From: Acinetobacter phage EAb13
Direction: 5' to 3' (one strand)
Length of the DNA stretch: 64,000 bases
Sequence record: OQ717042.1
Shown: piece by piece, positions 1 through 64,000 of the stretch
Numbering within the stretch: the stretch's first letter is position 1
Layout: the number at the start of each line of letters is the position of its first letter
Position numbers and translations under genes: made by a program
Notes under the pieces: generated by a model
The model's database searches: none
What the model saw: only the letters and a program-made list of their open reading frames with translations
Told to the model about the DNA's origin: nothing

Positions 1-413
1 GTCGCACCCCACCAGCCTTCTTGTAGCAGAAAAAGCTACCTACCCTTCTGGGTGGCCGTGGCTAAGTCATTGAAAATGAAATAGAAATAAAATATTTTAA
101 TTATTTTTATTAGTAGTGTTGTACTACAAATCATGTAGGGATATCATGAGCACATACCAAGCAGACAACGCTTAGTATAGCGATAAGAACGCCACTTATT
201 CGTGCGACTGGATAGTATACCTTTAACCGTAACTATTCGCTAGTCCAAACCATTATTTAAAAACTTGATAAGGTCGTTATCTATATATCTATAGTAATGT
301 CTTATATTCGAGAATCGGACTTAACCACAGTACCGACGGTATAAACATTATGTATATAGTTAATTACCAAAAAAACGGTTTTATACTAGGCTAAGCACTC
401 AACACTCAACAAT

Positions 414-478
414 GGCCGTGGCCGTGGCAATGTCTGACTCATTAACACATTATCAGACAATGCCACTGACACGGCCAC
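414..478. promoter_or_regulatory. Palindromic operator-like element: 14-bp inverted repeat GTGGCAATGTCTGA (424-437) / TCAGACAATGCCAC (453-466), flanked by GGCCGTG motifs, about 55 bp upstream of the first ORF
   Basis: Arms read directly from the sequence, 13/14 complementary with a 15-nt spacer. GGCCGTGGCCGTGGC precedes it and CACGGCCAC follows. Confidence 0.5.
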
Positions 479-532
479 AACTAACATTTAAATGTTATAA
501 CCAAGCCTAACGGCTTTTAGGAGTACACACTC

Positions 533-1120
533 ATGACTACAATCAATGACAAAGTATTAACTACTTTAAACACTCTTTCCAATACTGGAAAGAATGCAAC
601 AATCCTTTTAACCATTGCTAAAGCAATCAATGCAGATAAAGCATTACCCGCATGGGCAGAGGATACACTAGGGCAACAGTTCTTTATTAACGTACTTACA
701 TCATCGGAGCGTACCATTGCTAAGGTATGTAAAGATGATTCATACCATGATTTACGCTCTATTGTGAATACATGGAATAAAGCACAACGCTTGACAGTGG
801 CACAGTATGAGACACTTAAAACGCTTATGACTATCAAAGTATTTCAAAATAATGAAGTATTGAAAGACATTAAAGCACAAGCGGAAATGGTAGCAGCTTT
901 GGCGGTTACTAAAGCCTTAATAGGTTGTCATGATGTAACAATCACGGGCAATGAAGTACAAAAGAAACAAGCCAAAGCAACGGATTATTTCTCTAACCTT
1001 GAAGCATTCAAGGCGGGCATTGATTCAGTAGAAAATGCGGACGATTTAGCGTTAATGATGGAAATCATCCAAGCGCGTTTAAATGCACAAGCACAAGCAC
1101 AACACAAGAAAGTGGCATAA
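533..1120 (+). CDS. hypothetical protein (195 aa)
   Basis: ATG preceded by TAGGAG. Uninterrupted ORF; two hairpin+T-tract terminators follow. Confidence 0.6.
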   Translation: MTTINDKVLTTLNTLSNTGKNATILLTIAKAINADKALPAWAEDTLGQQFFINVLTSSERTIAKVCKDDSYHDLRSIVNTWNKAQRLTVAQYETLKTLMTIKVFQNNEVLKDIKAQAEMVAALAVTKALIGCHDVTITGNEVQKKQAKATDYFSNLEAFKAGIDSVENADDLALMMEIIQARLNAQAQAQHKKVA

Positions 1121-1178
1121 TCAAGGCCACTTTCACGGCCACAAGGTTTTTTATGAAATACGTCCTTTATGTAACCTT

Positions 1179-1208
1179 GGCAGTAGCTATAGGCTACTGC
1201 CTTTTTCA
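1179..1208 (+). terminator. rho-independent terminator (GGCAGTAGC-tatag-GCTACTGCC + TTTTT)
   Basis: Perfect 9-bp stem, 5-nt loop, T-run immediately 3'. Confidence 0.6.
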
Positions 1209-1280
1209 CAACGCTGCCCAGCAAATCCAGCAACGCGACGAGCAAACGCAACGCCAAATATTGAACATTGACCAATAAGA

Positions 1281-1310
1281 AAAGCAAACAAACCAGTTTG
1301 CTTTTTTTAT
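1281..1310 (+). terminator. rho-independent terminator (AAGCAAAC-aaacca-GTTTGCTT + TTTTTT)
   Basis: 8-bp stem followed by a 7-T run. Confidence 0.6.
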
Positions 1311-1379
1311 TGGTCGCGCATTTGGCGGGGCCGTGGCAGTGGCAAAACCCATATAACTGATTTTTTAAGGAATTTTGAA

Positions 1380-1775
1380 ATGACGCACAAAATTTTTGAC
1401 AAATTGCCTGATTGTGATTTACCACAATATCGCACTTACACAAGTCCAGATTTTAATATGAACGCATACATTGCCAAGGTGTTTGACAATAGTCGAGCAT
1501 ACCGAGAAGCTTTTAACTTGCCGTATGATATGAAAGGCAGTTTGGAAAAAATAGCGATTGGAAATGTACGAGTTATAGACTTGCTAAGGATGAACACACG
1601 ACCATTTCTTGATGCTAAATTTTTAAAAGAAAAGGCTAGAGAATTTAAAGCTCAATTAGATGAAGCATGGACTGATCTTGCGAATAATGAAGCTTATAGT
1701 TTTTATTATATAAATCGTGATTCTGCATTAACTCATGATATTTATTTTATTTTAAATACTATTTTAGAGTATTAA
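1380..1775 (+). CDS. hypothetical protein (131 aa)
   Basis: ORF with GGAATTTTGAAATG context. Isolated between terminators and the 1 kb non-coding tract. Confidence 0.5.
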   Translation: MTHKIFDKLPDCDLPQYRTYTSPDFNMNAYIAKVFDNSRAYREAFNLPYDMKGSLEKIAIGNVRVIDLLRMNTRPFLDAKFLKEKAREFKAQLDEAWTDLANNEAYSFYYINRDSALTHDIYFILNTILEY

Positions 1776-1830
1776 TTATAAGGTAAATATTTAGAATAAA
1801 TTTTGAGCATTTATTAACTTTTATTTTAAA

Positions 1831-1867
1831 TTGACACGACTAGAACAAGTTACGTTCGCCGTGTCAA
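1831..1867. repeat. inverted repeat TTGACACG ... CGTGTCAA (8-bp arms, 21-bp spacer)
   Basis: Read directly; the arms look like -35 TTGACA hexamers facing each other. Confidence 0.5.
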
Positions 1868-1920
1868 GGACTTTTTAAAAGTTGATCAAAATTTGTACCG
1901 AAAAAATGTGATTTTTCTGT

Positions 1921-2020
1921 CATTTCGGTCAATTTGGTTAAAAAAGCGTCAAAGTTTATAAAAATGTATTTTGATCGAAATTTGCACGATTTCGGCCAAA
2001 AGTTAGGTTTCGGCCAAAAG
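1921..2020. repeat. iteron-like direct repeats TTTCGG(C/T)CAA (1924-1933, 1990-2002, 2008-2020; the last two are exact 13-mers TTTCGGCCAAAAG)
   Basis: Three copies within 100 bp inside the non-coding tract. Confidence 0.5.
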
Positions 2021-2656
2021 CTGAAATTTTAAGAAGTACCATTTTGCTTGGGTGTAACTTTCTAGGATAACAATTTAAATTTTATTTTTTCATGTGAGAG
2101 AGAAATGAAAAATATAGAATAATAGTATAGCAAATATATAAATGTAACAGAGTATGTAAAATATATGTCTCTTACACAAAAAAGAAAAAATTGCATTTGT
2201 TATCCGAGAAAGTTACATGCTTGAAAAATAAGGGAATCTTAAAAAAGTGGCCCAGAAAGTGTCTGTGAAAATGCAGGAACATGACACACTTTCAGTACCC
2301 GAACCCCAACCTTGTGTATCAAATACGACGTTTTTGCACCATAACAGTGCAAAATAGGGGCTGGGGCCGTGACATAACCCCAACCTGAACCCCAACCCGT
2401 ACCTCATACACCGCCCGAACCCCGAAAAACCCCACGTATTTACGCACCATTTCGCGTATTTAAGCGTTTAACAGCCTAAAACGAATAACCCTACCTGAGC
2501 GCCTTAAAATCGCAAATACGCGATTCTACGCTAAATCACGCACCGAGCGCGAAAAACGACGCAAAACAGAGTCAAAACCCCAAATTTTGACACTGACCCG
2601 AACAAAACCTGAAATTGGCCGCCAAAGTACGCATGAACCCGCCTTTTATTTAGTTT

Positions 2657-2769
2657 AAATAAGAGAGTTAATATTATTATCTCGCGTCAATAATAATATT
2701 AACTCCCTTATTTAAATTAACGACATTGATTAATTTAAATATTAACTTTTCTATTAATACTGACGCGAG
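2657..2769. repeat. nested palindromes: 24-bp arms AAATAAGAGAGTTAATATTATTAT / ATAATAATATTAACTCCCTTATTT around loop CTCGCGTCA, whose reverse complement TGACGCGAG recurs at 2761-2769
   Basis: Arms are 23/24 complementary. The second inverted-repeat pair brackets the right arm and ends 10 bp before the next ATG. Confidence 0.55.
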
Positions 2770-2778
2770 TATTTAAAT

Positions 2779-3078
2779 ATGCAAAACCAAACTATTAGCA
2801 AAACTGCACTTACGACAATGGCTCAAGTTGCAAAAACTGGCTTGATAAATGCCCGTGTATGGTCGCAGTCGCATAAAACGTTTATTTTCCGTGGCGTGAT
2901 TTATCTGGTCATTGGCCTTGGCTTAGTCATAGCGGTTTACTTTATGGGCTTATGTATCATGGGCCATGATCAAAGTGAGCAAGTGCGTTTTTACATGGGC
3001 ATTATTGCTTTTGTGAATCTGGTATACATCACGATTATTTTCGCCATTCAAGCCGTGTTTTTTGGCTCTGACAAATAA
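2779..3078 (+). CDS. small membrane protein (99 aa, two predicted TM helices)
   Basis: Hydrophobic stretches VIYLVIGLGLVIAVYFMGLCIMG and IIAFVNLVYITIIFAI. Confidence 0.55.
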   Translation: MQNQTISKTALTTMAQVAKTGLINARVWSQSHKTFIFRGVIYLVIGLGLVIAVYFMGLCIMGHDQSEQVRFYMGIIAFVNLVYITIIFAIQAVFFGSDK

Positions 3079-3089
3079 GGAGCTGGGCC

Positions 3090-4067
3090 ATGTATGAATT
3101 TAAAAAGAAAAACGTAAATGATGTATTGCAAAAATCCTTGGGTAGCCAGTTACTTTTGGCCCCTAAGCACTACCGTAGAAAATTAGTATTTAGCAATTAC
3201 ACGGTTGAGGACCAAGACGTAATACTGGCGAACGTTGAAAGACGTTTTGAAAGTAAAGTAAACGTTTTGCTTTACAAGTCCTTAAAATTAAAGGTTCATG
3301 CAAACATGCGTGGACCTTGGCAACAAACCAAAGAAATCCAAGTGCTGGACTGGATAATAACTGTTTTAGTAGGCATTTTTGAACATGCAAAAAGTGTAAC
3401 TCCAAATGCTATATATGCCGAAAGAATCAACACGCCTATATACATCAATGGTAAGCGTGATGAGTTGAATACCATTGAAATACATTTACCCGCACAAGCG
3501 GCTATTTGTTCAAACCTAAATTACAATGCGGTTCGTCATTTTTCCCCGTCGCCAAGTGAAATTCCAAATTATACGCCCAGCTTTTTTATGTACCTCATTG
3601 GCATGATGGCCCAGCATTGGGACTATTGGAGTGGCGATTACCATTACCCAATCCCAGCAAGTTATGCTGCATGTGGCAATGGGCTTTTCAACAGCAATTT
3701 GCACGGCAAGATAACTAAGCTTGTGACAAAAGAATTGTCTTTACCATTATGGCTGGCCGAGCAATTGATTGAGGAACAGCAAGTGGCCTTGATTCCGTAT
3801 CTGGATGAGAAAACACGCGAGTTCAAATACAAGAACCATTACAAGTTCAAAAAGATTAACAGTCTTACTGAACGGGGTTTATTGGTTCGTGCACGATTGG
3901 CTGCAACCCAGTTTGGCAACATTGCGTCTAAGGAAATTTCATACTTTGATGGTGTACAGGGTGATTTACGTCTCAAGCTTTTACAGTTCATGATAGACAA
4001 TTTGATTGCCTATCGAACTAATGACGACGCTAAATTAACCGTGAACGGTGAGGATTTAAACCTATGA
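3090..4067 (+). CDS. hypothetical protein (325 aa)
   Basis: AAGGAG RBS 7 nt upstream. First large ORF after the non-coding tract; a role in DNA binding or initiation is speculative. Confidence 0.65.
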   Translation: MYEFKKKNVNDVLQKSLGSQLLLAPKHYRRKLVFSNYTVEDQDVILANVERRFESKVNVLLYKSLKLKVHANMRGPWQQTKEIQVLDWIITVLVGIFEHAKSVTPNAIYAERINTPIYINGKRDELNTIEIHLPAQAAICSNLNYNAVRHFSPSPSEIPNYTPSFFMYLIGMMAQHWDYWSGDYHYPIPASYAACGNGLFNSNLHGKITKLVTKELSLPLWLAEQLIEEQQVALIPYLDEKTREFKYKNHYKFKKINSLTERGLLVRARLAATQFGNIASKEISYFDGVQGDLRLKLLQFMIDNLIAYRTNDDAKLTVNGEDLNL

Positions 4068-4276
4068 TTAAGTTAATTACCGTCTGGGTTTTGACTGTGA
4101 TAGTCACATATAGCGGGACAAACCGAGTGGCTTTAACCAATTTCCAGCACACATATGGTAGCCGTGAAGAATGTATTAAGCGTTCTGAATTTTATAGAAA
4201 ACAGAACGATGGTAGCACTAAGTATTTTGAAACTTATTGTGCCCCTTCACAAATACCAATAGTCGTCAATAAATAG
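4064..4276 (+). CDS. hypothetical small protein with N-terminal hydrophobic segment (70 aa)
   Basis: ATGA start/stop overlap with the upstream gene. Confidence 0.5.
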   Translation: MIKLITVWVLTVIVTYSGTNRVALTNFQHTYGSREECIKRSEFYRKQNDGSTKYFETYCAPSQIPIVVNK

Positions 4277-4283
4277 GTGATGT

Positions 4284-4580
4284 ATGAGCAATCAATTTAG
4301 CATTACATTTGGAACATTTGTAAATATTGAAGGTCTACGTTTATATATCAATGGCCGAAAATGTGATTTTCATGTTGGTGGCCCAGAAGGTGACACTGAC
4401 GTAACTGTTTACAGTGATGATGGCGATGGATATTACATTTCGCTTGATGAAAAGGTTTGGTTTGACAGTAATGCGGCCACGAACAACAGCAGTGGTTACA
4501 TTGTTGACGACAATGGAAAACATATTCATTGTCGGTTCATGGTTGAACAGCCATTAATCATTGGTCAGTATAAAAAATAG
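4284..4580 (+). CDS. hypothetical protein (98 aa)
   Basis: GGTGATGTATG RBS context; packed in the operon. Confidence 0.5.
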   Translation: MSNQFSITFGTFVNIEGLRLYINGRKCDFHVGGPEGDTDVTVYSDDGDGYYISLDEKVWFDSNAATNNSSGYIVDDNGKHIHCRFMVEQPLIIGQYKK

Positions 4581-4585
4581 GTGAT

Positions 4586-4936
4586 GTGATGAAACTCGTA
4601 TCATTGATTGAGCATGGCGGTCACATTATTTATGCGTATGGTGGCCGTGCAACTTTCCAAATCCATGAATCAAAGTGTGAAATCGAAATGAACTTTCCGA
4701 TGGGTGTAAATAACCAAACGATATATTTCGATATTGATGCAGACGTAATTCTTGATGAGGAAAACAAGAATAGCTGCTTTGTGCAAATCAAACATGACGG
4801 TTCACCTAAACAGCCACGATTAACCCGATTAAACTTTTTTCGTGAAATTCCAGTAACGCTTGAAAACCTAGTTGGTGAAATGAATTATCACTACCACCGA
4901 CGCGAGTTGAGAATGGAAAAGGAATCTAAAAAATGA
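4586..4936 (+). CDS. hypothetical protein (116 aa)
   Basis: Same TAGGTGATGTGATG context as its neighbour. Confidence 0.5.
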   Translation: MMKLVSLIEHGGHIIYAYGGRATFQIHESKCEIEMNFPMGVNNQTIYFDIDADVILDEENKNSCFVQIKHDGSPKQPRLTRLNFFREIPVTLENLVGEMNYHYHRRELRMEKESKK

Positions 4937-5415
4937 ATAACTTTGCCGAGCATGATATAAATATGGTTATCAATCCCGAAATGAGCATTCATTTATGGGA
5001 TGTAAAACCAGAAGCTGTGTATATGGCTGGCCGTTCGCCTTTTTCTCCCGACAAACTGGAAGCGACATTCCGTGTCATTTCCCGTGTCCGTGGTCAAGAA
5101 GGTGGCTTTATTGTTGTCATGTGCGATAAGCAAGACGCACCGAAATATGACTATCAATATAGTACAGCGGTTACGCCTGATACTGTTTTGTTGACTAATT
5201 TTCACGTGACAGTTTTTGAAGGCTTGATTTTATATGAAGCTATGTATCGTCAGTATTACAGCTACATATACAAAACCCAGTATCGTTTATTAACGCCACG
5301 TGCTAAGGGTAAAAATCCAGAGCTGCCGATTATTGAAATCCGTCTGGACCCGATTAGTGGCATGACTTATATGTGTGACCATGACCTATCCATTTTAGGT
5401 GATGGGAACAATTAA
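4933..5415 (+). CDS. hypothetical protein (160 aa)
   Basis: ATGA overlap with upstream gene. Confidence 0.55.
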   Translation: MNNFAEHDINMVINPEMSIHLWDVKPEAVYMAGRSPFSPDKLEATFRVISRVRGQEGGFIVVMCDKQDAPKYDYQYSTAVTPDTVLLTNFHVTVFEGLILYEAMYRQYYSYIYKTQYRLLTPRAKGKNPELPIIEIRLDPISGMTYMCDHDLSILGDGNN

Positions 5416-5426
5416 GGAGTTTTAGC

Positions 5427-5720
5427 ATGGCGAGTAAATTACTTGCACGTATTATTGACGTGCAAACTTCACCAGTAGATGGCCGTCAATATATTTCACC
5501 AGTTGGTGGAACATGTGACACAGTAGTTATTGACGGGCGTTGGGGTGACAGTCGCATACAAAGTGAAGTTGAAGCTGCCATAGATAAGCGCTTAAAAAAT
5601 GGCATCCTGAAAGAAAAAGTTGGTTATGCCGTTTACCGCTATGGCGGTGGCTTAAAACTAATGAGTCTCCACATTTTTGACGCTGCAAAGCACGGAAAAA
5701 TGGAACGTCTGTTTTTCTAA
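5427..5720 (+). CDS. hypothetical protein (97 aa)
   Basis: AAGGAG RBS. Confidence 0.55.
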   Translation: MASKLLARIIDVQTSPVDGRQYISPVGGTCDTVVIDGRWGDSRIQSEVEAAIDKRLKNGILKEKVGYAVYRYGGGLKLMSLHIFDAAKHGKMERLFF

Positions 5721-5731
5721 GGTAGGTTTAT

Positions 5732-5968
5732 ATGTCTGGAAAAATTACACCCTCTATTGCTATTTCGGATAGAAAATTAGAGATTGGTAAGAGTTATTCG
5801 AGTGGCATATCTGGTGCCACTATCATTCCTGAAACTAACAAACGAATGGCTCAAGATTGCATTAAATTTCGCAATCGTTCAAATCAACATTATGGAAAAA
5901 ATCAAGCCCTTTATTTCAATTACCTAGATGAAAATTGGGTAGTTACCAAAGTAGATAAAGTGGTTTAA
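5732..5968 (+). CDS. hypothetical protein (78 aa)
   Basis: AGGTAGG RBS. Confidence 0.5.
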   Translation: MSGKITPSIAISDRKLEIGKSYSSGISGATIIPETNKRMAQDCIKFRNRSNQHYGKNQALYFNYLDENWVVTKVDKVV

Positions 5969-5980
5969 GGCAGGTGAAAA

Positions 5981-6208
5981 ATGCGTCAGAAGTATTACGT
6001 TTTCTATAACTGGCATAGTGCAGAAATGCGTATGAAGTATGACGCAGTTCAAGGCATTGTGGCCGACAATTTTTTGGAAGCTGAGCAAGGCTTTTTGGGA
6101 TTTGTTGAGGAATACGGACATGCAGATAAGGGTGATTGTTATGTCACCCAAGTAATGACCGAACGCCAGTACAACAACTTCCTATTGACAAAAGGAACAA
6201 TCCAATGA
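5981..6208 (+). CDS. hypothetical protein (75 aa)
   Basis: AGGCAGGTG RBS. Confidence 0.5.
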   Translation: MRQKYYVFYNWHSAEMRMKYDAVQGIVADNFLEAEQGFLGFVEEYGHADKGDCYVTQVMTERQYNNFLLTKGTIQ

Positions 6209-6696
6209 GTGAAGATCAAAAGCACCACACGAACCCAGTATTAATTGACTTGGCAATGATGCTGATTTTGAAACACCCAAGCGTGAAAAGTTTTGAGCGT
6301 GAATCAGCTGGAAGTAATTACCGCATTAAAAACTGGGCTGGTGAAATTCTGGTTGAAAGTACAGATATTTATGACGCTTTAGATTGGTTTTGGGCCAACT
6401 ACGCCAACAATGTTGTATACATACAAATGTGCGGAAAATACTCATTGGCCGTTCGTAAAAGTTCAATCAATGGCACCCGTTATTATGCTGCCATTATTAC
6501 TGCTTGTGACCAGCGCCAGTTTACCAGTATTCAAACACTGACTTACAACATGTTAGAAGGATATTGGTACACACCAAGACATGAAGCGAGTAAGGAACTT
6601 TTAAAAGCTATCGAGTCTGACAAGTGGCAGCGATTTGCAAATATTTTCCGTATTTACAACGCTGATAGTCAGGTAAAAGCGGAGCTGAAAGTATGA
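6205..6696 (+). CDS. hypothetical protein (163 aa)
   Basis: Internal ATG at 6205 with AAAGGAA RBS and an ATGA overlap. Preferred over the longer ORF starting at 6136. Confidence 0.5.
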   Translation: MSEDQKHHTNPVLIDLAMMLILKHPSVKSFERESAGSNYRIKNWAGEILVESTDIYDALDWFWANYANNVVYIQMCGKYSLAVRKSSINGTRYYAAIITACDQRQFTSIQTLTYNMLEGYWYTPRHEASKELLKAIESDKWQRFANIFRIYNADSQVKAELKV

Positions 6697-7076
6697 TTTC
6701 AAATCCAGTAACTGGAAATAAATTATCAACGGGTGAAGAAATAAAATTCACCTATGTAAACCAACGGCCAGAAGCAATCAAGGCTTGGAATTTTCAACCA
6801 CATGACTGTGGCCTATCCAATCACATGGAAGCCAACTTATTATTTTTCGCCAGTGATCAGCATTTAGCATTACGTCGATTGAAAGAAATGCTTGAATGGT
6901 ACGTGAATAACAACTCTGAAACTATGCGTAGTTACACCGACGCATGGACCAGACCAAACTGGCGACGTGCAAAAGTTCAAAGCTGGCTTGACAACTGGGA
7001 AAAAGTAAAGGTTGTTGAAGTACCAATGAATCAATTTTTCAAAGTAGGATGGGCAGCTAATGACACTATCTTGTGA
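6693..7076 (+). CDS. hypothetical protein (127 aa)
   Basis: ATGA overlap. Confidence 0.5.
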   Translation: MISNPVTGNKLSTGEEIKFTYVNQRPEAIKAWNFQPHDCGLSNHMEANLLFFASDQHLALRRLKEMLEWYVNNNSETMRSYTDAWTRPNWRRAKVQSWLDNWEKVKVVEVPMNQFFKVGWAANDTIL

Positions 7077-7317
7077 CACACCTGACAGTTATTTCCAAGG
7101 AAATGACACTGGCATAAACCGAGAGCAACTTGAGTTTGCTCTTATTTTTTGGCGTTTTAATCCGAAGGTTCGTGACATTCCTTTCGATGATATGTGTGTG
7201 ATCTTGACCGAACACTGGCGAGATTATACGTCGTCGGAGTTTTACCGAACCCCTGACAGCTCAACTTACGAATGCTGTTATGACTATATAGCCAATTATT
7301 GCAACAATATTTTGTAA
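7060..7317 (+). CDS. hypothetical protein (85 aa)
   Basis: Overlapping start in an alternative frame. Confidence 0.45.
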   Translation: MTLSCDTPDSYFQGNDTGINREQLEFALIFWRFNPKVRDIPFDDMCVILTEHWRDYTSSEFYRTPDSSTYECCYDYIANYCNNIL

Positions 7318-7330
7318 GGAAAACAAGGAC

Positions 7331-7648
7331 ATGGAACAAAACATGATTCCAGTGATTGGCCGAACTACCGAAATTTTGACTTATGAGCAAGTGATGGAAC
7401 TTGTGCAAAACATTCGTGTAGATCGACCAGTAATTACCCACAAAGAAATTGCCGATATGGTCGCTTCTGGTGAAGGTGACCTACTGATGAAATGTTTTGT
7501 GGCCGTGCGTGATGCTTTGATTGAGGAAGCATTAATTCATACACGTGGGGAACTGCAAAAAGCGGCAGCTATAATGGGTGTTACACGAAACACCTTAAAC
7601 ATATATCGGGCATCCAAAGGAAAGCCCCACAGGATGAAATTCAAATGA
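7331..7648 (+). CDS. Fis-like helix-turn-helix DNA-binding protein (105 aa)
   Basis: C-terminal HTRGELQKAAAIMGVTRNTLNIYR resembles the Fis/NtrC-type HTH (compare Fis [24 protein letters not shown]). Confidence 0.6.
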   Translation: MEQNMIPVIGRTTEILTYEQVMELVQNIRVDRPVITHKEIADMVASGEGDLLMKCFVAVRDALIEEALIHTRGELQKAAAIMGVTRNTLNIYRASKGKPHRMKFK

Positions 7649-8145
7649 GCGATTTTTTAACCAAAACTGGTATGCTTGAGGGCAAACCGTCTAACCTGCA
7701 AATTTTCGTTGACTTAGGCCAAAACATGCAGCTCTTATATAAAGGGCTTGAACTGTTTAAAGTGTATCTAACCTTTGATGCTGAACAGCCAGAAATGACT
7801 GACTTTATTTACGATGAAGTTAAGCACCAGTTGGTACATAGTGATGGTGGTCATGTCACTAATCTACTTTTGAACCAAAGCTGGATGAATTGGTACAAAT
7901 ACAAAGGTCATGTTTTGAAAGACCTTCAAGAAGTACCAATGTTCTTGGGTTATGGGGTTTATACAGAAACCCAAGGTGGCCTATTCTTTAGCAAAGCCTG
8001 TGGTTTGCACAGTACCCCAGTACCAGACGTAACCCTTATCAATGATGAGGAATATGTAGAAAAGCTTTTGGTAAAAGCTAAAGACATTCACCCAGAATTA
8101 AAATGGGAAGTTATTAAATTGAAAATCACTTGGAGCAAATATTAA
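7645..8145 (+). CDS. hypothetical protein (166 aa)
   Basis: ATGA overlap. Confidence 0.55.
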   Translation: MSDFLTKTGMLEGKPSNLQIFVDLGQNMQLLYKGLELFKVYLTFDAEQPEMTDFIYDEVKHQLVHSDGGHVTNLLLNQSWMNWYKYKGHVLKDLQEVPMFLGYGVYTETQGGLFFSKACGLHSTPVPDVTLINDEEYVEKLLVKAKDIHPELKWEVIKLKITWSKY

Positions 8146-8543
8146 TGGAAACACAACAAACAACTGCAAATGTAGCAGAAGCAAACGCTGTAGCCGTGGC
8201 AATGTCTGACACAAATCAAAATTTGATTGCCCAGCGTTTACTTGCCCCACATATTCATGACTACCATCGTCGTTTTATCGGGGACAATTTCTTTTCAAAA
8301 GACAACATGGCTTTCTTTAAATCCAAAGTTGACCATGGGTATTTTATTCCCAATAAAATGCTGGTGTTATTCATTACTTGTGAGAAATCACCAACTGGTA
8401 ATGTGGGTTACACGGTCCGTAAATTTTCGGGGGAACACCGCAAAGCTGGTGTAGTTGATGTGACGGAGTTCAACAAATTGACCCGTGAAAAGGCCATGAT
8501 TGCATTGCAAGATGCAGTTAATCTTGAATGTCAACACCTATAA
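8130..8543 (+). CDS. hypothetical protein (137 aa); carries the second copy of the GCCGTGGCAATGTCTGAC 18-mer (8193-8210)
   Basis: ORF in operon context. Confidence 0.5.
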   Translation: MEQILMETQQTTANVAEANAVAVAMSDTNQNLIAQRLLAPHIHDYHRRFIGDNFFSKDNMAFFKSKVDHGYFIPNKMLVLFITCEKSPTGNVGYTVRKFSGEHRKAGVVDVTEFNKLTREKAMIALQDAVNLECQHL

Positions 8544-8596
8544 GCAAGTAATTTCGGTTATCATGTCGGCATTGATGATGACGACATGATGAGACT

Positions 8597-8959
8597 GTGA
8601 TGGATAAATTGAAATCCGTTAAGAAAGTATTCAAGACAGGCGGGGATTTTAATTTTCCCGTGCTGCTTTGGGACTTCGATGTGGAAGCCAACACCAAAAC
8701 CGAGGTTAATATTGCATCTGAAAATTTGGAAATCAGTTGTTCAGTATTTGATAAACAAAACCGCAAACTGGCAGATGCTGAGGTTACTACACTTGGCAGC
8801 TTAGTGAATGGTATTCTGATTAAAATTGAACATGACGTGACCAAATTATGGAAGCCATGCGAGGATGCCAGATTCGACTTGAAGGTAGTAAACAAAACTA
8901 CTGGTGATGTTCGATATTCTCAAACGGTTTACTTTGACATTGAACGGGGACTTAGCTAA
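8597..8959 (+). CDS. hypothetical protein (120 aa)
   Basis: Preceded by a hairpin TCATGTCG...CGACATGA at 8561-8589. Confidence 0.5.
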   Translation: MMDKLKSVKKVFKTGGDFNFPVLLWDFDVEANTKTEVNIASENLEISCSVFDKQNRKLADAEVTTLGSLVNGILIKIEHDVTKLWKPCEDARFDLKVVNKTTGDVRYSQTVYFDIERGLS

Positions 8960-10665
8960 TGGCAGATAAGAATTTACTTATTGAAATTATCTGGGACCCC
9001 TCCCCTATTCCTGTGGATGAAAAAATTGCCCGTTCTACCTTAGTTATTGAACTGCCAATAGGTGTAATGCTTGGCGGTGGAGGTGGCGGTGGTTCAGGCG
9101 GTGACTACATCCCGACTTCTGAAAAAGGCCAAGCTGGTGGGGTGGCTGAATTAGATGACAATGGAAAAGTGCCAGCTTCTCAGTTACCAGCAGCACAAAC
9201 TGGGGACTTTATCCCAAAATCTGAAAAGGGCCAGCCGTTAGGTGTGGCAACCTTGGCAGAGGATGGGCTTGTGGATTGGCGACAATTACCACCGCCACCT
9301 GATTTAAGCGGCTATGTTATGACATGGCAAATTGGTCAGCCAAACGGGGTTGCTGATTTAGACAGCTCTGGCATGATTCCAGCATTTAGAATGCCAGCTT
9401 TGGATTTCATCCCAGCAAGCGCCCTTGGTCAGCCTTGGGGTGTTGCCATGCTGAACAGTGAAGGTAAAGTTTTATCTTCACAACTACCACCTTTCCCAGA
9501 CTTGGATTTTGTACCTATGTCTTTCATAGGGCAAAATGGTGGGGTAGCTGAACTAGACTTCACTGGTAAAGTGCCTGCTTCACAGTTGCCAACGTATGAT
9601 TTTTCTGGATTTGCTTTGAAAAGTTCAGTTGGTCAAGCTGGTGGCATTGCTGCTTTAGACGAGGATGGAAAAGTTCCATCTGATCAATTGCCAGCTTTTC
9701 CAGTGACCAAGGTTAATGGTTATACTGGAAATGTAAACCTAACATATACCGACGTAAATGCGGATATTGCAGGTACAGCAATAACTCAAGCAACCAACGC
9801 AAGAGTAGCGGCAGTTGCTCAAGCACATGCTGAGATTGACCCATTAATTACCAACTTGCAAAATAACAAGCTGGACAAAGTTGATTATATTCAACATTTC
9901 CGAGGGTTATTTACAAGTTATAGTGCTTTAACTACAGCTATTCCTGTAGGTATCAACGGTGATTATGCTCATATCGACAGCGGTGCAGGCTTTGACCGTA
10001 TGCAAGCCATTTGGGATAGTAGCGATTCCAAATGGGTGGTAAATCAGGTAAACGTTCCGCACAATACCGATGAAATGCCAGAAGGTAGTACAAACCTTTA
10101 TCATACATCGGCAAGAGTTCGGGCCGTACCCTTAACTGGGATTGATATACCAACAGCTAGTCGAGACATTACGGCTAACGATACAATTATGACTGCCCTT
10201 GCACAGCTTCAAGCAAATTATAAAGCTTTGCCAGCAGGTGGTACGATTGAAGATGCAACTTGGGTAGCAGCAAGTACAGTAGGTGTAACGGGCGCAAATG
10301 GTGACGCAAACCAAAACTGGTCAGGCATAGAGTTTTGCCGATACAAAGGCTATTTATGGATGCGTGGTTTTTACACAGCAACTGTAGCTTTATCTGCTGG
10401 TAACCGATTATTCACGATTACCAACAACAAATATAAAGTTTTGCAGCCGCAAAATACCCCGAACATTTATGTAGGTTTTTATCAGTATGCTGTCAATTTA
10501 AGAATTTTAACAAATGGTTTGTTTTCAAATATTCAAGTTACTGATGCAACAACCGCTGCTAACTCAGTTCAATACATCCATCAATCTGTAAACGAAAGTG
10601 GAACAGCAAATGCATATCATAAAGTTCCTATGATATGTGTAGGAAAACTTGCCGACCCAACCTAA
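8959..10665 (+). CDS. tail-fibre-like protein with 6-7 tandem Phage_fiber_2-type repeats and an N-terminal poly-Gly tract
   Basis: Repeated units [FY]IP.SEKGQ..GVA.LD..GKVP.SQLP (7 copies) after GGGGGGGSGG. A strong terminator follows. Confidence 0.75.
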   Translation: MADKNLLIEIIWDPSPIPVDEKIARSTLVIELPIGVMLGGGGGGGSGGDYIPTSEKGQAGGVAELDDNGKVPASQLPAAQTGDFIPKSEKGQPLGVATLAEDGLVDWRQLPPPPDLSGYVMTWQIGQPNGVADLDSSGMIPAFRMPALDFIPASALGQPWGVAMLNSEGKVLSSQLPPFPDLDFVPMSFIGQNGGVAELDFTGKVPASQLPTYDFSGFALKSSVGQAGGIAALDEDGKVPSDQLPAFPVTKVNGYTGNVNLTYTDVNADIAGTAITQATNARVAAVAQAHAEIDPLITNLQNNKLDKVDYIQHFRGLFTSYSALTTAIPVGINGDYAHIDSGAGFDRMQAIWDSSDSKWVVNQVNVPHNTDEMPEGSTNLYHTSARVRAVPLTGIDIPTASRDITANDTIMTALAQLQANYKALPAGGTIEDATWVAASTVGVTGANGDANQNWSGIEFCRYKGYLWMRGFYTATVALSAGNRLFTITNNKYKVLQPQNTPNIYVGFYQYAVNLRILTNGLFSNIQVTDATTAANSVQYIHQSVNESGTANAYHKVPMICVGKLADPT

Positions 10666-10685
10666 AAATTGGGTTACTAAAACCA

Positions 10686-10713
10686 AGGACCACCAAAACG
10701 GTGGTCCTTTTAA
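10686..10713 (+). terminator. rho-independent terminator (GGACCACC-aaaac-GGTGGTCC + TTTT)
   Basis: Perfect 8-bp GC-rich stem followed by a T-run. Confidence 0.7.
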
Positions 10714-10733
10714 CAGCTTTAAGGAGCTAAAAA

Positions 10734-11054
10734 ATGGTAAAGACAAAAAGCGATTCACGTCTAAATGATCAGGCAAAGCTGTTAAAGGTTTTACTGAATC
10801 AAGGCGTTTACTTGGTCAATAAATGGCGACCATGTGATAAGCACTTATTAGGTCTAGCCAATAGTTTAAAAAACCAAGGGATTGTCGTCATCACGAAAGA
10901 AGGCCGTACCAATCTGAAAGTACAGCGGAATGTAAAGCCAAAGGTAATGGTTGAAAAACTCGTCAAGAATGAAAAATTCCATGATGTATATCTCCATATG
11001 GTAAATAGTCCACGCAAAGGTACTGTACACAGTAGCTTTGGAATTGAAAATTGA
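10734..11054 (+). CDS. putative winged-helix DNA-binding protein (106 aa)
   Basis: AAGGAG RBS. First gene of a new transcription unit; basic, wHTH-like sequence. Confidence 0.5.
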   Translation: MVKTKSDSRLNDQAKLLKVLLNQGVYLVNKWRPCDKHLLGLANSLKNQGIVVITKEGRTNLKVQRNVKPKVMVEKLVKNEKFHDVYLHMVNSPRKGTVHSSFGIEN

Positions 11055-11089
11055 AATAGGTAATTTAGTTAAATAGGTAGGTAAATAAA

Positions 11090-11605
11090 ATGGTTAGAAC
11101 TGACTTATTAGAAACGTTGAAAGAATTTTTGAAAACTATCCCGTCTGAAAAATTTGACCTGAACACTTGGCGAAATAATTTGCAGGATAGTCGCAAGGTT
11201 TCAGACTTAGATTTAATGACAGAATGCGGAACCACAGCGTGTGCAATGGGTTGGGCTGCAACTTTACCAGAGTTCAAGAAAGAGGGTTTAAGTTGTGGCG
11301 TTATGGGTTTGTCTTTTCAGAATCCTAAAATAGAGGATAATGATTTTTTTACTGGTTTTAGTGCTTCTGCCCACGTATTTGGTTTTCGCCGAATAAAAAC
11401 AGCCAGATGTTTATTTTCAAAATTACATTATGAGCGTTCTCAGTATACCTATGTAGGACCTGAACGAGTAGTTGCCAGAATTGAACGACTATTAAAACTG
11501 TTAGAACTTCCTGAAGGTATGGTCTTTTCCGACTCTGATTTATATGACTTTGAATATAAGGCAGAAGGACAGTTCCATTTAGAAGTAGAAACAAACCGAA
11601 TTTAA
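11090..11605 (+). CDS. hypothetical protein (171 aa)
   Basis: ORF with AGGTAAATAAAATG context. Confidence 0.55.
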   Translation: MVRTDLLETLKEFLKTIPSEKFDLNTWRNNLQDSRKVSDLDLMTECGTTACAMGWAATLPEFKKEGLSCGVMGLSFQNPKIEDNDFFTGFSASAHVFGFRRIKTARCLFSKLHYERSQYTYVGPERVVARIERLLKLLELPEGMVFSDSDLYDFEYKAEGQFHLEVETNRI

Positions 11606-11615
11606 GGTGATTAAA

Positions 11616-12116
11616 ATGACTGTTAAGAAACATGAAAGAATCTTACGCTATATCACCTTAATGTTAGGTGATCAGCGTTTAAGCTTGGTGAATATTGCCC
11701 ACCTTAAAAAACAGCAAATCATCCGCTTTGATGTGGAATTTATGCAGAAGCATATTTGTCACATTGAAATTGATGAACGTTTTGACTCAGTACCTACAGC
11801 GGTATTTCAGATTTACCACAATCATCCAGCTCGTAAGGTTGAGGATTTAGAATATAAAATCCGCATCAATACTTTACATGACCAACCAACGGCATGGATT
11901 GAAGGAAATGTAGCGCCTAAGCGTTATTTCCCATGGGTACGAATGTCAATAGAAGCGGCACGGGAAATTGTAGAGTCAACCAGTGTTCGTATAACCCACA
12001 GTAAACGAACTGATGAAATTAGTTCTAGTAAATACTTTGACCATTTTGAGTTTAAGCTTCAAGATGACCCCCGTGACCCTTACTTGCCAGACGAAGATTG
12101 GAAGGATGAAGAATGA
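11616..12116 (+). CDS. hypothetical protein (166 aa)
   Basis: ATG with AAGGTGA RBS; the ORF-track GTG at 11607 is less likely. Confidence 0.5.
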   Translation: MTVKKHERILRYITLMLGDQRLSLVNIAHLKKQQIIRFDVEFMQKHICHIEIDERFDSVPTAVFQIYHNHPARKVEDLEYKIRINTLHDQPTAWIEGNVAPKRYFPWVRMSIEAAREIVESTSVRITHSKRTDEISSSKYFDHFEFKLQDDPRDPYLPDEDWKDEE

Positions 12117-12862
12117 CCAAGTATTTTGATAAACCATTGGGGTTGATGCCAGTAAATCCTGAGACAATAGATTTACACAATATCTATCGAGCACGTCAGA
12201 TGTTCGACCTGATTGGTAATCAAAATTCTAGTGCATCTTTTTCCCTATACTGGTTAATGATGGTACGAGAAAGTTACCGTATAGCCTGCATTGAGCACCC
12301 AAAAAGTAGGCTAAAACGTGTGCAGTACCTAAACAAAGTGTACCCGTTTGGTGTGAGTCTATATCGTAACCCTAGCAGATTTTTGCGTTGGTACTTGTCC
12401 CGTAACAATGATTTGTTAATGGGTGACCCAACTGGAAATTATTATCTGCCAGTGAATACGAATGACACAAAGCTTGAGCTTGTACCACATCCTTTTCCCA
12501 ACGCACTGGCCGACAGATTCACCTTATCCGTGCTTCGGTATCTGACCAAGATGCCAAAAGTGCGGTATGTTCGGAAAGAAGTAGGGTATGGATATGTTGA
12601 ATTGCTCAGACCAACATTTGTTTATCTGGATGAACAGGGCAAAGTTCAGCGTCACAATTATGATGAAAGTCGTTATCGTGACCGCAGCTCTAAACAGACC
12701 AGTGAACTAAAAGTAAAACTGACAGGTTATTTGACTGAATGGGAAATTAAAGAATATCTCCTGTCAGAACTCAAAATTTTCATCAAGTATCATCGTGAGA
12801 CTATGGACGATAGATGGTACAGATTTTTACAACAGCACCCACTGATTAGTGGAAATATTTAG
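12113..12862 (+). CDS. hypothetical protein (249 aa)
   Basis: ATGA overlap. Confidence 0.6.
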   Translation: MTKYFDKPLGLMPVNPETIDLHNIYRARQMFDLIGNQNSSASFSLYWLMMVRESYRIACIEHPKSRLKRVQYLNKVYPFGVSLYRNPSRFLRWYLSRNNDLLMGDPTGNYYLPVNTNDTKLELVPHPFPNALADRFTLSVLRYLTKMPKVRYVRKEVGYGYVELLRPTFVYLDEQGKVQRHNYDESRYRDRSSKQTSELKVKLTGYLTEWEIKEYLLSELKIFIKYHRETMDDRWYRFLQQHPLISGNI

Positions 12863-12873
12863 AGAACTTAACT

Positions 12874-13431
12874 ATGACATTCAACTTAAAAGATTTAAAA
12901 AATGGCGATTTCGTTACCCTTGCATGTGGCTTAGGCTTTGTCGTTGCGACAGCCAATGTTGTAGGTGATACGGTTGCCATTGAAATGAGCCGTATTGACA
13001 AAAAGTCTGGTACTCATTGCACGAAGCGAATCACAGTAACCGAAGACGGTTATTACATTGCTACCGAAGAACCAACCATGTTTGACATTGTGCGTGTTTC
13101 AGATCGGGACCGTAATGTCCAACTAACCGATGCTGGTATGGTTAGCCGTCAATCTAATGTTGACCTTCACAAGCAATTGTACATGGCAAGTAACCGAAAC
13201 ATTTTAATGTATAAGGTACGCACCCGAAACAATTACTGGTCAAACGTTATCAGTGTTGATTCAAACGACCCAGAAGGCCGTTCATTCACACTTGGTTTGG
13301 AGCAGCTTAATGGTGGCCCAGACAGTCACAAGTATGTGACATATACACGTAACGGTTTAACTTTACGTTCTGCAGAAAGCGACGGCACATTCTATGATGC
13401 CTTCGACATTATTGAGGTCCAAGGGCTATGA
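12874..13431 (+). CDS. hypothetical protein (185 aa)
   Basis: ORF in operon. Confidence 0.55.
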   Translation: MTFNLKDLKNGDFVTLACGLGFVVATANVVGDTVAIEMSRIDKKSGTHCTKRITVTEDGYYIATEEPTMFDIVRVSDRDRNVQLTDAGMVSRQSNVDLHKQLYMASNRNILMYKVRTRNNYWSNVISVDSNDPEGRSFTLGLEQLNGGPDSHKYVTYTRNGLTLRSAESDGTFYDAFDIIEVQGL

Positions 13432-13697
13432 GTAAAAAGCCAACAGTCAAAAACAAGTACCCAATCAATGAAGCTTTAACCATGATTGCTGAGGGTATTA
13501 TTGATGAGTTTTCTTGGCATGTTTCAAATCAACAGGAAGCTGTATATTTTCGCAACTGCATCACTCGTTATGTTTTGCAGTTCGAGGGTCTAAAGCTAAA
13601 AACCAATATCGTTAAAGCTATCGTGGATGAAGAAATTAAACGTTTTGTATTCATTCAACGAGTAGAGGAAGACGAGCCAGAGTCAGAGGAAAATTAA
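13428..13697 (+). CDS. hypothetical protein (89 aa)
   Basis: ATGA overlap. Confidence 0.5.
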   Translation: MSKKPTVKNKYPINEALTMIAEGIIDEFSWHVSNQQEAVYFRNCITRYVLQFEGLKLKTNIVKAIVDEEIKRFVFIQRVEEDEPESEEN

Positions 13698-14126
13698 ATG
13701 AATTTGACATATATACGAGCTTACCCAATCTCAACCCTCATCCAAGTTTTGGACACTGAAAAAGTAAAGAAAGCCATAGCTGAATGGTCAAAACATGCTG
13801 GGATTGGTATACAGCGTTGTGCCAGAATTGAAAAAATGTTGTTTACAATCTTATATTTAAAGCAACATTTTGAAGAAAATACGGGTGGTTCAAAACCACT
13901 GGCAACCATGGCCGATAAGCACAAAGAAATGATCATAGAGTTTTATAAGGAACTCTTACAGATCAATTCAAGTCAAGTGCAACTGGTATCTGGTCAAGCT
14001 TTTATAAGTATGTTGAATGTGATTTCTGAGGAAGCAGAAAATATTGAAGACATGAAAAAAGCTTCTGAACCACGGGTTGCTGAACGCCCTGAAAAGGTAA
14101 ATGGTCCAGCTAATATAATGGGGTAG
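13698..14126 (+). CDS. hypothetical protein (142 aa)
   Basis: TAAATG junction. Confidence 0.5.
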   Translation: MNLTYIRAYPISTLIQVLDTEKVKKAIAEWSKHAGIGIQRCARIEKMLFTILYLKQHFEENTGGSKPLATMADKHKEMIIEFYKELLQINSSQVQLVSGQAFISMLNVISEEAENIEDMKKASEPRVAERPEKVNGPANIMG

Positions 14127-14129
14127 GTT

Positions 14130-14432
14130 ATGACTCAATATCCAACTATTGTAAAAGCAGCTTTAGAAATCTGGTATGACAACGGCATGATTAATCGTCA
14201 GGAACCAGAATCTGAAAAATTAGAGCTGTTAAATAAATGGCTTCCAACGCTTGATCAGCAAAAACTAGCTGATATTGAGAAAACATTGGCAGCTCTTAAA
14301 CATGACGATTTAGTTACCGTTTGTTGTGGCGAAGAAACAGAAGCTGCAGAAATCTGTGCTGATGAAGCAACAAATGATTTTTTAAATCAAATATTCGATG
14401 AAGAATATTTACAAGTTAAAACTCCTGAATAA
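14130..14432 (+). CDS. hypothetical acidic protein (100 aa)
   Basis: GGGGTAGGTTATG RBS. Confidence 0.5.
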   Translation: MTQYPTIVKAALEIWYDNGMINRQEPESEKLELLNKWLPTLDQQKLADIEKTLAALKHDDLVTVCCGEETEAAEICADEATNDFLNQIFDEEYLQVKTPE

Positions 14433-14444
14433 GTAGGTATCGAA

Positions 14445-14987
14445 ATGAATCAATTAGACAGCAAGCAAGTAGCAAAAACAGTTTCATACGCTGAGCACTG
14501 CAAAGACTTTTATGTGGCCGACGTTGTGACCAATAAAGGCGTAGTGGTTCCGATGTATATTCCGAAAAGCATTTGTAAAACCATGCGGGAACCACATGTT
14601 TTTCCAAAACCAACTGACGAAGAAAAACAAAGTTTGCATCTTCGTACCCGTCCAGAGGAACGTACAACCAGTGCGGTTGTCCAAGATATTAAGGTGATGT
14701 TTTTATACAACAACCAATATTGCGTTGGTGGTTTACAAGAACTGTATTATGTAAATACTTGGAAGCATATAAATCCTGACCGTGAACCTGCAGGTTATGT
14801 CCGTGGATTAGTTCACCATCAAGATGAATGCTTTGACGCTATGGAAAAATCGCATATGGTTGAACAGGATGCTGAACTAGCTGTGAAAATGGCTCAACGT
14901 CGTGAAGAATTTGCAGTATATGAAACGGTGCCAGAGTTAGCCAGCCTGATGCAAAATTACAACCTTACAGCAGATGACTTCCGATGA
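14445..14987 (+). CDS. hypothetical protein (180 aa)
   Basis: ORF in operon. Confidence 0.55.
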   Translation: MNQLDSKQVAKTVSYAEHCKDFYVADVVTNKGVVVPMYIPKSICKTMREPHVFPKPTDEEKQSLHLRTRPEERTTSAVVQDIKVMFLYNNQYCVGGLQELYYVNTWKHINPDREPAGYVRGLVHHQDECFDAMEKSHMVEQDAELAVKMAQRREEFAVYETVPELASLMQNYNLTADDFR

Positions 14988-15031
14988 AGTCATCTTAACA
15001 TATTGATTTAATTAAATATTTGGAGATAGTA

Positions 15032-15262
15032 ATGGGTAAAGTAGCAGACGCGATAAATGCTCAAATTAAAAGAAATGGTGAAACACCAGAGAATCTTTTA
15101 GTTAAAGCACTCTACGACACCTTGGTTAAACATAATCTAACCAGTAGCATTATGTTTCAGCAAATAACCTATGTTAAATATGGTCCAAAGTCTAGTTACT
15201 TGGAATACTATGTAACCCCAAAATTCGTTGAGTTCGTAAAAGAATTTAGCAAACAATTGTAA
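15032..15262 (+). CDS. hypothetical protein (76 aa)
   Basis: ATG with GGAG 6 nt upstream; the ORF-track TTG at 15020 is rejected. Confidence 0.5.
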   Translation: MGKVADAINAQIKRNGETPENLLVKALYDTLVKHNLTSSIMFQQITYVKYGPKSSYLEYYVTPKFVEFVKEFSKQL

Positions 15263-15291
15263 TATTTAAATTTTTAATTAGGAATATAGCC

Positions 15292-15849
15292 ATGAATACA
15301 GATATCCAAACATATTTAGAGTTCCAATACAGCACATCACGTGGTGCCGAAACTTACGGTTACCCAATCATGCGTTTGATTGACAGCCATTACCAAGGTA
15401 AAGCTTACAAATCCATGGGTGGTGGTTATGATGTACACGGAACCAACTTAGGCCATTGGTTGCAAGATATCATTAAAGAAAATGATTTATTGCTTCAAGC
15501 ATTCGCCATAGATTTATTGAAGTACATCAAAAAAGAAAATGAAATCCCATATGGTTTGAATTTTCCACGTGATTTCTTCAAACGTGATGAGCGTAACCGT
15601 ATCATCATCACAAATTATGCCAAGATTAAACGAGCTATCTTGGAAAAAACATGGACCCTAGATGGTGCATGTGGTGAAAGCTGCATGAAAGACATTGCCC
15701 GAATTGTAGGTATTGAAATTAAAGACCAGTACCAACGAGCAAAACGCAAAGGTCAAACAGACAAGTATCTTGGCAGTAATGTATATCTCACACCAAAAAA
15801 CACATATCGTAAGTTATGTGAAAAAGCAGGTGTGAAATTACATGTCTAA
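15292..15849 (+). CDS. hypothetical protein (185 aa)
   Basis: AGGAATATAGCCATG. Confidence 0.55.
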   Translation: MNTDIQTYLEFQYSTSRGAETYGYPIMRLIDSHYQGKAYKSMGGGYDVHGTNLGHWLQDIIKENDLLLQAFAIDLLKYIKKENEIPYGLNFPRDFFKRDERNRIIITNYAKIKRAILEKTWTLDGACGESCMKDIARIVGIEIKDQYQRAKRKGQTDKYLGSNVYLTPKNTYRKLCEKAGVKLHV

Positions 15850-16048
15850 GAAAATTGTGATTAATTCTTGTGAGGATTGTCCTCACAAGGACCATCGGGG
15901 TGGCTACGGCAACCCCTCTTATGTGCCATGTTGTCGTCTGAAAAATAAAAACCTTGGTTACAAGGTTGAAGTAAATTCTCGATTAACAGGAACGACAGCA
16001 GTTTATGATGGAAAGATACCAACGTGGTGTCCACTAGAGGATAATTAA
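15842..16048 (+). CDS. small Cys-rich (putative zinc-binding) protein (68 aa)
   Basis: CEDC...CC...C pattern (C10, C13, C30, C31, C63). Confidence 0.5.
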   Translation: MSKKIVINSCEDCPHKDHRGGYGNPSYVPCCRLKNKNLGYKVEVNSRLTGTTAVYDGKIPTWCPLEDN

Positions 16049-16049
16049 T

Positions 16050-16451
16050 ATGTCAAATTGGTGTGAAGAAAAATGGCGAAGGATTCCTGAGCCTGACTTT
16101 GAAAAGCTTGAAGAAATCATAAACGCTCAGTCTCAAGAAACACGTATCTTAGCTGAAATGGCTGAGAAAGGTTCTACCAGTATTGAAGGCTTTGCAGAAA
16201 TTGGCCGAAAGACTAGCCGAACCATTCACAAAGGCCGTAACGTTGGCCGAACCATAGTGGCGCTAGGTGCAAATCCAGCGTTGCTTGCTGACGTAATGTC
16301 ACAAGGACCAAACGGTTTTGGTATGAAGGAAGGGTACATTAATGGTGAACCTGCCTTTGACAAAAACTTAACCCGTGAAGATTTCCCAAGCCGCCAAGCA
16401 TGGCGGGCATATTGCCGTGAGCTTGCAAAGCGTCACTCGAAAGGAAAGTAA
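16050..16451 (+). CDS. hypothetical protein (133 aa)
   Basis: ORF in operon. Confidence 0.5.
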   Translation: MSNWCEEKWRRIPEPDFEKLEEIINAQSQETRILAEMAEKGSTSIEGFAEIGRKTSRTIHKGRNVGRTIVALGANPALLADVMSQGPNGFGMKEGYINGEPAFDKNLTREDFPSRQAWRAYCRELAKRHSKGK

Positions 16452-16452
16452 C

Positions 16453-16809
16453 ATGACTCACAAATATAAAGCTGGTGTGCTTTCAGTTGAAAAACTGAAA
16501 GCATATAAAGTAAAAGGAAACCAACTGGTATCAATACCAGTGGATGATTTAGGCATCAATTACACTGGCTTGAAAAAGCTGTTGTCATATGCCTTGGTAG
16601 AAGCTCGAAAATTACACGTTCGCTTAAATGAATGGGACGATGTAGAAATCGACTTAGTTGAAGATCATATCAATCACAAAATTGTGGATGTGAATTTTAT
16701 GATCAAAGGTTATGCAACACACCGTGTGCTGGGTGTAAAGGTTATTAAAAATAACCCAGCTTCATTTGAATCGGTAAGCATTCATGCTTTACCAAAGAAA
16801 TTTGGATAA
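16453..16809 (+). CDS. hypothetical protein (118 aa)
   Basis: ATG with AAAGGAAAG RBS. Preferred over the ORF-track start at 16375, which overlaps the upstream gene. Confidence 0.5.
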   Translation: MTHKYKAGVLSVEKLKAYKVKGNQLVSIPVDDLGINYTGLKKLLSYALVEARKLHVRLNEWDDVEIDLVEDHINHKIVDVNFMIKGYATHRVLGVKVIKNNPASFESVSIHALPKKFG

Positions 16810-16814
16810 TAGAA

Positions 16815-17585
16815 ATGTATAAAGTTCTTAGAAATTATATTCACTACATGACAGCTTGGCAGGCTGAAAACTTTCCAACCCTTTCAACTAACACACCATT
16901 TCACATTGTAGAACACTTGTTGTATTGCAACGGAAATGGCTGTCATTGGTTGAATGAAGAAACTGGTGTTGATCATTTAATCATGCAGATGGAATTAAAA
17001 CTGGATGGTTTAAATGGCTGGATTGACTTTCCTTTTTGTAATGATGAAACCACTTCGGTTATTTATACAAAAATGAATGAGCGTCATCATTCATATTATA
17101 GCCAGCATGAACATTTCTTATCTGGCCTAGTTAAAGACAAAGCGTTAGAAATTAACCCAGCTCTTAAAGAAATGAAACTGGATGACCCAAAGTATTGGGT
17201 TAAGGTAATTCGTGAGAACTTTGCCCAAAAGGTAGCCGAAGCTCAATCATTTAAATACATTTGGGAAGTTACAAAGAAACGTCCAGAACAAAATTCTTTA
17301 GGCTTTCCGTATGATTTTAACCGACCAGTGAAACCTGCCAGTCGTAAGTTTATTCCAGTATTAAAACTATTGGATTTCTCAAAGCAACATGACGTGACAC
17401 ATAACACTGAGCTATTTGAATTAACCCGAATGATTAATGAAGCTGTGATTAAAGTCTACACAAACATTATTGATTCGCCAGAGCAGCAAGAAATTTTAGG
17501 TGAAGAATTTATTGCTAGTATTCGCAACAAGCTGAACCATTTCACCGACTTCCATTACCAAAACTTCGCTTACTTCGATCTATAA
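16815..17585 (+). CDS. hypothetical protein (256 aa)
   Basis: ORF in operon. Confidence 0.55.
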   Translation: MYKVLRNYIHYMTAWQAENFPTLSTNTPFHIVEHLLYCNGNGCHWLNEETGVDHLIMQMELKLDGLNGWIDFPFCNDETTSVIYTKMNERHHSYYSQHEHFLSGLVKDKALEINPALKEMKLDDPKYWVKVIRENFAQKVAEAQSFKYIWEVTKKRPEQNSLGFPYDFNRPVKPASRKFIPVLKLLDFSKQHDVTHNTELFELTRMINEAVIKVYTNIIDSPEQQEILGEEFIASIRNKLNHFTDFHYQNFAYFDL

Positions 17586-17596
17586 GGAATACAACC

Positions 17597-18208
17597 ATGT
17601 CAGAAACTATTCGTGACCAAGCACTTCGTGCAGCTTTAGCAATCCTTGACAGTGAAAAACAGATTGCTTTCATCACATTCCAATATGCTCAGCACACGTT
17701 CACTAAGCAGACTGAAAAACCACAAATTTACCGTGCAAAGGTGACAGTGGAACAAGCTGAGGAAATTATGCGTCAGCAAGGTATCATCAATCAGTATAAA
17801 GATGAGCTAAAAAATCAACCTGTTGGTAAAACCATTGATGATTTGATCAACGGTCCAGCGGTTACTTATCTTGGTGGTGAACCTCAAGCTGTTCAACCAC
17901 GTCCTGACAATATTTACGGGGTAATCACCAATCCAAATGGATTACCTTCATTAATTTTAATTAACAGTATTTTTGGATATGAACAATTAGCAGGTGTGGA
18001 GATTCCTTTAGACCAGCTAAAATATGTTCATGCTGTATTGCCATTAACCACAGAAAGTGCTGCTCAGCAAAAAGAAACCGAACTGGTTAATGTGGTGTCA
18101 AAACGTATTAAAGAAAACTTCAATGTAAACTTCGCTAAGAATTTACTTGGAGACGAAGGGTATAATGACGTAATTAAAACTCTGAATAAACCTGTTGACA
18201 AAGAATAA
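17597..18208 (+). CDS. hypothetical protein (203 aa)
   Basis: AAGGAATACAACCATG RBS. Confidence 0.55.
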   Translation: MSETIRDQALRAALAILDSEKQIAFITFQYAQHTFTKQTEKPQIYRAKVTVEQAEEIMRQQGIINQYKDELKNQPVGKTIDDLINGPAVTYLGGEPQAVQPRPDNIYGVITNPNGLPSLILINSIFGYEQLAGVEIPLDQLKYVHAVLPLTTESAAQQKETELVNVVSKRIKENFNVNFAKNLLGDEGYNDVIKTLNKPVDKE

Positions 18209-18236
18209 ATTACCCTGTAGTTTTTCTTTCAAGACA

Positions 18237-18274
18237 CCCAAGTTTGACTAATCCATGCCACAGTCAAGCTTGGG
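18237..18274. promoter_or_regulatory. 13-bp inverted repeat CCCAAGTTTGACT / AGTCAAGCTTGGG (12/13 complementary, 12-bp spacer): operator or terminator hairpin between transcription units
   Basis: Read directly. Followed by TTTGTTGT; contains a TTGACT hexamer. Confidence 0.5.
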
Positions 18275-18320
18275 TTTGTTGTAGGTGGCAAAAAAGTAAC
18301 CAAAGAGTGAGGATGACAAT

Positions 18321-18740
18321 ATGTCAAACACTAATAACCCAAACGCAATCCCAAAAGCGGGTGATGATACCGATTTAAACGGTTTTTTTAATTCTTTAGG
18401 CGCTGGTGTTCAGCGTAAGATTATTGAAAAAGTTTTATCAAGTACCGCTAAAGGTGTACTCGACCATGGCGCGAAAGGCAAAACTGGTGAAGTAAACATT
18501 AAGATGAAAATCTCACGTTTATCTGACGATTCAGTTGAACAAGGTGCGGTTAAAATCGTATCGGAAGTTTCATTTGCTACACCAACCCAACGTGGTAAAA
18601 AAGCAGAAAACGAAGTTCGTGAAACTGTGATGTACATGACACGTGAAGGTTTACGTGACACACCACCGAAAAAACTTGACGAAGAACAACATAACCAGTC
18701 AGGTATGCCAGCCCAAAAAACGGGAACTTACGCTAGTTAA
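18321..18740 (+). CDS. hypothetical protein (139 aa), insulated monocistronic unit
   Basis: GAGTGAGGATGACAATATG RBS. The palindrome lies upstream and a terminator overlaps the stop codon. Confidence 0.6.
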   Translation: MSNTNNPNAIPKAGDDTDLNGFFNSLGAGVQRKIIEKVLSSTAKGVLDHGAKGKTGEVNIKMKISRLSDDSVEQGAVKIVSEVSFATPTQRGKKAENEVRETVMYMTREGLRDTPPKKLDEEQHNQSGMPAQKTGTYAS

Positions 18741-18756
18741 TCTAGCGTAGTTTTTT
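18730..18756 (+). terminator. rho-independent terminator (ACGCTAG-ttaat-CTAGCGT + AGTTTTTT)
   Basis: 7-bp stem followed by a T6 run. Confidence 0.6.
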
Positions 18757-18794
18757 AACTTAACCTTAACCAAAAATTTAAGAGTAAATATCAC

Positions 18795-19664
18795 ATGTCT
18801 AATCAAGAACAAAACCCAGTAGTTGTAAACCCATATGTATTTGCAGAAGCTTATAAAGACGCTGGCCCTGAAAATACAATCATCTTGCATAAAGATTTTA
18901 AACTTGAAAGCCTTCAAGGTTATCAAGACCACGCTCGTCGTTTAAAAGCGCAGTTTGACACGATTGATGCTCAGTCATATTTTGACTATGTGTTATCTCG
19001 TAAAGCTGAAAGTTCTAAATTTAAATCACGTACTTTCATCAATGCGAACAATCCAGAGCAGCAATTGATTGCACTTACTGTTTTAAACTTCGGTACTTCT
19101 GAAAGTGCTACCAGCGCGGGTCATCGTGATGACATTGCGGTTCTTAATTTAAGCAAAGAACCAATGCTTGCAGACTTTTTAAGTGAAGTAGCAAAAACTT
19201 GGTTTAAGCCAAACAAGTTTGCAGAAGCTTTAGAAGCTTATAATGGTACTTTAGAAATGTACGGTCAAAGTGGTGAAGATATCGTCACTACTGGCACCAT
19301 CATTAACACGTTCCGTAACTTGAAAATTGAAGCTACTCAAACGTCTGAAACAAAATCGAATAGTGCATACGACAGCGAACAATCAGACATTGAAAAGTTT
19401 GAAGCTCAAGCAACAGGTGGTGTTGTATTACCAGAATACTTCTACATCAAAAACCCGATCTACACTGGCCTTGAAGACCAAACAGTTACTTTTAAAGTAA
19501 TTATGCGTCAAGGTAAAAACGAAGAAACTGGCAAGCCTTATGCTGAGTTCCAGTTGAAACCAATCGCTTTGAAATATGCATATCTTAAAGCGGCTGTATC
19601 GTTCCAGAACTTGGTTCGTGAACAGTTAGAAGGCGAAGATACTTATTTGGGTACTATCCGTTAA
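18795..19664 (+). CDS. hypothetical protein (289 aa), monocistronic unit between two terminators
   Basis: Long ORF. Terminators lie 40 nt upstream and 25 nt downstream. Confidence 0.65.
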   Translation: MSNQEQNPVVVNPYVFAEAYKDAGPENTIILHKDFKLESLQGYQDHARRLKAQFDTIDAQSYFDYVLSRKAESSKFKSRTFINANNPEQQLIALTVLNFGTSESATSAGHRDDIAVLNLSKEPMLADFLSEVAKTWFKPNKFAEALEAYNGTLEMYGQSGEDIVTTGTIINTFRNLKIEATQTSETKSNSAYDSEQSDIEKFEAQATGGVVLPEYFYIKNPIYTGLEDQTVTFKVIMRQGKNEETGKPYAEFQLKPIALKYAYLKAAVSFQNLVREQLEGEDTYLGTIR

Positions 19665-19686
19665 GTTCTAAGTCATCATCAATAAA

Positions 19687-19716
19687 AACAGCAAACTTCG
19701 GTTTGCTGTTTTTGTT
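19687..19716 (+). terminator. rho-independent terminator (AACAGCAAAC-ttcg-GTTTGCTGTT + TTTTGTT)
   Basis: 10-bp stem, tetraloop, T-run. Confidence 0.7.
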
Positions 19717-19742
19717 ATCCCTTAATTAATTAGAGACATACC

Positions 19743-20156
19743 ATGGTAAATGAAAAAGAAACCGTAGCTTATGTTTGGTACAGATCGTTAAATAACGTTG
19801 TGATGGAAATACACAATGCTGTTTACAAGGGTAACCGACAGAGCTGCAAGTACAAAATTGGCAGACAGTTAATTGCCACAGTAGAAAATGACAAGGTTAG
19901 CAAGATTGCTGACTTTAGCAAGGGCCGTGTCATTGTCCCAGACCATGAAAAGAAAACTGTCAGTTACATGGTTATGGCTAAGGAAACAACCTTGGCTGAG
20001 GACGTAAGAAACCGAATTGAAGCTGCAATAAAGGCAACAGTACCGTCACACATATTCACTGCATATGCAGCCACAGGTATAGACAACTGGATACCTGTAA
20101 GAATTGAAAACATCTACAAGTATGGCCTTCGCACAGCCAACCCTGAATTACACTAA
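19743..20156 (+). CDS. hypothetical protein (137 aa)
   Basis: AGAGACATACCATG context. Confidence 0.5.
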   Translation: MVNEKETVAYVWYRSLNNVVMEIHNAVYKGNRQSCKYKIGRQLIATVENDKVSKIADFSKGRVIVPDHEKKTVSYMVMAKETTLAEDVRNRIEAAIKATVPSHIFTAYAATGIDNWIPVRIENIYKYGLRTANPELH

Positions 20157-20168
20157 GAGGATTCCACC

Positions 20169-20624
20169 ATGGAAATCAAAAACAAAACCGTTGAAGAAGT
20201 AGCTGCAGAAATCCAGAAGTTGATTGATATTATCAACCCTGACCAACCTTATGGTCCTGATGCAATTAAGGCAGACGTGGATGAGAAGGAACTACAAGCA
20301 TTGATAAAGCTGCTTCACATTCGCGGCCAGATCATTGATAAGTTCAAAGCGGTATTCAATGTGGTCGATACTATTGAAGCCAATGTGAAAGCTAAGAAGT
20401 TCCCAATTGGCACATACGGTATGACCAACCCATTGAAGGTTACACCGTTTGCAACCAGTGTTGTGGACAATGTAAAACTTATGGACATTATCAAGTCCAA
20501 GTTTGAAGTTATCGACCCTTATGTGATTCCAAATACTAAACACAAAGACGTTGAGGAAATCATTAAGAATAACCCAGCTTTGGTTACTAAAGAGAAAGGT
20601 AGTAACCGTCACAGCTTCAAATAA
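20169..20624 (+). CDS. hypothetical protein (151 aa)
   Basis: AGAGGATTCCACCATG RBS. Confidence 0.55.
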   Translation: MEIKNKTVEEVAAEIQKLIDIINPDQPYGPDAIKADVDEKELQALIKLLHIRGQIIDKFKAVFNVVDTIEANVKAKKFPIGTYGMTNPLKVTPFATSVVDNVKLMDIIKSKFEVIDPYVIPNTKHKDVEEIIKNNPALVTKEKGSNRHSFK

Positions 20625-20635
20625 GGTCACACGTC

Positions 20636-20857
20636 ATGCCAAAGGAATTAACTATGGATGACGTTAGCAAAATTGACGACGGGCATGTTTATATCGTCGT
20701 CAATGATGCACCGATTCCAGTAGTCGAGTTAGTAACTCACGACTATAACAAAGCCCGTGGTGTATGTGTCCGTGAGGAAAACAATGTTATGCTTGTCCTC
20801 ACGCCAGAAACCAGAGCTGCAATCCGCAGCGGTGAATACTTGGAGATACAGATTTGA
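20636..20857 (+). CDS. hypothetical protein (73 aa)
   Basis: ORF in operon. Confidence 0.45.
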   Translation: MPKELTMDDVSKIDDGHVYIVVNDAPIPVVELVTHDYNKARGVCVREENNVMLVLTPETRAAIRSGEYLEIQI

Positions 20858-21144
20858 GCACTTACACCTTTACATTATCTTTCGACCCTTTGTGGGTAAA
20901 ATTAATTTGCGCTTACATCATCTGGTTGGTTCTGCCAGTTGCAGTTCAATGGGATAAGCAAATCAGTTTTGGTTATCGCTACAAAGAACCATTCTGGCAA
21001 ATATTAACCCTTATACTTGGTTTAGCATTAGTCTTAACCTTGTTATTTTTAAGACTCATAGCCATTGCGCTTATAAAAATAGCAACATGGATTGATGTTG
21101 TAAGTGACCGCTATGGAAAATATGTTTTCCCAGACAAAAAATAG
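20854..21144 (+). CDS. small membrane protein (96 aa, 2-3 TM helices)
   Basis: ATGA overlap. Hydrophobic segments LICAYIIWLVLPVAV and ILTLILGLALVLTLLFLRLIAIALI. Confidence 0.5.
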   Translation: MSTYTFTLSFDPLWVKLICAYIIWLVLPVAVQWDKQISFGYRYKEPFWQILTLILGLALVLTLLFLRLIAIALIKIATWIDVVSDRYGKYVFPDKK

Positions 21145-21152
21145 GTGGGCAA

Positions 21153-21623
21153 GTGAGTATCGAAAAACTTGAAACACTGTTTGCAATTGAATTTGGGCAG
21201 CTGCTAGAAAACTATCTGTATTCCAACGCACGACGTGAGGAATTAACGGACGTAATCTGCAGCTGTCTGCAGTTGCGAAATAAACAGCAATTGGCCCAGA
21301 TATACGCTGGGTATGACATACCTTCTACAGCCAACATATTTGAATTGATCAGAACACTGAATGACGACGAGTTCACCATGCGCTTCTTTAAGCTGCAGAC
21401 TACGTTGCCAGATGTGGCTGTGTCAAAACCTGTGGAAGTGGCTGAACAAACCCCTGTCGTTGAAGTAAGTACGGAACGTAAACCATACTGGATGATCGAC
21501 GACGAAGAAAAGCCTGCAGACTATCCAAAGCAAGATGAGAATGACATGCGTAAGAAAGACGAAATGTTTGACGAGTTTGGTGACATGGATATGTTTGGAG
21601 ACATTGATTTCAATAATATGTAA
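21153..21623 (+). CDS. hypothetical protein with strongly acidic C-terminal tail (DEFGDMDMFGDIDF), 156 aa, GTG start
   Basis: GTG with TAGGTGGG RBS. Lies immediately upstream of the helicase gene. Confidence 0.5.
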   Translation: MSIEKLETLFAIEFGQLLENYLYSNARREELTDVICSCLQLRNKQQLAQIYAGYDIPSTANIFELIRTLNDDEFTMRFFKLQTTLPDVAVSKPVEVAEQTPVVEVSTERKPYWMIDDEEKPADYPKQDENDMRKKDEMFDEFGDMDMFGDIDFNNM

Positions 21624-21637
21624 TTAGGAATATAACC

Positions 21638-23212
21638 ATGCAACTGTATGAGAAACAAATTAAAACTTTCCAGAAAGCCTACATGAACAAACGTTTTCTG
21701 GACCGCAGCCATGCAGGTTCAGGAAAAACGGCACCGATCTGTTGCCTGACTGGTTTTTTGATTGGCTCAAAACCAGTTGACATTCATCCTAGTAAAACTA
21801 TTAACCAGATTCCTTTAAGCCTGACTCAAGGCACCCACTCAATTACTCAGGTAACTGGTGGAAAGTACAATTGCCGTGCCATTTGGATTCAGCCAAGTTC
21901 TTTGATGGAAAAGAACCGTGAAGAACTCTTGGCATGGAACCCAACATGGCAACCACACCACGTTAAGGTAATCACTGGGACTGCAGCTAAGAAAAAGAAA
22001 CTGGCACTTGATGAAGATACATTGGTGTGGGTTATGACTGCAGAAGCTTTCAAGTCTTATTACCTAGACATGAAAGCAAAGTTCCCAGATATATTCCAAA
22101 TTGTATGTGATGAACCTCACTTATACTACCGTGGCTTTAGCAGTGCCCGTACCCAGTTCTTTGTCAATAACTTGGAACCACATGCACGTCTGCACTTCAT
22201 GACAGCAACACCAACACCACGTGGCAAGTTAAGCTCAGCGTATATTTACTGTCATATGATTCAGCGTGATTACTATGGCTGTTATGATTGGTTCATTAAC
22301 ACCCATGCCGATCTTGATGAATATGGTAATCCTCAGAACTGGAAAAACCATGGCAAGCTGTGGGCATTCTTGGACAACTACTCAATCTGCTGGACCAGCA
22401 AAGATATGTATGGCGACATTGACGAAATTATTATCCGTGATGTAGTCAAACTAAATCCACCGATTGAGAGTGTTTATCGTGACTTTGAATTGGGTGGTAT
22501 TGCTGACCTGCAGGGTTCGGTTCTATCAGCTACAAGTGGCGGTGTTGAAAGCCTACGTTGTCGCCAAATTCTATGCCACCCACATGCTATTCGTATTCCA
22601 TGTGCTTGGGGTGATGATGGTAAGCCAACAGAGTATTCAACTGGTAAAGTGTTTGATGAAATTACACCAAAATTAGAACGAATTGTAGAGTATGCAGAAG
22701 CTGGTGAACCATTGATTATCTTTGGCTCATTCACTGCAGAAATTGAAATGATTGCTGACACGTTACGTCGTAGAAAAGTACGTGTCGGTGTGATTCACGG
22801 TGGGGTTATGCAACTCCAACGTGTAAAAATAGACCAAGACTTCCAAGCGGGTAAATTGGATGTTGTGGTCTGTTCGGCAGCAACAGCTGGCGTTGGCTTC
22901 AACTGGGGCCATGTCAACACAGTAATTTTCCATTCTCTTAACTATGGTGATGATGAGTTCTTGCAAGCAATTGCCCGTGCTAAACGTGGTGTGCGTACAG
23001 AACTACTTAAAATCATTTTATTAGAATATGAAAACACTATTGATCAACCAGTCATGTGGGCAGTTCATCACAACTCACGTAACAGCCATTTGACTAATCC
23101 TGACAACCCAATTATTTACTTCCCACGTGTGGTACAGGACGATCATAATTCGACCTTAACACCTCAAATGGGAATCGAATATAAGGAGAACGGAGAAAAA
23201 ATGATCGTATAG
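21638..23212 (+). CDS. superfamily-2 DNA/RNA helicase (DEAD/DEAH/SNF2-like)
   Basis: Walker A HAGSGKT, motif II VCDEPH, and a helicase C-terminal domain (VVCSAATAGVGFNW ... QAIARAKR). Confidence 0.8.
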   Translation: MQLYEKQIKTFQKAYMNKRFLDRSHAGSGKTAPICCLTGFLIGSKPVDIHPSKTINQIPLSLTQGTHSITQVTGGKYNCRAIWIQPSSLMEKNREELLAWNPTWQPHHVKVITGTAAKKKKLALDEDTLVWVMTAEAFKSYYLDMKAKFPDIFQIVCDEPHLYYRGFSSARTQFFVNNLEPHARLHFMTATPTPRGKLSSAYIYCHMIQRDYYGCYDWFINTHADLDEYGNPQNWKNHGKLWAFLDNYSICWTSKDMYGDIDEIIIRDVVKLNPPIESVYRDFELGGIADLQGSVLSATSGGVESLRCRQILCHPHAIRIPCAWGDDGKPTEYSTGKVFDEITPKLERIVEYAEAGEPLIIFGSFTAEIEMIADTLRRRKVRVGVIHGGVMQLQRVKIDQDFQAGKLDVVVCSAATAGVGFNWGHVNTVIFHSLNYGDDEFLQAIARAKRGVRTELLKIILLEYENTIDQPVMWAVHHNSRNSHLTNPDNPIIYFPRVVQDDHNSTLTPQMGIEYKENGEKMIV

Positions 23213-23223
23213 TGAAAATTACT

Positions 23224-23294
23224 GTTGACTCTAACCAGATTTTGCAATTATATTAAGTCATCACCACAGTTTACACCTCGTTTTCTGTGGTGAT
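23224..23294 (+). promoter_or_regulatory. sigma70-like promoter (TTGACT -18 bp- TATATT) followed by a hairpin TCACCACAG ... CTGTGGTGA
   Basis: Hexamers at 23224-23229 and 23248-23253. A 9-bp inverted repeat at 23258-23292 precedes a T-rich run. Confidence 0.45.
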
Positions 23295-23346
23295 ATTTTT
23301 ATGTTTCAAAATCACTTTCAAAATCAAAGTCACAGGAAATTTTATC

Positions 23347-24129
23347 ATGACTCAACAAAACGCATTAACAGACGCATTAGCTCAAGCAGCAGAAGCAGCT
23401 CAATCTGATTCAACAGCAACTGCTCAACCTATCTCTCAGGTAGAACAAGGCACAGTTGTTGGAACAAATACACCTGCAGTAGCTAACCATCAAGTTGCTA
23501 CAGCACCTGCTGGCGGTCCGTCGCTATCTATGGATAGTAGCGTTGTCCAATCTCAAAGCAGCATCACAGAATTTTTAAAATTAAGTGATGGTGGCTGTAT
23601 GGTTGGTGAAGTAAAGTTTGACCCGATCAAAGTTCGCATCCGTCTTGAAGATGCTCAAAACGGTGGTGGTTTTAAACCAGCATACATGATGAACTATGAA
23701 GGGCCACAAGGCATGGTTTACACTAAGTCATATGACGGTGTAACTACTACGAGTAATAACCCAGCACATGGTGGCTTATCATGGGCAGACAATAAAGCTC
23801 GTATCTTACAGATTGCACCAAAAGCATATGATTTCTTAGGTTATGATATTGCTTTCGTTGTGGCTGAAACAGTGGTTGGTAAAGACAAGAAAACTGAACT
23901 TAAAGCAGGTACAGTCCTTGGCTTCACTACTCCATACACTGCAGCTAAAATGCTGAAAAAAGTATGGGACTCAGGTATTGGTGCAAACCAACGTGGTAAT
24001 GATGCAATTCTTATGATTTCTGGTGAAGAAATTTCTAAGAATGGCCGTCAGTACAAGCAATTGGTAGTTGAGCATGTAGGTTACGCAGCTCCAACTGACC
24101 TTGCAGAACCTGAACATGAAGGTGAGTAA
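23347..24129 (+). CDS. hypothetical protein with low-complexity Q/A/T-rich N-terminus (260 aa)
   Basis: ATG with AGGAAA RBS. Preferred over the ORF-track ATG at 23287, which lies inside the hairpin. A role in DNA metabolism is guessed from position between helicase and exonuclease. Confidence 0.55.
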   Translation: MTQQNALTDALAQAAEAAQSDSTATAQPISQVEQGTVVGTNTPAVANHQVATAPAGGPSLSMDSSVVQSQSSITEFLKLSDGGCMVGEVKFDPIKVRIRLEDAQNGGGFKPAYMMNYEGPQGMVYTKSYDGVTTTSNNPAHGGLSWADNKARILQIAPKAYDFLGYDIAFVVAETVVGKDKKTELKAGTVLGFTTPYTAAKMLKKVWDSGIGANQRGNDAILMISGEEISKNGRQYKQLVVEHVGYAAPTDLAEPEHEGE

Positions 24130-24144
24130 TCACTTTTAATTCAA

Positions 24145-24360
24145 ATGCCCCTTAATTGGGGCATTTGTCTATTTGGAGATAACATGTTAGTCCTTCCAGA
24201 TTTAAAACCAGAAACCTTACTGGCTTTAGCTATTTTTGTTCTCATGTTTTGTATAGCTTGTTGGCACGAAGATTATACGGAGAAAAAGAATATAGAAAAA
24301 GCAGAAAAGTTAAGGAAAAAATTGAACAAAAACAAAGGGGTAGATGAATGCAACGAATAA
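24145..24360 (+). CDS. small membrane protein (71 aa)
   Basis: One TM segment, LLALAIFVLMFCIACW. Confidence 0.45.
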   Translation: MPLNWGICLFGDNMLVLPDLKPETLLALAIFVLMFCIACWHEDYTEKKNIEKAEKLRKKLNKNKGVDECNE

Positions 24361-25166
24361 ATATCATTGATGGAAACAACCAGTTCTTCATCAATATGAG
24401 CCGTGCGTTGAATGCTCAAGACTTAGCTCGTCGCTGTTTTGAACTACACCGTGGCTATGACATTGTATACTGGACCTTTGACGGACTAGACTCACGAAAA
24501 CCTCGTCGTGACTTATATGCTGGATATAAAGACACAGTATCCCGTCAAAAAGCCAAGACTGATACTAACCGATACGAGCTGCTAAAGAATTTTAAGCATC
24601 GTGATTTACCTGCAGAGGGCGGTGTCATTGTCCTAGAAATACCATTTTTTGAAGCCGATGACGTGATTCGTAAATTAGTCATGCATCACGCCAATGGTGA
24701 CAACCTCATCACCATATCTTCAAATGATGCCGATTTACTGAACCTGACACAGTACAAAGGTGTGACACAGCCACAAGCTAAGCTACCTGCAGTGTGCCCA
24801 CACCCGCACTTAATACCAATCTACAAAACACTGGTTGGTGATACTGGGGATAACATCAAGGGCCTAAAAGGTTTTGGTGAGAGTGCTTGGGCCAAACTGT
24901 CGGAAGGTGACCTACGTTTAATTACGTCCTGTCTGATAAATAAGATACCTATCAATGAAGATAGCGTAATGGATGATGAAAAGCTGAAAGCTAAGTTAAT
25001 AGAACATTGGGATTCTGTTGCGTTATGGTATAAGCTAGTTGACTATATTGACATTCCAGACGATGCTATCCAAGCTAACTTGAGAATACATCCACGGAAA
25101 ACTCCAAAAAACCCTGTGGCGTTTACTGATGTAAAACGACCAAGCATTTCAATGGATAAGCTATGA
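24348..25166 (+). CDS. 5'-3' exonuclease / flap endonuclease (RNase H-like, T4 rnh / T5 D15 family)
   Basis: PIN-like N-terminal domain and an H3TH motif LVGDTGDNIKGLKGFGESAW. Confidence 0.75.
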   Translation: MQRINIIDGNNQFFINMSRALNAQDLARRCFELHRGYDIVYWTFDGLDSRKPRRDLYAGYKDTVSRQKAKTDTNRYELLKNFKHRDLPAEGGVIVLEIPFFEADDVIRKLVMHHANGDNLITISSNDADLLNLTQYKGVTQPQAKLPAVCPHPHLIPIYKTLVGDTGDNIKGLKGFGESAWAKLSEGDLRLITSCLINKIPINEDSVMDDEKLKAKLIEHWDSVALWYKLVDYIDIPDDAIQANLRIHPRKTPKNPVAFTDVKRPSISMDKL

Positions 25167-25708
25167 GCACATACACGTTGAACCGTAATAATCCTGATGT
25201 GATGAATATTTCAGGTAAACCAGCCATTCAAGCCGCTAGTCCAGATGGTAAATCTATCTTGCTGGCACTGATTGCCTTCGCTAAAGAGGAATCAGACAAA
25301 GGTACTTACTTACGTTATGTACCAGATAGCAAAGCATGGACCGATGTTAATGGTCGAATTGTTCTATTTAACGTAGCTGAAACAGAAACCACTTCTGCAG
25401 AAGCAATCCAGTTGGTAAAAGAGTTCTCTAAAAAAACTGGATATGAACCTCCTGTCAAAACTCAGGTTTCAGAAGGTGGCACCCTCGCAACCGATAACGG
25501 TGAGCCTATCGCAATTAGCACCCGTGCTATTGAAGAAAGCTCAAGCGACCAAGACGACGTATCTGCAGTAAATGCAGAAGTCATCGGTGTTGACCATGAA
25601 AGCAAAAAAGTAGAACAAGAACCAGTAGTAGAAAAAGAAACGGTTGCCAAACGTGCTGCCAAGGCTACAAAACCAGCTACAGATTCAGCCACTGAATCAC
25701 AGCAATAA
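25163..25708 (+). CDS. hypothetical protein (181 aa)
   Basis: ATGA overlap; a terminator follows. Confidence 0.55.
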   Translation: MSTYTLNRNNPDVMNISGKPAIQAASPDGKSILLALIAFAKEESDKGTYLRYVPDSKAWTDVNGRIVLFNVAETETTSAEAIQLVKEFSKKTGYEPPVKTQVSEGGTLATDNGEPIAISTRAIEESSSDQDDVSAVNAEVIGVDHESKKVEQEPVVEKETVAKRAAKATKPATDSATESQQ

Positions 25709-25732
25709 ATAGAAACGGCCCTTATCAAGTGA

Positions 25733-25765
25733 TAAACTCTCGTCATCTGACGAGAGTTTTTTATT
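25733..25765 (+). terminator. rho-independent terminator (AAACTCTCGTCA-tc-TGACGAGAGTTT + TTTT)
   Basis: 12-bp stem followed by a T-run; abuts the next ATG. Confidence 0.7.
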
Positions 25766-27865
25766 ATGGCTAATGTTATTGACCTTTTTACCAGAAAGAT
25801 TAAAGACCTTCTGGTGGGTTCAGACCTTGGTGCTAACCCACACGTTTTTAAAGATGTAAAGATTCCAGTAGGTAACTTACCTTCCAACTATCGTGACATT
25901 GAAGCTCTTACATTAGAACAAATTTCAGAGCTGGCACTTGGTATGAACCCTAACGGTGGTAACTATTCAGAGGAACCACCGATTGTTTATGAAAATCTGG
26001 TGGAACGTTTCCCTGCAGACTGCTGGACCGTAGATGGTGTACGCAGTATGTCATTCTGTGTGGTCGGTGAAAAGGATGATGGCTTCGATGTTTACTGGAC
26101 TTCACGTCGTAAAAATGACTTTGCTGCAGTCATCTGGTTTAGTGAAGACTTAAACATGCACCCATACCTAGCGTATGAAACTAAGCGTGACTACCGTGGC
26201 TGTACCTTATCATTTTCCATTGACCTAGAAGGTCAAGTACCAAGTATCTCAGACGAGAAGCTAGGCTTGGTTATGACTGTCATGACTGTAAACAGTTATG
26301 GTCAGTTCATCCCTCAATATCTACGCCTTGCCAACTTCGCAGACCCAGCTACATTGACTGACACCCATGCTGACATTACGATCAACTGGGACACGGCCAA
26401 GGCTGGGTTCTATGCCGACACTAATTTCCCCAAAACAAACATCCAACGTATCTTTATTGGGTGCTTAACCAATGGCTTTGACATTGATAGCACTCAACCA
26501 TTGCCTGCAGCAGAAACTGCAGCTATGAAAATCACAAATATGCGCTGCACTGGTGAACAGAGTAAGTTTATCCGTCGGACAATGGCTGTGCCACAGCACA
26601 CGATTGGCATGTGTACCAGTTATGATGATAGCTATAACGTAAACCCTTACCGTATCATCAAGAACTGCTTCATGCTTGGCTATCGCGGCCACGTGAACCA
26701 TTACTGTGGTATGTCTCATTACTACAACCAGAAATGGGATGAGTCACAGCTTCGCTTTGTGGTAACCAAGGTTGAGGACCGACCACAATACAGTCTCATC
26801 AATAAAGAGACTACTTTGTGGCATAAGTACATGGCTAAAGCCTGCAAGAAAATGTACATGCTGCCAATTTTTTCTGTGTCTTATGAAATGTTTTCGGAAG
26901 CTGCAGAATTATCTTGGACTCAACGTGACTGGAACGATAACTATGGCCGTACAGGTTATGAGCCACCAAGTTATTTATTAAGCCCATGTATCCCAGAAGC
27001 CATGAACTGGTTACAGCAAGTATTTATTGAGTTTGCAGCTATTTCTGCGGGTGAAGGGTTAGTACCGCACCTGCAGGTAGGTGAACCATGGTGGTGGATT
27101 AATAGTGACGGTAAACCTTGTATTTATGATTACCCTACACGGGTTAAATTTAATGCTGAGACAGGGTTATTTGCGCCAGAAATCCCTAACCGTATGGACA
27201 CACACTTACTTGAACAATCACCTTACAAAGAATTTGCTGCATTCTTGCGTAAGGAATTGGGTAATTCTGTTGTGGCCGTGCGTACAGCAGTGAAACAGGT
27301 TTATCCAGAAGCATTGGTTACAACACTATTTTTCTTACCTTCCATCTTGGATGAAGAAACCAGTGGTATTGCTTCAACGATTAACTATCCAGTAGAGCAG
27401 TACAAGTACCCTAACCTTGACTTTATCCAGACTGAAACCTATGACTGGTTGATTATTGGTAAATTTAACAAGGCTTTACGTGGTTTTACTTCTGCCATTG
27501 ATGAGTTAGGATACCCACCAGACTTGGTACACTACCTGCTTGGCTTTGTCCCAGATGATTTCTTGGGCAAGCTAATTATCCCTAACTATGATCTTAAAAA
27601 GGACGGGGTAAAGGTCTGGCAGTCTATCATGGGTAATGCTTACCTTGGTAAAGAATACAATGTGGCTAAGCAGTATATCTGGGCATACAACCAAGTTATG
27701 CGTGATGGTCTGGTTATCCAGCCAGAGCTGTTCTTGCGTAAGTTCTGGATATTGAATAGCCTGTATTTGAGTCAGGTCCGTGAAGGTGAAGTGTTGGGCA
27801 CACCAATTGATAACCTCCCTTGGAACCCTGTGCGTCCACCACAGCCAGAAACTCCAAATGTATAA
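25766..27865 (+). CDS. large fibre/tailspike-like protein (699 aa) with conserved N-terminal module shared with 28878 and 29986 proteins
   Basis: N-terminal KDVKIPVGNLP...IEALTLEQISELA module, then NPNGGN linker. The C-terminal domain is rich in W/Y/C (GEPWWWINSDG). Confidence 0.7.
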   Translation: MANVIDLFTRKIKDLLVGSDLGANPHVFKDVKIPVGNLPSNYRDIEALTLEQISELALGMNPNGGNYSEEPPIVYENLVERFPADCWTVDGVRSMSFCVVGEKDDGFDVYWTSRRKNDFAAVIWFSEDLNMHPYLAYETKRDYRGCTLSFSIDLEGQVPSISDEKLGLVMTVMTVNSYGQFIPQYLRLANFADPATLTDTHADITINWDTAKAGFYADTNFPKTNIQRIFIGCLTNGFDIDSTQPLPAAETAAMKITNMRCTGEQSKFIRRTMAVPQHTIGMCTSYDDSYNVNPYRIIKNCFMLGYRGHVNHYCGMSHYYNQKWDESQLRFVVTKVEDRPQYSLINKETTLWHKYMAKACKKMYMLPIFSVSYEMFSEAAELSWTQRDWNDNYGRTGYEPPSYLLSPCIPEAMNWLQQVFIEFAAISAGEGLVPHLQVGEPWWWINSDGKPCIYDYPTRVKFNAETGLFAPEIPNRMDTHLLEQSPYKEFAAFLRKELGNSVVAVRTAVKQVYPEALVTTLFFLPSILDEETSGIASTINYPVEQYKYPNLDFIQTETYDWLIIGKFNKALRGFTSAIDELGYPPDLVHYLLGFVPDDFLGKLIIPNYDLKKDGVKVWQSIMGNAYLGKEYNVAKQYIWAYNQVMRDGLVIQPELFLRKFWILNSLYLSQVREGEVLGTPIDNLPWNPVRPPQPETPNV

Positions 27866-27874
27866 GAGAATGCC

Positions 27875-28876
27875 ATGCCTGAATATACCTTAACACCTAT
27901 CCCAGATATGGCTTTATATGTGGATGGAATCCCAGCGATTGCCCCAGCCAGTAACATTGGGGCTGCAGTCTTAAATGACTTTTACCATTATTTATTGAAC
28001 CCCAGCACTGGTAATAGTGTTGGGGTAACCTTACGTTATGTTCATCCGAGTTCATCTTGGATTCTACCAAATGGTGAACCAGCGCTTTTTAATTTAGGCA
28101 TGGCAGATGATGTGTTCTTTGAGATCATGACTCAGATTAAAGCGTATGCTAAAGCCAATTACTTGGTCACACCTTTAGGTTCTTTATGGGGTTATCTTGC
28201 CACAGATGCAGGTAATTATATTGAAGTGACTGAGGATGAGCTGATTGAGCTTAAACCTCAACTGGCTGTAGGCGCTGGCCGTGAAGTTTATTATCAGTCA
28301 AATCTGGATGAAGATTTTTCTGTGAGTAGTATCTATTCTGAGAAGGGTAAATTTTTATTGCCTGACAGAAAAGATGTATTTCAGGATTATGCTTTTGGTT
28401 CTTTAGAGTTGAATGTTGCGCCAACCACATTAGAATTTAAAATGTGGAAATTGTTGTATGCTATTGATACGGAAGAATTTTTTGTTAAAAGAACAGATCG
28501 TTTTGATCTTGCAAACATTCTTTTTGAAAACAATGTCACTAGAGTATCCTTGGCATTGGACCCACAGAACCGTCCACAAGTAGCCTACACTGCAAATGAT
28601 AAAGTTTACCTGTACTGGTACAGTGAAAATGAATCTCGATACCTGAATATGGAAATTCCAAATGCTAAAAATGCTTACTTGGCTCAAATCAATCCAGCCA
28701 ACTATGCAGATGTAATTTTGGCATATCAGAAAGGTCCAACCTTAGCTTTTCTAAAATATACAGAAAGCTATGAATTTGAAAGGGTTGTGATGAATACTTT
28801 GGATGAAAATTTAGAGCTGTACCAAGCTGGTCTAACCAATACTGGTAAGTTTCAGTGGAAATTTTTAGGAAAATAG
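27875..28876 (+). CDS. hypothetical protein (333 aa), in fibre operon
   Basis: ORF with ATG 9 nt after the upstream stop. Confidence 0.6.
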   Translation: MPEYTLTPIPDMALYVDGIPAIAPASNIGAAVLNDFYHYLLNPSTGNSVGVTLRYVHPSSSWILPNGEPALFNLGMADDVFFEIMTQIKAYAKANYLVTPLGSLWGYLATDAGNYIEVTEDELIELKPQLAVGAGREVYYQSNLDEDFSVSSIYSEKGKFLLPDRKDVFQDYAFGSLELNVAPTTLEFKMWKLLYAIDTEEFFVKRTDRFDLANILFENNVTRVSLALDPQNRPQVAYTANDKVYLYWYSENESRYLNMEIPNAKNAYLAQINPANYADVILAYQKGPTLAFLKYTESYEFERVVMNTLDENLELYQAGLTNTGKFQWKFLGK

Positions 28877-28877
28877 C

Positions 28878-35547: not shown

Positions 35548-38127
35548 ATGTCATTTTCATATGATTGCCCTGTAGAGCGTATCTTGGTTGACCGCCATAA
35601 TATTGCTGTCTGGGACCCATTCATCACAGAACACCTAAGTAAACCATCAAACTTTGTGGGCTTCGATATTGAAACATCACAACGTGATGCTCACGAAGGT
35701 ATCAAAAAATTGATGAAGACTGACGATGAAGGTTACAGCAAGGGCAAGAAATTAATTTTTGACTTTAAGCGAACCAAAATTGTCGGGGCTTCATTTTATT
35801 TTGGGCACACTGCAGGGACTAAAGCTTTCTATGTGAACTTTGACCATGCTGACAAAGAGAACACAATCAATATTGGTTACCTACTCCGCTGGATGGATTT
35901 AGCCAAAGCCAATAATGTCAACAACATTATCCACAACGTACAATATGAATATGCTGTTTTCCGTGGTTCATACAATTACGTGCTGCCACCAACGTTATGT
36001 TCTATGCAGCTATGCGTAACAGCTTATGGTCCAGATGAATATAAGAAAGCTGATTTAGCCATGGCTGTGTCCAATGGTGTGAAGTCGCTTATTCCTGAGA
36101 TCGAACGTGCTTTCACTAACTATGAACATGGCAACCTGACATTCCAACAACAGGAAGTGCTGGGCAAGTTCTGTGCAAAGTCTGGTGGTGCAGCCCATTC
36201 TTATGAAGGTATCATTAAAGGTATCTCTTATGGCTACGGTTTAAAGAAGGCTGTTAAGACGTGGTTCGGTTACCAGATGGAGGAATTTAAGGACACTTTA
36301 GGTGATTCTGCAGACATGGAAAGCCTAACGGGTCAACAGGTTCTGGCATATGGTGCCGATGATGCTATCTGGGCATATCGTTTATTTTTCCGTGTATATT
36401 CTTACCTGCAGCAAATTAACCCAGATGTTATTGCAACATACCTTGGCACAGAAAATCCTATTACCCGTGTGTTTGCTGAAACCACCATTGGTGGTATGAA
36501 GGTAAACCATAAAGAGATTATCGCTAAGCGTGACGAAATGCGTCATTCTGTGGCCGAGAAATTGGTTGAGTTCAAGCAATTGCTACGCCAACACATGCCG
36601 ACTGAACTACCGCCAATGCATGAAAAATTGGCTAAGTATGAGAAATGGTATAAGCCAGAATCGCACCAGAAGTATTTCAACTACATCTGGGATTGGTTAA
36701 ATATGTCTGACCAAGTGTCTGACTATGAGCTGTGCACACAGATTAAATGTGCCACGGGCAATGCATGGATTGAGGATGTGAAAGGGGTTGGGGCTAAGCC
36801 AAAAGCTGTGCTGTCAATTAACCATTACATGGCTCAACGCTACATCATGTTTACCATTTTTGATCTACCATGTTCTGCTGCAGGCGGTAAAATCAACAGC
36901 GACAAACTGGCACGTGCAGAAATGGCTGAGAAGCTGGGTGGTCATCCCCTGTTAGATATCTATGAAAAATTAAGTTCTGCAGAACAGGCATTCAAGCTGT
37001 ACATCACACCATATTTATGTCTGGTGGACCCTGAAACTGGATTAATGCATCCACAGCTTTCGTCAATGTTGGCTACACGTCGTACCAGTTGTTCTAACCC
37101 GAATGGTCAACAGTTGGCTAAACGTGGTGACTCTGTGTTTGTCCGTGGCTTTTTCCAAGCGGATGACCCAGACTCAGTGATTGTCTCAGCCGACTGGTCC
37201 GCTATTGAATTGGTTGGGGTAGCTGCAAACAGTCAGGACCCAGAGTTCTTGGCAGCTTATGGTCAACGACCACATAAAGATTTACATACGGCTGCAGCAA
37301 TGGGTGTACTTGGATTAAGTGTTGATGAGTTCAAGGAATTACCGAACAAGAAAGATATGCGTACAGTCTTGGGTAAAGGCTCTAACTTTGAATACTGGTA
37401 TTCTGGTTGGTTAATGAACACAGCTAAGAAAATGGGTTGGGACCTTGAACAGACTGCAGAAGCGGTACGTGGTTATACCAGCAAATTCCCTGTTGCCGAG
37501 AACTGGCGCTTAGCCTTGATTGAAGAATTGAAACGCAATGGCTTTGTTAAGATTGCCGATCATCATATTCGTACACGTTTTGAAGCTACCCAAGATTGGG
37601 CAGACATTATGTGGCAGGTATTTGATAGTTATGGCAGTTCGGCTATCTTGGACTTTGCACGTGAAGCCATTAAACGTATTCAACGTCGTGCTTGCAACCA
37701 AGGTGTGAACTTTGCCATTCAAGGTTTATGTGCTGCATTGGCTAAACAAACTATCTTACGTGTTATTGACCACGCTAAGAAAGAAAACTATGCTGCACGA
37801 TTCATGTTATTAATTCACGATGAATTGTTATTCTCTGTGCCACGTAAAGAAGCTGCTAAGTTCTGTGACTTCTTATACAACGAAATGATTCAGGATTCAC
37901 CGATGTTCCCTAACGTGAAGATCGACAGCTCTGTGGCCGTAGGTTATACCTTCCAGCCATTTGACAAAGTGAATGCACCATTTGGGCAGATTGAATTGCA
38001 TGAAATGCAGAAAGGTGTACCAGTAATACCAGAGGACCGTTGGGAAGCTAAAGCAACAGCCGAAGAACGTGACTTGATCATTGATTATTTAACAATAGGT
38101 AGAGCATCGGGAGTAGCATATGCTTGA
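35548..38127 (+). CDS. DNA polymerase, family A (T5/T7-like) with 3'-5' exonuclease domain
   Basis: Exo I FVGFDIETS, motif A DWSAIELVGVA, motif B KGSNFEYWYSG, motif C LLIHDELLF. Confidence 0.9.
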   Translation: MSFSYDCPVERILVDRHNIAVWDPFITEHLSKPSNFVGFDIETSQRDAHEGIKKLMKTDDEGYSKGKKLIFDFKRTKIVGASFYFGHTAGTKAFYVNFDHADKENTINIGYLLRWMDLAKANNVNNIIHNVQYEYAVFRGSYNYVLPPTLCSMQLCVTAYGPDEYKKADLAMAVSNGVKSLIPEIERAFTNYEHGNLTFQQQEVLGKFCAKSGGAAHSYEGIIKGISYGYGLKKAVKTWFGYQMEEFKDTLGDSADMESLTGQQVLAYGADDAIWAYRLFFRVYSYLQQINPDVIATYLGTENPITRVFAETTIGGMKVNHKEIIAKRDEMRHSVAEKLVEFKQLLRQHMPTELPPMHEKLAKYEKWYKPESHQKYFNYIWDWLNMSDQVSDYELCTQIKCATGNAWIEDVKGVGAKPKAVLSINHYMAQRYIMFTIFDLPCSAAGGKINSDKLARAEMAEKLGGHPLLDIYEKLSSAEQAFKLYITPYLCLVDPETGLMHPQLSSMLATRRTSCSNPNGQQLAKRGDSVFVRGFFQADDPDSVIVSADWSAIELVGVAANSQDPEFLAAYGQRPHKDLHTAAAMGVLGLSVDEFKELPNKKDMRTVLGKGSNFEYWYSGWLMNTAKKMGWDLEQTAEAVRGYTSKFPVAENWRLALIEELKRNGFVKIADHHIRTRFEATQDWADIMWQVFDSYGSSAILDFAREAIKRIQRRACNQGVNFAIQGLCAALAKQTILRVIDHAKKENYAARFMLLIHDELLFSVPRKEAAKFCDFLYNEMIQDSPMFPNVKIDSSVAVGYTFQPFDKVNAPFGQIELHEMQKGVPVIPEDRWEAKATAEERDLIIDYLTIGRASGVAYA

Positions 38128-38851
38128 AGTAAATAAATTAGATAGTTTGGAAGTACCACAACCAGACAGTAGACAAGAACTTTCAATTCACCAGATGCAG
38201 TTTTATAAAACTCAAGCAAAAGGTTACATTGATAAATCTAATGAACTTATGAAGGGTATAGCTACAGACTATATCCCTAAAGAAATCGAGATTGGTAAAA
38301 TATATACGTGTATCAAACACCCTACAGATATAGCATCTGTGTTCCCACACGCGCCTGCTATGTATGCTAAGTTATTGAAAGATAACAAATTATGTTTACA
38401 TTATGCCAATGCTGATTTTGAAAATCGTGAGTGTAAAGTTATTAGTATATCCCTGTACCAGATCAGCCTTGAGTTAGGTTTGTTACGCTGGGAAATTACA
38501 GTAGAAAACCCAGAGCGTAAATTATTTACAGCTCTCTACGCAACCAAGATATCGCCAAGCCCATACCCTAAACTAACCATGGATGATGTTTTTATATTGT
38601 TAGCCATGAGTGGCCTAGAAGCAGGCAACATCGGTGATAATACTATTTATATTGCCAAAAACGTTAATGGTGCAGTATGTACTTTCGTAGGTAGTGTGCC
38701 TGCTGACTGGGTTGTTAAGGGTACTCCTGTCATTCCAGAAGGGGTTACTACTTGGGTGCAATTCATGAGCAACCCTAACAGCCACATGGTAAATCTTGAC
38801 GATAAACTTTTTTCGTTAGATGAATGGCTCAGCTATTGCAATGCAACCTAA
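38120..38851 (+). CDS. hypothetical protein (243 aa)
   Basis: ATGCTTGA overlap with the polymerase gene. Confidence 0.6.
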   Translation: MLEVNKLDSLEVPQPDSRQELSIHQMQFYKTQAKGYIDKSNELMKGIATDYIPKEIEIGKIYTCIKHPTDIASVFPHAPAMYAKLLKDNKLCLHYANADFENRECKVISISLYQISLELGLLRWEITVENPERKLFTALYATKISPSPYPKLTMDDVFILLAMSGLEAGNIGDNTIYIAKNVNGAVCTFVGSVPADWVVKGTPVIPEGVTTWVQFMSNPNSHMVNLDDKLFSLDEWLSYCNAT

Positions 38852-38945
38852 GACTCAGTAGTATTACTTAAAACTACTCTTTGGTTAAGCCCTTATCAGT
38901 TTATCTGGTAAGGGATTTTTACAGGTTAAATTTATTGAGATACAT

Positions 38946-39164
38946 ATGTCTGAAAAAACAGATGAGCTTGAATACCAAGCAATACAGCTTCATTTTAATG
39001 AAGCCATGCATAAAGCACAGCAAGCTGGAAAGCACGACTTGAAGCCAAAAGGGACCTGCCATAACTGTGAAGAAACAGTTGAAGATGGTAAGCTTTTTTG
39101 CGACCAAGATTGCACCGAAGATTATGAAAAACGCAAGTTCGCACGGTCACAAAGGTTGTATTAA
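38946..39164 (+). CDS. Cys-rich zinc-ribbon protein (72 aa)
   Basis: C-x2-C ... C-x3-C (CHNC...CDQDC). Confidence 0.5.
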   Translation: MSEKTDELEYQAIQLHFNEAMHKAQQAGKHDLKPKGTCHNCEETVEDGKLFCDQDCTEDYEKRKFARSQRLY

Positions 39165-39166
39165 GT

Positions 39167-39694
39167 ATGATTAAAAAACACGGGATTAAATCTAATTCTA
39201 GTGGGGAATCAGCTACCAAAGCCAGAAGCGTCAAGTCAAATGGTAAAGCTACGGAGAAAACCGTAGCTTATCTTTTGCGCCAAGCTTATGCGACACAGGT
39301 AGAAATTCTTCGCTTACCAGATAAGTATGATACTGGCCGACATGAAGATACACGACCTAGTGACTTCGTTGTCATATTAAATCCAAATGATCGTGGCCTA
39401 GTCGGTGTCTCAAACACTTTCTATGTTGAAGCCAAGGAAACTGGTGCTGACAAGAACACTTGGTCGTTACTGTCAACATTCCGAAATGGTCAGCTTCAAG
39501 CCATGATACGTGCAAATAAATTGAGCATTCCATACTTTGTAGTGTTTCATTATTTGCATAACAAAAAGATTTACTTGGTCCCAAGTACAGTTATTTTGGA
39601 CCTTTACATGAATGGTAAAAAATCCATCCCGAAAGATGTTATTGCTCAATATCCTTGGGAAGATGGACGACTTTACAACTACTTTAGAAAATAA
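39167..39694 (+). CDS. PD-(D/E)XK-type nuclease-like protein (possible junction resolvase/VRR-NUC-like)
   Basis: PSDFVVI ... FYVEAKETG matches the D...(D/E)xK arrangement; this is a motif-level call only. Confidence 0.45.
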   Translation: MIKKHGIKSNSSGESATKARSVKSNGKATEKTVAYLLRQAYATQVEILRLPDKYDTGRHEDTRPSDFVVILNPNDRGLVGVSNTFYVEAKETGADKNTWSLLSTFRNGQLQAMIRANKLSIPYFVVFHYLHNKKIYLVPSTVILDLYMNGKKSIPKDVIAQYPWEDGRLYNYFRK

Positions 39695-39722
39695 TTTTTA
39701 ACCGACTCTTGGAGAACTAACC

Positions 39723-40409
39723 ATGGCTAAGAAAGAAACTACACGCAAGCACGAACGCTACCACCATTTCATGGTTGACTGTGAAACTTTAGGGGTGCTT
39801 CCAAACACTCACCCTGTATTGCAGATCGCAATCGTGGAATTTGACCCAGTTACATTCACGGCCACTGGTAAAGAACTAACCATGTTCTTACCATTGGTTG
39901 AACAGTTAAAAGCTGGTGCTAAGCCAGATCAAGGTACTGTGAAATGGTGGAGTGAACCTTCTAAGGCTAAGGTATTAGAGGAAGTAATGGCTGGCGTAAA
40001 TGCTGCAGATACCATGGAAAAAACACTATTAAAAATTTACCATTGGTTATCGGATGCTTGCACAATTGAAGGTAGCACCGAACTTGGTAAAACCATGTTC
40101 TGGGCAAAACCTGCAGCGTTTGACTTTCCATTCATTGATGGTTTGTTTGCAAAGTTTGGTGTACCTAGTCCATTCATGTACCGTAATGTGATTGATGTGC
40201 ACAGCTTCATTATTTCTAATTTTATCAATACACATCGTGCTACCCAGTATTATGAAATCGACTACTGGCAAGCTCAGCAAATGTATTGGGAAGCCATGAA
40301 AGATATTGAAGCCAATGAAGAAGATGCCCACAACGCGACGCACGACTGTCATTTCCAGATTGATTGGTTGCGTAACGCTGTATTAAACACTCAAAAATAT
40401 TTCGATTAA
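39723..40409 (+). CDS. DEDDh-family 3'-5' exonuclease (DnaQ-like)
   Basis: Exo I MVDCETLG; Exo III HNATHDCHFQI. Confidence 0.7.
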   Translation: MAKKETTRKHERYHHFMVDCETLGVLPNTHPVLQIAIVEFDPVTFTATGKELTMFLPLVEQLKAGAKPDQGTVKWWSEPSKAKVLEEVMAGVNAADTMEKTLLKIYHWLSDACTIEGSTELGKTMFWAKPAAFDFPFIDGLFAKFGVPSPFMYRNVIDVHSFIISNFINTHRATQYYEIDYWQAQQMYWEAMKDIEANEEDAHNATHDCHFQIDWLRNAVLNTQKYFD

Positions 40410-40498
40410 TTATTGACATGGCATATTGATTTATTCATTATGACTAAAGACTGACCGCAAGGTCAGTCTTTTTATCACCTAAATAAAAGGAAACAGGC

Positions 40499-40762
40499 AT
40501 GGGTCCATTTTTTACACCACCACCTTACGCTATCCCAATGGCTAAATTTACTATACGAGATCACTTCGCTGGTCTGGCAATGCAAGGTATGTTGGCTAGT
40601 ATTGAAGATCAAACTCAATTAGACCGCTTACGCGACTGGGCAAGAAAGAACAACCAAACTCTTGCTGAATTTATAGCGTCAGACAGCTATAAACAAGCTG
40701 ACGCTATGATTGCAGCACGAACTCAACCAGCGGCTTACGGCCCAGCAAAAGAGAGCAAATAA
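40499..40762 (+). CDS. hypothetical protein (87 aa)
   Basis: AAAAGGAAACAGGCATG RBS. Confidence 0.5.
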   Translation: MGPFFTPPPYAIPMAKFTIRDHFAGLAMQGMLASIEDQTQLDRLRDWARKNNQTLAEFIASDSYKQADAMIAARTQPAAYGPAKESK

Positions 40763-40763
40763 C

Positions 40764-41192
40764 ATGAATATATTCCCAACCGAAGCACAAGCTGAATTAC
40801 CTGAATCACCATACACACCAGTTCAGCAAGCATTCATGGAAGCTGTGGCTGCAGGTGTATTCCCACAAATTAATTATTATTTTTCCATTAATGATTACTT
40901 TAGTTTAAATAGCAGCGGTGATTTTGAAAACACTGATACTTATGTTGCTTTTAAAATTTTTGAAGCTGGCTACATCTACCGCAATACTCAAGATGAGCTT
41001 GTAAAAGCTACACTTGCAGATGAACAGTTTGAAGATGAAGTATTGGCTGCAGTATCTGGTCACGAACCTAGTAAGCCTTTGATTTCTAAGAAATTAAAAG
41101 ATTTCATCATGATTATGGCTGTGTTATTTATTGGTGCCGTGATTGGTTATTTTACAAACTTTGCTCACTTAAATAGCAAAATTCATTTCTGA
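40764..41192 (+). CDS. hypothetical protein with C-terminal TM anchor (142 aa)
   Basis: ATG with AAAGAGAG RBS; ORF-track start 40710 rejected. Confidence 0.5.
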   Translation: MNIFPTEAQAELPESPYTPVQQAFMEAVAAGVFPQINYYFSINDYFSLNSSGDFENTDTYVAFKIFEAGYIYRNTQDELVKATLADEQFEDEVLAAVSGHEPSKPLISKKLKDFIMIMAVLFIGAVIGYFTNFAHLNSKIHF

Positions 41193-41199
41193 GAAGCTT

Positions 41200-42288
41200 A
41201 TGCCACAGCCTAACAATAAACAACGTAACCCTTTTATCATTACCCCAATGGGTAATTGTTTACAGGGTATCGGTGACACCCACTTTGGCCGTGTATTCAA
41301 AAACGACGTTCGCTTAGAACGTCGTGGTGAATATGAAGCTATGCAATGGGCCAAAGCACAGCAGCTTTTAAATGCTAAACATGATCAAGTTGAAACAGTA
41401 AAGGTCCAAGCTGGCGATTGGTTTGATAAACCAACGGTTGCTTTGAGTGTGATTAAAAAATCAATTGACACTTTGGAAAATTATGCTGAGGACCCTCAGC
41501 AGGTTGAACCTTTATTCATTATTTCTGGCAACCATGATGATGCCAAAAATACATCAGATGTAACAGCTTGGGACCTATTAGCTGATACCATGAAAAACAG
41601 TGCCAAGAATAAACTTGGTAAAGTACGCTTTGTTAAGGACTACGAGGTACATACTTATGCGAATGGTGAACAAATCTTATTTATTGGTTGGAATATTGCC
41701 AATACTGCTTGTGATGCTTTACTTCGCGCTATTGAAGAAGGCCATAATGCTATAACCACTGTGGTCTGTCACTTAGATAAAATCAGCTATGGGAATGATG
41801 AAAATGTCATTCCCTATGAATTTTTCGCTCACCATGGAATCAAAATGGTTGTGAGTGGTCATGAACATAAACCTTATCATTTCTTTGACAACGGCATGGA
41901 AATTATCGGGACTGGTTCATTACTACCATATAGCCATGCTGAGGACGACGGTGAAGAAATCTATGTGACCTTCCACTCCATTAATGAGTTTGAAGAATAC
42001 TCTTTAGATAACAACATTTGCGATAAACATGTTCGTCTGATTCTGGATGAAAATGATCAAGAGCGTTTAGACGAGCTGGCAAATGTTTATACCCTCAGCT
42101 TGAAGATTGTCAAGAAAGGTGTGGATGTAGAAGTTCTGGACATGGACAACGCAGGTGTAAACCAAGTTACCTTGCAAGCCTATGATGCTAAAAGTGTCTG
42201 GGAAAGTGCCGTGGCTGAGACTGGGTTAGAGCCAGTTACTGGTCAATTGGTATGGCATGAAATTCAAGCGAAAGGGGTAGAGGAATGA
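41200..42288 (+). CDS. SbcD/Mre11-type nuclease (calcineurin-like phosphoesterase)
   Basis: Motifs GDTHFG, ISGNHDD, SGHEH. Confidence 0.8.
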   Translation: MPQPNNKQRNPFIITPMGNCLQGIGDTHFGRVFKNDVRLERRGEYEAMQWAKAQQLLNAKHDQVETVKVQAGDWFDKPTVALSVIKKSIDTLENYAEDPQQVEPLFIISGNHDDAKNTSDVTAWDLLADTMKNSAKNKLGKVRFVKDYEVHTYANGEQILFIGWNIANTACDALLRAIEEGHNAITTVVCHLDKISYGNDENVIPYEFFAHHGIKMVVSGHEHKPYHFFDNGMEIIGTGSLLPYSHAEDDGEEIYVTFHSINEFEEYSLDNNICDKHVRLILDENDQERLDELANVYTLSLKIVKKGVDVEVLDMDNAGVNQVTLQAYDAKSVWESAVAETGLEPVTGQLVWHEIQAKGVEE

Positions 42289-44456
42289 TTCATACATTAA
42301 CTATGAAAAATTGGGCCAAACATCACGAACGGACCTTCTATTTTGAGGAAGGTCTGAACATGATTCGTGGTTTAAATGAGGGTGGAAAATCCCTCATTTT
42401 TGAAGCCATTGATTATGCACTGCACGGTTCGGTGGCCCTTCGTCTGCCTGTGTCAATGTACCCGAATAACTTATCGTCAGAGCTGGAACTTACTATCCGT
42501 GGCAATCGCTATCGTATTCAGCGTTCCCCTAAAATGGCGATACTCACAGACGTAGCCACGGACACGATACTTGCCAAAGGCACAAAGCCAGTTGATCAAG
42601 AGATTCGTAAAATTCTTGGTTACAGCCGCAGTGTCTTTATGGTTTCTAATTACAGCTCTCAGGGTGCCATTCACCAGTTGTCGAACTTGAAACCTGCAGA
42701 ACGTAAAAAAGTTATTGACAACGTGGTTGGCTTGACTGCTGTAGAGGAAGTTATTGCTGACCATAAGCTTGAACTGTCAGCTCTCAATAAAGTGCTTGCT
42801 GGTTATAAAGCACGTATTCCTGAGACTGTACCAGTTAAGCCTGAGCGTGAACTACCAGATAATGTGTCGTCTCAGAAAATGTACCTTCGTGAAGAAATGA
42901 CTCGCGTAAATGGTTTCATTTCACGTCAGGAAAACATTAGTGTTACCCGTGCACGTTTATTGGCTAATAAACCAGAGCAGCTTCATTTTGATGAAGTGCG
43001 TTTGCAGAAAATGTTAATCCCTGCAGGTGTTGACCGTGCTGCAGCAGCTTATCATGATGCTACTTTAGCCAGTAAGAAAGAAACACTGGCTAATCAACAG
43101 GCTCAAATTGAAAAGGAAAAGGCACCTGCTGTTTATCCTGAACCTAACCGTCAATATTTGGTGGAAGGTTTGACTGCTGAAATAGTGTTAAATTACAAAC
43201 AGAAGCGTAAAAGTCTGACTGAAAAAATTGAGTCAGCAATGGAAGCTCGTAATGCTTTAGACACTAAAAAGCAAGGGATGAAATACTACCCTCAGTCAGA
43301 ACTTGATGAACTGTATGTGGCTGAAAGACTGTACAACGATTGGCTGAAAGTACAGGATTTAAAGTCTAAAGGGTCATTGACTTGTGATAATTGTGGTTCA
43401 GAAATTCATTTGATGAAAGACCATCTAGCGCATTATGAACATGTACCAGATCAGGTTACTAAACCACATGTTGAGTATCATGAAGCAGTTAGAGCCAATG
43501 AAGCTTACGACAAAATCTCAAATGATTTTGCAGAAGCTTGCGAGAACGTTATAGGTTTAATGGCTGATCGTGATGAATTGGACTTGCAGTGGAACTATTC
43601 TGACTACCAGTTGGAAATGCACTTCCAAACTGTAAAAGCTCTCGAAGACTGGCAACGTAGCTTAAAAGAATATGAAGACTACAAATTCCGTGTAGGCTCA
43701 TTAAAAGATAGCTGTGAAAAATTAAAAGCTGAAATCACCGAACTGGAAACCAACTGGTACGATGAAAAAACCTTGGCAGACAATTTCTATGCTATTGATG
43801 AGTTCGCCAAGCTGGAAAAACAAAATGCCAGTTTGCTTATATGGCAACAGAACTTTGACACCTTACCAGAATACGCTGGTGATGAAGCTGTAGCTTTAGC
43901 CAAGCAAGAGCTTAAAGAAATCAATGAAAAGGAAGATGAACTACTGGCCTTGGAATATGAGTGGGATATCTATAAGCGTGATAAAGCTGCTTATGATGAT
44001 GTTTATTCTGAGTATGAAACGGCCAAGACTCAAGTAGATGCTGAAAAGGATGTGATTGATACATTGCAGCTTTATAAAGCCAAGATCAAATCAACCATTC
44101 TGCCTAGCGTAAATTCTGTGGCATCTTCATGGATTCAGCGCATGTCTCTTGGTAAACATGCGAGTGTGACCCTGACTGACGACATGGAAATTTTGGTGAA
44201 CGATGAACCAATTGAAGCACTTTCTATTTCGGGTCGTGCTTTGGGCCATTTAAGCTTACGCATGGCTTTGGGTCAGGTGTTGACGAATAGTATTTTCCCA
44301 GTGTTCATGGCTGACGAAGTGGATGATTCTATGCGTAATGAAAGAGCACAGGCTGTGCTTGACAGCTTGGTAAAAATGCTGGATGGCTCAGTGAAACAGA
44401 TCATCATGATCTCACACCGAGAGCTGGAAAATATTCAAAATATTATTGAGGTGTAA
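42285..44456 (+). CDS. SbcC/Rad50-type ATPase
   Basis: Walker A GLNEGGKS; central coiled coil with zinc-hook CDNCGSE; C-terminal MADEVDDSM; ATGA overlap with the sbcD-like gene. Confidence 0.8.
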   Translation: MIHTLTMKNWAKHHERTFYFEEGLNMIRGLNEGGKSLIFEAIDYALHGSVALRLPVSMYPNNLSSELELTIRGNRYRIQRSPKMAILTDVATDTILAKGTKPVDQEIRKILGYSRSVFMVSNYSSQGAIHQLSNLKPAERKKVIDNVVGLTAVEEVIADHKLELSALNKVLAGYKARIPETVPVKPERELPDNVSSQKMYLREEMTRVNGFISRQENISVTRARLLANKPEQLHFDEVRLQKMLIPAGVDRAAAAYHDATLASKKETLANQQAQIEKEKAPAVYPEPNRQYLVEGLTAEIVLNYKQKRKSLTEKIESAMEARNALDTKKQGMKYYPQSELDELYVAERLYNDWLKVQDLKSKGSLTCDNCGSEIHLMKDHLAHYEHVPDQVTKPHVEYHEAVRANEAYDKISNDFAEACENVIGLMADRDELDLQWNYSDYQLEMHFQTVKALEDWQRSLKEYEDYKFRVGSLKDSCEKLKAEITELETNWYDEKTLADNFYAIDEFAKLEKQNASLLIWQQNFDTLPEYAGDEAVALAKQELKEINEKEDELLALEYEWDIYKRDKAAYDDVYSEYETAKTQVDAEKDVIDTLQLYKAKIKSTILPSVNSVASSWIQRMSLGKHASVTLTDDMEILVNDEPIEALSISGRALGHLSLRMALGQVLTNSIFPVFMADEVDDSMRNERAQAVLDSLVKMLDGSVKQIIMISHRELENIQNIIEV

Positions 44457-44457
44457 T

Positions 44458-44724
44458 GTGGCTGTAGATGTTGAAAGACTACTGGCTGAGTTTGACGTTA
44501 TTACACAGAACACAGCATCCAAAGATAGAGTCTTGTTTTTACTTTTAAAAGAAATTCAAGATGAGTTACCCAACACAGATGAAGGCTCAGAATGGTTTCA
44601 TGCAGCTTTCAGAAAAATAGACGTATCTGGTAGTGGTTATCGTGATATGGCAATTTATATTTTACTTGGTGATACTTCCGCTTTTTGGGAACTTTACCAC
44701 AGACTAGATGGAGAACAGGCATGA
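44458..44724 (+). CDS. hypothetical protein (88 aa), GTG start
   Basis: GTG with GAGG RBS; ORF-track TTG at 44446 rejected. Confidence 0.45.
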   Translation: MAVDVERLLAEFDVITQNTASKDRVLFLLLKEIQDELPNTDEGSEWFHAAFRKIDVSGSGYRDMAIYILLGDTSAFWELYHRLDGEQA

Positions 44725-45005
44725 GCAAATCAGACCGCATTAGTTTATCAGAAATATTAGCTGAAATTGGTGACGACAATTATAAGTTGCAACCACTGAG
44801 CAATTGCATAAAAGGCTTTAAGCAAAATAAACGGGATACAACCATTGAGTTTTATACAGGACATGAAAATACTCCTGAACTTGTGGCTGGACCTACCTTA
44901 ACAATTGACACACCTAAGATTGGTGTAATTCTTTGGATTGATCGTGAAGATTATGACAAAGCATACAAAGCACTTTTGGAAAAACAAAAAGGTAAAACTG
45001 AATGA
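44721..45005 (+). CDS. hypothetical protein (94 aa)
   Basis: ATGA overlap start, preferred over 44685. Confidence 0.45.
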   Translation: MSKSDRISLSEILAEIGDDNYKLQPLSNCIKGFKQNKRDTTIEFYTGHENTPELVAGPTLTIDTPKIGVILWIDREDYDKAYKALLEKQKGKTE

Positions 45006-45442
45006 AAACAATCCACGAACTGGTTAAAGACCAAGAGAAGTTATCTCTAAAAATTAAAGAGCATCAAAACGAAATTCGTCTGCTTCAACAAGGTATTGTA
45101 GATAGTTGTAATGAAATTAAAGAACGTTTTGGACCAAAAGAGTTATTAGGTCATGTTTTTACCATTAAAGCTTATTCCAATGTGGCTACAGCCAATGAAG
45201 AAATACAAGCTTTTGAAGCTCTGAATGACCGTATCTTTATGGTTAAAAAATATGGTACTGGTTATAAGAAAATCATGGAAGGTCGCTTATGCAAAGTGAT
45301 TGCCATTGACCTTATGAACATCATGGCTGATAAAAGAGAAATCCGCTGGATGATTACAGCTATACCAGCCAACGCCAACGGTCAATTTGGTAATTTAATT
45401 ATTCGTACCAACGTTATTGACAAAGTATCACTAAGTGATTAA
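45002..45442 (+). CDS. hypothetical protein (146 aa)
   Basis: ATGA overlap; a terminator follows. Confidence 0.55.
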   Translation: MKTIHELVKDQEKLSLKIKEHQNEIRLLQQGIVDSCNEIKERFGPKELLGHVFTIKAYSNVATANEEIQAFEALNDRIFMVKKYGTGYKKIMEGRLCKVIAIDLMNIMADKREIRWMITAIPANANGQFGNLIIRTNVIDKVSLSD

Positions 45443-45470
45443 TGTGTAATAGCTTACTCGACAAAGCGAA

Positions 45471-45499
45471 CACTCCAACTTGATTGGGGTGTTTTCTTT
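45471..45499 (+). terminator. rho-independent terminator (CACTCCAA-cttga-TTGGGGTG + TTTTCTTT)
   Basis: 8-bp stem (one G-U) followed by a T-run. Confidence 0.55.
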
Positions 45500-45537
45500 A
45501 ACCTAAAATTTTTTAACCTACCATTATGGTGAACTAA

Positions 45538-46251
45538 ATGACTGATCAACAAGCACTTCCAGCAAACGTACAAGAAAATTATCGTGAGCTTTCACACTTG
45601 GGTTTCGGGGCCATTTCTCGTTTAATCAATCTCCGTGCTGGCCGTACCCCTGCAACATCTGTAGAAGCTTCAACTGTTATCCAACAATTCAACCTCATTG
45701 AATCAGAATTACTTGAAGGTAAACGTGCTGCTGCAGAAGGTAACGTTGAGCAAGTTCGTGATGCCATTGCTGATATTATTCTGTTAGCTGCTGGTCAAGA
45801 AGGCCACATCCAAGAATTAGATGTTGCCGAAGACTTTAAACGTATGTGTGCGTTTAACATGACTCGCATTCCTACATCACGTGATGAAGCTGCAGCTACT
45901 GTAGAGAAATATGCAGCCATTGGTGTTGAAGCAGTTATGCTTGACCCTATCACTGTTGGTGGTACTGATTTATTCCCAGTAGTTACTGCAGATAAAGAGC
46001 AATGGGATACTCAGAAAAACGAACACTACCCACCACGGAAGTTCTTGAAATCAATAAATTTTGTTGATGTAACGTATGAGCCTTTGATGCTTACTGAAAT
46101 CGTAGGCGGTGGTGTTGATGTAGAACACTTGGTAGGTACACAATTCACATCTAATCATTTGGACATGATCAAAACTGAACTTGAGCAAGAAAACTTGTTA
46201 AGTGAGGAAGTGGTTGAAGTTCTTGAACGTCTTGTAGGAAAACGCGCTTAA
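45538..46251 (+). CDS. MazG-like nucleoside triphosphate pyrophosphohydrolase
   Basis: All-alpha NTP-PPase motif pattern IESELLE...EQVRDAIADIILLA (EExxE ... ExxD). Confidence 0.6.
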   Translation: MTDQQALPANVQENYRELSHLGFGAISRLINLRAGRTPATSVEASTVIQQFNLIESELLEGKRAAAEGNVEQVRDAIADIILLAAGQEGHIQELDVAEDFKRMCAFNMTRIPTSRDEAAATVEKYAAIGVEAVMLDPITVGGTDLFPVVTADKEQWDTQKNEHYPPRKFLKSINFVDVTYEPLMLTEIVGGGVDVEHLVGTQFTSNHLDMIKTELEQENLLSEEVVEVLERLVGKRA

Positions 46252-47240
46252 TGAGCTTTAAAAAAATAGCATCGTCCCTGAAAAAATTTCTGAATAATCA
46301 AGCAGATACAATTAATGTTTTGACTATTCAGGACATGGTAGACAACAACTCGCACGGTACACCCACCTATGCAAAAATCATTGAAGCTTCAAAATGTAAG
46401 CAAACTGGAAAAGAGCTTATTACTTTTGAGTTATTTTTTCCTCGCTGTATTTTGGCCGAGAAAAACACACACCGTAAGCATTCAAAGAATACTGGCTCTA
46501 GCCGTGCTATTCCTGTATTGCGTGTTCTTAAAGATATTATGCGTTCACCCTTTAAACCTTTGTTCTGGGGTGCCAATAAGTCAGGTATGCAGTCAGCCAC
46601 CACACTTCCATTTTGGAAACGGGCTATCTGTAGCTTTATCTGGTCTACTCATCGTTATTATACTTATTTCACGGTTCGCTTATTAACCAAGCTTGGATTA
46701 CATAAGCAGTGGACTAACCGATTGATGGAACCACACAGCTATGTTCGCCAAGTGGAAACCAGTGATAGCTTTGAAAACTTCTTTGACCTTCGCTACCATG
46801 ATGATGCTCAACCAGAGATCATTTTATTGGCTGCATTAATGTTAAAAGCAGTTGAAGAACTTCGCAGAAACAACAACTGGCGTAAGCTGGATGCAAATAA
46901 AATCGAAGATGCGCTTAACTGGCACCTTCCATATATTTTGTATGATGAGCGCATGAAGTACCGCGCTTATCCAAATTTCTTAGCCAAGTTATCTGCAGCT
47001 CGTACAGCGCGGACCAGTTACTTGACACAGGAAGGGGTTGAGCCTAAGCCAGAGAAGGAAATTGAAACCTTCAAGAAACTGGCCGAGTCTGTACCAATTC
47101 ATGCGTCACCGCTTGAACATATCGCTTACCCACTGAAAGACGCTAAAGCACGGTCACGTAATTTTGAGGGGTTCATGCAGTATCGAGAGCTGTATGAGAC
47201 AAAAGAATTTGGAAGCCCTATTGTAATTCCAAAAGTTTAA
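46251..47240 (+). CDS. thyX: flavin-dependent thymidylate synthase ThyX
   Basis: HGTP ~ HETP; THRKHS...GSSRA aligns to the ThyX RHR...SGRY region; FDLRYHDDAQPEI matches LNLRADSHAQWEI. Confidence 0.75.
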   Translation: MSFKKIASSLKKFLNNQADTINVLTIQDMVDNNSHGTPTYAKIIEASKCKQTGKELITFELFFPRCILAEKNTHRKHSKNTGSSRAIPVLRVLKDIMRSPFKPLFWGANKSGMQSATTLPFWKRAICSFIWSTHRYYTYFTVRLLTKLGLHKQWTNRLMEPHSYVRQVETSDSFENFFDLRYHDDAQPEIILLAALMLKAVEELRRNNNWRKLDANKIEDALNWHLPYILYDERMKYRAYPNFLAKLSAARTARTSYLTQEGVEPKPEKEIETFKKLAESVPIHASPLEHIAYPLKDAKARSRNFEGFMQYRELYETKEFGSPIVIPKV

Positions 47241-47307
47241 CATTATAGTGAATACATCAACGACACCCCTTTTCTGGTGTCGTTTTTGTTACCTAAAGGA
47301 AAATAAC

Positions 47308-48348
47308 ATGTCAATTCCAAATGAATTTTTTAGAGAACTCCGTGGAGCCTTGAACTTTACACATTCAGAAGCTGGGTCACCACCACCAGAATTTTCTGCA
47401 GAACAAGCTGCAGCTATTCGTGAATTATTGTACCCAAAAGCAGCTTTATATATTTCACGTAAAAGCATTGAAGATTTAATCAAAGAAGGCAGACCAGTTG
47501 TTATTCAAGGTAAAGAATGGCGACCAGCTCGTATCTACATTACCCAAGGTTTGATGTATGACCAAGAGTTACCACCAGAAGCTGCACAAGATGAAACTTT
47601 TGAAGCCTTAAAACGTAAGCAATACTTAAAACACTATTTTGGCATTAGTGTTGAAGATTTTGAAGCAGGCGCTAAAAAAGCTGCAGAAGCTTTCAAAGCA
47701 ATGGCTACTGCTGCACAAATGAAAACGAATCAATGTGAAGACCCTTGTTCGGGTAAATGTGGAGATATTAAAGTGACTCAAAACCGTAACCTTTCAAATG
47801 ACCATGCTGGTGCTGTTTCTAAAGCTCATGCTGAACAGGTAAGCCAAGCTTCTGGTTTCCGTGAAGGTGGAATCCTATATGGTGCAGTAAAACGTTCAGA
47901 TGATGCTTTCCATACAAAAAGCCAAGATGGTTCGGCTATTGCAGAAGTTCCAAAAGATGCTGAACAACGTCGTATTCAAGAAAATCATGCTCAATCTGTA
48001 GCAATGGCTGCTGGTGGTCCATACAAAGGTGGCTTTGTTATTGAGCCAGCTAAAATGACCAATGTACGCCTTGGTTATACTGAACTTGCTAACGTTCTGG
48101 CTCTTGCACTTGAACAGGCACAGAACGGTAAAGGGAATGCTCGTCACCAAGTGGGGGCTACACCATTTCTTTCTCAACCGATTTGTGAACTTGCGCGTCT
48201 ATATGGTGTAGGTTACAACTTTGGTCAGGCTGCTAAAAAAGCTCATGAAACTCAACAGCTTGATTCAAAACAAGCAAAATTAAATGAACTCCTTGGAGCT
48301 ATTAACTACCTAGCTGCAGCATATCTTGTGATTGCTGAACAAGAATAA
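47308..48348 (+). CDS. hypothetical protein (346 aa) embedded in nucleotide-metabolism operon; Cys cluster C-x3-C-x3-C
   Basis: ATG with AAAGGAAAATAAC RBS, identical to the nrdB RBS. No recognised motif. Lies between thyX and nrdA. Confidence 0.6.
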   Translation: MSIPNEFFRELRGALNFTHSEAGSPPPEFSAEQAAAIRELLYPKAALYISRKSIEDLIKEGRPVVIQGKEWRPARIYITQGLMYDQELPPEAAQDETFEALKRKQYLKHYFGISVEDFEAGAKKAAEAFKAMATAAQMKTNQCEDPCSGKCGDIKVTQNRNLSNDHAGAVSKAHAEQVSQASGFREGGILYGAVKRSDDAFHTKSQDGSAIAEVPKDAEQRRIQENHAQSVAMAAGGPYKGGFVIEPAKMTNVRLGYTELANVLALALEQAQNGKGNARHQVGATPFLSQPICELARLYGVGYNFGQAAKKAHETQQLDSKQAKLNELLGAINYLAAAYLVIAEQE

Positions 48349-48417
48349 GCACAATATCTAGTTGTCAAGACTATTTTTTAATACATTTTTGCAGTAAATT
48401 ACTACCATCACCACCAT

Positions 48418-48446
48418 AAAGGGCACGTCACGTGCCCTTTATTTTC
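48418..48446 (+). terminator. hairpin GGGCACG-tca-CGTGCCC + TTTATTTT (terminator or attenuator upstream of nrdA)
   Basis: Perfect 7-bp GC-rich palindrome flanked by an A-run and a T-run. Confidence 0.55.
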
Positions 48447-48464
48447 GACTCTACAGGTAGAAAT

Positions 48465-50414
48465 ATGTTATTAAAAGACCATGTTGATTATTCGCGTGAT
48501 CAACTCTTGTCAGCCTTTGGTATGGCAACGCTAAAAGACCGCTATCTAAAACCATTTGAATCATCACCACAAGAATTGTATATGAGAGCTGCAACTGCTT
48601 GGGGAAGTAATAAAGCTCACTCTCTCAGACTATATGAATATGCCAGTAAAGGCTGGTTCGGTTTTGCAAGTCCAACTATTTCAAATGCCCCAATTCGTAC
48701 AAATTACCTTTCAGACTCCGTAGCAAATTTCACACGCGAATGCTTTGAATCTGTAGAAGGTGCCTTACCTATCTCTTGTTTTACTGGTTATGTAGGCGAC
48801 AACCGTGAAGGAATTGGTAACCATTACTATGAATCAGTTTGGTTAGCATCAAACGGTGGCGGTTACAAAGCTGCATGGTCAGCGTTACGCCCTATCAATT
48901 CAACTACTTCAACTGGTTCTAAAACTGGTGGCCTTATCCCATTCTTTCACGTTATGGATGGCCTTATCATTGCTACTCACCAAGGCAATAACCGTCGCGG
49001 TGTTTATGGTGGTGCCTGTGACGTTAGCCATGTTGAAATCATTGAATTTATCAGCAGCCGTAAAATGTCTGGTGATAATAACAAGCGCTCTCGTAACATT
49101 TTCCAAACTGTCAATATCCCAGATATTTTCATGTACGCTGTACTTGAAGATGCTATGTGGGGATTATTGGACCACCATGGTAACGTTGTAAAAGAAATTA
49201 AAGCACGTGTACTTTGGGAAATGATCATGGACATGCCATTTGAAACTGGTTGCCCATTCATCATGTGGTCTGACAGTGCTAACGACGGTTTACCAGCAAC
49301 TCAAAAAGCACTTGGCCTTAAAGTTCACAACCCTAACATCTGTACTGAAATCACATTGGCTACCAATAAAGATCGTACTGCTGTTTGCTGCTTGTGTTCA
49401 CCAAATGCTGCTAAGTACGACGAATGGAAAGACCACCCGCACTTTATTTCTGACCTTACAGAAATGTTGGATAACATCCTTGAATACTTTATTCAAAATG
49501 CTATCTACACATGTACTAAGGATTATGACTGGGATAAGTTGAAAGACACCATTCGTACTACTTTAGGTGAAATGGAAATCTACTTGACCGAAGATCAAGT
49601 TGCAAACATGGCTAAGTCTATCGTTGAAAAGAACATCATGGGCTATAAAAAAGCTGTGTATTCTGCTAAACGTGAACGTGCTATCGGTATTGGTTTAATG
49701 GGCTTAGACACGTACTTCATGTCTAAAGAAATTGCTTATGAATCAAACGAAGCCTTGGCTCTTACCCAAGAAATCACTGAAAATATCAAAGCCAATTTTG
49801 TCAAAGCTTCTAAGCGTTTAGCCATTGAACGTGGTGAACCAGAGGACATGAAAGGCACTGGTATGCGTAACTCACATGGTTTAGCTATTGCACCAACTGC
49901 AACTAACTCAATCATCGTGAATGTGACTGCAGCATTAGAAAAATGCTACGAGAACATTTATACGCAAAAAACTAAGTCTGGTACTTTTGAAGTAATCAAC
50001 CCAGCACTGGTTAAATTACTTGACAAGTATGGAATCAATACTCCTGAAACTCGCAAGTCAATTGCAGACCAGAATGGTTCGGTCCAACACATTGAACAAT
50101 TCACAGATCATGAACGTAAATATTTACGCACATCATTTGAAATTGACCAGCGTTGGGTAGTTGAACATGCAGCGGTAGCACAAAAATCTGTGTGTCAAGC
50201 TATATCTGTGAACCTGTTCTTTAAACCAGAAACGCCACGTAAATATGTAAACAACGTTCACTTGCTTATGTGGAAACGTGGTTTGAAAACTCGCTACTAT
50301 GTTCGTACTAAAGCAGTCAATACTGCAGATGCTTTTGCTGACGAATTAATTAAAAATTACCAAACTATTGATTATTCTGCAGATTTCAATGGTTGTGTAG
50401 CTTGTGAAGCATAA
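48465..50414 (+). CDS. nrdA: ribonucleotide reductase class I large subunit (short NrdA/NrdE-like, no ATP cone)
   Basis: Active-site NPNICTEITLAT (compare SNLCLEIALPT); C-terminal CVACEA redox pair. ATG at 48465 chosen over the in-hairpin GTG at 48432. Confidence 0.85.
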   Translation: MLLKDHVDYSRDQLLSAFGMATLKDRYLKPFESSPQELYMRAATAWGSNKAHSLRLYEYASKGWFGFASPTISNAPIRTNYLSDSVANFTRECFESVEGALPISCFTGYVGDNREGIGNHYYESVWLASNGGGYKAAWSALRPINSTTSTGSKTGGLIPFFHVMDGLIIATHQGNNRRGVYGGACDVSHVEIIEFISSRKMSGDNNKRSRNIFQTVNIPDIFMYAVLEDAMWGLLDHHGNVVKEIKARVLWEMIMDMPFETGCPFIMWSDSANDGLPATQKALGLKVHNPNICTEITLATNKDRTAVCCLCSPNAAKYDEWKDHPHFISDLTEMLDNILEYFIQNAIYTCTKDYDWDKLKDTIRTTLGEMEIYLTEDQVANMAKSIVEKNIMGYKKAVYSAKRERAIGIGLMGLDTYFMSKEIAYESNEALALTQEITENIKANFVKASKRLAIERGEPEDMKGTGMRNSHGLAIAPTATNSIIVNVTAALEKCYENIYTQKTKSGTFEVINPALVKLLDKYGINTPETRKSIADQNGSVQHIEQFTDHERKYLRTSFEIDQRWVVEHAAVAQKSVCQAISVNLFFKPETPRKYVNNVHLLMWKRGLKTRYYVRTKAVNTADAFADELIKNYQTIDYSADFNGCVACEA

Positions 50415-50424
50415 GGAAAATAAC

Positions 50425-51465
50425 GTGGAAAATCAAGAAGTTAGCACTTTTAAATTAACCGACAAACGCCCATACTATAAGCCATTTACATACCCATGGG
50501 CTTATCAGTATGCCGAAGAACACCGTCGTATGAACTGGACTAAAGAGGAAGTTCGGTCATTACACGAAGACATTATGGACTGGCACTCTCTTTCTGAGGA
50601 ACGTCGTAAACCATTAGAACTGTTGCTTTTATATTTCACTCAAGCAGACTGGGATATTGGTGACTCATACGTTGAAAACCTGTTCCGCTGGTATAAAATG
50701 CCAGAGCTTCGCATGGGCCTTATCCGTACTGTTGACCGTGAAGCAACACACGTTGATAACTATGACTTGCTACCAGACCAGTTTGGTATCCCACATCGTA
50801 ACTATAAAGCTTTGATGGATATTGATGCTATCTATGACCAGCATGAATTTATGGTTGCTAAAACTGAGGGTGATACTGTTGAAGATCGCTTGATGATTTT
50901 AACCAAGCATATCTGTGGTGAAGGTATTTCTATTTACGGTATTTTCTTAATGCTGTTAAATGAATCACGCTTCGGCCGCATGAAGTGTTTAGGTCAGGAA
51001 ATTGTATCTTGGTCAGCACGTGATGAAAACCAACACGTAGCTTTCCTTACTAAAATTTTCCGTACCGAACTTGAAGAAAACCCAGAGGTTGATTTAGAGC
51101 ATGTTCGCCAAGTTGTGATTGCTTTAATTCGCTTAGCTGTTGAACGTGCCATTGCAATGGCTAAGACAGTGTTAAGCTATGGGCCACTTGAAGATTTGGA
51201 CCTTGACCAGATTGCATACTTCTTAATGCAGTTAGCCAATGTACGTGTTAAACGTATGGGCCTTGGCATTGAATCTATCTATGACGTAGACGCTATCGTT
51301 CGTCTTGATTGGGCAGGTGCTTTGTTCCGTGGTTCATTGGATAACTTCTTTGAAACTGCAGGTACTAACTACCAGATTGGTGCACTTGTAGGTGATTGGG
51401 AATACCCAGAAGCTGGCACTTATTTCAAAGATACAGACTACGAAAAAATGCTAATGAATGGTTAA
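50425..51465 (+). CDS. nrdB: ribonucleotide reductase class I small subunit
   Basis: Di-iron ligand motifs REATHV and ENQHVAF; GTG start with AAGGAAAATAAC RBS. Confidence 0.85.
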   Translation: MENQEVSTFKLTDKRPYYKPFTYPWAYQYAEEHRRMNWTKEEVRSLHEDIMDWHSLSEERRKPLELLLLYFTQADWDIGDSYVENLFRWYKMPELRMGLIRTVDREATHVDNYDLLPDQFGIPHRNYKALMDIDAIYDQHEFMVAKTEGDTVEDRLMILTKHICGEGISIYGIFLMLLNESRFGRMKCLGQEIVSWSARDENQHVAFLTKIFRTELEENPEVDLEHVRQVVIALIRLAVERAIAMAKTVLSYGPLEDLDLDQIAYFLMQLANVRVKRMGLGIESIYDVDAIVRLDWAGALFRGSLDNFFETAGTNYQIGALVGDWEYPEAGTYFKDTDYEKMLMNG

Positions 51466-51470
51466 AACCT

Positions 51471-51504
51471 AAAATAAAAATACCGCCAGCTGGCGGTATT
51501 TTTT
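51471..51504. terminator. bidirectional rho-independent terminator (A-run, TACCGCCAGCTGGCGGTA palindrome, T-run) between convergent early (+) and late tail (-) modules
   Basis: Perfect 18-bp palindrome flanked by A9 and T6. Confidence 0.8.
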
Positions 51505-52528
51505 ATGAAACAAATTCACTTGGATTATAGTTGCCAGCGATTTGGCTCACGACACGTTCAATCATTAAACCTTCAATATGAAATTGGTTACCTGCTTCAT
51601 TATCACCATTTGGATAGAAACCAATAACAGCACCGCCACTTGTATTTGCAATGAAGCTGATAGAGTATCGAGTCATTGTTCCAGTCAAAACCAATGGGTG
51701 AGGTGTAGTCACAGCAAAGTTACCATCTGCTAATCGGATGACACAACGCATTTTTTTACCTGCAGTTGCAGCCATGGCGTAGAAGCTGTAAATATATTGA
51801 ACCCCAGCTACCAGTTGAATGTTCTCGTAGGTGTCTGGTGTATCGTCAAAATAAATATAAGCATCTGGGTTAGCAGCATTGGTACATTCAATTGTTAAGC
51901 GTTTGCCACGGACATGTTTTAATAAACCATCACTGACTGTGGCCGTAACATCCGCTTTGGCCCAGCTTGCAACACCCACAAAGTCTTGGATATATTTTGA
52001 GAGCAGGTTAATACCCGCGCCAGCTTTACTAAGTAAGCCATACATCAAACCACGAACCTGTGACACAGCACCGATGGTTGCAGCTACACTATGTTCATTT
52101 TCAGCAGAATAAATATCCCCACTCAAGGCCACAATACCTGTCTGACCAACTGCAGCAGCGCGAATATTATTCATCGTGATATTGGTAATTAAACCTTGGG
52201 CATTGACGGTGATCGAAGGTGTTTGGATGGTGGACATATATGTTCCAGCAACCACCCCAGAATTTGCCAAGGTTAATATTGCAGACTTATTCCCAGAACC
52301 ATCAAAGCTGACAGAACCTGTGACCGAACCAGAAAAGGAAAGGGTTATAGGTGCGGCCCACTTACTGGCAGATACAGCGTTGTCTGTAGAATTTAATTTA
52401 TTTTGGTTCAGGTTTTTAATATCTTCACCGACTTTGGCAGCAAGCTGGTTTACACCTACTGCTACCTGTTCGGCCGTTAATGCTTCAATTGTCTCAGCCA
52501 TAAGTTGGACCCATAAAAATACACCCAT
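51503..52528 (-). CDS. side tail fibre / receptor-binding protein (about 330-341 aa)
   Basis: Last gene of the tail module after the J-like gene; Gly/Ser/Thr-rich beta-type sequence; alternative start at 52501 (MAETIEAL). Confidence 0.65.
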   Translation of the reverse strand: MGVFLWVQLMAETIEALTAEQVAVGVNQLAAKVGEDIKNLNQNKLNSTDNAVSASKWAAPITLSFSGSVTGSVSFDGSGNKSAILTLANSGVVAGTYMSTIQTPSITVNAQGLITNITMNNIRAAAVGQTGIVALSGDIYSAENEHSVAATIGAVSQVRGLMYGLLSKAGAGINLLSKYIQDFVGVASWAKADVTATVSDGLLKHVRGKRLTIECTNAANPDAYIYFDDTPDTYENIQLVAGVQYIYSFYAMAATAGKKMRCVIRLADGNFAVTTPHPLVLTGTMTRYSISFIANTSGGAVIGFYPNGDNEAGNQFHIEGLMIERVVSQIAGNYNPSEFVS

Positions 52529-52553
52529 ATTAATGGGTGTATTCTATCAGAGA

Positions 52554-55500
52554 TTAAGTGGAGCTGTTGTTATAAACAGCAGTTGGGTCAAAACCGTTGG
52601 CTGATACCGCTGGTACAATCACCTCAGCCCATTCAGAATCTAAAGCATTGTATTCATAATCTGGTGGGTCGCCAATCACACCACTCTTATCTGAGACACG
52701 AATCTTGATCTTGGCACCAACAAAGGTTTCATCTGGTGCAAACAATACGCCACCAATACTGTTATCCACTTCATAATAAATATCAAAGATACCTGAATTA
52801 GCTGGTGTACTTGCTGCCTTGCTAGGTAATGTAATATATCCATAAACACGATAATCACCGTCATTATGATCTGAAATAATCGCAAAGAATGGTGACCAAG
52901 CATATTGCTCTCTAAAAGCCTGCTCAAACTGTGGGTACTGACTATAATTTGGAATCTGTACAACCATGTGAACAAATACCATACCTTCTGGTGCAGTACG
53001 AAGATTCCAGCTCTGTTTAGCGCGAGTATATGACTCAATACCAAGGATTACTGGTTTAGGATATTTAGCAACTGGTAAGCCGCCAGAATCATCACCGTAA
53101 TAAGTCCAAATATCAGTTTTTTGAGTATCCACAAAGCCAGAGTTTGCAGCGCTTGTAGCTTCATAACGTAAGCCCATTTTGTAAGTACCAGCACCAACAT
53201 ATGGAATATCGAAGTAAGTGGCACTTACACTGATAGGTTGGTTAGCGCTTGATCTATTTGGAGCTGAGTGATTGACATAAGCTTCGTTATAAATCAAACC
53301 AGTGTATGGTTGGAAGTTAGCTTGCGTAAACGCAAAACGAATACTTTTAGTTGGTGCGTAATATTCAGCAGAAATAAACTTAGGTAAACCATTTTCCTGA
53401 GCTTTACCAAGCTGGACGTTATCCATAATCAATGGCTCACCAGCTTCACCAGCTTTGTTGAAAGGTGTAATTTTCAATTTCAAACTGGTTGTCTCAGGGA
53501 AGGCTGGGGCCAAGACACCTTCTGTGTCAAACAAAATGGTTTCTCGCGCTTCACCAGATTCTTTGTTTACCCAAGTTACTTTGTATTTGTATGCTGGGTC
53601 AATGATATTGAACTTAATACCGTAGGTTACTTGGCCTAAAGCATTTGACAAATCACGGAGCCACAGCTGCACATCAAACGGTGTGCTTGGGATACGGTCA
53701 CGCTTATAGGTTAAATCCAAGCTGTTGTACTTGAAGTTTACCAAGGTTGGGTCATTAATATTGTCAATAGCTTGGTACTTAATCGGTGCAACCAAAGCAC
53801 CTTTAAAAGTAAACAATTCGCCTTGGGCAACATCTGACGAGTCAGCTTGTTCAATACTTAGGACACGGAAAATTTTAGGTTCCCCGTACACGCCACCCGC
53901 TAGGCCAATAGGTGTTTCTGAAATTGTATTCAGGTACTGATTCACCTCATCGACTTTTGTATTGTCTGTCATAACCAGTTGATGTGGGTTCAGGCTCATA
54001 ACAGGCACACTTAAAATACCATCTAAGGTATGCATGTACATGGTATAAGTCTCTTGGGTTCCCATTTCAACCAAAGCATCACGAAGGGTAACTGTACGAG
54101 TTTCACTATCGTAGCTGGAAATACGAGTCCCTAAACCCCAGTCCATTTCCTTGTCGAAAATGTAGAAATTGTCATATAAATCAACAACATGACCTAAACG
54201 CGGTTGAGAGAAAGTTACAAACGTATTTTCCTCTTTATTTGTGTACATCAAGTAAACTGCTTGACGAATAGCTTCACTCAGATTGGTTGCACCAACTGAT
54301 TGGAAAGCGTAAGGAATAATACCGTTCACCGCTTGGCTTTCTTCATCCAATAAAACACGACGGTCCTCTTGGTAATCATTTGCAGCATTGGCAAAAATCA
54401 CACGGATGAAGTTGTATCGTGATGAAAGGTCAGAACGGTAATAATTCAAGCCAGTTTGGAATGCAGTTTCTGTACTCACAAAAAACTTAGGTGCTTTTGG
54501 CTTATCAATGAAGAAACGATATACCCCGAACATTTCACGGCTAGTTGCATGGAATGAACCAAGAACGTACTTTAAGTATTCGTCAATGTCACGTTCAGCG
54601 CCAATGGCTTCATTAAAAGTATGACGAGGTTTCATATCACCATTAAGGTCTGGTACTTTCTCATCACAATACTGTATAGCTTCCATCAGGCTGGCGTTAT
54701 CAACACGTAGCTGTGGCTCACTAGCTCTTTTACCCCAATCGCGGTTCATGATGATCTCACGCGCAATCAGAGCATTGTTATCTGTCCATGCACGTTTAAA
54801 ACGACCATCCCAGACACCAGCCCAAGTTTTTGTGATTGGATTGTAGTTGACTGGCACTTCACACATGAAACCCATGATCTCAGCAGCAAAGTCAGGCACG
54901 TCGTCAAAACGGTCTGTATGCTGGGCCACAACTTGACACATAGCTGTTTTTGGATAAGCCTTTTCTGCAGCAGTGATTACACTCATACTTTCAAGGCTGA
55001 TTGTCTTAGCTGAGTATTTCTTTTCCTCAGAAGTCAATTCTTTACTTTTACGAACTACCTGAATTTCCCAATCCTGATTAGTTTCACTATCATCAAAAAT
55101 TGGAATGCTCAGTTCATAAATATAACCAGCGGTGGTTTTACCACTCACTACGATCATTTCATTTTGAATCTGAGCTGTAGTTGTTCCAGTTGGAAGCTGA
55201 GATAAATACTTTTCATAAAGGTCTACAGAATAGGCACGACGAATTAAACGACCATAACCGCCATTCTGGTATTGGATTTCAGTTTCTGCAGGAGTGTCTA
55301 AGTTACCCAAATCTTCGGAAACAATGTTCTTGAGTTCTTTTAATGTCTTTAACTCAAATTCATATTGTTGAGCTTTAGACATAGCATCAAAGTCAAGACC
55401 TTGATCTTTGGCCGCTTGGCGAAGGGTAGCAACCTTACGCTTATATTGAATTAACGTTTCTGTAGTTTCATTCACATAGCGCCAGTTAGTTTCACCAACA

Positions 55501-55943
55501 CGACGATATCGAATTTGGAAAATCACAGATGATTCATACGAGTTTTGACCATCACCAGCATACAATTGGTTAATCAAAATACGCACATCAATACTGGTAA
55601 TAGCCCCACGATATTCTGCAGGTGTAACAACAGTACGAACAACATCAGCAGGTAAAGATAACCCCAACGTAGAGTTAATAACCGAAGATTCACCACCTGA
55701 AAAATAGCGAATAGGTTGGTCATCCATATAACCATGGCGAATGTTTACAGCCACATCTTGGAAGTTGTATTCCCCAGTCTCTGACACCAAAGCAATATTA
55801 TTGATAAAGAAAGATTTTAAACCATCTTTTAATCCAAAAATGGTTCCTTCACACATACCAAATGCCAGCTCTACAATATCTTGGCTATATAAGTTATCGG
55901 CCGCAATCGTAGGGCTAGGCGGTTGTTTTTTCTTACCACCCAT
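52554..55943 (-). CDS. central tail fibre / host-specificity protein, lambda J-like (1129 aa)
   Basis: N-terminus MGGKKKQ...DNLYSQD...CEGTIFGLKDGLKS parallels lambda J MGKGSSKG...DNLKSTQ...SEGPIEGPVDGLKS. Size and position after the I-like gene fit. Confidence 0.85.
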   Translation of the reverse strand: MGGKKKQPPSPTIAADNLYSQDIVELAFGMCEGTIFGLKDGLKSFFINNIALVSETGEYNFQDVAVNIRHGYMDDQPIRYFSGGESSVINSTLGLSLPADVVRTVVTPAEYRGAITSIDVRILINQLYAGDGQNSYESSVIFQIRYRRVGETNWRYVNETTETLIQYKRKVATLRQAAKDQGLDFDAMSKAQQYEFELKTLKELKNIVSEDLGNLDTPAETEIQYQNGGYGRLIRRAYSVDLYEKYLSQLPTGTTTAQIQNEMIVVSGKTTAGYIYELSIPIFDDSETNQDWEIQVVRKSKELTSEEKKYSAKTISLESMSVITAAEKAYPKTAMCQVVAQHTDRFDDVPDFAAEIMGFMCEVPVNYNPITKTWAGVWDGRFKRAWTDNNALIAREIIMNRDWGKRASEPQLRVDNASLMEAIQYCDEKVPDLNGDMKPRHTFNEAIGAERDIDEYLKYVLGSFHATSREMFGVYRFFIDKPKAPKFFVSTETAFQTGLNYYRSDLSSRYNFIRVIFANAANDYQEDRRVLLDEESQAVNGIIPYAFQSVGATNLSEAIRQAVYLMYTNKEENTFVTFSQPRLGHVVDLYDNFYIFDKEMDWGLGTRISSYDSETRTVTLRDALVEMGTQETYTMYMHTLDGILSVPVMSLNPHQLVMTDNTKVDEVNQYLNTISETPIGLAGGVYGEPKIFRVLSIEQADSSDVAQGELFTFKGALVAPIKYQAIDNINDPTLVNFKYNSLDLTYKRDRIPSTPFDVQLWLRDLSNALGQVTYGIKFNIIDPAYKYKVTWVNKESGEARETILFDTEGVLAPAFPETTSLKLKITPFNKAGEAGEPLIMDNVQLGKAQENGLPKFISAEYYAPTKSIRFAFTQANFQPYTGLIYNEAYVNHSAPNRSSANQPISVSATYFDIPYVGAGTYKMGLRYEATSAANSGFVDTQKTDIWTYYGDDSGGLPVAKYPKPVILGIESYTRAKQSWNLRTAPEGMVFVHMVVQIPNYSQYPQFEQAFREQYAWSPFFAIISDHNDGDYRVYGYITLPSKAASTPANSGIFDIYYEVDNSIGGVLFAPDETFVGAKIKIRVSDKSGVIGDPPDYEYNALDSEWAEVIVPAVSANGFDPTAVYNNSST

Positions 55944-55955
55944 AAGGGTACTCCA

Positions 55956-56726
55956 TTAAAATTCTGAACCAGTTCGGTACATACCGTTGTCAACTTGATT
56001 TAACATTGCCTTATCACCAGCTTGGATAAAGCCGTAATACTTATTCAGGTTTTGCGTTGGTAAATTTTCATCCACTTTACCTTTAAAATATGGTGAATTG
56101 ATTGGGTCATCAATACCACTATACTTGCGGGATTCAACGTTAAAGCTGAATAAATGGAAACCAATTTTATATGTACCAAAAACAATCTGAATTGGAGTAC
56201 CAATTTCACTGGTAGTTCGTGCACCAAAGGTACGGGAACTAAGGTTACCATCTTTATTTTCATTGACTTTTGGTGTTGGTGCCAATAACTGCATGATACC
56301 TGAGATCATCATACCAAAACCCATACTCATTACCATGGTTGTGGCAGCACCAGCAATGGAAGCATAGGCACCTGTATACAAGGCTGGGGCCAAGTATGGG
56401 GCTACGATTGCGACAACAACCAAGACAACACCAATGACAATGTTTACCCAACCGCCACCGCCACCTGCACCATGATAGGTTGTTGGACTAACCTCATGTG
56501 CAGCAACAGGCACGATATCAAACACATGCTTATCGTCAGCATTAGTCGGGTCATTTAATTCTGCCATGGTGTGCAATTGTTTAATTCTGACTGGGACAGG
56601 TTTAATTTTCCCATTCTCAGGATGTTGCACAGCCAATAATTTTAAAGCATCCAACGGAGTAGATGCTTCAACATTTACACTTGCAGGGAATAAATGCTGC
56701 AAGTCTTCATGAAATCTTAGAATCAT
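55956..56726 (-). CDS. tail assembly protein, lambda I-like
   Basis: Gly-run followed by a long hydrophobic segment, then the MQLLAPTPK motif (compare lambda I AQMLAPKART); ATGA overlap with upstream gene. Confidence 0.75.
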   Translation of the reverse strand: MILRFHEDLQHLFPASVNVEASTPLDALKLLAVQHPENGKIKPVPVRIKQLHTMAELNDPTNADDKHVFDIVPVAAHEVSPTTYHGAGGGGGWVNIVIGVVLVVVAIVAPYLAPALYTGAYASIAGAATTMVMSMGFGMMISGIMQLLAPTPKVNENKDGNLSSRTFGARTTSEIGTPIQIVFGTYKIGFHLFSFNVESRKYSGIDDPINSPYFKGKVDENLPTQNLNKYYGFIQAGDKAMLNQVDNGMYRTGSEF

Positions 56727-57037
56727 TTAAGTTCTCTCATAACAAAGCCACGTCGGATGTAATATTCTGCGAACTCATCTTTGCTATTATAGATTCTATG
56801 TCTATGATCTGGATACGCTAAAAAAGATAAATAATCATCCAGACTCAAATTAATATCGTTACTTGGATGAGAATGCCAGAAGTAAGCTATCTGGTCCTTG
56901 TACTTTTCAATTTCAGCTTCATCAATAGCAAAGAAATTTTGTGGCTCTTTATGAACGTTCGGCACTTCAACTTGAGTGCCGTCCTTCAAAATAAATCCAC
57001 AGCGTTCAACCTCTGGACTCCAAAACTTACTCAACAT
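56723..57037 (-). CDS. MPN/JAMM-domain protein (equivalent to the N-terminal half of lambda K), 104 aa
   Basis: JAMM motif HSHPSNDINLSLDD (HxHx7Sx2D) with an upstream Glu. Confidence 0.75.
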   Translation of the reverse strand: MLSKFWSPEVERCGFILKDGTQVEVPNVHKEPQNFFAIDEAEIEKYKDQIAYFWHSHPSNDINLSLDDYLSFLAYPDHRHRIYNSKDEFAEYYIRRGFVMRELK

Positions 57038-57506
57038 ATTTAGCCACCTTTTGGTAATTTGGCATTAAATCAATTATGTTAAACCGTGGCACAGCTTGTT
57101 CAACATCACGGTGACGGGAAACCATTTGGATTCTACGCAACCATGCTGGTGTCAAAGAATCCTCTCGCGGCTCACGATCAATCAGTTGATGTAAAAATAA
57201 CTGATTGCCAAGATAAATACCAACATGATTAATCACGCTATCATGGACAGCCATACTTAAAACATCACCAGCTCTCATATCTTTGATATCAACACTTGGT
57301 AAATGTTCCCAGTAATCTTCGCTATAAATTTTAGCAAATAAATCTAAGCGAGGGTCATAGAAATGTCTTGGGCGGGCGTAGTTCGGCAGGGCTACGCCAC
57401 AGGCGCGTTCAAGCACAGTGGCTACAACTGAATAGCAATCAGATTCACCTTGAATATAAGGAAGCCCAAGCAAATCCTTATACACCTCATATGGGATGTA
57501 GTCCAT
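57027..57506 (-). CDS. NlpC/P60-family protein (equivalent to the C-terminal half of lambda K), 159 aa
   Basis: Catalytic Cys in GESDCYSVV (compare lambda K GVTDCYTLF); His in INHVGIYLG. Confidence 0.75.
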   Translation of the reverse strand: MDYIPYEVYKDLLGLPYIQGESDCYSVVATVLERACGVALPNYARPRHFYDPRLDLFAKIYSEDYWEHLPSVDIKDMRAGDVLSMAVHDSVINHVGIYLGNQLFLHQLIDREPREDSLTPAWLRRIQMVSRHRDVEQAVPRFNIIDLMPNYQKVAKYVE

Positions 57507-57522
57507 AAAAAATTCCTATAAA

Positions 57523-58005
57523 TCAAATATTTACGTGGAAGAACTCAGGTGGGTAATAGCCACGTGGCGGGAATCGTTGTGCCAAGTTGTCACCTAAACG
57601 ACGTAAGGTTAAAGACACCTTGGTACTGATCATAGGAATCTGGTAAACCTTCCAAACGTCAGTCCGTACCACTTTACCTGTAGTTTCTGAATTAAACTCA
57701 GCTTCAATTTGATAGCGAGTAACCAAAGCGCCTTCCAATTTCCCAGACACGGCCAGTTTGTTGAACATGGAGTCAGGGTTTGCAAGGTCCACGGTTGGTC
57801 GGCTTTTCTCATCTGTTTGAGTCATCAAATCACCAGAGATAGCAAAATCTTGGTAAAGGTATGATTCATTTTGATATTTAAAATCAAAAGAGTCACAGAT
57901 AAAAATATGCTGACCGTTGATCAGCTTAATTTTTAGCAAGTTAATTGTCGTTTTTTGTTGGAGGGAGTTTACCTCCAACAAATTCAATTCACTATTTTCA
58001 CTCAT
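57523..58005 (-). CDS. minor tail protein, lambda L-like (160 aa)
   Basis: HIFICDS ... YLYQDFAISGD...RPTVDLANPDSMF parallels lambda L YFFCNEQ ... PYPIQGSGFE...RPTLTVSNLYGM. ATGAGTGA overlap. Confidence 0.65.
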   Translation of the reverse strand: MSENSELNLLEVNSLQQKTTINLLKIKLINGQHIFICDSFDFKYQNESYLYQDFAISGDLMTQTDEKSRPTVDLANPDSMFNKLAVSGKLEGALVTRYQIEAEFNSETTGKVVRTDVWKVYQIPMISTKVSLTLRRLGDNLAQRFPPRGYYPPEFFHVNI

Positions 58006-58885
58006 TAATATCACCCTTAGATAACTGTTGAAATGGGGTTTCAACTAATGTTAGTTCAATTGTTGGAAGGATACCAGAGTTAGCCATTGGCTTGGTCAAC
58101 GTTAATGGTTCCTTGAAACGTACTGGGATTATTTCCCCAGCATATTCCCAATCAAATACTTTCTTCAAGCGATTTTGAATATAAAAAACTTCAAGTAATG
58201 CAGCATTACGCTCAGGCCAATAGCTGAAACTAAGTTCATCATTAGGTGTAGTGAAATACTGCAAACCATCTACAGAAACCTTAATGGTTCTTAAAGGTGG
58301 TTTATTGTCCTTGAAGATCATATTGTAGTTGCCACCCAAAGGTGCCACCAAAGTATCTTCACGATACTCCATTTCTACATCATAAAAACCACATGGGAAA
58401 GGTATAAGACCTTCCAAGTTTTCAGTAGGGTCAAAATAGAAATCAGTGTCAATAATTTCAATTAAGGAAATAGTAAATCCCTGAACACTAAAACCATTTG
58501 GGTTCTTTTTAGGCAAGCTAATTGGCTGTCCAAATCGTACCTTCACATCACCATAAACTGGATGAGGATAAACAAACGGTTTGTACATACCATGTTCTAA
58601 ATAAAAAGCCTGCAGCTTAGCGTAGTTATACTCGTCAGGACAGTCAGTCAGGCCACCACCATTGTAAAACAAGGTAGAAAATTCTAACTCGAAGCTACGC
58701 ATTGGCTTTACTGTTTGAGAGAAAACATATTCCTGTGAACTGTTATTTTTCACGTTCGCATGAACGAATGGTTCCCTATAAGCAGTACCGAAATTGTGAT
58801 TGGCCCAGATAAACCGCTTTAAGGTAGGGTCATCAATGACCCTACCTTTAAGGTTTTGACTGAAATCAAAAGTTTTAATTGGCAT
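57998..58885 (-). CDS. minor tail protein (M-like/distal tail protein position), about 295 aa
   Basis: Immediately downstream of the TMP; TAATATG junction. The ORF-track TTG at 58900 is an alternative start. Confidence 0.6.
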   Translation of the reverse strand: MPIKTFDFSQNLKGRVIDDPTLKRFIWANHNFGTAYREPFVHANVKNNSSQEYVFSQTVKPMRSFELEFSTLFYNGGGLTDCPDEYNYAKLQAFYLEHGMYKPFVYPHPVYGDVKVRFGQPISLPKKNPNGFSVQGFTISLIEIIDTDFYFDPTENLEGLIPFPCGFYDVEMEYREDTLVAPLGGNYNMIFKDNKPPLRTIKVSVDGLQYFTTPNDELSFSYWPERNAALLEVFYIQNRLKKVFDWEYAGEIIPVRFKEPLTLTKPMANSGILPTIELTLVETPFQQLSKGDINE

Positions 58886-58886
58886 A

Positions 58887-61800
58887 TTATTCGTTCGCAA
58901 TCTGCTTGATTAATGTTTTCAGCTCACCGCTTCGAGTTAAGTTATCAGAAATGGTCACAATCACATCCTGTTTAGATAATGATTTAGGCACATTACTTTG
59001 ACTTACCACATACACGTTAGTATTGCTTGGTGGTTTAGCAGGGGCAGCGGCTGGCATAGTGACATTATACTTACTATTCACAACACCAGCAGGGTCTGCA
59101 CGTAAATTTTCCAAGAAACCCATACCTACGGTATCTGTTACATCTTTCGGTAAAACATACTCATCAGGTGCCAACATAGCTGGGATGGTATCAACGTTCG
59201 GTGCACCATAACCTTTTACCAGACCGCCTGTACTATAGTGACCCCACGAACCACCAGATGGTAAGTTATAGTTCATGGTAGCAGAAGGTGTAGCTGCAGA
59301 TCGGCTTAAAGCATCTGCCGATGACACGGAACCCATACCTGCCATACCGCCACCAAAATATGCAGAAGCCATACTTGCACCAATTTGAAGAACTGGTTGT
59401 AACCATGACCATTTACTTTCTTGCATCTGTGGTGCACTGTACGCTGCTTGACCATAGCGAGTTGCTGACGCTGTACCCAACGCTTGTGCAATACCTCTAC
59501 CAATTCCTGTGCCACCGATTAGGCCACCAGTTCCATCTTCACCAAACATAGCGCCAGTAAAGATTTGCATGAACTGTTGAACAATACGGTCTTGGATTAC
59601 CTTCAACATTGTTTGAAGGATACTATAACCGAAAGCCTTAAATGCATCTTTTGATTCACGGGAACCGCCAATCAGGATTTTAAAGAAGTCATCAAAGCTG
59701 TCGGAAGCTTCCCAAGCTGTACTGATCAACTGGTTGAATGCACCCTGAACACCGCCCAGTACATTTTCAACGTCAGCATATTTCTGGTTCTCAGAATCCA
59801 TCTGACGCTGATTTTTGTTTACAATGGCACGAACAGTTTCACCGATACCAAACTGGCTTGGTTTAAAGTTACCATCAAGCTCTTTCAAGCGTTGCTCAGT
59901 TTCACGAAGCTTAGTTTTCCATTCAATCAGATCGCTACCTTGTTTAGTGAAATCTTCGGTCAGCTTAGTTTGCTGCTTTTTGATTTCAGTAACAGTAGCG
60001 TCGCTGATTTCTTTATCACTAATAGCTTTCGCATTTTCGATCATCTGTGCAGAGATAGCATCTTGCTGCTTTTGTGCTTCCTCAATTTTAGCTGTGATCT
60101 CAGCAATGGCATCGTTATAAACTATACGACGAACTTCTAGGTCATTCGTCTCAACTTGGTTTTGAGCTTCCAGCCCAAGCTGGCTGATTTTATAGCTCAA
60201 ATCTTCACGTTGAATATCAGAATATTTATCTTTATAACGTGGGTCATCCATTAAAGTACGTTTGGCTTGTAAATCACCGATACCTGCTTGGTCCTGTACT
60301 TCCCAAGTATTAAGCTGCTTTTGGAAATCCAAAGCTTGCAAGCTATCTTTAACACGGTTACTGGTTTCAGCAATTGAGTTGTTGATGTTATCAATGAACT
60401 CTTTATTTTGCTTCTTAATGATCTCAGCATATGCATTAGCTGCATCTTTCAACCATTTCTTTCTACGTGTGTCGATATCAAGCTTTAAGTTCTCAGTATC
60501 AGTTTTGAGTTTCAAGTCTGCAGACATAACCACGTAGTTGCCCAATACCTTGTTTTGTGCGCTGTAAGTTACAGCATCAAATTTGGTAAGATCATTGGTC
60601 ATCTTAATTTCTTGTTCTTTCAAGTCTTTCAACTGATCAAACAATTTTGCAGCTTCTACAGTTTGCTTGTAGTCATCACCGTTACGGATATCTTTAACGT
60701 TTTTCATCTGTTGTTCAACAGACGCAATTTGAGCCTTGATTTCATCTAGGCCATATTGTTTAGCTTCACGCTCACGCTTACGTTCTTCGGTATCTTTAGC
60801 TTGGGCAGACTGAATTGCATTGTTAGTCTGACTTTGTAAAGAATCCATTTCACGTTGGAAAGCTTGAACACGGGTAGTTAAAGTATCGTACTCGCGCTTT
60901 TCAGCAGGTGACAGTTTGCTTACATCTTTGTTGCCATACTTGGTTTCTAACAAGTTTGCATCGTTTTCCTGTAAACCTTTTAAACGTTCCAAGATAGCCA
61001 AATCAGTCTTGATATTGTCAGGAACTTCAATTTCACCAGCTACTTGGAATCGACCACCAGTTTTGCTGACATTAGAGAAGTTAGCCATGATCTTAGAAAC
61101 GTACTGGCTTGACTCAGCATAACGAGCTTTGGCACCACCTTTGTTCTTGTAATTTTTTAAATCACCAGAACCCATGTAGTAAGCACGGTAAGCATCTTCA
61201 TAGTTACCAAATTCTTTGAACTTCTGAGCAATGTACTTGGCACCAGCCATGATGTTGTTTTCATCATTGCCGACAATGCTGTTGTAATTAAAACCAGCGT
61301 CTTGAGCTGCAGCACGGGTAACCTGCATTACACCTACTGCAGATGTAGTGATTGGTTTACCGTTTGCATCATATTTACCAGTTTTACCAAGCACGGTGCT
61401 TGAACCCAAGCTTGACTCAGTAATACTTTGGGCCACTAACAATTCCACTGGTACACCAGTAGCTGCAGAAGCTTTCTTGAAAGCTGGCATTAATGCTTTC
61501 AAGCGTTTTTGCTGGTCCAAGGTCAATGCCTGAGCTTTACCACCAGTCATATTCAACATATTACCGAAGCTGGCATTTGCTGGGATACGACCTGTACGAC
61601 GCATGTTCAAAATGTCAGCTTGAACACTGTTCTGTGCTGATTGAACATTACGTTGATTCTCAGTCATATCTTGTTGACTGAGGGTAGAGCTAAAATGATT
61701 GATAAGGTTTGTGTATTCCTTAAAGCCATTCATCATGTTATTGATACTGGCAATCGTTGTACGTGCATTGGCTTTTTGTTCTGGCGTAGTTTTACTATCA

Positions 61801-64000
61801 GAAACACGGTTCTGGTATTGTTTACGTGCACCATTAATAATGGTGTTGAACTCATTGACTTTAGCTTTAATTTTTGGTAAAGATTCACGCGCTTCATCTG
61901 GTGTCATATCATTCAGGGTCATTGCAGCCTGAGTAATACTATTCGCCAAGTTCTGGATGGCTTGAGCACTTCCTGTACCACCATTTGCACGGTTGGCTTG
62001 AGAAATTGCTGTGAAGAACTCCATGCCAGTTGCTGGTGGAGCTGAACCATAACCACCACCGACGATACCACGGTTGCTTACACCAAACTTAGCATATGGG
62101 TTATTTGGTGTTACAGCTTGGCCTAAGTTGTTGAAATCATAGACTTTTCCGAAGTTATTCTTACTGACACTGTTAGGGCCAAAGAAGTCGCCACGGTCTT
62201 TTAATTCATTACCTTTCAACTGAGCTGTGATGTACGCTAAGTTTTGGAGTTCAGCAATCTGGTTATCCAGATTCATTACCAATTCTTTACCTAAAGCTAA
62301 GCGTAATTCTTCCCAACCTAAACGGACCGACTCAATGTTATTTTTTAAGTCTGTGCCAAGGGTAACACCAAGTTCAGATGCACGGTCTTTCAGCTTAGCC
62401 ATTTCTACAGCTACGGCTGCAGGGTCATCTTTCAATGCTTCAAAACGTGACTCAAGAGAAACGATTTTCTTATCCGTCTCTTGGATTTCATTTTGGGTAT
62501 TAGAAATCGCATCGTTCAAGTTATTGACCGATGTTTTTGTAGCTTCCATGCTGATTTTCAGATCATCGTTTGAATCACTGAATGCTTTGAACGCTAAGAT
62601 ACCCGCTGAAACCAGAGCTGTGATAATTGCAAGTTGTGGGGCAGTCAACATCATGGCTGCGCGTAAAGCAGTCATTGCTGTGGTTGCGCCACCTGCTGCT
62701 ACACCACTGGCTGTTGTGGCCGCTGTCATCACTGCAGAAGCTGCCGCTGCTTTACGGTAAATGTCGGCTAAAGCAACTACGGCAGCGATTGAACTACGGA
62801 TAACCAAAATACCTGCAGTCAAGGCACCAGCCATTACGACTACTTGGGTTGTGTAGCGAACTACACCATTATCGGTCAATTCACGGAAACCAATAAGCAT
62901 GTCACCGATGGTACGGACCACATCAGTAAGCGTGTCACGTAAACCAGCGCCTGCAACTTCGGCCAGACCTTTGAACTGGTTTGTCATACGATCAGTTTGA
63001 GCTGCCAATGAGTTCATTTGAACTTCGTTAGCATCCATGGCTGCAGTGTTGTTGTCCAAATTTGCAGACAAATCATCGTACATTTGCAAGTTGTTAGATA
63101 ATGCTGTATAGAACGCTACCGAACGAACCTCAAATGATTGATATGCATCTGCAGTGGTGAACCCTGCTTCACGTAAAGTTTTTAAAGCACCAACCAGACC
63201 TTTTGTACGAATATCAACGTCTGCAGCACTCAAACCTAGACGGGTAAGAATGTCTGAGAATTTTTGACTTGGTGCTATGAGGTCTGTCAATAATTGACGG
63301 AAACCAGTACCTAGTGTTGAACCTGAACGCACACCAGCATTGGCAACAGTAGAGACAGATGCCAAGAGTTCTTCAAAGTCTAGGCCAGCATCGGATGCAG
63401 CGTTACCCGCATATTGAACAGCAAGCTGGAATTTTTGAATATCCAACTTAGATAAGTTCATTGCTTGGGTAATTTGGTTCACAATGGTTGGCATATTTTC
63501 AGCGGAGAGCTGGAAAGCACCAAGTGAAGATGTAGCAATATCCACTGTCTCTTTTAATGACGAACCAGTTGCTGTCGCAAGCAAAGTAACCGATTCCAAA
63601 GTCTTTTCAATTTCAGACATTGAGAAACCAGCTTGTGCGAGTGACGTTGCCGCATCTGTAATTTCAACTGCAGAGAAACGTGAGTTTTCAGCTACCTTTA
63701 AAATTGAGCCACTGAGTGATTGCATCTGGGTATCAGTTGCTTGCGAAATTGCCTGAGTTTGCTTCAAGGCATTTTCAAACTCACGTAAGAACTGGTAGCT
63801 GCCAGTAATGGCACCAATACCAGCACCCAACATGGCAAAGTCACGAAGGAAGCTAATACGGTTCGCTAAACGTGAACCAGAAATTTCAGACTCAGACTTT
63901 TGCTCAGCTTGGGACTCTTTAAGCGCACGGGTACGCGCCTTGATAGCATCTACCTCTTGCTGGTATTTAACCACAAGGTCGGTTGCATCTTTTTTGGCTT
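58887..64000 (-). CDS. tail tape-measure protein with embedded lytic transglycosylase (SLT) domain; N-terminus lies beyond the window end (partial)
   Basis: More than 1700 aa, highly coiled-coil and Ala/Gln/Lys-rich; SLT-type motif ITESSLGSS...GVMQVT...AGAKYIAQ; reading frame stays open to position 64000. Confidence 0.85.
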   Translation of the reverse strand, partial: AKKDATDLVVKYQQEVDAIKARTRALKESQAEQKSESEISGSRLANRISFLRDFAMLGAGIGAITGSYQFLREFENALKQTQAISQATDTQMQSLSGSILKVAENSRFSAVEITDAATSLAQAGFSMSEIEKTLESVTLLATATGSSLKETVDIATSSLGAFQLSAENMPTIVNQITQAMNLSKLDIQKFQLAVQYAGNAASDAGLDFEELLASVSTVANAGVRSGSTLGTGFRQLLTDLIAPSQKFSDILTRLGLSAADVDIRTKGLVGALKTLREAGFTTADAYQSFEVRSVAFYTALSNNLQMYDDLSANLDNNTAAMDANEVQMNSLAAQTDRMTNQFKGLAEVAGAGLRDTLTDVVRTIGDMLIGFRELTDNGVVRYTTQVVVMAGALTAGILVIRSSIAAVVALADIYRKAAAASAVMTAATTASGVAAGGATTAMTALRAAMMLTAPQLAIITALVSAGILAFKAFSDSNDDLKISMEATKTSVNNLNDAISNTQNEIQETDKKIVSLESRFEALKDDPAAVAVEMAKLKDRASELGVTLGTDLKNNIESVRLGWEELRLALGKELVMNLDNQIAELQNLAYITAQLKGNELKDRGDFFGPNSVSKNNFGKVYDFNNLGQAVTPNNPYAKFGVSNRGIVGGGYGSAPPATGMEFFTAISQANRANGGTGSAQAIQNLANSITQAAMTLNDMTPDEARESLPKIKAKVNEFNTIINGARKQYQNRVSDSKTTPEQKANARTTIASINNMMNGFKEYTNLINHFSSTLSQQDMTENQRNVQSAQNSVQADILNMRRTGRIPANASFGNMLNMTGGKAQALTLDQQKRLKALMPAFKKASAATGVPVELLVAQSITESSLGSSTVLGKTGKYDANGKPITTSAVGVMQVTRAAAQDAGFNYNSIVGNDENNIMAGAKYIAQKFKEFGNYEDAYRAYYMGSGDLKNYKNKGGAKARYAESSQYVSKIMANFSNVSKTGGRFQVAGEIEVPDNIKTDLAILERLKGLQENDANLLETKYGNKDVSKLSPAEKREYDTLTTRVQAFQREMDSLQSQTNNAIQSAQAKDTEERKREREAKQYGLDEIKAQIASVEQQMKNVKDIRNGDDYKQTVEAAKLFDQLKDLKEQEIKMTNDLTKFDAVTYSAQNKVLGNYVVMSADLKLKTDTENLKLDIDTRRKKWLKDAANAYAEIIKKQNKEFIDNINNSIAETSNRVKDSLQALDFQKQLNTWEVQDQAGIGDLQAKRTLMDDPRYKDKYSDIQREDLSYKISQLGLEAQNQVETNDLEVRRIVYNDAIAEITAKIEEAQKQQDAISAQMIENAKAISDKEISDATVTEIKKQQTKLTEDFTKQGSDLIEWKTKLRETEQRLKELDGNFKPSQFGIGETVRAIVNKNQRQMDSENQKYADVENVLGGVQGAFNQLISTAWEASDSFDDFFKILIGGSRESKDAFKAFGYSILQTMLKVIQDRIVQQFMQIFTGAMFGEDGTGGLIGGTGIGRGIAQALGTASATRYGQAAYSAPQMQESKWSWLQPVLQIGASMASAYFGGGMAGMGSVSSADALSRSAATPSATMNYNLPSGGSWGHYSTGGLVKGYGAPNVDTIPAMLAPDEYVLPKDVTDTVGMGFLENLRADPAGVVNSKYNVTMPAAAPAKPPSNTNVYVVSQSNVPKSLSKQDVIVTISDNLTRSGELKTLIKQIANE

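Follow-up and report, generated by a model that had tools for sequence, protein, structure and literature searches.

A gene-free tract joining the left terminal repeat of Acinetobacter phage EAb13 to its unique early region: a probable terminus-formation and packaging site and a probable untranslated early-operon leader

The window analysed here, 64,000 nucleotides of the record OQ717042.1, is the left end of the ~82-kb genome of the Acinetobacter baumannii siphophage EAb13 and is 94.9% identical to phage fJoAci04. Its first base coincides with the left end assigned by PhageTerm in both fJoAci04 and fJoAci01. The tract of interest occupies positions 1776–2778 and is flanked exclusively by genes on the + strand. 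On its right side it is bounded by the first early ORF (2779–3078, + strand), encoding a predicted 99-aa membrane protein which is 75–81% identical between clades; a protein search with this sequence returned close relatives only. The flanking proteins are 34–62% identical between phages: the 131-aa neighbour shows 43–62% identity, and for the 325-aa protein the two clades share 34% identity. Pfam and PDB searches with the 325-aa protein gave nothing informative, and its PHROG matches comprised only two families of unknown function. The proteins of 195, 41 and 131 aa encoded in the direct terminal repeat (DTR) had no PHROG match and sub-threshold Pfam matches only, and the PDB sequence search with two of these three gave nothing significant. 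The phage collection contained four relatives only, at near and distant DNA search sensitivity, and scans of IMG/VR for relatives of the 325-aa protein, for the invariant palindrome and for the terminus core produced no matches.

The longest ORF within positions 1776–2778 comprises 64 aa on the minus strand, and the others range from 32 to 44 aa. The window clade and the divergent relatives L011, L014 and L015 have no conserved ORF in common here, which bears out the statement of an earlier note on this DNA, made from sequence alone, that no credible ORF is present. The comparison with related phages that the note had proposed as a check gave the same result, with a gene-free gap of 0.8–1.06 kb in every relative compared. 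The 64-kb window has 18 local inverted repeats of 16 nt or more, and seven of them fall within this 1-kb tract. The repeats and palindromes described earlier are real and far above chance expectation; the note had, however, taken the tract for a single element and overlooked the boundary between repeat and unique DNA. The tract is composed of several elements, not one. Its AT-rich composition and its number of consensus promoter-like sites, no higher than in shuffled sequences (10 vs. 13.6 ± 4.3), would suit an ordinary intergenic promoter spacer with repeats that are chance or neutral debris. This explanation is scarcely credible and is already contradicted by the conservation data: the palindromes exceed those in all shuffles, conservation of the core blocks far exceeds that of the flanking genes, and both spacing and structure are maintained across deep lineages, as is the gene-free gap itself.

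The right end of the terminal repeat maps inside the tract. In fJoAci04, the repeat at positions 1–2182 is duplicated exactly at 79465–81646, i.e., it occupies both genome ends. The PhageTerm right borders of the DTR in fJoAci04 (2182) and fJoAci01 (2238) both align to window positions 2177|2178 (...TCTCTTACAC|AAAAAAG), and the published DTR length of EAb13 is 2,177 bp. Because the window ends at 64 kb, before the right-end copy, the boundary was transferred from the relatives and from the equal published length. The DTR measures 2.2 kb, or 2.7% of the genome, and the last 400 bp of its left copy (1776–2177 of window positions 1–2177) are gene-free, with the same sequence also present at the right genome end. 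The mapping by PhageTerm of a genome terminus to this position in fJoAci04, fJoAci01 and EAb13 supports the earlier suggestion of a packaging signal.

The boundary is enclosed by a large imperfect palindrome (2041–2229), which the earlier note had also missed. Its 50-nt arms are 78% complementary, the self-complementarity score is 80 compared with 27.9 ± 4.7 in shuffles (maximum 46), and the DNA folding z-score is −4.8. The GC content of positions 2001–2200 is 25.5%. The palindrome represents the best-conserved DNA of the region: in the five-phage alignment, 88–92% of columns were invariant in five of the seven 25-nt bins of positions 2032–2230, and the corresponding range for positions 2668–2717 together with most bins of 2032–2230 was 88–96%.

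Three TGTAAC half-sites are arranged within the palindrome: an outer left site (TGTAACTTTCT, 2053–2058, + strand), a central site (2143–2148, + strand), which forms the left member of an inner dyad, and a right site (2212–2217, − strand, reading GTTACA on the + strand), which is its partner. The order +,+,− was found in the lineages compared, with L015/L016 as exceptions. An inner-pair span of exactly 75 bp is shared by the window clade, L011, L014, L017 and L020, with 76 bp in Mystique, whereas the outer spacing varies (90, 79 or 59 bp). Both the triad and the inner distance of 75 bp are retained even where identity of the repeat-encoded protein has fallen to ~41%. Measured from the centre of the inner dyad (2180.0), the DTR end is displaced 2.5 nt to the left; the boundary and dyad centre are at 2182 and 2185 in fJoAci04 and at 2238 and 2241 in fJoAci01, and the cut is 2.5 nt off the centre in three independently analysed phages. 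A consistent dyad was not found around the left cut. No motif common to the left and right repeat borders rose above chance, so that one rule governing recognition at both cuts is not apparent. The central TGTAAC is overlapped by a leftward sigma-70-like site, TTTACA-16-TATATT (2133–2160, − strand), which is the best consensus match of the region (10/12) and is identified by that match only. Both fJoAci01 and L011 have it at the corresponding position, and L017 has a weaker site close by.

On the repeat side of the boundary, the tract carries a hairpin and several short repeats. The inverted TTGACACG pair reported earlier is present, with TTGACACG at 1831 (+ strand) and CGTGTCAA at 1860–1867, and three of the four TTGACRCG matches of the 64-kb window fall within the tract. 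The pair forms the hairpin TTGACACGRC...GCCGTGTCAA (1831–1867, + strand), which follows the last repeat-encoded gene and is itself followed, 4 nt downstream, by a run of five T residues. The RNA z-score of this hairpin was −3.0 in the window and −4.5 in fJoAci01, and an A-to-G change in its left arm in clade 2 gives a G.U pair on the + strand. It may serve as a terminator for the repeat-encoded genes. Further to the right, two direct copies of TTGATCRAAATTTGYAC (family D20; 1882–1898 and 1971–1987, + strand) are conserved in five phages. The three TTTCGGYCAA repeats noted before are exact (TTTCGGTCAA at 1923–1932, TTTCGGCCAA at 1990–1999 and again at 2008–2017, all on the + strand), and only one further exact copy exists in the 64-kb window; a degenerate inverted copy of TTTCGGTCAA, GTACCGAAA, is located at 1897–1905. 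In divergent relatives, other T-tract/GC-core repeats (TTTTGCC..., GCCAGTTTTG...) take the place of TTTCGGYCAA.

Such repeats raise the question of a replication origin, in which an AT-rich stretch between short repeats and palindromes would unwind and firing would depend on the phage primase-helicase. Recurring motifs and a palindrome core rich in A and T do occur, a Prim-Pol/DUF5906 primase-helicase gene is found about 0.4–0.9 kb upstream of the start of the repeat when the genome is read as a circle or concatemer, and a G-rich minus-strand transcript of positions 2290–2640 could in principle form a priming R-loop. We nevertheless consider an origin unlikely. DnaA boxes (TTWTNCACA) are absent from 1776–2778, with six in the 64-kb window compared with 14.3 expected. 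With a length of 10 nt and uneven spacings of 67 and 18 nt, the repeats are unlike iterons of 17–22 bp, and other lineages carry different motifs in their stead. Cumulative GC skew, a check proposed in the note, rises over 3–51 kb and falls over 51–75 kb; it merely mirrors gene orientation and is therefore uninformative on the origin. The proposal that the neighbouring 325-aa protein is an initiator is disfavoured, since this protein is hypervariable between clades and lacks informative matches, while the putative iterons are conserved and nearly identical. Neither regular repeats of 17–22 bp nor a co-varying adjacent initiator gene was found.

By similarity, the large terminase of EAb13 groups with long-terminal-repeat packagers, namely JWF and Seuss, followed by Herelleviridae. 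In tblastn comparisons it was 36–40% identical to JWF, Seuss and related phages and 22–25% identical to Bacillus and Mammaliicoccus myophages; 627 records matched it, most of them Staphylococcus, Bacillus, Enterococcus or Listeria phages. The annotation shows no small terminase gene beside the large terminase gene.

Immediately outside the repeat, a hexamer-periodic array GTGGCC CAGAAA GTGTCT GTGAAA occupies positions 2247–2272 (+ strand). In stretches of 220 nt, the motif GTGNC is found 2–8 times to the right of the repeat and, in relatives, GNCAC 5–11 times to its left, against a background of about 0.7, which suggests that both borders of the unique DNA carry mirror-image arrays. The period-6 signal in the window is modest (identity of 0.32–0.34 at lags 6, 12, 18 and 24 vs. 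0.27 expected) and not exceptional among all windows; the arrays are therefore reported as orientation-biased enrichment only. The 10-mer TCTGGGCCAC/GTGGCCCAGA becomes CACGGCCAC/GTGGCCGTG in the second clade. A comparison may be drawn with the repeat borders of Twort-like phages and other Herelleviridae, which have a distantly related large terminase. Oppositely oriented GNCAC/GTGNC arrays are situated about 65 bp outside both borders here. These are arrays of degenerate hexamers, whereas the Twort-like borders have one exact 12-mer; the repeats measure 2.2 kb here and about 8 kb there, and morphology and host phylum differ as well.

Beyond the array lies an untranslated segment (2290–2640, + strand) that is A/C-rich and skewed towards C over G (A 34%, C 32%, G 17%, T 18%). 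Its positions 2371–2570 constitute the most C-over-G-skewed 200-nt window of the 64 kb (C 34.5%, G 14.5%). The observed/expected ratio of CpG is 1.51 in the segment, compared with 0.71 for the window, and CCCCAACC (at 2304, 2378 and 2390) and CCCGAACC (at 2298 and 2414) recur within it. The earlier note had recognised both the segment and these repeated motifs; its start is nearer 2290 than 2340, and the description "nearly G-free outside CpG" was overstated, as 28 of the 58 G residues fall within CpG. The C/G ratio is 1.7–2.2 in all eight aligned relatives, with poorly conserved sequence, and the segment also contains the most C-skewed 200-nt window of the respective locus in L011, L014, L016 and L017. 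CpG enrichment is not conserved in relatives. The segment is not structure-free: it has local hairpins and a folding z-score of −3.6, with a core (2376–2435) that is mostly unpaired in the centroid structure. Among the hairpins, TTTGCAC-N7-GTGCAAA (2332–2354, + strand) has an invariant stem and a loop that varies between clades.

From these features we infer that positions 2290–2640 are part of a + strand leader whose positions 2376–2435 could form a rut-like core for the loading of Rho. Resemblance to Rho-dependent terminators would lie in the C-rich, G-poor and untranslated RNA of several hundred nucleotides on the + strand, and in a skew conserved without sequence conservation; the difference lies in the local hairpins and in folding that is better than in shuffles. 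Consensus scans of the region revealed no convincing conserved rightward promoter. The site TTGACA-17-TGAAAT at 2588–2616 was rejected as a promoter, being clade-specific and having a −10 hexamer without A at position 2.

The segment is followed by the longest local inverted repeat of the 64-kb window, a long hairpin at 2650–2720 (+ strand), which is single and not one of a series. Its 30 predicted pairs (14 + 16 around an A.C mismatch) enclose a 9-nt loop, and 58 nt separate its end from the first early gene downstream. The palindrome reported earlier is real, though its arms are 31 nt long (2650–2680 and 2690–2720, 94% complementary) instead of 24 nt. The nested 9-bp inverted repeat was also recovered: the loop CTCGCGTCA is complementary to TGACGCGAG at 2761–2769 (+ strand), which occupies the Shine-Dalgarno place and ends 9 nt before the ATG at 2779. 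TGACGCGAG is conserved in the two clades of the window only and is absent in L011–L015. The folding z-score of positions 2640–2800 was −5.5.

Within the two clades of the window, the sequence of the hairpin is 96% invariant. Stems of 30–35 bp with a different sequence occupy the same place in L011, L014 and L015/L016, and in comparisons between lineages both partners differ in 9–14 of about 25 aligned pairs. According to these alignments, compensatory changes have preserved the hairpin in three other lineages of Acinetobacter type; in L017, the most distant lineage, the long hairpin is absent and a 9-bp stem only was found. RNA of the + strand hairpin is more stable than that of the − strand in L014 and L015, and in the window clade the balance tips slightly towards the − strand RNA (−30.6 vs. 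−28.1 kcal/mol for the + strand). The comparison of G.U with A.C mismatches is suggestive of the + strand in L011, L014 and L015 but is contradicted by the one conserved A.C mismatch of the window clade, so that the functional strand appears ambiguous.

The earlier proposal of a structured RNA locus holds for the 2650–2720 hairpin, through its compensatory changes, and not beyond it. A discrete non-coding RNA gene (sRNA or structured RNA) in positions 2240–2780 would agree with those changes, with folding beyond that of shuffles in both 2290–2640 and 2640–2800, and with the conserved small hairpin at 2332–2354. It is nonetheless very unlikely: outside the hairpins, base composition alone is conserved in this interval, without a common sequence or fold, and no promoter/terminator pair delimiting an RNA gene was found. 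The Rfam search gave no match at gathering score, only spurious sub-threshold miRNA-like matches to the palindromes.

The left end of phage T7 offers a comparison for this part of the tract. It reportedly contains an untranslated region with the RNase III site R0.3 before the first early gene. The likeness consists of a long untranslated stretch between the terminal repeat and the first early gene, and of a long hairpin a few tens of nucleotides upstream of that gene. EAb13 differs in having no T7-like promoters or RNA polymerase and one long hairpin in 64 kb, and its hairpin is, by analogy, only a candidate for RNase III processing.

Taken together, the tract is probably the gene-free junction between the left long DTR and the unique early region, consisting of a terminus-formation and packaging site and, after it, an untranslated early-operon leader. 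The first half, about 1880–2236, would be the terminus-formation and packaging region, and it is within this half that the DNA end maps in relatives. A symmetric complex of terminase or an accessory nuclease may assemble on two TGTAAC half-sites of concatemeric DNA, and a cut near the dyad centre would then generate the right genome end. The phased TTTCGGYCAA and TTGATC repeats just inside the DTR could act as auxiliary binding or bending sites in a cosB-like manner. The second half, about 2240–2778, would be the leader. Its C-rich, G-poor stretch could load Rho on any untranslated + strand transcript, whereby the early genes would be insulated or attenuated from transcription of the repeat-encoded genes, and the 31-bp-stem hairpin would function on RNA as an RNase III-type processing site, a stability element or a translation-control element. 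Leader and hairpin mark the likely place at which the early programme is gated.

The cos site of phage lambda combines a rotationally symmetric cosN nicking site of about 22 bp with the terminase-binding repeats of cosB. By analogy only, the junction in EAb13 shares with it a cut near the centre of a dyad-symmetric site, and short repeated sites of mixed orientation within about 250 bp on one side. It differs in that the PhageTerm annotations indicate long direct terminal repeats instead of cohesive ends, that the half-sites are 75 bp apart, and that no small terminase or IHF sites were identified. How terminases recognise and duplicate long DTRs is poorly understood beyond T7 and T5, and a deeply conserved symmetric site at the repeat end is a concrete target for packaging work. 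It also provides a rule for placing genome ends in assemblies of this group, in which TCUP2199 and Mystique were deposited permuted. EAb13, TCUP2199, Mystique and the fJoAci phages are broad-host-range A. baumannii phages and candidates for therapy.

The tract is no new kind of element, and its closest analogue is best read as Repeat Region 3 of phage T5, by architecture and not by homology. Repeat Region 3 is a 1.2-kb, untranslated, repeat-laden region, mostly within the terminal repeat, that is better conserved than neighbouring ORFs. The T5 injection stop signal (iss) is part of a large untranslated, repeat-containing region which closes the terminal repeat on its right and extends beyond it into unique DNA. 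In T5 (NC_005859), a gene-free gap of 1.78 kb (9158–10935) extends across the repeat end at 10219, with about 1.06 kb inside and 0.72 kb outside the repeat; in EAb13, the gap at 1776–2778 straddles position 2177, with 400 bp inside and 600 bp outside. Both gaps are dense in repeats, direct as well as inverted, and in palindromes, and in both an inverted repeat has one arm ending at the boundary.

This setting invites the reading of the tract as a T5-type injection stop, in which the repeat would enter first and the cluster of repeats and palindromes would halt transfer until pre-early proteins were made. The genome layout is also T5-like, with a terminal repeat that encodes a few small proteins without assigned function, then early and replication genes on the + strand (polymerase, SbcCD-like and Nrd genes) and late genes on the − strand. 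As in T5, an untranslated repeat region better conserved than neighbouring ORFs straddles the repeat end, and a strand-asymmetric G/C segment adjoins it. We regard an injection stop as improbable all the same. Paired DnaA boxes, at conserved positions, are the feature common to all 25 T5-like iss regions, whereas the tract has no DnaA box. There is no sequence similarity to the T5 region, the local alignment to the T5 border giving a score of 21 compared with a null of 18.7 ± 2.3. As the repeat-encoded proteins lack PHROG and significant Pfam matches, no A1- or A2-like protein was detected in the repeat. The repeat, which measures 10.2 kb in T5, accounts for a small share of the EAb13 genome, and two-step DNA transfer has, to our knowledge, been described in T5-like phages only.

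A more far-reaching reading is rather unlikely, though we give it slightly more weight than the injection stop or the origin. It would treat the TGTAAC-75 bp-GTTACA dyad together with the mirror hexamer arrays as an undescribed end-recognition rule for long DTRs, and also the repeat cluster, C-rich tract and hairpin as a T5-like, DnaA-independent checkpoint. Such a checkpoint may separate expression of the repeat-encoded genes from that of the rest of the genome, either as a pause in DNA entry or as a Rho-gated transcriptional barrier. The strand asymmetry of the two phages has opposite polarity on opposite sides of the boundary: the GC skew of T5 reaches +0.69 just inside the repeat end, whereas that of EAb13 is C-rich just outside it.

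The gene-free tract at 1776-2778 is a real, strongly selected and composite non-coding region, and it is a further example of an already known phage genome feature. Its core would be the end-formation site of the direct terminal repeat, with an untranslated early leader following it. This composite explanation is probable, and the assignment of the terminus, taken alone, is highly probable. The new anatomical details are a dyad whose 75-bp span is fixed and whose cut falls close to the centre, mirrored hexamer arrays, a C-rich leader conserved in composition and a co-varying giant hairpin.

Over window positions 1-6000, Acinetobacter phage fJoAci04 (81.6 kb) is 94.9% identical, and fJoAci01, vB_AbaS_TCUP2199 and Mystique are 81-88% identical. 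Long terminal repeats defined by PhageTerm are annotated in the fJoAci04 (2182 bp) and fJoAci01 (2238 bp) records, with an exact copy at each genome end in fJoAci04. The first window bases, GTCGCACCC..., are the left ends of both phages, and their repeat end, ...TCTCTTACAC/AAAAAAG (the slash marks the border), falls at window 2177/2178; terminus mapping in these relatives thus places a DNA end there. The EAb13 genome announcement gives 82,411 bp, one tRNA-Asn (present in the window at 32905-32980) and a direct terminal repeat length of exactly 2,177 bp. The genome begins with the repeat and its few small genes, continues with early and replication genes on the plus strand and then late genes on the minus strand, and has a Prim-Pol/DUF5906 primase gene directly before the right repeat, a layout resembling that of T5. 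The TCUP2199 (ON323491) and Mystique (PQ438181) records are permuted with a single repeat copy, the former beginning at window position 146 and the latter deposited as circular. The conserved borders ...ACACT/GTCGCACCC and ...TTACAC/AAAAAAG allow the true ends of both to be set.

Every feature that the earlier note listed in the tract was found again, with three corrections: the palindrome arms are 31 nt long instead of 24; the C-rich segment begins near 2290 rather than 2340; and its description as nearly G-free outside CpG was overstated, as CpG holds only 28 of its 58 G. These features are beyond chance. The fold of 2640-2800 has a z-score of −5.5, no other local inverted repeat in the 64 kb is as long as the long hairpin (2650-2720, plus strand), 7 of the 18 local inverted repeats of at least 16 nt fall within this 1 kb, and 2371-2570 has the strongest C-over-G skew among all 200-nt windows of the 64 kb. 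The largest feature had been missed: an imperfect palindrome at 2041-2229 that encloses the repeat boundary (self-complement score 80; shuffles 27.9 ± 4.7, maximum 46; DNA folding z-score −4.8).

Metagenomic relatives were collected through the repeat-encoded 195-aa protein (L011-L015, 73-76% identity), and a profile search then reached relatives at about 41% (L016, L017-L020). Gene order is the same in all of them, and every relative found with this protein has, at this place, a stretch of 0.8-1.06 kb free of genes. None of the ORFs in that stretch is conserved across lineages. In a five-phage alignment, invariant columns reach 88-92% in five of seven 25-nt bins over 2032-2230 and 96% over 2668-2717, but only 28-52% over 2528-2642. 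The flanking proteins are less conserved (131-aa, 43-62% identity; 325-aa, 34%), so the non-coding cores are more constrained than the genes. Both neighbouring genes (1380-1775 and 3090-4067) are hypervariable, at 62% against fJoAci04 for the former and 34% between clades for the latter, and the non-coding DNA between them is conserved up to 96-100%. The pattern looks like mosaic replacement of genes on either side of a constant cis-acting core.

Across lineages the terminus core persists and carries three TGTAAC motifs ordered +,+,−, L015 and L016 deviating. The inner TGTAAC...GTTACA span (2143-2148 to 2212-2217) is exactly 75 bp in the window clade, L011, L014, L017 and L020 and 76 bp in Mystique; the outer TGTAAC spacing varies (90, 79 or 59 bp). 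The repeat end lies 2.5 nt leftward of the inner dyad centre at 2180.0, and the offset is identical in fJoAci04 (2182 vs. 2185) and fJoAci01 (2238 vs. 2241). We infer two half-sites read by a symmetric terminase or nuclease complex. The left border has an invariant context, TTTTTAGAACGGAGAT-N9-10-/GTCGCA, and its similarity to the right border is not significant. Each border has a degenerate hexamer array directly outside it, the two being opposite in orientation: GNCAC occurs 5-11 times per 220 nt left of the repeat and GTGNC 2-8 times per 220 nt right of it (background about 0.7). About 65 bp outside both borders, an inverted-orientation 10-mer changes in step between clades (TCTGGGCCAC and GTGGCCCAGA in one, CACGGCCAC and GTGGCCGTG in the other).

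To the left of the core, short phased repeats persist with lineage-specific sequence; to the right, the C>G bias persists (C/G ratio 1.7-2.2, up to 3.2 in L017), and the C-rich segment is the most C-skewed 200-nt window at each locus. This conservation of C bias without sequence conservation argues for selection on composition. Since all neighbouring genes are on the plus strand, a transcript entering 2240-2778 would be untranslated and C-rich. Rho loads on such RNA; a specific role for it here is a tentative proposal. The segment is not structure-free (folding z-score −3.6), and consensus scans found no conserved rightward promoter.

In Acinetobacter-type lineages only, a hairpin with a 30-35-bp stem stands directly upstream of the first early gene. 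Its arms vary in sequence, with 9-14 of about 25 aligned pairs changed on both sides. The duplex is of RNase III size and lies 27-58 nt ahead of that gene; in T7, R0.3 is similarly placed. A specific role for RNase III is only tentatively proposed. The more favoured RNA strand is plus in L014 and L015, neither in L011 and slightly minus in the window clade. A stretch of 9 nt at the ribosome-binding position is complementary to the loop, a match confined to the window's two clades that suggests added translational control.

The nearest analogue is T5 Repeat Region 3/iss, which is 1.2 kb long, untranslated, repeat-laden and better conserved than the neighbouring ORFs, and which lies mainly within the terminal repeat and runs over into unique DNA. 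In NC_005859, the gene-free gap 9158-10935 spans the repeat end at 10219; the T5 border likewise has a strong strand-asymmetric G/C segment and an inverted-repeat arm ending at it. No homology to the T5 region was found, the tract has no DnaA boxes, and neither A1 nor A2 was detected among the repeat-encoded proteins; the tract therefore resembles the T5 region in construction, and perhaps in the way it works, and is not a family member. As for a replication origin, positive evidence goes no further than generic features, and cumulative GC skew, one of the checks proposed in the earlier note, only mirrors gene orientation.

Close relatives differ in how many GNCAC-type hexamers and 12- or 24-nt repeats they carry (L003 3130-3465, L009, L011, L014, L015), in unique DNA adjoining the right terminal repeat on its left; in its behaviour the array thus resembles a fast-evolving minisatellite. 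TCUP2199 has 12 nt extra, and L015 has four 24-nt units (TAGACACAGCC...). The large terminase subunit of L011 (1-1382) and L014 (1-1315) has 888-946 aa, against 577-581 aa in the window's group, and matches LAGLIDADG_3 and GpA_ATPase, as if an intein or a homing endonuclease had been inserted.

Within the repeat, tandem hexamers of GTGGCC/GTGGCA/GTGTCA type fill every intergenic spacer (52-66, 413-477, 1125-1145, 1329-1344) and are possible operators or promoter elements for the genes that the repeat encodes; the second stretch includes a 25-nt inverted repeat (413-437/453-477). GGCCGTGGC occurs four times in the 64 kb, each time within the repeat. After the 41-aa ORF, a 20-bp-stem hairpin with a T-run at 1270-1315 (GACCAATAAGAAAAGCAAAC/GTTTGCTTTTTTTATTGGTC) is likely a bidirectional intrinsic terminator. 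The central non-coding region 33080-34010 adjoins tRNA-Asn, the only Rfam match there, and contains tRNA-like 3' halves (GGTTCGA.TCC...CCCA) and three long inverted-repeat pairs (33141-33226, 33370-33577, 33859-34003) starting with CCAATATTTA and ending with TAAATGTTGG. One pair is called 'tRNA-Pyl(cta)' by ARAGORN; decayed or interrupted tRNA genes, or else an unknown RNA, could account for these elements.
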